Under the pieces are notes generated by a model, which worked only from the letters and a program-made list of their open reading frames with translations, made no database searches and was not told the DNA's origin. 18,523 nucleotides of DNA, taken from Acidobacteriota bacterium (GTDB lineage Bacteria; Acidobacteriota; Thermoanaerobaculia; Multivoradales; UBA5704). The position numbers were made by a program, and so were the translations under genes. Shown here one piece after another: positions 1 to 18,523 of the stretch; the first letter of the stretch is position 1, and each line of letters opens with the position of its first letter. Location of the stretch: contig JBDTZG010000085.1 of assembly GCA_040005235.1 (NCBI GenBank), positions 1-18,523 on the forward strand, in the 5' to 3' direction.

Positions 1-657
1 CCCGGCTTCCTGGTCAACCGCCTGTTGATGTTCTATTCGACCGAGGCGCTCTGGCTGCTCGACGAAGGGCGCCGGATGGAGGATCTCGACCGGGCGATGA
101 CCGATTGGGGAATGCCGCTCGGCCCGATCGAGCTGACCGACGAGGTGGGCCTGGACGTGGCGATCAAAGTCGCCCACATCCTTCACGAGGCGTTTTCCGA
201 GCGGCTGCCGCTGCCCGCCTGGATCGACAAGTTGTCGGGCGACGGCCGGCTCGGGGCGAAGAACCAGCGCGGCCTCTATCTGTATGAGAACAAGAAGCGC
301 ACCGGCCCCGACCCCGCCGTCTACGGCTTGCTCGGTCTGACTCCGAAAGCCGACAACGTGCGGCTCACGGACCTGTCGGAGCGGATGATTCTGCCGATGG
401 TGAACGAAGCGGCCCGCTGCCTCGACGAAGGGGTGGTCGCCGACGCCGGGCACCTCGACCTCGCGCTGATCTTCGGCACCGGATTTCCGCCGTTCCGCGG
501 CGGCCTCTGCCGCTGGGCCGACCAGGAAGGCCTCCCCCGCTTGATCGAGAAGCTCGAAAAGCTGGAGCGCGAGGTGGGTCCCCGGCATGCGCCGAGCCAA
601 GCGCTCCGCCGCTACGCCGAGGCGGGCGGCTTTTATCCGGGGACGAAAAAGCCCTAG
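1..657 (+). CDS. 3-hydroxyacyl-CoA dehydrogenase C-terminal domains, FadB/FadJ-type multifunctional beta-oxidation protein (5' truncated by window edge)
   Basis: Frame is open from base 1 (PGFLVNRLL...). Motifs GMPLGPIELTDEVGLDV, GRLGAKNQRGLY, MVNEAARCLDEGVV and LIFGTGFPPFRGG correspond to the duplicated 3HCDH C-terminal domains of FadB/FadJ. Confidence 0.93.
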   Translation, partial: PGFLVNRLLMFYSTEALWLLDEGRRMEDLDRAMTDWGMPLGPIELTDEVGLDVAIKVAHILHEAFSERLPLPAWIDKLSGDGRLGAKNQRGLYLYENKKRTGPDPAVYGLLGLTPKADNVRLTDLSERMILPMVNEAARCLDEGVVADAGHLDLALIFGTGFPPFRGGLCRWADQEGLPRLIEKLEKLEREVGPRHAPSQALRRYAEAGGFYPGTKKP

Positions 658-716
658 GGCGTCATCGGGGGAGGACGGGCCGGCGGGGGGCGATGACAGA
701 TTCCCCTTCCCATAAA

Positions 717-827
717 CCCAGGGCGTTGCCCTGGGCTAACGTGACGCGGCCCGTTGGGCCGCATGCGTCGCCGCAACGATGTAGGCCTGAAAGGCCGTCT
801 CCCGTTAGCCCAGGCTGGAGGCCTGGG
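717..827. repeat. REPIN-like element copy 1 (two inverted ~45 bp double-hairpin arms around a 20 bp spacer)
   Basis: Arm pattern CCCAGG-N7-CCTGGG-CTAACG...GGCC-N5-GGCC at 717-762, inverted at 784-827. Arms are near-identical to the reverse complement of 5597-5709 and similar to 8033-8163. Confidence 0.88.
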
Positions 828-910
828 ACGACGAATGGACCCGGGCCGCACGCACACCCTGGCCCACCGATTGCTACCTTCCGGGTCGAATGGCTAAAGG
901 AGACCTCCTC

Positions 911-2029
911 ATGCGCCGCTTCCTACCGCTTTTGCTCGTGCCGATCCTGGCAACCCTCGCCGTATCCGCCTTCGCAGCCGACGCGCCGCCCGCGGCCCAA
1001 TTCGAGGGCCGGGTCGATGTCCGCGAGGTTCTTTTGGACGTCCTGGTCACCGACCGCCAAGGCAACGTGATCGTCGGCCTGGAGCCCAAAGATTTCCGGG
1101 TGACGGAGAACGGTAAGCCGGTCGATCTCGCCGGGCTCTCGTTCTACAGCAACCGAAAGTTTCTCGGCTCGACGGCGGAGGCGGCGAAGAGAGCGATCGC
1201 CGCCGACGCGCCGCTTGAAAACCGCTACTTCATCCTGCTTTTCAATGACGTCCGAATGCTCGCGATCGACGCGCCTTCGCTGCTCAGCCAGCAGCTGCAG
1301 GCGGCGCGCAAGGCCCAAGAGTGGTTCAAGGGGCTGCTCCCGAACGACTGGGTGGCAGTCGCGACGTTCGACACCAAGCTCAAGATCCACACCGACTTTA
1401 CCCGCGATCGCCGGACGCTCGACGCCGCGATCGCCGAAGTCGTCGGAGGAAAGGACCCCGAGACCGAGTGGCCGTCGCGGGTCGGCAATGGGGCGACCGG
1501 CGCGTCGGCAGCCCCCTCGCTGCTCGCCCACCTGCCTCAGGGCAAGGCGTTGCGCGACAAGACCGTTGACATCTATGACGCGATGACCGTGCTCTCCAAT
1601 GCCGCCGAACCGATCACCGGGCGCAAGAACCTGCTGCTCTTCTCGATCGGTTTTGGCCGAATCAGCGAATTCGGTCAGTACCTGCCGGACACCCAGCACT
1701 ACAAGCCCGCCCAGCAGGCGCTGAACGACGCCAACGTCGCCGTCTACACGATCGACCTCTGGCCGGCGGGGACGGATCACACGCTTTCGAGCGGCTTGAA
1801 CCTGCTCGCTTCCGATACCGGCGGCACCTACCTGTTCAACTTCGTCAATTTCGCGACGCCGCTCCAGAAGATCCTGGAGGAGAACAACGGCTATTACCTG
1901 CTCGCCTACAAGAGCGAGCGGCCGGCCGGGGCCGAAGGTTTCCAGAAGGTCGAAGTGAAGCTCGTGAATCCGGAGTTCAAGGTCAAGGCCCGCGAGGGCT
2001 ACAGCTACGGCAAGCGCGGCGCTTCCTGA
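911..2029 (+). CDS. Secreted VWA-domain protein (acidobacterial VWFA-related family)
   Basis: AAGGAGA RBS precedes ATG 911 and there is an N-terminal signal peptide. Typical motifs: VLLDVLVTDRQGNVIVGLEPKDFRVTENG, GRKNLLLFSIG, ANVAVYTID, LASDTGG, YYLLAY, VKAREGY. Confidence 0.88.
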   Translation: MRRFLPLLLVPILATLAVSAFAADAPPAAQFEGRVDVREVLLDVLVTDRQGNVIVGLEPKDFRVTENGKPVDLAGLSFYSNRKFLGSTAEAAKRAIAADAPLENRYFILLFNDVRMLAIDAPSLLSQQLQAARKAQEWFKGLLPNDWVAVATFDTKLKIHTDFTRDRRTLDAAIAEVVGGKDPETEWPSRVGNGATGASAAPSLLAHLPQGKALRDKTVDIYDAMTVLSNAAEPITGRKNLLLFSIGFGRISEFGQYLPDTQHYKPAQQALNDANVAVYTIDLWPAGTDHTLSSGLNLLASDTGGTYLFNFVNFATPLQKILEENNGYYLLAYKSERPAGAEGFQKVEVKLVNPEFKVKAREGYSYGKRGAS

Positions 2030-2709
2030 GGCGCGTTTGGATCGGGCCGCTTCCTGATGAGCAGCGGCCCGACCTGGGTGACGAGCGTTCCCGCCGCGAA
2101 CAGGTTGGCCGCGAGCAGACCGAAGTTCGCAAGGCGCGTCGGGGCGCCGACCAGCACGAGGCCGAGCGGCACGTAGTACACCACCTTCGGCATGTGAACC
2201 CAGAAACCCGCGGCCGGCTCCGACTCGGAGCCGGCGCGGTCGATACGGTCGAGCAGCCCGAGCAGCAGGCTCGTGGACGACGACCAGACCGCGAACAGCG
2301 CACCGACCGGTCCGATCGCGCCGGCCAGCAAGGAGCCGGTGATCAGCGCGGCATAGGTGGCCGAATCGCAGAAATGATCGAGCCGCTTGCCGCGGTGGCT
2401 GCTCTGTCCGGAACGGCGGGCGACCGCCCCGTCCGCCATGTCGCAGCCGAGCGCGCCGAAAAACGCCGCGATCGCCCAGGCGGAACCGCGCGGGAAGGTT
2501 AGAACGAAGGCCAGCGCCGAGGCCGTCCCGAGCAGACTGACCGCCGCCGCCGGGATCTTCAGAGCGACCAACAGGGCGGCGATCGGAGCGAGCGCACGGT
2601 CCCGTCCGCGGCGGATCGAGAAATAGGCCCGCTCGTGCCAGACCCGCTGGTCGAAGGTTGACCGGGCGGGAGCCTCCGGCCGACAATCGCACGCCCGGTC
2701 CTCAACCAT
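2005..2709 (-). CDS. CDP-alcohol phosphatidyltransferase family membrane protein
   Basis: Signature DMADGAVARRSGQSSHRGKRLDHFCD (DxxDGxxAR...GxxxDxxxD) and several hydrophobic segments. Start is uncertain; the 3' end overlaps the VWA gene by 25 bp. Confidence 0.85.
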   Translation of the reverse strand: MVEDRACDCRPEAPARSTFDQRVWHERAYFSIRRGRDRALAPIAALLVALKIPAAAVSLLGTASALAFVLTFPRGSAWAIAAFFGALGCDMADGAVARRSGQSSHRGKRLDHFCDSATYAALITGSLLAGAIGPVGALFAVWSSSTSLLLGLLDRIDRAGSESEPAAGFWVHMPKVVYYVPLGLVLVGAPTRLANFGLLAANLFAAGTLVTQVGPLLIRKRPDPNAPQEAPRLP

Positions 2710-3406
2710 GAACGCTCAACTCGCGGTCCCGTCGCTGCACGCCGTCTCCCTCGCCGCGGAACCGATCGCGCGGTGGATCGCCGCGCTCGGGATCTGGGCA
2801 TATCCTGCCTTCATCCTCCTATTCGCGCTGGCCGCCGTGCTCGCCGTCCCGGCGACTCCGATGCTCGCCCTCGGTGCCTTGCTGTTCGGACTTAGGGGAG
2901 GCTTCTTCGCCAGCGTCGCCGGTGCGACTCTGGGCGCGACGCTCGCGTTCCTCGTCGCCCGGCGCGTCGGCCGCGCCAAAATCGAAGCGCGCCTGGCCAA
3001 GCATCCGCGCTGGCGCCAGATCGATGCCGATCTCGGTCGCCACGGGGCGGTGGCGGTTCTGCTGCTGCGGATTCTTCCCATCTTGCCGTTCAACGTACTC
3101 AATTATGTCTGCGGTCTGTCGTCGATTCGACTCCGCGACTATGTCGGGGCCACCGCATTCGGTATTCTTCCCGGAGCCTTCGTCTACGTGTACGCGGCCG
3201 CGACGCTCAAAGACTCAGGCGATCCGGGATTCTCCTGGACCCGCTTGGCACTCCCCGCGGCCCTGCTCGCGCTGTTCCTGGTCGCCTTGCCGCTGGCAGT
3301 GCGCGCCGCGGATCGCCGCGCCGGAGGGCATCTGCTTTCGCGGCTGTCGCGGCGGGCCCGGCGCTTCTCCGGCGGGCCGGTCGATGACGTCGTGGACAAA
3401 CCTTAG
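2708..3406 (+). CDS. TVP38/TMEM64 (DedA superfamily, VTT domain) membrane protein
   Basis: Motifs GALLFG, GATLGATLAFLVARRVGR, LLRILPILPFNVLNYVCGLSSIRLRDY and TAFGILPG. Confidence 0.92.
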   Translation: MNAQLAVPSLHAVSLAAEPIARWIAALGIWAYPAFILLFALAAVLAVPATPMLALGALLFGLRGGFFASVAGATLGATLAFLVARRVGRAKIEARLAKHPRWRQIDADLGRHGAVAVLLLRILPILPFNVLNYVCGLSSIRLRDYVGATAFGILPGAFVYVYAAATLKDSGDPGFSWTRLALPAALLALFLVALPLAVRAADRRAGGHLLSRLSRRARRFSGGPVDDVVDKP

Positions 3407-3415
3407 GAGGAGTCC

Positions 3416-4021
3416 GTGGAAATCGCCGTCCGCTGGAAAACCGCCCGAACCCCTTTCGCCCTTTTCTCCCTTCTGATCTTCTTGACCGTAACGACCGGCG
3501 GCTGCGCCAAGGGCAAAGCACCTCAAGAAGAAGCCGCCGCCGCCGCGAACGAGCAAAAGGAAATGCCGGAACACCCGCCGAAGCTCGAATGCCTGCTCAG
3601 CCCGCCGCGCCTGGCCACCCTCGGCAAGGCGGTCGAGCTTACATTCGTCCTGCGCAACACCGGACCCGCACCGGTCTGGGTGCTGCGCTGGCAGACGCCG
3701 CTCGAAGACCTGCGCGGCGACGTGCTGCAGATCGTCGGCCCGGACGGCAAACCGCTCGCCTATCAGGGTCCGATGGTGAAGCGCGGCGACCCGACTCCCG
3801 AAGAATACGTGCGTCTGGAATCGGGCGCCGCCGCCGAGCGGGTGGTCGACATCGCTGCCGCCTATCCCTTCGCGGCACCAGGAACCTACAGCGTAACGTT
3901 CAATCTGGGCCTGGCCGACGTGGCAGGCCGCGAAGGGGACGTACCGAGGCGCCGCGATCTGCTGCGGCCGTTCCCATTGAGCTGCGGCCCGGTCGATTTC
4001 CCGGTGGCGGCGGCGAAGTAG
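3416..4021 (+). CDS. Putative lipoprotein resembling the N-terminal prodomain of M35 (peptidyl-Lys/deuterolysin-like) metalloproteases, without a catalytic domain
   Basis: AGGAGG RBS before GTG 3416. Hydrophobic signal ends in TTGGC (lipobox-like). Motifs VLRWQTPLE, YQGPMVKRGDP, YVRLESG, VDIAAAY and PGTYSV are present; there is no HEXXH. Confidence 0.7.
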   Translation: MEIAVRWKTARTPFALFSLLIFLTVTTGGCAKGKAPQEEAAAAANEQKEMPEHPPKLECLLSPPRLATLGKAVELTFVLRNTGPAPVWVLRWQTPLEDLRGDVLQIVGPDGKPLAYQGPMVKRGDPTPEEYVRLESGAAAERVVDIAAAYPFAAPGTYSVTFNLGLADVAGREGDVPRRRDLLRPFPLSCGPVDFPVAAAK

Positions 4022-4044
4022 TAGGGGCGAGGCATGCCTCGCCT
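4021..4044 (+). repeat. GTAG-family REP-like palindrome, possible bidirectional terminator
   Basis: GTAG tetranucleotide followed by the perfect 18 bp palindrome GGCGAGGCATGCCTCGCC (4026-4043), located between convergent genes. Confidence 0.7.
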
Positions 4045-4056
4045 CACTTCGGCTTA

Positions 4057-4704
4057 CTAGAACGCGAAGATCAACCCCGCCGACGCCTCGCCCTGGTAGA
4101 GAGCCTGGTTGACCTCGCGGTCGTGGCGCCGGTCGTCATCGCGAAAGCGGGCGTCCAGGTCAGTCCAATAGCCGCGTCCTTCGAGGCGCAGTCCCAGATT
4201 GTGGTTGAAGAAGATCTTCACGCCGCCGCCCATAGAGGCAGAGGCGCGGTCTTCGGCCTCCAGGTCCGCGAACTTAGGGTCGATCCGGGTGACGCCGCCG
4301 GTCACCGAGATGAACGGCACGACCTGGCCGCCCCCCCATTCGTAGTAGATGCCGCCCTGGAGGTAGCTGATCTCGACGTCGCCGAGCCGCTCGGAGGGAT
4401 CGAACAGACCGGGATCGAGGGTGAACGCGCTCTGCTGCCGGTTGACCAGCGCTTCGAAGCCAAAACCGCTCTGGCCGAACGGGATGTCGACGATCACGCC
4501 GAACACGGAGCTCTTGTCGACCTCGACGTCCGCGTCGTTCAGAAAATCCCGGTTCGTCGCGGTGAGCTGGCCGCTGGTGCGATACCCCGCGGTCGGGGTG
4601 ATCTGGAACTGGCCCTGGGCGGAAGCGGCCCGGGCCGAGGTGAAAGCGCCCGCCGCGGCAAGCGAAAGTAGAGCGAGTCGGAGGGTGGGGACAGACTTGG
4701 TCAT
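4057..4704 (-). CDS. Outer-membrane beta-barrel protein (OmpA/PorT-like small barrel)
   Basis: Start at MTKSVPTLRL with AGGAGA RBS. Signal peptide ends in ASA-Q, followed by amphipathic strands (SMGGGVKIFF, LGLRLEGRGYW) and a C-terminal Phe (AGLIFAF). Confidence 0.85.
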   Translation of the reverse strand: MTKSVPTLRLALLSLAAAGAFTSARAASAQGQFQITPTAGYRTSGQLTATNRDFLNDADVEVDKSSVFGVIVDIPFGQSGFGFEALVNRQQSAFTLDPGLFDPSERLGDVEISYLQGGIYYEWGGGQVVPFISVTGGVTRIDPKFADLEAEDRASASMGGGVKIFFNHNLGLRLEGRGYWTDLDARFRDDDRRHDREVNQALYQGEASAGLIFAF

Positions 4705-4860
4705 GGAAGGTCTCCTGGAAGCGAATTCACCACTTGCGTTACGGTCCCTTTTGTACCACAGGCGTTTACGCCTTGCGCCGGGACATGTTTCGGGTAGCGG
4801 TTTGGTCAGCCTCCTCGCTCCTTCGCTCGCTTCGAGGCGCCCCCTGCTACCATGGCCCCC

Positions 4861-5202
4861 ATGCCGTCGAGTCCCGAACCGATCCTCACCGAAGCCCGCC
4901 GCCTGCCCGAATCGAACGCCCTGCGCCTCACCTGGAGCGACGGCCACGCCGCCGAATACCCCTACGACTACCTGCGCGGCTGGTGCCCCTGCGCGGCCTG
5001 CCAGGGGCATTCGAACCTGAAGATCCACTATCACCCTGCAGGGGTGCCGGTCACGGCCGGCAGCATCCAACCGGTCGGCAACTACGCGATCTCGATCGCC
5101 TGGTCCGACGGCCACGGCACGGGAATCTACCGCTACGGCTTCCTGCGTGATCTCTGCCCCTGCCCCGTTTGCGGCGGCCCGGGGGAGGCGATCGACGTTT
5201 AA
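4861..5202 (+). CDS. DUF971 / gamma-butyrobetaine hydroxylase-like N-terminal domain protein
   Basis: Motifs LTWSDGH, YLRGWCPCAACQGH and PVGNYAISIAWSDGHGTGIY..LRDLC. Alternative ATG at 4852. Confidence 0.92.
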   Translation: MPSSPEPILTEARRLPESNALRLTWSDGHAAEYPYDYLRGWCPCAACQGHSNLKIHYHPAGVPVTAGSIQPVGNYAISIAWSDGHGTGIYRYGFLRDLCPCPVCGGPGEAIDV

Positions 5203-5216
5203 GCGGCTGCCTTTGA

Positions 5217-5300
5217 GGTCGCGAATACGAGGAGAGATCATGAAGGACGAATACGACTTTTCGCAGGGTGAGCGGGGAAAATTCTACAGCCCGGACCCGC
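5217..5300 (+). pseudogene. Probable remnant of a BrnT/BrnA-like toxin-antitoxin junction
   Basis: REYEERS-stop overlaps ATG 5240 (ATGA). The following MKDEYDFSQGERGKFY resembles the N-terminus of BrnA/CopG-like antitoxins; the rest of both genes is missing. Confidence 0.5.
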
Positions 5301-5326
5301 TCGGGGCAGCGTATAATCTAAAGGCC

Positions 5327-5689
5327 ATGTCGCGATCCCTCGCCGAACAGATCGAATTCGTCGCCACCCACCAAAGGCGCCAGGAGGCGGAAGTACTGGC
5401 CGAAGCGCTGCGGGCGGGTCTCGCCGAGATCTATCAGGACGCGCTGGTTCAGGCGTTCCTCGCGGGAGAGGTTTCGCGCGCCTGGATGGTTGAAGAGGTG
5501 GGAGCGGACCGTCTGAACGAGATCGAGCAGCGGAGGGACGCATTCGAGAAGGATCTCGCCGGTGCGGCGTCGATCCTCGCGGCTCGGGCACACGAACCCA
5601 GGCCTCCGACCTGGGCTAACGGGAGACGGCCTTTCAGGCCTGAAACCTCGATTCGGAGCGCGGGCGGCCCAACGGGCCGCGTCACGTAA
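5327..5689 (+). CDS. Small helical hypothetical protein (antitoxin-like), C-terminus runs into a REPIN-like repeat
   Basis: MSRSLAEQIEF...DAFEKDL reads as a plausible helical protein. TATAAT at 5312-5317 lies 9 nt before the ATG. In frame with the upstream ATG 5240, which is an alternative start. Confidence 0.6.
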   Translation: MSRSLAEQIEFVATHQRRQEAEVLAEALRAGLAEIYQDALVQAFLAGEVSRAWMVEEVGADRLNEIEQRRDAFEKDLAGAASILAARAHEPRPPTWANGRRPFRPETSIRSAGGPTGRVT

Positions 5690-5709
5690 GCCCAGGGCAA
5701 CGCCCTGGG
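5597..5709. repeat. REPIN-like element copy 2
   Basis: Arms equal the reverse complement of the copy 1 arms with 3 differences; the 22 bp central spacer is unrelated. Confidence 0.88.
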
Positions 5710-5712
5710 ATC

Positions 5713-6087
5713 TCACCCCTTCGGCTCCGCCGCCTCGATCCTCGCCGGTTCCTTGGTGCTCCGGGCGCGGCGCCCGCGGTCTTCGGAGCGGACTCCGAAG
5801 ATCTCGAGCTGCGGATTGGAGAAGCCCATGTGGGCGCGAGCCAGAGCCGAGAGCCGGCGGATCGCCTGTTCGGCTTCCAGGTCGAGCTGGCGGCGGCGGA
5901 CGACCGCCTCTTTTCTTAGCCCTTCCAGGCGCTGAAGATCGGCCTGGGTCTCCCGCAGCTCGGCGACCGTCTGCCGGGCGAGCGCGTAGGTCTGGTCGCC
6001 GCCGGGAAGGTCCGGGAGCACTTCCTGAATGTTCTGGACCATGCTCTGCCACCGGTCCAGCCGAGCTGCGTACGATTTTTCGCCCAT
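5713..6087 (-). CDS. Hypothetical 124 aa alpha-helical/coiled-coil protein adjacent to the 21 bp periodic array
   Basis: GAAGGAGA RBS before ATG 6087. Long amphipathic helices are followed by GFSNPQLEIFGV and a basic tail. No family recognised. Confidence 0.8.
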   Translation of the reverse strand: MGEKSYAARLDRWQSMVQNIQEVLPDLPGGDQTYALARQTVAELRETQADLQRLEGLRKEAVVRRRQLDLEAEQAIRRLSALARAHMGFSNPQLEIFGVRSEDRGRRARSTKEPARIEAAEPKG

Positions 6088-6132
6088 CGGGTTCTCCTTC
6101 GCGTGGAACCGCGACCCCTTTTTTGTGGGGGG

Positions 6133-6141
6133 AGAATATCA
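6133..6141 (-). promoter_or_regulatory. Candidate extended -10 promoter (TGaTATTCT) for the 124 aa gene
   Basis: Minus-strand TG-n-TATTCT about 45 nt upstream of ATG 6087, at the edge of the array. Confidence 0.45.
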
Positions 6142-6153
6142 CACCAGGTTTCC

Positions 6154-6646
6154 GGAACGCTCCGGTAAAGCCGCGGATCGCTCCGCCTGTCGCACGGAAG
6201 ACTCCTGACTACCAGCGGAAGACTCCTCGGCTTTTCAGGAACATTCCGGTGATACCGAGGAACATTCCCGGGAAACCCAGGAGTGCTCCTTTCTACTCAC
6301 GGAATACTCCTGAGTCTCAGAGGAAGATTCCTGAGGTCTAGAGGAATCTTCCGTGTAAGCCTGGAAATGTTCCGGCGATTCAGCGGAACATTCCTGTGGC
6401 TCTCAAGACTTTTCCGGAGCTTCACAGGAACATTCCTCCGAATGCACGGAGTTTTCCGCATTGCTAGCGGAATGTTCCCTGGGGTGTCAGGAATGTTCCG
6501 GACGATCCTAGGAACGCTCCGCCGGCTGCCAGGAGGACTCCGGGGCATCTCCGGAACGTTCCTGCCTCTCACGGGATCTTTCCTGGGGATCAGCGGACTT
6601 TTCCGGTACCCCGGCGGAGCGATCCGCCGGATGGCCGGAGCGTCGT
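6154..6646. repeat. Periodic palindrome array: 23 x GGA-N4-TCC at exact 21 bp period with unique 11 bp spacers, plus a degenerate terminal unit
   Basis: Motif starts at 6154, 6175, 6196 ... 6595, 6616 with no indel. 21 of 23 units match GGA-N4-TCC exactly (6364 has GAA, 6406 has AGA). A degenerate unit follows at 6637. Confidence 0.95.
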
Positions 6647-6678
6647 TTGGGCGCTGCTCGGTCCGGGACGCGAGCGGG

Positions 6679-7407
6679 TCAGTCCTTCTGTTGTCGCGCC
6701 GACCAGCGGGCGAGATCTTCGGGGGTGTTGACGTTGGCGAAGATCTCCCGCGGCGGGCCGAACGACTGGAGATCCGCCTCGGAGAGCGCGGCGACGGTCA
6801 GTCCGGGTTCCTCCGCGAGGTCGTAGAGGGCGTAGTTTCCCGCGGCGACGCGACGGTCGAGCGCGGCGAGGGCCTTCGGTCCGTAGAGGGCGGCCAGCGG
6901 CTCGGCGCCTTCCTCCCAGCGCGGCAGCACGAGGTCGAAGGCTGCCCCGGCCGCCACCTCCGCGATCTTGGCCAGCAGGTGGGCCGGCACGGCGGGCAGG
7001 TCGCAGGCGAGCACCAGAAGGGAACGTGCCGGAAAGGCACGCGCCGCACCGAGCAGACCGGCGGCCGGTCCGCGGCCGGGACCGTCGGAAAGCGACAGCG
7101 CGCCGGTCACCAGGGAGCGCCCAGCGTCCGCCACCGCCACTTCCGCGCAGACTTGTCCGAGGCGGCGAAAAGCCCACTCCGCCAAGGTTTCGACCCCGGT
7201 TTCGCCCTCCTCGCCCTCGCGGCCCTCGCGGCCCTCGCGGCGATCGCTACGCCGGGCGATTTCCAGGGTCGCTTTGTCCCGTCCGAAGCGCCGGCTGGCC
7301 CCCCCGGCGAGCACGATGCCGACCGGCTCGGCCCCCTCCGGCGCGGCCGGGTTGCCGGTTGGCACCGTGCTAGCATTCTGGGCTTCAGACGATTCAAAAG
7401 GAGACAT
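6679..7407 (-). CDS. mobA: Molybdenum cofactor guanylyltransferase
   Basis: Motifs IVLAGGASRRFGRDKA, GPAAGL, LVLACDLP, EPLAALY and FANVNTPEDL. Start is uncertain (alternative GTG at 7365). Confidence 0.93.
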   Translation of the reverse strand: MSPFESSEAQNASTVPTGNPAAPEGAEPVGIVLAGGASRRFGRDKATLEIARRSDRREGREGREGEEGETGVETLAEWAFRRLGQVCAEVAVADAGRSLVTGALSLSDGPGRGPAAGLLGAARAFPARSLLVLACDLPAVPAHLLAKIAEVAAGAAFDLVLPRWEEGAEPLAALYGPKALAALDRRVAAGNYALYDLAEEPGLTVAALSEADLQSFGPPREIFANVNTPEDLARWSARQQKD

Positions 7408-7412
7408 TTCGG

Positions 7413-8012
7413 ATGACCCTCAAGACACAAGTCCTCGCTTCGCTGGTCCTCGTCGGGTTCGCCGCGGCGGCCGCATCCGCCGCTCCGGCGTCGCCCCCCG
7501 CTCGGGCCAAGAACCCGCGGGTGGCCTTGGAGACCAGCAAAGGCAAAATCGTGATCGAGCTAGAGGCCACGAAGGCGCCGAAGAGCACCGAGAACTTCCT
7601 CTCCTACGTTCGCGCCGGCTTCTACGATGGCACGATCTTCCACCGCGTGATCCCCGATTTCATGGTCCAGGGCGGCGCCTTCAAGACTGACATGACCCAG
7701 AAGCAGTCCAAGGCGCCGATCCGGAACGAAGCGGACAACGGCTTGAAGAACGACAAATATACCGTCGCGATGGCGCGCACCAACGATCCTCACAGCGGCA
7801 GCTCGCAGTTCTTCATCAACACGAAGGACAACGCGTTCTTGAACTTCACCGCCCAGAGCTTGCAGGGATGGGGCTATGCGGTGTTCGGCAAAGTGGTCGA
7901 AGGCTTCGATGTGGTCGATGCGATCGGCAAGACCCCGACCACGACCAAGAAGGGCTTCCAGGACGTGCCGGTCGACGCCGTGACGGTGAAGAAGGCGACG
8001 GTTCTGAAGTAG
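7413..8012 (+). CDS. ppiA: Periplasmic cyclophilin-type peptidyl-prolyl cis-trans isomerase
   Basis: AAGGAGA RBS and signal peptide. Motifs FYDGTIFHRVIPDFMVQGG, VAMART, SSQFFIN and WGYAVFGKVVEG. Confidence 0.95.
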   Translation: MTLKTQVLASLVLVGFAAAAASAAPASPPARAKNPRVALETSKGKIVIELEATKAPKSTENFLSYVRAGFYDGTIFHRVIPDFMVQGGAFKTDMTQKQSKAPIRNEADNGLKNDKYTVAMARTNDPHSGSSQFFINTKDNAFLNFTAQSLQGWGYAVFGKVVEGFDVVDAIGKTPTTTKKGFQDVPVDAVTVKKATVLK

Positions 8013-8032
8013 GCGCGGCACCTCACCCTCAA

Positions 8033-8163
8033 CCCAGGCCGTTGGCCTGGGCTAACGTGACGCGGCCCTTCAGGCCGCAAAGATCCCATGATTGGGTCGT
8101 TACGGCCTGAAAGGCCGTGTCACGTCAGCCCAGGCTGAAGGCCTGGGTAGCCAACGGCCTGGG
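8033..8163. repeat. REPIN-like element copy 3 with an extra partial terminal arm
   Basis: Arms at 8033-8078 and 8103-8147. An additional GCCAACGGCCTGGG at 8150-8163 is complementary to the left end. Lies between convergent ppiA and csp. Confidence 0.88.
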
Positions 8164-8179
8164 TGGTCTGGAGGGTCCC

Positions 8180-8389
8180 CTAGTGCTCGCGCAGAACGTT
8201 TTTAGCCTGGTTGCCCTTCGGCCCTTCAATCATCTCGAACGTCACCCGCTCCCCTTGGGTGAGCGTGCGATAGCCGTCGGCGACGATCGCCGTGTGGTGG
8301 ACGAAGATGTCGCCGCCTTCCGGTTCCGGCAGAATGAATCCGAACCCCTTGGCGTTGTTGAACCACTTGACCGTTCCTTGCTGCGGCAT
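8180..8389 (-). CDS. cspD: Cold-shock domain protein (CspD-like)
   Basis: GTVKWFNNAKGFGFI (RNP1), DIFVHH (RNP2), DGYRTL and GPKGNQA; AAGGAG RBS. The subfamily assignment is by resemblance only. Confidence 0.93.
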   Translation of the reverse strand: MPQQGTVKWFNNAKGFGFILPEPEGGDIFVHHTAIVADGYRTLTQGERVTFEMIEGPKGNQAKNVLREH

Positions 8390-8479
8390 GGAGGCTCCTT
8401 TCGCGCGCCGGAACCGGATTGCCGCGGCCTCGCAACTCAGGCGGAGGCGGACCGCTCCATTCGGTGTACCGGCTTTCCG

Positions 8480-9730
8480 TTATATTTGGCGCGATCTTGC
8501 CATCGTGCGATTGCCAAAATCAAGGGCCACGTCCAGCAGACGTCCGGCGAGCCGGTCGATCGGCACGACCTCTTCGACCGCTCCCTTGGCCAGCGCCTCG
8601 CGCGGCATGCCGTAGACCACCGAGCTGGCCTCGTCTTGCGCGAGGGTGCGGGCGCCGGCCTGGCGCATCGCGAGCAGACCGGCGGCACCGTCCGCCCCCA
8701 TGCCGGTGAGCAGCACCCCCACCGCCGCGGCCCCGGCGACCTCGGCCACAGAGGAAAACAGAACGTCGACGCTCGGCCGGTGGTGGTTGACCAGTGGCTC
8801 GGCCGACAGACGGACCGCGAGCCGGCCCCCTTCGCGCACCAGCACGAGATGACAGTCGCCCGGGGCGATCAGCGCCCGGCTGGCCAGCACCTCCGCGCCA
8901 TCCGTCGCTTCCGCCACCTCGATCGCGCAGATCTGGTCGAGCCGCCGGGCAAAGGCGCCGGTGAAGGCGCGCGGCATGTGCTGGACGATCAGCAGGGCCG
9001 GCGAATCCTCGGGCAGGGCGCCGAGCAACACGCGCAGCGCCTCCGGCCCGCCGGTCGAGGCGCCGATCGCCACCAGCCGCGGCCAGGGGGGCGAGCCGGG
9101 CGGGCGGTTGGGGATCGGAATCGCCGACCGCGGGACGGCGATCGGAACGCGGACCGGCCCGGGTTCCCGAGCGGCCGGGCGGATCGGCCCGGTGGCCGAG
9201 CCGCTCGCCGGCCCGGTCATCGGAGCCGTCGCCGGATCCCGCCGCCGGCCGGGCAAGCGGGCCTGGCTCGCGCCGCGCAGGGTTTCAAGCAAGCTCTCGG
9301 CCGACTCTTCGAGAAACGCCCGCAACCCGAACGCCGGCTTGGCCACCACTTCGAGCGCCCCGAGGTCGAGTGCCGCGAACGCGGCGGCCGTTCCGCTCTG
9401 GGCGTGGCTCGAACAGACGACCACCGGGATCGGGTCGTCGCGCATCAACCGGCGCAGGAACGCCAGGCCGTCCATCCGCGGCATTTCGAGATCCAGCAGG
9501 ATGACGTCCGGCCGCTCGCGTTCGATCTTGGCGAGCGCAAGGATCGGGTCGGCGGCGGTAGTCGCGACCAGGTCGGGCTGGGAGCCGACCAGCGCTGCCA
9601 TGAACTGGCGCATGACCGCGGAGTCGTCGACCACCAGCACTCGCGTGGGCCGCGGCTCGGTCCCCGCAGCCGGGGCGCCCGGGGCGGCCGGGCGGGGGCC
9701 CGTCGAGCCCGCGGCGCGCTTGAGCGTCAC
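8480..9730 (-). CDS. cheB: Chemotaxis methylesterase/deamidase with receiver domain
   Basis: Receiver domain (VVDDSAVMR, LLDLEMPRMDG) and catalytic motifs GASTGGP, VQHMP, HRPSVDVLF, LTGMGADGA. GTGA overlap with the cheR stop. Confidence 0.96.
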   Translation of the reverse strand: MTLKRAAGSTGPRPAAPGAPAAGTEPRPTRVLVVDDSAVMRQFMAALVGSQPDLVATTAADPILALAKIERERPDVILLDLEMPRMDGLAFLRRLMRDDPIPVVVCSSHAQSGTAAAFAALDLGALEVVAKPAFGLRAFLEESAESLLETLRGASQARLPGRRRDPATAPMTGPASGSATGPIRPAAREPGPVRVPIAVPRSAIPIPNRPPGSPPWPRLVAIGASTGGPEALRVLLGALPEDSPALLIVQHMPRAFTGAFARRLDQICAIEVAEATDGAEVLASRALIAPGDCHLVLVREGGRLAVRLSAEPLVNHHRPSVDVLFSSVAEVAGAAAVGVLLTGMGADGAAGLLAMRQAGARTLAQDEASSVVYGMPREALAKGAVEEVVPIDRLAGRLLDVALDFGNRTMARSRQI

Positions 9731-10635
9731 GGCGCCTCCTGGGCGAGCGAGGTCCGCGGCGGCTGAAGCCCCGCGGTCTCGGCGCGGCGATAGACGTTCG
9801 GGGCCTCGGGGCGAAAGTCGGGACCCGCCGCTCCCGCGAGGTTCTCCGCGTGGCCCAAAAAAAGCAGCCCGCCCGGCCGTAGATGGCGCGCCAGGCGCGA
9901 GATCACCCCGGCTCGGGTCGCGGGATCGAAATAGATCAGGACGTTGCGGCAGAAGATCAGATCGAGATCAGGGCCGACCGGATAGCGCGCCGCGGCGAGG
10001 TTGATCCGCTCGAAACGCACCAGCCGCTGGATCTCGGGCGCCGCTTTGACCTTCCCCTCCTGGTGGTTCAGGCCGCGGAGGAGAAATCGCTTCCGCAGGC
10101 TCTCGGAGATGCCCGACGCCCGCTCCGCCGGCCAGACCGCTTCCCTGGCGAGTGCCAAAGCGTGGGTCGAAAGATCCGAGGCGAGGATGTCGATCTTCCA
10201 TCCCGCCTCGACCGGCAGGGTCGAGGCGAGCAGCATCGCGAGAGAAAACGGCTCTTCGCCGGTCGAGCAGGCGGCGCTCCAGGCGTTCACCCGGCGCGGC
10301 CGTGCGCCCGCATCGGCCTCGGCCGCCCAGGCGGGGAGGATCTGCGTCGAGAGCAGCTCGAACTGCTTGGCCTCGCGAAAGAACGAGGTCTCGTGGGTGC
10401 ACAGGCAGTCGATCATCCGCACCGTTTCGCTCTCGCCCAGCTCGCGCGCGCGGTGGTAATAGGCCGAAAAGGAATCGAGGCCGAGCTCGGCGATCCGCCG
10501 GCCGAGCCGACGGATCAATAGAGTCCGTTTCGAATCCGGCAGGTAAATCCCTGATTCCTTCTGGATCCAAGCCTGAAACCGCGCGAACTCGGCATCGCCG
10601 ATCGACCGCGGCGGCTCGATCGGCGCGCCCCTCAT
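9727..10635 (-). CDS. cheR: Chemotaxis protein-glutamate methyltransferase
   Basis: Motifs THETSFFRE, WSAACSTGEEP, LASDLS, DLIFCRNVLIYFD and GGLLFLGHAE. Confidence 0.96.
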   Translation of the reverse strand: MRGAPIEPPRSIGDAEFARFQAWIQKESGIYLPDSKRTLLIRRLGRRIAELGLDSFSAYYHRARELGESETVRMIDCLCTHETSFFREAKQFELLSTQILPAWAAEADAGARPRRVNAWSAACSTGEEPFSLAMLLASTLPVEAGWKIDILASDLSTHALALAREAVWPAERASGISESLRKRFLLRGLNHQEGKVKAAPEIQRLVRFERINLAAARYPVGPDLDLIFCRNVLIYFDPATRAGVISRLARHLRPGGLLFLGHAENLAGAAGPDFRPEAPNVYRRAETAGLQPPRTSLAQEAP

Positions 10636-11168
10636 CCGGCTCCCCCGCCAGACGCCCCGTCAAACGCCCCGCCAGAGATCTCGGACATCACCGCGGCCGA
10701 TAAATCGAGCACCGGCACGAACCGATCGCCTAGATTCACCAAGCCGCCGAGCAGGTCAGACGAGATCGCGCCATCGAACCGCGGCGCGGGGCTGATCCCC
10801 TGCTCCCCCACCTCGACGAAGCCGAGCACGTTCGAAACCCAGCCCCCCAGGCGGGCCGCGCCCTCGCTCGGCCGGAAGATCAGGATCGCCGGCCGGGCGG
10901 TGGAAGTTTCGCTGGCCTCCGCGCGAGCGACCAGACCGAGCTTGCTCGCGAGATCGATCACCGGCAGCGCTTGGCCGCGCAGGTTGAGCGCGCCGAGCAC
11001 CCAAGGCGGGGCACCCGGCGCGCGGGTGATCGGCCCGGGCTCGACGATCTCTTCAAGCCGGGAAAGCTCGATCGCCAGCTCCACCTCGGCGAGCGCGAAC
11101 AGCAGGAAGCGCCGTTCCTCTTCGAATGGGGCTGCATCCTCCAGATCGAAAAGCTCGCCGTCGTTCAC
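10632..11168 (-). CDS. cheW: Chemotaxis coupling protein
   Basis: Motifs ITRAPGAPPWVLGALNLRGQALPVIDL and FVPVLDL. GTG at 11168 directly follows the MCP stop; ATGA overlap with cheR. Confidence 0.92.
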   Translation of the reverse strand: MNDGELFDLEDAAPFEEERRFLLFALAEVELAIELSRLEEIVEPGPITRAPGAPPWVLGALNLRGQALPVIDLASKLGLVARAEASETSTARPAILIFRPSEGAARLGGWVSNVLGFVEVGEQGISPAPRFDGAISSDLLGGLVNLGDRFVPVLDLSAAVMSEISGGAFDGASGGGAG

Positions 11169-11169
11169 T

Positions 11170-12957
11170 TTAGAACCGCTCGAAGTCCGGGTCCGGCCGG
11201 CCGGAGCGCGATGTCGGCCCGCCGCGCGAGATCGGCCGGGCCGTCCGCCGGCCCGGCATCGCGGCGGCTTCTGGAGGCGCCGGGGCAAACGGAGCGACTG
11301 CCGTGGCGCGCGGCTCGGGAACGCTCTCGCCGTCGGCCAAGCGGAAGATGTCCAGCTCCTGGCGCAGCGACTCGGACTGCGCGGCCATCTCCTGGGCCGT
11401 GCTCGCGAGTTGCTCTGCCGCCGAGGCGTTCCTTTGCGCCACGTCGTCCACCTGGCCCATCGCCCGGTTGATCTGCTCGACGCCGGTCGCCTGCTCGTCG
11501 GAGGCCGCGGCGACCTCCTGGACCAGCTCGGCGGTCTTCTTGATCGCCGGCACCAGCTCGACCAGCAGCCGGCCGGAACGTTCGGCGACGCCGACGCTCG
11601 ATCCGGCCATCCCGCGGATCTCCTTGGCCGCCGCCTGGCTCCGTTCGGCGAGCCGGCGGATCTCCGCCGCGACGACCGAGAAGCCGCGCCCGTGGTCCCC
11701 CGCCCGCGCCGCTTCGATCGCCGCGTTCAAGGCGAGCAGGTTGGTCTGGTAGGCGATCTCCTCGACGATCGAAATCCGTTCCGCGATCGAGCGCATCGCG
11801 GAGAGCGTCTCGGACACCGCGGCGGCGCTCGCCTCGGCATCCTCCGAGCCGCGGATCGCCATCTTTTCCATCTGCCGGCTGCTGCTCGCGTTCTGGGCGA
11901 TCGAGGCGGTCATCTCTTCGAGCGAAGAGGTAGCTTCTTCGACCGACGCCGCCTGATCTCCGGTGCCGTTGGACAAACTCTGCGAGGTCGAGGCGACTTG
12001 CGAAGAGGCGGCAGACAGCAGCCGGATGCCGGTGCGCACCTCGCGGATCGTCCGGCGCAGGTTTTCGGTCATCCGCTTGAACGCGTTGCCCAACGAATCC
12101 TTCTCCGAGCGCGGCGCCACCTCGGCGCGCAGGTCGCCGTTCGAAATCCCGTCGGCGAGATCGGCCATCGACCGTAGGTAGGCGATCATCCGGCCGAGCG
12201 CGGTCTGCAGCTGACCGATCTCGTCGCGCGAGCTGACCTCGACCTGGATGTCGAGATCGCCTTCGGCCAGCCGGTCGAACGCCTTGGCCGCGGTGCGGAT
12301 CGGCGCCACCAGCGAGCGCACCAGGTACCAGGAAAGGCCGACCAGCAAGAGCAGGCAGCCGATCGAGACGAAGGTGATCACGACCAGCACCCGCCCGGCG
12401 TTTTTCTGGTGGCCGCGGGCGGTTTCAAACGCCCCGGAAATTCCATCTTTCGCCCGCTTCATCGCCGCGGCCAGCCGCTGCTGGATGCCGACGTAGCGGG
12501 CGCGCATGGCGTCGAGGTCGCGGGTCACCGCCTCGCCCGTGTCCGCCGCGATCAAGCGCTCCGTCGCGTGCTTCGCCAGGTCGTAGTAGGCCGCGAAATC
12601 GGCCTCCAGGCTCGCCATTTCGCGCGGATCGAGATTCGGGATCTTCTTGCCTTCCTCCATCCGGGCGATCATTTCGTCGCGCGAATGGTCGGCCTCGGCG
12701 AGGAACTCCGTATCCTTGGCCGCCGCGGCGTCCTGCAGCTGGCGCTGGATCGAGGCGAGCTTTTCGCCCAGGTCGCGATGCAGCTCCCAGGCCGGGAAAT
12801 AGCCGGTCTCGATCGCGGAGAACACCTCGTCGTTCTTGATCACCGCCCGCGGGATGGCGACCAGGATGATCAGAAACGCCGCCGCGGCCACGGCGGGCAG
12901 CAGCATGACCTTGTGGACGACCTTCAATCGCGAGACCAGATCGGAGCGCAGTTTCAT
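11170..12957 (-). CDS. Methyl-accepting chemotaxis protein (2 TM, helical periplasmic domain, HAMP, short 34H-like signalling domain)
   Basis: Hairpin tip [44 protein letters not shown] motif SRDEIGQL, and methylation helices QAASVEE / NASAAEQ. Confidence 0.96.
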
Positions 12958-12963
12958 CGGTTT

Positions 12964-13419
12964 CTAGTTCCCGATCCGTAGCGCCTTGACGCCCGCGCCA
13001 AGATCCGTTCCGGCCGCGACGTAGCCGAGTCCGCCGGGGGACTTGGCGACGAAATCCATCACCTCGCGATCGGAATCGAGCTCGGCGGGCGGCGTCTCCT
13101 TGCCGGAGAACAACAGCCGCTGCCAATAGCTCTTGACCGCCGCGACGTCTTTGGCGAGGACGCTTTTGGAAAACGCCGCGCGCACCGCGGCGCCCGGCGC
13201 GCGGTCGACCACCGCGACCTTGATGCCGTCGCCCCACCGCGTCTCTTTCTTGAGGAAAAAGGCGGCGAGTTTTTCTTTCGACAACGAAGCGGTCGCATTG
13301 CCCGCGTTGACCACGATCTGATACGGCTCGTCGGCGCGGCCGGAGGAAACCAGCGCACCGAAGAGAAGCACGCCGACGGCAGCGACGAAGAAGGGACGGA
13401 GGATTCGCGAGGCTCGCAT
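12964..13419 (-). CDS. Small periplasmic protein of the phosphate-ABC substrate-binding-like (half-PBP) type
   Basis: Signal peptide, then YQIVVN..N....LS, YWQRLLFSGKETPP and VMDFVAKSPGGLGYV. GGAG spacing favours ATG 13419 over 13428. Confidence 0.8.
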   Translation of the reverse strand: MRASRILRPFFVAAVGVLLFGALVSSGRADEPYQIVVNAGNATASLSKEKLAAFFLKKETRWGDGIKVAVVDRAPGAAVRAAFSKSVLAKDVAAVKSYWQRLLFSGKETPPAELDSDREVMDFVAKSPGGLGYVAAGTDLGAGVKALRIGN

Positions 13420-13432
13420 TTCGTCCATCTCC

Positions 13433-14617
13433 CTAAAAGCTGAACTGCACGCCGAATAGAAAGAGATCGGTTCGCGGTTCGAGGCTGTCGGTGGCGACCG
13501 CCTCGATCAGATCCTCGCCGTTCGGGTGGGCGAAGAGGTTGCCGTCGACCCGGTGGTAGGAGGTACGCAGGACCAGGTTCTCGTTGTACCAGTAGCTCAC
13601 CCCGAGCGAAACCTCGTCGTGCTTCTGCAGCGAGTCGAAGGTGTCGGGGAGCTCGTCGATGAATTTCGCGCGCACCCGGTCCGCCCGCAGCGCCGCCTGC
13701 CAGTGCGGGCCGAACCGGCGAGCCAGCTCGACGTAGCCGGCGTCGGTGTCAAACAAATCTTCCCGATGGCGTGCGAATTCGCCGCGCACCAGCCAGGGGG
13801 ACCGATCGAATTCGACGTGCCCGCCATAGGAAGCGAAATCGCCCCAACGGTCCCGGCGCGGGTCGGCGTCTTCTAGCTTGCCGGCGTAGGAGGAGAGACC
13901 GAGGCTCAAACCATCGACCGGGGTCTGAAAGACCAGGCGCCCGCCGAGCATTCGATCGACCTGATCCTCTGACGCCGAGCCGCCGTCCGCGGTTTCCGCG
14001 GGCGAACCGGGAAGCCCTTCGAGCGCTTGTTCAAACGGCACTTCGACGGTAAAGGCCGCGCCGCCGGCATAGGCGTCGTAGGTCGCCTCCCAGCCGCCGG
14101 CGGAAAAAAGGTTGCCGGCCGAGCCGACGCCGTCGTAGGACTCGGTGACCAGGCCGGTCGGGCCGTAGACCGATTGCGCCAGGTTGAACAGCGGGCGCAG
14201 GGTTCCAATGTCGAAGATGTCGGTGTAGATGCCGAACGGCAGGCGCGAGCGGCCGAAATGGAGCTTCGCCCGATCGGAGACCTCCCATGTCACCGCGCCG
14301 ACATCCAGATCGATCGACTCGTCGGCGTCCGTGACGTCCCAGACCGGCACGACGGTGAAGCGGATGCGGTCGGTCGGAGTGAAATCGAAATGCAGCGCGG
14401 CGACCACGTTGTGGGTTTCCGGATCGCTCACTTCGTCGCCTTGAAGATAGGTGTAGGAATTCGAGCTTCCTGCGGCCCACGAACCGTAGCCGTGAATCGA
14501 GATCTTGTCGCTCAGATCCACCGCCCGCAGGGGCAGGCCGAGCAGCAGAGCCGGCGCGAGAAGCACAGCGGCCCTGCGCACTCCCCTCAGCGCGCTTCCT
14601 TGTGATCGTTCAAACAT
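13433..14617 (-). CDS. Outer-membrane beta-barrel porin-like protein
   Basis: GGAGGAGG RBS and signal peptide. ISIHGYGS, FGRSRLPFGIY, many amphipathic strands and C-terminal GVQFSF. Confidence 0.85.
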   Translation of the reverse strand: MFERSQGSALRGVRRAAVLLAPALLLGLPLRAVDLSDKISIHGYGSWAAGSSNSYTYLQGDEVSDPETHNVVAALHFDFTPTDRIRFTVVPVWDVTDADESIDLDVGAVTWEVSDRAKLHFGRSRLPFGIYTDIFDIGTLRPLFNLAQSVYGPTGLVTESYDGVGSAGNLFSAGGWEATYDAYAGGAAFTVEVPFEQALEGLPGSPAETADGGSASEDQVDRMLGGRLVFQTPVDGLSLGLSSYAGKLEDADPRRDRWGDFASYGGHVEFDRSPWLVRGEFARHREDLFDTDAGYVELARRFGPHWQAALRADRVRAKFIDELPDTFDSLQKHDEVSLGVSYWYNENLVLRTSYHRVDGNLFAHPNGEDLIEAVATDSLEPRTDLFLFGVQFSF

Positions 14618-14677
14618 CGAGGTCCCTCCTCCAAGACGCGAGGCCCTTCTGAGGCCGGCGTCGAAAATAGCTGGATT

Positions 14678-16378
14678 TCAGCTCAGATTACCGCCCGGCA
14701 AGCCGGCGACGCGAGCGGCGGACCGCAGCAGCGACGCCAGGTCCAACACGAACGCCACCTCCCCCGAACCGAGGATGGTCGAGCCGGCCAGCCCGGGCAG
14801 CCCTTCGAACTGCGGCGCGAGCGGCCGGATGACGATCTGCTCGCGGCCGAGCAGCGCGTCGATCGCGAGGCCGACCTTGCCGCCGCTCCGCTCCGTCCGC
14901 GGCGCTACCACCAGCAGCTGCTCGCGCTCCGGAACGGTCCCCGGCACCGCCAGCAGGTCGCGCAGCCGGACGCAGGAGAGCGGTTCGCCCCGCAGGGCGA
15001 CCACGCCGGCCGAAGCGCCCTCGCCGGCCGGCCGGTCGATCACCTCGTCGACCGCTTCGAGCGGCACCACGTAGGTCTCGGCCCCCACCGCCACCGCCAG
15101 GCCGTCGAGCAGGCCGAGCGCGAGCGGCAGGCGCAGCCTGAGCGTGGTTCCAAGGCCCCTCTGGCTCTCCAGCTCGACGTGCCCGCGCAGCGATTCGATC
15201 GTCCGGCGAACGACGTCCAGGCCGACGCCTCGCCCCGACGACTCGTCGATCGTCTCGGCGGTGGATAAACCGGGCAGCAGCACCAGCCGGTCGATCTCCT
15301 CGCCCTCGATCCCTTCAACCAGCTGACCGGCGGCCCGCGCCTTGGCGAGAATCTTTTCGCGATCGAGCCCGCGGCCGTCGTCGGCCAGCTCGACCACCAG
15401 AGAGTTGCCGTCGCGATGGGCCGAAAGCAGAATCGTTCCGGCCGGCTCTTTGCCCCGCAGGCGGCGTTCGGCGGGCACCTCGATGCCGTGGTCGACGGCG
15501 TTCCTCGCCATGTGCGCGAGCGGCGCGCGGAGATGCTCGGCGAGCCCCGCATCGACCTCGACGTCTTCGCCTATGAAACGCAGGCGCACCTCTTTGCCGC
15601 GCTGGGCCGACAGGTCGCGCACGGTGCGTTCCAGGGTGCGGAACACCGGCCCGATCGGTACCATGCGCAGCTCCAGAACCAGCTCCTGAAGCTCGGCGTG
15701 GAGACGGTCGTGCTCGCGGTGAAGCTCCAGAATGTCGGCTTTGGCCGTCTCTTCCCGGGCGAGCAGATTGGCGATCCGGCCGCGCGCGATCCCCAGCTCG
15801 CCCACCCGGTCGACCAAGGTGTCGAGCCGCTCGATCGCCACGCGAAGGGTCGGCCGGGCCGCCGCCTCGGGGAGCGCCACCGCCTCGACGGTCGGCCAGC
15901 GGCCGGTCGCCTGGCTCGATCCCGCAGGCGGCTCAACCGTCCGCGAACCCCACGGCTGCGCGCTCCGGTCGACCGGAACGTCCAGGCCGTCCTCGCCGGC
16001 CAGCTGGGCCAGGCGGGAGATCCCGGCCTCGTCCTCGGACCGCTCCTCTTCGGCCCCCGCGGCGGCCCGGGAGAGCATGCCGCGCAAAGCGTCGACCGCC
16101 AGGAGCAGCATCGTGATCGATTCATCCGAGAGCTGCGTCTTGCCCGCGCGCACCGCGTCGAGATAGTCCTCCATCCGGTGGGCGTAGCGCGACAGGAGCG
16201 GAAAGCCGAGCGACGCGGCGTCCCCCTTGAGCGTATGCGCCAGGCGAAAGACGTCGTGCAGGCGATCGCGGTCGTCCGGCGTCCGTTCGAGCGCCAGCAG
16301 GTCGGCCTCCATCGCCTCCAGGTTGTCGCGCGCCTCGGCGAGGAACGTCTGGAGCAGGGCGTCGAAATCGATCGGCAT
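14678..16378 (-). CDS. cheA: Chemotaxis histidine kinase (P1-P3-P4-P5, no obvious P2)
   Basis: HPt motif FRLAHTLKG, dimerisation region LRVAIERLDTL, kinase motifs HMARNAVDHGIE, DDGRGL and SGRGVGLDVV, and a C-terminal CheW-like domain. Confidence 0.96.
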   Translation of the reverse strand: MPIDFDALLQTFLAEARDNLEAMEADLLALERTPDDRDRLHDVFRLAHTLKGDAASLGFPLLSRYAHRMEDYLDAVRAGKTQLSDESITMLLLAVDALRGMLSRAAAGAEEERSEDEAGISRLAQLAGEDGLDVPVDRSAQPWGSRTVEPPAGSSQATGRWPTVEAVALPEAAARPTLRVAIERLDTLVDRVGELGIARGRIANLLAREETAKADILELHREHDRLHAELQELVLELRMVPIGPVFRTLERTVRDLSAQRGKEVRLRFIGEDVEVDAGLAEHLRAPLAHMARNAVDHGIEVPAERRLRGKEPAGTILLSAHRDGNSLVVELADDGRGLDREKILAKARAAGQLVEGIEGEEIDRLVLLPGLSTAETIDESSGRGVGLDVVRRTIESLRGHVELESQRGLGTTLRLRLPLALGLLDGLAVAVGAETYVVPLEAVDEVIDRPAGEGASAGVVALRGEPLSCVRLRDLLAVPGTVPEREQLLVVAPRTERSGGKVGLAIDALLGREQIVIRPLAPQFEGLPGLAGSTILGSGEVAFVLDLASLLRSAARVAGLPGGNLS

Positions 16379-16390
16379 CGCCCCCGTCCC

Positions 16391-16909
16391 CTAGAGCAGC
16401 TTGACCCAGGCGCTGCCGTCGTCGGTGTGAAAGATCAGCTTCCGGCCCCGCTCGCCGCCCACCGCCTCGGCGACGATCGGAATCGCCCGCCGCCTCAACG
16501 TCTGCTGCGCCACCTCGACGTTGCGTCCGCCCAGGTGACCCGCATGGCCCGCAGCGCTGCCGTTCGCGCCGGCAAACGCAGCGAGCACCCGCGCCCCGCC
16601 GAAAACCTTGGCATGCAGGTTCGCCTCGCGGGCACCGGAGGCGACCACCGCATCGATCAGCCCTTCGATCGCCGCATTGCCGTAGCGCCAGGAAGCGCCG
16701 CCCCCCTCCACCCAGTGCGGCAGAAGGAAATGGTTCAGGCCGCCGACTTGGCGCTCCGGATCCCATAGGCAGACCGAGACGCACGAGCCGAGGATGGTCG
16801 AGATGGCCGTGGGCGTCCGGGCGATCGAAAAACCGCCCGGCGTCACGTAGATCCGCTCCCGCGTCTGGATCGCGGGCTCGGCATGCTGTGGTTCCGCCAC
16901 CGCGGCCAT
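16391..16909 (-). CDS. cheD: Chemoreceptor glutamine deamidase
   Basis: Motifs TILGSCVSVCLWD, GGLNHFLLP, RYG, AKVFGGA, GGRNV and GGERGRKLIF. Alternative TTG start at 16939. Confidence 0.95.
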   Translation of the reverse strand: MAAVAEPQHAEPAIQTRERIYVTPGGFSIARTPTAISTILGSCVSVCLWDPERQVGGLNHFLLPHWVEGGGASWRYGNAAIEGLIDAVVASGAREANLHAKVFGGARVLAAFAGANGSAAGHAGHLGGRNVEVAQQTLRRRAIPIVAEAVGGERGRKLIFHTDDGSAWVKLL

Positions 16910-16955
16910 CGAGCCCGCTTCGAAATCCCTGCCTCTCAACGTGGGAATCCCGAAC

Positions 16956-17771
16956 CTAGCGATCCAACGTGGAGCAATAGACCGCAGGAGCGGCCTGGGC
17001 GGCGAGGAGGTCGAACAGCTCGGCGTCGATCGGCGCGAAACGCCCGCCCTTCTGAGGCAGCAGACGGAACACCGCGATCAGCCCGGCCACCCGGCCGTCG
17101 AGCTTCAGCGGCACGCAGGCCGAAAGATGCTCCTCGCCCTCTCGCTTTTCCGCCTCGGGCGCCGTGCCGGCGAAATAGGCGCTGCCGGAAGCCGCCGAGC
17201 GGCCGATCCAGCCTTCACCCAGGCTCACCCGCTCGAATGGGTCGTCCACCAGCCCGAACGACGAGACGCGCAGCAGCTCGTTCGATCCGGGGGCGAGCTC
17301 GTAGATGCCGAACTCTTCGCAGCCGATCAGGTTGATCACGATCTCCTGGATCGCTTGGAGCACCTCTTCGCGGTCGAGCGTCGAGTGCAGACGATATGTC
17401 GCGACGTATAGATTTGCGAGGTCGTTGTTGCGCTGCTCCAGCTCGGTGAAGCGATTGGAGAACCCGTGATTTTCGCGCTCGATCTGGGACAGCTGAAGCT
17501 CCAGCCGCTCGCGGTCCTGGCGGAACGAATCGAGCTCGCGCGCAAGGCCGGAGGCCTGATCGCGCCAACGCGCCGCCTCGTCCTCCAGCCGGCGGCGCTC
17601 GCCGTCGACCTCCGCGGTCAGGCGGCGCAGCTTCTCGTTCTCGGCCAACAGGTCTTGAATGTAGCGCTGGGTGTCCTCGCGGACCTTTTGCACGTAATGG
17701 CCAGGCTCGGTGCCGGCCGCCAGCTTTTCGTTCGGTCGATCCGTCGGTTGATCGCTCGTTTGATCTTTCAT
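16956..17771 (-). CDS. Coiled-coil plus GAF domain protein with no output domain
   Basis: About 95 aa heptad-rich N-terminal part, then GAF-type LHSTLDREEVLQAIQEIV...GEGWIGRSA...ACVPLKLDGRVAGLI...DAELFDLLAAQAA. ATGA overlap with the upstream regulator. Confidence 0.88.
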   Translation of the reverse strand: MKDQTSDQPTDRPNEKLAAGTEPGHYVQKVREDTQRYIQDLLAENEKLRRLTAEVDGERRRLEDEAARWRDQASGLARELDSFRQDRERLELQLSQIERENHGFSNRFTELEQRNNDLANLYVATYRLHSTLDREEVLQAIQEIVINLIGCEEFGIYELAPGSNELLRVSSFGLVDDPFERVSLGEGWIGRSAASGSAYFAGTAPEAEKREGEEHLSACVPLKLDGRVAGLIAVFRLLPQKGGRFAPIDAELFDLLAAQAAPAVYCSTLDR

Positions 17772-18175
17772 AGGGCGGCCATTCCGGCGCCCGCCGGAGC
17801 CGCACCGGCCGACGCGAGCTGGTTGTCGACCTTGGTCAACAGCTCCAGGCCGTTGATCGGCTTGGTCACATAGTCGTTGCAGCCCGCCTCGAACCCGCGC
17901 TCGACGTTTTCCTCTTCGCCGCGAGTGGTGACCATGATGATCGGCGTGGTCCTCGTCCCCTCTTCGGCGCGCAGCGCGCGGCAGACCGCGAAGCCGTCCA
18001 TCTTCGGCATGATCACGTCGAGCAGAATCAGGTCGGGCCGTTCGACCCGGGCCTTCTCGATCGCGTCTTCGCCGTTGGTGGCCTTGACCACCTGGTAGCG
18101 GCCGTTCAGGATCATCTCTTCCATGAACAGCGTGGTCATCGAATCGTCAACCAGCAGAACCTTCTGTTTGAGCAT
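17768..18175 (-). CDS. Single-domain response regulator (CheY/PilH-like receiver)
   Basis: Motifs LLVDDS, LILLDVIMPKMDG, IIMVTT and DYVTKP. Confidence 0.95.
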   Translation of the reverse strand: MLKQKVLLVDDSMTTLFMEEMILNGRYQVVKATNGEDAIEKARVERPDLILLDVIMPKMDGFAVCRALRAEEGTRTTPIIMVTTRGEEENVERGFEAGCNDYVTKPINGLELLTKVDNQLASAGAAPAGAGMAAL

Positions 18176-18187
18176 GAGACCCCCAGC

Positions 18188-18193
18188 ATTGTA
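18188..18193 (-). promoter_or_regulatory. Candidate -10 (TACAAT) for the chemosensory operon
   Basis: Minus-strand TACAAT 12 nt upstream of ATG 18175 in an AT-richer patch; no clear -35. Confidence 0.35.
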
Positions 18194-18523
18194 AAATGAT
18201 CACAAAGACGCGCATTCCCGATCCTTGCCGGAAATCGGCACTCCGCAGCCGATCCCAAGCCCTCCTCCGGCTCGCACGTTTTGCTAAATCCGATCGGCTT
18301 GCACGATCGAGGCCCGGTCTTAAAGGCGAGAGCAATTTGATCCGAGAGTGCTGATTGTCGTCCCAAGCGCGCTTTTTTTCAAATGCACGCCCGCCGTCGC
18401 AGACACTTTTTCACCAGCGCGAATGGTCAGTCGTGGATCTTATTGTTTCCCTTGATCGGCTCGAGTGGCTTTTCCTGGGGGCGCCGAGCTCCAGCTCGGC
18501 TGTTTTGGCGACCTCGCCGCCTC

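Follow-up and report, generated by a model that had tools for sequence, protein, structure and literature searches.

In the 18,523-bp stretch of DNA that was analysed (the window), a small gene and the array of palindromes directly upstream of it may together form a self-contained chromosomal module of ~1 kb, consisting of a site array, a promoter, a short leader and a gene for the array's own putative binder (probability about 0.45). Array and gene are linked, the units of the array keep a 21-bp phase, their cores are under selection and the core changes with the protein clade. On our best reading of these sequence patterns, the encoded protein (P0001) would be autoregulated and would tile its own phased array, as a centromere- or operator-like system without a partner NTPase.

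The array, its leader and P0001

The array (6144..6626, unstranded) consists of 23 units of exactly 21 bp, each made up of a 12-bp core and a 9-bp spacer, with cores that run from 6153-6164 (first) to 6615-6626 (last) and follow the pattern (A/C)GGA-N4-TCC(G/T) (i.e. M-GGA-N4-TCC-K), or two inverted half-sites MGGA(A/G)Y. The window contains 28 occurrences of GGA-N4-TCC, and the 21 that fall between 6154 and 6616 share one 21-bp register, in agreement with the periodic array noted in the initial annotation. The six fixed core positions are perfect in 21/23 units (positions 2-4 read G/G/A in 22, 22 and 23 of 23 units and positions 9-11 read T/C/C in all 23) and the spacer positions carry almost no information, being effectively random. 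Self-identity of the array was 0.53, 0.54 and 0.51 at lags of 21, 42 and 63 and at most 0.34 at other lags, and in a periodicity scan of the whole window the best 44 sliding windows of 210 nt all fell at 6061-6511. Since only the cores repeat, TRF picked up no more than two short pieces of the array. The GC content is 0.58, compared to 0.67 for the window as a whole. A coding repeat was rejected, as no ORF spans the array in the window and the spacers contain in-frame stops. No match to the array was found with blastn among plasmids and phages, Rfam held no family for it (miRNA matches with E 0.015-0.89 were attributed to chance) and a literature search for comparable arrays returned nothing relevant.

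The P0001 gene (5713..6087, minus strand, ATG start) is transcribed away from the array, with 56 nt between the array end and the ATG and 66 nt from the start of the first core to the ATG, the distance and orientation given initially. The Shine-Dalgarno sequence AAGGAGA (6093..6099, minus strand) lies 5-11 nt before the ATG, with GGAG at 7-10 nt, and its AGGAG is invariant in 9/9 aligned leaders. Directly 5' of it we found a conserved hairpin, TCGCG-N6-CGCGA (6099..6114, unstranded), which in locus L002 retains its stem around another loop and has a weaker stem in L004, L005 and L007. Read on the opposite strand, the hairpin is followed by CCCCTTTTTT and scores as terminator-like (plus strand); this was the sole such match between array and ATG, and the gene strand had none there. 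An extended -10-like element, TG-N-TATTCT (6133..6141, minus strand), begins 3 nt past the last array unit, and TGnTA was present between array and gene in 8/8 of the class-A leaders (see below) that reach that far. A generic sigma-70 scan gave no full -35/-10 promoter at the gene, so that the assignment is based on conservation, which makes the element the likely promoter of the P0001 gene. Its position between array and gene would place the array upstream of the promoter and outside the gene's own transcript. On the distal side the module is bordered by a conserved A-rich stretch and a half-unit (6627..6650, unstranded; AAACGACGCTCCGG...CCGG in gene orientation), common to loci with different upstream genes (L003, L006), and sequence further upstream diverges.

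The initial annotation also placed the gene among toxin-antitoxin remnants and a REPIN-like repeat, and neither could be substantiated: the 149-aa ORF that adjoins the module in the window (5240-5689) matched nothing in Pfam or NCBIfam, including at E<=1, and the repeat corresponds to a sub-threshold Acido-Lenti-1 match at 5597-5641 (30.8 bits, with a gathering score of 37).

P0001 (124 aa) is all-helical and basic (computed pI 9.67), and its translation contains GFSNPQLEIFGV and RGRRARSTK; the ORF call, translation and Shine-Dalgarno sequence agree with the 124-aa helical gene with a good ribosome-binding site and an RGRRARSTK tail described initially. A helix at residues 6-26 is followed by a long helix with a heptad pattern (31-87); beyond these lie the conserved motif G-F-x-N-P-x-L-E-x-F-G-V-R-S-E-D-R-x-R-R-x-R and, last, a tail predicted to be disordered. 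The AF2 model had a pLDDT of 87.2 (42 sequences in the alignment); two models differ in that residues 31-87 form one helix or two, and neither contained a beta strand, at the N-terminus or elsewhere. Over these residues the heptad pattern is family-wide in the alignment, which also holds conserved basic positions. P0001 has no known fold relatives. Searches with Pfam, a PDB profile and fold comparison detected no HTH, RHH or other known DNA-binding fold, and Pfam, NCBIfam, PHROGs and PADLOC yielded sub-threshold noise only. The latter included ChrB_N (E 0.0015, matched by 2/28 members), LmuB coiled-coil PADLOC models (at most 2/28 members, best E 0.0008) and single-member Pfam matches such as KleA/KleC. 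The best E-value of the PDB sequence profile search with the family was 0.029, and Foldseek comparison of the models with PDB (twice) and BFVD gave nothing at E<=0.001 (best 0.59 and 1.9 for PDB and 0.79 for the viral set). An ESM Atlas search returned Acidobacteriota clusters only. No match was obtained with tblastn for P0001 in plasmids and phages, or for the family members P0056 and P0041 in plasmids. The string QLEIF in P0001 could be read as a clamp-binding motif; this reading was dropped, as the Q is not kept in distant homologues.

P0001 is predicted to be a self-associating coiled-coil protein that forms an antiparallel dimer. The homodimer prediction scored 0.64 (0.64, 0.64 and 0.63 in three runs) against 0.00 for the best control, where the mark for this score is reached by 20/30 proteins solved as pairs of one chain and by 1/23 solved as single chains, and where in silico pairing comes easily for helical proteins. 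The runs agreed in at least 88% of contacts, with a partner pLDDT of at least 74, and the predicted contacts (54-54, 51-61, 47-65, 44-68 and 37-76) imply that the long helices pair antiparallel. From the initial proposal of a polymerising or nucleic-acid-binding coiled-coil, it is thus the coiled-coil self-association that gained support; polymerisation and binding belong to the candidate mechanism discussed below.

Related loci and the correspondence of arrays with protein clades

P0001 had been called an orphan, which does not hold: we found 17 close homologues (78-89% identity) and 30 representatives at E<=1e-3 (24-87% identity, or 25-45% once P0004 and the fragments P0022 and P0034 are set aside), and a profile search extends the family to 32 proteins. 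These are small, uncharacterised, helical proteins from soil Acidobacteria, with a signature to which P0001 conforms (~120-170 aa, an N-terminal S-[FY]-A-x5-W, heptad helices and G-F-x3-x-L-x2-F-G-x2-[PS]-R followed by a basic run).

A genome scan with an 18-sequence alignment, which reaches relatives of at least 45% identity, identified 12 loci in 6 Acidobacteriota MAGs. As the initial annotation had suggested, the homologues were checked for upstream arrays, and a 21-bp-phased array was present directly upstream in 9/9 intact homologues for which 300 bp or more of upstream sequence was available (L001, L002, L003, L005, L006, L007, L008, L009 and L010). Including the window, a phased array lies at the same distance from all 10 intact genes whose upstream region could be read, in varied contexts and with a core that changes with the clade, which bears out the proposal that protein and array form a linked two-part unit. 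We found no further array of this type apart from this gene family in ~190 kb of flanking DNA. The module occurs in at least five genomic settings and in up to three copies per genome (a single MAG can hold two or three): downstream of mobA (window, L001, L002, L007, L008 and L011), after tRNA-Pro (L003), after a TPR/unknown gene (L005), after a peptidase S10 gene (L006) and after a gene for a 1024-aa unknown protein (L010). Between contexts, homology starts ~25 bp before the first unit and stops at the stop codon. Since a single class of Acidobacteriota accounts for all loci, part of the co-occurrence of array and gene could reflect shared ancestry, and below ~45% identity the region upstream was seen for P0071 only, and indirectly.

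The GGA/TCC core is common to seven of the nine arrays, and the other two (L009 and L010) go with a separate protein clade (class B, 100/100 support). In 8/8 class-A loci the distance from GGA to ATG equals 13 mod 21, and 21/21, 19/20, 22/22, 22/22, 15/15, 18/18, 19/19 and 17/18 of their cores are in phase. The arrays measure 22-26 units (0.45-0.55 kb), subject to the caveat that repeats, near-identical class-B units especially, can collapse in MAG assemblies, and whole-unit gaps suffice to align them unit by unit. Between loci the six fixed core positions are 0.83-0.97 identical and the spacers 0.36-0.61, with a random level within an array of 0.28-0.35. Among 194 units, only two of the 10-nt strings that span unit positions 12-21 (the 9-nt spacer together with the final base of the core) recur. 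Whole units have been gained and lost between arrays, units 277 and 298 of L002 represent a fresh duplication, and L011 and L012 are degraded copies, the latter a remnant. We also looked for spacer palindromy and a 42-bp super-period in class-A arrays; both were absent.

Arrays of other sequence accompany the diverged proteins. The L010 array holds 17 CACYGGTG cores at 21-bp steps (one step being 20), and 15 of the 16 copies of its CACCGGTG core in the 20-kb locus fall inside the array. L009 encodes a class-B protein, yet its array lacks the CACCGGTG palindrome. In P0071 (42% identical) 16 strict heptads precede an internal methionine with its own Shine-Dalgarno sequence; these heptads are an upstream 21-nt array of a third type that was read through by the gene caller. 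Gene callers can thus mistake such arrays for heptad-repeat protein extensions.

Candidate mechanism and alternative explanations

The favoured reading, a module that carries the gene for its own binder, would work as follows. P0001 would pair into a rod-like antiparallel coiled-coil dimer, as predicted, whose two ends each carry a conserved basic C-terminal motif, and such dimers would recognise the inverted half-sites. With all sites on one helix face at a fixed spacing, the dimers may bind cooperatively side by side, so that a single uninterrupted nucleoprotein filament covers the array. The gene would be switched off once the array is full, as the final units, which are often weaker, would overlap the -35 region of its promoter. 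Each protein clade, together with the core of its arrays, would be one specificity class, and different classes would coexist in one genome without cross-talk. Our best guess is that the coated array serves as a centromere-like element or positional landmark without an adjacent NTPase. Against this guess, a centromere role would have no motor: no NTPase, or other conserved partner gene, was found nearby in the scanned window ORFs and 67 flanking ORFs (out of 98 picked within ~4 kb of homologues).

A bolder version, which is possible but rather doubtful, holds that these are orthogonal 'address' modules, a previously undescribed element in which the rod-shaped coiled-coil dimer acts as a molecular ruler and polymerises only on its own array of ~23 palindromes, spaced by two helical turns, to give a defined nucleoprotein particle of ~0.5 kb. 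Several modules with different recognition codes would coexist per genome, would duplicate to new sites and would function without a ParA, ParM or TubZ motor. If true, such modules could be positional landmarks, boundary elements or titration devices.

It is unlikely, although some observations point that way, that the array provides sites for some other host protein that is unlinked to it, such as a nucleoid protein or a regulator specific to the lineage, and that P0001 is merely the controlled gene and not a DNA binder. P0001 has no recognisable DNA-binding fold, and the position of the array, upstream of the promoter-like element, is that expected of a regulatory region. The basic C-terminal motif, the most conserved part of the protein, is nearly identical in class A and class B while the array cores differ, so that it cannot be the specificity element. 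Against a separate binder, every protein clade has its own array type, and such a binder would need to change in step each time. Isolated core 12-mers were not enriched in the ~190 kb of flanking DNA (22 observed, 15.2 expected), hence no regulon is visible. The module also moves as a unit, with borders that enclose only the array and a P0001-type gene, and twenty-odd sites are in our judgement unusual for plain regulation.

A role in defence or addiction seems quite improbable. P0001 would then be a harmful nucleoid-binding protein, titrated by its own array and kept low by autorepression, that is freed when the array is lost or damaged, e.g. by DNA degradation during infection. Toxin-antitoxin and nuclease-type genes indeed adjoin several copies, as is typical of variable islands (Uma2 at L001, PIN at L009, Fic/Doc and PIN at L010 and a MazE-like/PIN pair at the remnant L012), and the module is multi-copy with some copies degraded. 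Nevertheless, the neighbours differ at every locus, several copies lie among housekeeping genes and no PADLOC model scored above noise.

The initial annotation further considered an RNA-level pair (type III toxin-antitoxin-like or a ribonucleoprotein), in which the array is transcribed to a repeat RNA that binds the protein. Read-through transcription could occur in the six loci where the array lies downstream of mobA on the same strand, and the array folds far better as RNA than shuffled sequences (z = -12.1); such a fold is a trivial outcome of 23 mutually complementary palindromes. In the 153 of 194 units with perfect GGA/TCC we observed no pairing covariation between the variable positions of the core halves: complementary pairs numbered 78 at positions 1/12 (64.7 expected, p=0.20), 63 at positions 5/8 (64.0 expected, p=0.47) and 33 at positions 6/7 (45.6 expected). 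That the half-sites vary independently of each other is consistent with a symmetric protein on double-stranded DNA rather than with a hairpin. The strict 21-nt phase, locked to the promoter, has a structural meaning for B-DNA, of which 21 bp is two turns, and none for RNA. Known type III antitoxin repeats are direct repeats of ~34-36 nt. With the promoter-like element between array and gene, and neither an Rfam match nor a ToxN-like family, we consider an RNA-level pair very improbable.

That the array is a functionless, decaying tandem repeat (satellite) inherited with the gene by chance would suit the origin of all loci in one bacterial class and the ordinary repeat dynamics of whole-unit gains and losses and the fresh duplication in L002, but is highly improbable, as decay would hit cores and spacers alike whereas only the spacers are near random, the phase to the ATG is identical in 8/8 loci and diverged paralogues carry arrays of other sequence with the same period.

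Comparison with known systems

Plasmid centromeres, and some operators, are built around an array of iterated binding sites that lies beside the gene for its binder. ParR is a ribbon-helix-helix protein that works with the actin-like ParM, whereas P0001 is all-helical without an RHH Pfam match and no actin-like NTPase gene was found in the scanned window ORFs or the 67 flanking ORFs. SopB is an HTH ParB-type protein with SopA as partner; no ParA, CbiA or ParB domains were found in the scanned window ORFs or flanks. Omega is an RHH protein that acts on 7-bp units, is plasmid-borne and has a ParA partner, whereas here a helical protein accompanies 21-bp units that have palindromic cores.

The sites of parC (type II partition; R1, pSK41) are described in PMC5016525 as bound cooperatively by a small protein, which thereby autoregulates. 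The present module resembles parC in that a repeat array lies at the promoter upstream of the gene, here with its end 56 nt from the ATG and a -10-like element in the gap, and differs in its ~23 palindromes at 21-bp spacing and in being chromosomal and multi-copy. In sopC of the F plasmid, 12 direct 43-bp repeats each contain a 16-bp inverted repeat bound by SopB, according to the descriptions in PMC3177203 and PMC5016525. Both systems thus have tandem units with one inverted-repeat site in each, but in sopC the whole unit repeats, whereas here the 12-bp core alone is kept and the spacers are unique. For the Omega repressor of pSM19035, the account in PMC5016525 is of 7-10 contiguous short iterons that overlap promoters, a continuous protein helix that wraps the array only and an affinity that varies with iteron number. 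KfrA of plasmid RA3 is presented in PMC7783346 as an alpha-helical, oligomerising DNA-binding autoregulator of 345 or 355 aa (both figures are given) with an N-terminal HTH, whose operator of five 9-bp repeats overlaps its own promoter. Repeated sites at the own promoter and a helical protein (predicted to dimerise) are features shared with P0001, which differs in its 124 aa, its ~23 sites and the lack of a detected HTH or sequence relation. In KfrA-type proteins the HTH is followed by a long coiled-coil tail. The Par protein of pSK1 is termed a single-protein partition system in PMC11500499. As is proposed for P0001, in the pSK1 Par and RacA-type systems a single coiled-coil protein acts on DNA sites with no NTPase of its own. 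Both types also possess an HTH and a part that anchors them to the membrane or the pole, and no such domains were found in P0001.

Several repeat systems unrelated to partition were also compared. ToxIN likewise has a tandem repeat array immediately before a small gene, but its repeats are direct RNA repeats of ~34-36 nt that form pseudoknots, a terminator separates them from the gene and the toxin is an endoribonuclease. In the array studied here, conservation within the 21-nt units is confined to a palindromic core, the halves of which show no covariation, no terminator-like site was found on the gene strand between array and ATG, and P0001, without a ToxN/AbiQ-type Pfam or PADLOC match, is predicted to be a helical hairpin or rod. 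CRISPR repeats measure at least 23 nt with spacers of ~26 nt or more and cas genes nearby, compared to a core of 12 bp and a spacer of 9 bp here, with no cas domains in the scanned window ORFs or flanks. REP, BIME and REPIN elements form hairpins and are dispersed over many intergenic regions of a genome, whereas in the ~190 kb the present arrays occur only upstream of P0001-family genes, isolated cores are not enriched and pairing covariation is absent.

To our knowledge, known pairs of iterated sites and binders involve RHH or HTH proteins that act on between a handful and a dozen sites and are located on plasmids together with a motor protein. What sets the present module apart is the absence of fold relatives, the long and strictly phased arrays (22-26 sites), the location on chromosomes of a poorly studied phylum and the coexistence of specificity classes per genome. 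If binding is confirmed, the family would represent a new scaffold for DNA recognition, whose protein/site pairs are orthogonal by nature and could be employed as tags or synthetic operators, and would pose a new question on chromosome organisation in Acidobacteria.

A phased array upstream of a protein family without a name

The P0001 gene (5713..6087, minus strand), encoding a helical protein of 124 aa, has a Shine-Dalgarno sequence (GGAG) 7-10 nt ahead of its ATG and is preceded by an array (6144-6626) in which 23 units, each exactly 21 bp long, follow one another head to tail, which confirms the gene and periodic array described in the initial annotation. The array sits between the stop codon of a MobA-like gene (6679..7407, minus strand, identified from domain matches) and the P0001 gene, one strand being used throughout. 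Each unit comprises a 12-bp palindromic core, in which positions 2-4 and 9-11 are nearly invariant, position 1 is A or C and position 12 is G or T, and a spacer of nine positions with almost zero information. The 18.5-kb window holds 28 occurrences of GGA-N4-TCC, 21 of them inside the array and all 21 in a single register. Self-identity of the array is 0.51-0.54 at lags of 21, 42 and 63 vs at most 0.34 at other lags, a periodicity that no other stretch of the window approached in a self-identity scan. No ORF spanning the array was found in the window, and its G+C content is 0.58 against 0.67 for the surroundings. Elsewhere in the window we noted an unrelated chemotaxis cluster (9727-18175; CheR, an MCP with HAMP, a CheA-CheW fusion, a GAF protein and a response regulator) and a below-threshold hit to the Acido-Lenti-1 RNA motif (5597-5641, plus strand; 30.8 bits vs a gathering score of 37, E 0.00017), a near-identical copy of which lies downstream of the homologue at locus L002.

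P0001 is a real protein of a family that has no name. Seventeen proteins, all from Thermoanaerobaculia/Acidobacteriota MAGs, are 78-89% identical to it. When 1.84 billion representatives were searched exhaustively, 30 matched at E<=1e-3 (three of them <=1e-10), mostly proteins of 120-165 aa that align over their full length at 25-45% identity, and the profile search listed 32 family proteins. Features found family-wide are an N-terminal S-[FY]-A...W, hydrophobic heptad spacing across residues 6-87, a near-invariant Gly56 and a C-terminal G-F-x3-x-L-x2-F-G-x2-[PS]-R followed by a basic run. A distant subfamily (P0046 and P0050-P0064), of which some members are carried on contigs of 0.2-3.2 Mb, has a conserved Thr/Pro-rich N-terminal extension (MSTDTNT...NPAKG). 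No match explaining P0001 was found in Pfam, NCBIfam, PHROGs, PADLOC or the PDB sequences, nor among PDB folds, BFVD folds or the ESM Atlas. AF2 on 42 sequences predicted (pLDDT 87.2) a helix at residues 6-26, a single long helix at 31-87 and two short C-terminal helices; on 18 sequences the long helix was interrupted at 54-58.

Linkage of gene and array across loci

A scan of GTDB species genomes with the 18-sequence alignment yielded 12 loci in six MAGs. Ahead of each of seven intact class-A genes (L001, L002, L003, L005, L006, L007 and L008; 77-89% identity) lies a GGA-N4-TCC array that numbers 22-26 units. Together with the window these arrays comprise 194 units, 153 of which are perfect at the six fixed positions, and the distance from GGA to ATG equals 13 modulo 21 in all eight cases. 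Two intact class-B paralogues (L009 and L010; 54-58% identity) form a clade of their own (100/100 support) and have a different array. That of L010 consists of 10.5 copies of a 42-bp unit, with 17 CACYGGTG cores at 21-bp steps (one step is 20 bp) that contain 15 of the 16 CACCGGTG of the 20-kb locus. The L009 contig starts within a related 42-bp array, in which the CACCGGTG palindrome is absent, and this array is at odds with a simple palindrome picture.

The array is thus present at 9/9 testable loci, or 10/10 with the window, all of this evidence coming from MAG assemblies of one bacterial class, and a different protein clade goes with a different array core. The two-part linkage proposed in the initial annotation is therefore strongly supported. 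The three other loci are not counter-examples: the L004 contig begins 37 bp ahead of the ATG, L011 (9957-10399) is a degraded or mis-assembled copy in which only five units are left, joined straight to about codon 22 with promoter, leader and N-terminus missing, and L012 (9400-10240) is a 3' remnant, the last ~60 codons of a class-B-like gene, with a MazE/AbrB-like and PIN pair directly ahead of it in the array's place. We found no arrays elsewhere in ~190 kb of flanks around the loci, where single cores were not enriched either (22 observed vs 15.2 expected).

A search for longer relatives pointed to a third case, more distant than these. P0071 (284 aa) matches P0001 at 42% identity over its last 118 residues, and its residues 29-140 form 16 strict heptads (E/K)-V-D-F-x-x-R (lag-7 identity 0.31 vs ~0.04). 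After them comes Y-E-G-G-S-M, whose back-translation contains a Shine-Dalgarno sequence ahead of the homologous Met. The heptads, of a kind seen in this one of 71 proteins checked, are probably an upstream 21-nt array that the gene caller has translated, in which a AAGTCGACTT-type palindrome would code for K-V-D-F.

Array and gene have been copied together, as one module. MobA lies upstream of it in the window, L001, L002, L007, L008 and L011, tRNA-Pro in L003 and other genes in L005, L006 and L010; similarity between contexts begins ~25 bp before the first unit, with a conserved A-rich half-unit, and ends at the stop codon. Both classes occur within one MAG (L002 with L009; L004/L011 with L010). 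No transposase, integrase or conserved partner gene was found with the module in a Pfam scan of 67 of 98 greedily chosen flanking ORFs (those omitted overlapped the array or gene, or were some of the distal ones). In L003 the module begins ~125 bp after a tRNA-Pro(GGG) gene (6788-6864), and the contig ends ~300 bp past the module gene. Just downstream of the module we observed a Uma2-type nuclease (L001 10454-11083), PIN (L009 1009-1557) and Fic/Doc with PIN (L010 10545-11848); the region after the module gene looks like an insertion hot spot. Two neighbouring units in L002 (277-318) are identical across all 21 bp, indicating a recent unit duplication.

Reading of the array, its leader and the predicted dimer

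Comparison of loci gives identities of 0.83-0.97 for the fixed core positions and 0.36-0.61 for the spacers (random level ~0.3), and in unit-by-unit alignments gaps of whole units suffice. Among the 194 units only two 10-nt strings at positions 12-21 (the last core base and the spacer) recur. The core pattern is the one expected of paired inverted half-sites in double-stranded DNA that a protein of two-fold symmetry reads. Since 21 bp corresponds to two turns of B-DNA, all sites would lie on one helix face. The initial annotation had also offered RNA readings, such as a ribonucleoprotein filament or a type III toxin-antitoxin-like pair of protein and repeat RNA, and the array RNA does fold with a z-score of -12, which is a trivial consequence of the palindromes. 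These readings found no support: the core halves vary independently (complementary pairs at positions 1/12, 5/8 and 6/7 are at or below expectation) and the spacers of the 194 units show no palindromy, a pattern unlike that of a hairpin. Type III toxin-antitoxin, CRISPR and REP-type readings each failed on the features that define such systems. In L003 and L006 the genes are 95% identical in DNA whereas identity of aligned-unit spacers is just 0.42; the arrays could be evolving far faster than the neighbouring gene, through rapid turnover of units, or genes could be homogenised between copies by gene conversion.

In all eight class-A leaders a conserved TG-N-TATTCT lies 3-11 nt beyond the last unit, and after it come an A-run, a conserved small hairpin and the Shine-Dalgarno sequence. 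In the window this hairpin (6099-6124), followed by CCCCTTTTTT, resembles an intrinsic terminator on the strand opposite the gene, and it may keep antisense transcription out of the array. With transcription assumed to start ~7 nt past TG-N-TATTCT (our estimate), the centre of the last core would fall near -32.5, and in several loci the promoter-proximal cores are the most degenerate; from these two features, an occupied array would be expected to repress its own gene after its better sites have filled.

A P0001 homodimer was predicted with a score of 0.64 in three runs vs 0.00 for the best control, with at least 88% contact agreement between runs and a partner pLDDT of at least 74. Of 30 proteins solved as same-chain pairs 20 attained this mark, as did 1 of 23 solved as single chains. 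The predicted contacts include 54-54, 47-65 and 37-76, so the model pairs the long helices antiparallel about Gly56, with one basic C-terminal motif at each rod end. At a helix rise of 1.5 Å per residue the predicted rod would measure ~85-95 Å, of about the same order as the 21-bp unit (~71 Å). Such a rod with two heads could bridge the spacer and share each palindrome with a neighbouring rod, a geometry that would explain the palindromic cores, irrelevant spacers and rigid period.

Comparison with known systems

No known DNA-binding fold was found in P0001 by Pfam, PDB sequence and PDB/BFVD fold searches, and we regard it as a putative array-binding protein. Since classes A and B share the basic C-terminal motif, array specificity would have to reside outside it; a possible location is residues 20-60, which differ between the two.

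The nearest layouts are those of plasmid centromeres and of iterated operators to which the product of a neighbouring gene binds, as described for parC/ParR, sopC/SopB and the omega iterons (PMC5016525; sopC/SopB also PMC3177203); KfrA (PMC7783346) and single-protein systems such as pSK1 Par (PMC11500499) are also among the nearest. All comparisons of protein fold or partner NTPase with the partition systems came out negative, and no HTH of the KfrA kind was detected, so the module would at most work like these partition and iterated-operator systems. A full-text literature search found no description of such phased arrays. The most fitting description places the module among 'binding protein plus iterated site array' systems, as a variant that is new in its protein family, its unusual number and phasing of sites, its chromosomal multi-copy distribution and its absent motor.

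Follow-up and report, generated by a model that had tools for sequence, protein, structure and literature searches.

The stretch of DNA analysed in this study (the window) is 18,523 nucleotides in length and represents contig C106 of a Thermoanaerobaculia MAG (G000) of 6.2 Mb, with 140 contigs and a GC content of 66%. An array of phased palindromes occupies the gap between two minus-strand genes, one encoding a MobA-like nucleotidyltransferase and the other a small protein, P0001. The features of the locus are as follows.

5713..6087, minus strand: P0001, 124 aa, all-helical, of an uncharacterised family; candidate cognate binder of the array
6094..6099, minus strand: Shine-Dalgarno sequence AAGGAG, read from the sequence, 6 nt before the ATG at 6087
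6099..6114, minus strand: short GC hairpin in the putative P0001 5′ leader, from stem-loop prediction (plus strand), conserved in orthologs
6133..6142, minus strand: conserved -10-like element GTGATATTCT following TG, at -55 to -46 from the P0001 start codon
6154..6646, no strand assigned: phased palindrome array of 23 units, each a 10-bp GGA-RYRY-TCC palindrome plus an 11-bp unique spacer
6637-6646: decayed half-unit at the 24th position, of which only the GGA half remains
6679-7407, minus strand: MobA-like nucleotidyltransferase gene, upstream of the array and on the same strand as P0001

Farther out, Pfam searches of the window ORFs identified an outer-membrane beta-barrel gene, a cyclophilin gene and a chemotaxis operon. 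The operon (8480-18175, minus strand) is complete, with genes for a response regulator, a GAF protein, CheD, CheA, two unknown ORFs, an MCP, CheW, CheR and CheB. A perfect 9-bp tandem repeat (3.2 copies) was found at 7213-7241, within the MobA-like gene. Directly after the P0001 stop codon, two matches to the Acido-Lenti-1 RNA were observed, at 5597-5641 (plus strand, 30.8 bits) and 5665-5709 (minus strand, 25.6 bits), both under the gathering score of 37. Relative to the flanks, contig depth at these sites is 3-6 times as high, and the Logan contigs are interrupted here, which indicates a multi-copy hairpin repeat. A third Acido-Lenti-1 match was seen near another array (L024, 2594-2639).

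The 23 units of the array start at 6154+21n (n = 0 to 22) with no indel when read in the 21-bp register, as the earlier note on this DNA had described. The cores match GGA-N4-TCC exactly in 21 of 23 units, those at n = 10 and n = 12 being off by one base each. Over the whole window, 28 matches to this motif were observed, compared with 8.35 ± 2.58 expected and a maximum of 15 in 200 shuffles; 21 of the 28 lay inside the array, all in a single phase. The spacers are all different (23/23), also as described earlier, and their pairwise identity averages 3.7 of 11. Of the consensus proposed at that time, approximately (A/C)GGAanntTCC(G/T), the GGA-N4-TCC part was retained and the centre was refined: the four central bases favour purine-pyrimidine-purine-pyrimidine (12 of the 23 units in the window array), and with the composition tallied over 140 units the motif is better written GGA-RYRY-TCC. 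The GC content of the array is 0.58, versus 0.67 for the window. Stop codons number 2, 5, 2, 9, 4 and 1 in the six frames across the array, so that no frame is open, in agreement with the earlier reading. Third-position GC is 0.54-0.73 in the array-overlapping ORFs versus 0.79-0.88 in the flanking genes; that of P0001 (0.83) is coding-like.

Logan contigs from two runs, possibly those of the source sample, match positions 5612-7300 without any difference. An assembly artefact, one of two objections that the earlier note had anticipated, is excluded for the window array because five other genomes also have arrays at the orthologous position, six loci in total. The other objection was an intact heptad-repeat ORF in orthologs, and none was seen at the orthologous loci.

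In these six loci, the gene-linked array is syntenic with that of the window. The P0001 orthologs of four sister species share 85-89% protein identity, and their arrays keep the same register with 22-24 units. The distance between the P0001 ATG and the first palindrome in the window is 67 bp, and the last unit lies at -76 from the ATG in six of the seven arrays shown with their register. Comparison of 122 aligned unit pairs, the window array against five orthologous arrays (four sister species), showed an identity of 0.94 at GGA/TCC, 0.58 at the four central bases and 0.53 in the spacer, and the indels between orthologous arrays were of whole units only. Because the identity of 0.94 and the whole-unit offsets stand against a spacer identity of 0.53, the half-sites and the phase are judged to be under purifying selection, with the rest drifting. 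The species comparison thus supports the earlier proposal that spacing and palindrome are selected and the spacer is free.

The earlier note had also treated the array as a single element and suggested a genome scan for periodic palindrome arrays and their neighbours. The array itself stood, its singularity did not, as it is one of about 70 arrays per genome. Seventy-three arrays of 21-bp period, with differing palindromes and lengths of about 190-630 bp, were found in G000, and the array proved to be tied to a paralogous P0001 family that had gone unnoticed. An array was called where the lag-21 autocorrelation was at least 0.52 and at least 0.12 above that of six other lags, and 79 scan windows were merged to 73. 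Palindromes of 8, 10, 12, 14 and 20 bp all occur at the 21-bp period, the spacer shortening as the palindrome lengthens. The arrays cover only about 0.5% of the genome and are often found at contig ends; some of the gene-less ones lie between convergent genes. Array types were assigned with four regular expressions, which left 50 of the 73 as 'other', with the following results.

GGA-N4-TCC: 8 arrays
CTGG-N-CCAG: 10 arrays
CACCGGTG-like: 3 arrays
TGCAC-N2-GTGCA: 2 arrays

GGA-N4-TCC arrays with 9 to 21 phased units each number seven in G000. Two other arrays (C134:56700-57130 and C10:25030-25450) display a 42-bp super-period, made up either of an 8-mer in turn with its reverse complement (CACCAGTG / CACTGGTG) or of two alternating unit variants. 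Open frames occur over many arrays of this GC-rich genome, three of the 73 arrays sit at the 3′ end of one gene family, and part of the 73 may be ordinary coding repeats. In the ten arrays examined, GC3 of the array-overlapping ORFs was non-coding-like, and outside its repeats the longest ORF that covers a clean array was nonsense-like.

The P0001 family comprises 27 genes in G000 (28 profile matches; 20 by tblastn). A scan-positive array lies within 300 bp upstream of 10 of the 27, and weaker 21-bp periodicity (0.44-0.58) was detected upstream of three more; each gene-linked array is built on an inverted repeat of its own. No array accompanies about half of the family genes, and 63 of the 73 arrays are without a family gene. 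When every good ORF located up to 2.5 kb from any of the 73 arrays was entered into a clustering, the P0001 family was the only neighbour common to many arrays (9 arrays), the next cluster being mixed (6). No gene downstream of the paralogs was conserved among 20 paralog loci. The GGA type in G000 consists of 2 gene-linked and 5 gene-less arrays, and the CTGG-N-CCAG type of 1 gene-linked and 9 gene-less arrays.

In the protein tree, all four sister paralog pairs with arrays in G000 have similar palindromes, and one clade of G014, the complete one-contig genome of another genus, has GGA...TCC palindromes with spacings of 4 to 8. This match between clade and palindrome fits co-diversification, and whole-module duplication without any binding would also yield it. 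A distant paralog, C139 (about 27% identity), has GGA-N4-TCC units as well; therefore, palindrome and protein do not correspond strictly one to one.

The linkage is replicated across paralogs, species and genera. In G014, a 21-bp array immediately precedes 13 of the 16 family genes, and the palindromes of these 13 arrays, 8 to 20 bp long, are all different. Five palindrome types were tested in this genome, and each was found in one or two gene-linked arrays and in gene-less ones, as listed below.

GGAAGCTTCC: at least five loci, one gene-linked, at 215 kb
GGAT-RY-ATCC: three loci, one gene-linked, at 2033 kb
GGAGAT-N2-ATCTCC: about fifteen loci, two gene-linked; 46 matches, with 0 for the mirrored control
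GTAC-N4-GTAC: six loci, one gene-linked
GGAAAGCTTTCC: three loci, one gene-linked

Among loci fetched from other genomes, 11 of the 27 assessable ones reached the same array threshold; for best-hit loci from other genera, an array was present in 3 of 16 and absent from 13. Given these partial pass rates, the array-gene linkage is frequent and not universal. The mirrored control pattern, four CCT-N4-AGG units at 21 bp, gave 34 matches in G012 (genus g6) and none in the other genomes, and G012 probably has arrays of this palindrome.

Of 24 other genomes from the same taxonomic family, 23 contained the P0001 family (1-41 matches per genome), and none of 16 genomes from other families of the order did. 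The P0001 family was also found in none of 300 other genomes of the phylum, in a search of limited sensitivity that scored 14 candidates per genome. A profile search of 1.84 billion representatives returned 791 proteins at E values up to 0.001. As judged from these sequence comparisons, the arrays and small proteins form a lineage-specific system of modules with many parallel specificities.

Each named relative of P0001 is a 'hypothetical protein' of Thermoanaerobaculia, and searches of Pfam, NCBIfam, PHROGs, PADLOC, PDB sequences and the ESM Atlas for its function gave no more than coiled-coil noise and further 'hypothetical protein' entries. Four of 24 family members had a weak match to ChrB_N (E 0.0015), which did not reach the cut-off. 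The AlphaFold model (pLDDT 85.9) predicts a helical hairpin with no strands: a helix at residues 6-26, a 58-residue helix at 30-87, two short helices and a basic C-terminal tail. No known DNA-binding fold or family was found for this model, the Foldseek and VIA-align matches being generic helical hairpins with Z up to 7.6. When two copies were modelled, a symmetric antiparallel homodimer was predicted, with residue 54 against residue 54. Its ipSAE was 0.65, compared with 0.00 for the best control, with a partner pLDDT of at least 73 and at least 90% of contacts agreeing between runs; among solved pairs, 20 of 30 attained the mark applied, as did 1 of 23 single chains, and these counts hold only approximately here, where an alignment of our own was used. 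The modelled 58-residue helix would be approximately 87 Å long and 21 bp of B-DNA approximately 71 Å, and the P0001 rod could be a ruler that fixes the period across paralogs.

Between the array and the gene, GTGATATTCT lies one unit-length downstream of the last palindrome. It is identical in three of the five alignable orthologs (L033, L036 and the window) and similar in the remainder, and on sequence grounds it is a putative promoter element. A simple sigma-70 scan of the window returned no full sigma-70 promoter, and terminator-like sites occurred at chance level only. Hairpins comparable to that at 6099..6114 precede several paralogs. The paralogs on C127, C107, C126 and C8 have a common motif, GGGCCGCA-TTCC-GCG-like, which is hairpin-capable and located approximately 20-40 nt 5′ of the Shine-Dalgarno sequence; this motif may represent either a structure of the leader or an element resembling a GG-N10-GC promoter.

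The reading that we favour, to which we give an even chance, is that the array is a track of duplex DNA on which the cognate P0001-family dimer forms a coat, probably with autoregulation, and that the gene-less arrays are bound in trans. Since 21 bp is two turns of B-DNA, one short palindrome per 21 bp would place every site on the same face of the helix. The reader of such a track would be a dimer with two-fold symmetry, formed by the small coiled-coil protein P0001 from the gene just downstream, and many dimers would load side by side to coat about 480 bp. Occupancy would probably set the expression of P0001 itself, because the last site lies one unit upstream of the conserved -10-like element. 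At other places in the chromosome, this protein would also bind, in trans, the gene-less arrays that share its palindrome, and the module of array and gene would have given rise to dozens of variants per genome, every one of which has a palindrome of its own. Two-fold symmetric dimers read inverted half-sites; this, together with the two-turn period, favours duplex DNA as the target. The earlier note had left a one-face protein track and a structured RNA or single-stranded DNA side by side. The constant 21-bp period, kept whatever the palindrome length, fits helical phasing or a protein ruler and not hairpin arrays, and no covariation was seen (see below); the double-stranded track is thus the alternative that gained, and RNA or single-stranded DNA gained nothing.

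It is also conceivable, if unlikely, that the arrays are tracks for some other protein or proteins and that the P0001-family genes are merely regulated cargo or hitch-hikers. A protein with no recognisable DNA-binding fold would be less surprising on this account, as would the 63 arrays without an adjoining family gene and the many family genes without an array. However, dozens of other specificities would then be needed, and the surroundings of the arrays hold no other recurrent gene family. P0001 paralogs, 27 in G000 and 16 in G014, are of the same order in number as the palindrome types, and every type tested has one or two linked genes, both of which count against this account.

A further possibility, to which we assign a low probability, is that the array acts as RNA or single-stranded DNA, a row of hairpins or of repeated motifs ahead of the gene comparable to a type III antitoxin or a sponge; P0001 would then be the partner that binds the RNA. 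The arrangement, in which repeats immediately precede the gene of a small protein and differ for each paralog, does resemble type III toxin-antitoxin loci, and the upstream gene on the same strand would allow read-through transcription. Both strands fold better than shuffles (z -10.8 and -7.8), as any palindrome array would. However, the variable positions within units gave 60 Watson-Crick, 36 G-U and 44 mismatched pairs of 140, showing no pairing signal, and between units the number of Watson-Crick pairs was 58, the permutation mean being 66.6. The mere 3 bp conserved in each arm here do not suffice for a stable stem; a strict 21-nt period whatever the palindrome length has no RNA rationale; Rfam matches were at noise level only; and gene-less arrays between convergent genes fit poorly with this account. 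Hairpins between units were considered when, in the clean array C88, the right half of each unit appeared complementary to the left half of the next, and the complementarity was gone over seven arrays (the 58 versus 66.6 above). A Csr-like sponge was ruled out by the lack of a CsrA gene and of any Rfam CsrB/Rsm match: CsrA (PF02599) had no match in the 100%-complete genome, and control genomes were matched.

Equally improbable in our estimate is that the arrays are selfish or neutral MITE-like tandem repeats, spreading and homogenised, with no host function and only a historical link to P0001. Its main support is the gain and loss of arrays. G000 and G003 have a gene-less array between an xerC-like gene and hslV, and the same site in G001 and G005 lacks it. 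Arrays C12 and C88 have 190 bp and 82 bp of flanks in common; therefore, an element of roughly 700 bp was copied. Array ends also often coincide with contig ends. This gain and loss of gene-less arrays appears to give the system a mobile, or at least dynamic, side, and dispersed intergenic copies with presence and absence between relatives, a feature of REP, BIME and MITE elements, were seen only among arrays that are gene-less. Under homogenisation, units would stay alike over their whole length, whereas here the spacers are 53% identical and the six half-site bases, with the phase, 94%; moreover, the gene-linked array keeps its place, register and 22-24 units in the six loci of five other genomes. 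The array ends carry inverted CCAC..CTCC / GGAG..GGTG, and the alignment of filled and empty sites did not resolve a target duplication. In G000, the gene-less GGA-type arrays on C12, C66, C82 and C88 are flanked, in 21-bp phase, by hybrid units, CCAC..CTCC on one side and GGAG..GGTG on the other, and outside these are ACACCGGTGT-like palindromes resembling another array type. Beside the gene-less array of C12 (L023, about 4040-4150), two palindromic segments of approximately 45 bp were observed (query 2241-2285 and 2303-2348); copies of up to 98% identity are scattered over very many loci in every genome of the genus, and the segments are a separate REP-like dispersed repeat.

A decayed or real heptad-repeat protein gene (21 bp being 7 codons) is given only a very slight probability. 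Some cleaner arrays do read as heptads with hydrophobic residues at a/d-like spacing, and open frames are common over arrays in this GC-rich genome, but coding heptads were rejected on the closed six frames of the window array, the non-coding GC3 over arrays and the nonsense-like non-repeat part of the longest ORF, and neither do the varying positions (4-7 and 11-21) fall in codon thirds nor do the orthologs have an intact ORF.

Several known systems share part of this organisation. The partition centromeres of plasmids are bound by small proteins, as in parC/ParR (R1, pSK41), parH/ParG (TP228), the omega heptads (pSM19035) and sopC/SopB (F); these proteins coat the repeats cooperatively and repress their own promoter. 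Their short tandem repeats, in helical phase, immediately precede the gene of a small dimeric protein, much as the window array precedes that of P0001, a predicted dimer. However, partition centromeres belong to plasmids, whereas these arrays are chromosomal, with about 70 arrays, many of them gene-less, and 16-41 paralogous proteins per genome. The partition proteins have a ribbon-helix-helix or helix-turn-helix fold, in contrast to the helical hairpin of the P0001 model, and no ParA, ParM or TubZ NTPase adjoins P0001 by Pfam. By analogy, the array would work most like the plasmid centromere and operator arrays, yet the missing NTPase, the predicted fold, the chromosomal location and the dozens of arrays place it outside that class.

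Iterons are repeats of 17-22 bp that recur approximately every 21-22 bp along a single helix face; the Rep protein that binds them is encoded next to them, and the repeat sequences differ between replicons. Both this one-face spacing and an adjoining gene for the cognate protein (here a candidate binder) are shared with the window array. Iterons are direct and non-palindromic, usually in 3-9 copies, and are accompanied by an AT-rich unwinding region and a Rep gene, whereas the window array is palindromic and lacks both: no Rep family was found in the window by Pfam, nor any AT-rich block, the GC content of the array being 0.58. About 70 arrays per genome are, in addition, incompatible with replication origins.

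Type III toxin-antitoxin systems (ToxIN) carry 34-48 nt repeats in 2-6 copies that act as RNA and are processed by the toxin, and the protein is an endoribonuclease. They share with the arrays the tandem repeats directly upstream of a small protein gene and repeats cognate to each paralog; here, by contrast, the units are of 21 bp with a palindromic core in 10-29 copies, and the protein is all-helical. None of the ToxN/AbiQ, CptN and TenpN families was matched by P0001 and 23 relatives in Pfam and PADLOC.

In MatP/matS, RacA/ram, ParB/parS and Noc/NBS, a dimer, often with a coiled coil, reads a palindromic site at many places in the chromosome. These are single sites with one system per genome, compared with 10-29 phased copies and dozens of specificities here. 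CRISPR arrays likewise have short, partly palindromic repeats regularly interspaced with unique spacers; their direct repeats are about 23-50 bp with similar spacers, far longer than the 10-bp core and 11-bp spacer of the window array, a difference that the earlier note had rightly pointed out. CRISPR spacers are acquired from foreign DNA, strains thus differing in the spacers gained and lost, whereas those of the array are orthologous and drifting (53% identity), with units that can be aligned one to one between species, and no cas genes were found by Pfam among the 30 window ORFs. The array thus departs from CRISPR, iteron, partition NTPase, toxin-family and Csr elements, in keeping with the original impression that it is not a named element. 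A record-level literature search found no earlier description of phased palindrome arrays with a small protein, and the system looks categorically new.

Concerning the role of coated arrays in the cell, one tentative and rather doubtful suggestion is a programmable chromosomal address system in the Thermoanaerobaculia of this family, in which dozens of small orthogonal coiled-coil dimers, each reading a palindrome of its own repeated every two helical turns, would bridge or cluster arrays of the same type into landmarks that fold, segregate or insulate the chromosome. Each dimer would coat the array of its own gene and several gene-less ones, and bridging would take place via the rod-like bodies. 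If true, this would be a bacterial counterpart of satellite DNA and satellite-binding proteins. Such arrays break assemblies and may be mistaken for CRISPR-like or coding repeats, which calls for caution in annotating these genomes. If the pairing of array and P0001-family dimer as a coated duplex track is real, it would be a new kind of bacterial DNA-protein recognition module, in which a simple helical family attains tens of specificities per genome. It would also provide natural orthogonal DNA-binding parts together with their sites, a new class of nucleoid landmarks and a way to study the co-evolution of binding specificity and site arrays. The arrays account for about 30 kb of otherwise unexplained intergenic DNA per genome in a widespread, little-studied soil lineage.
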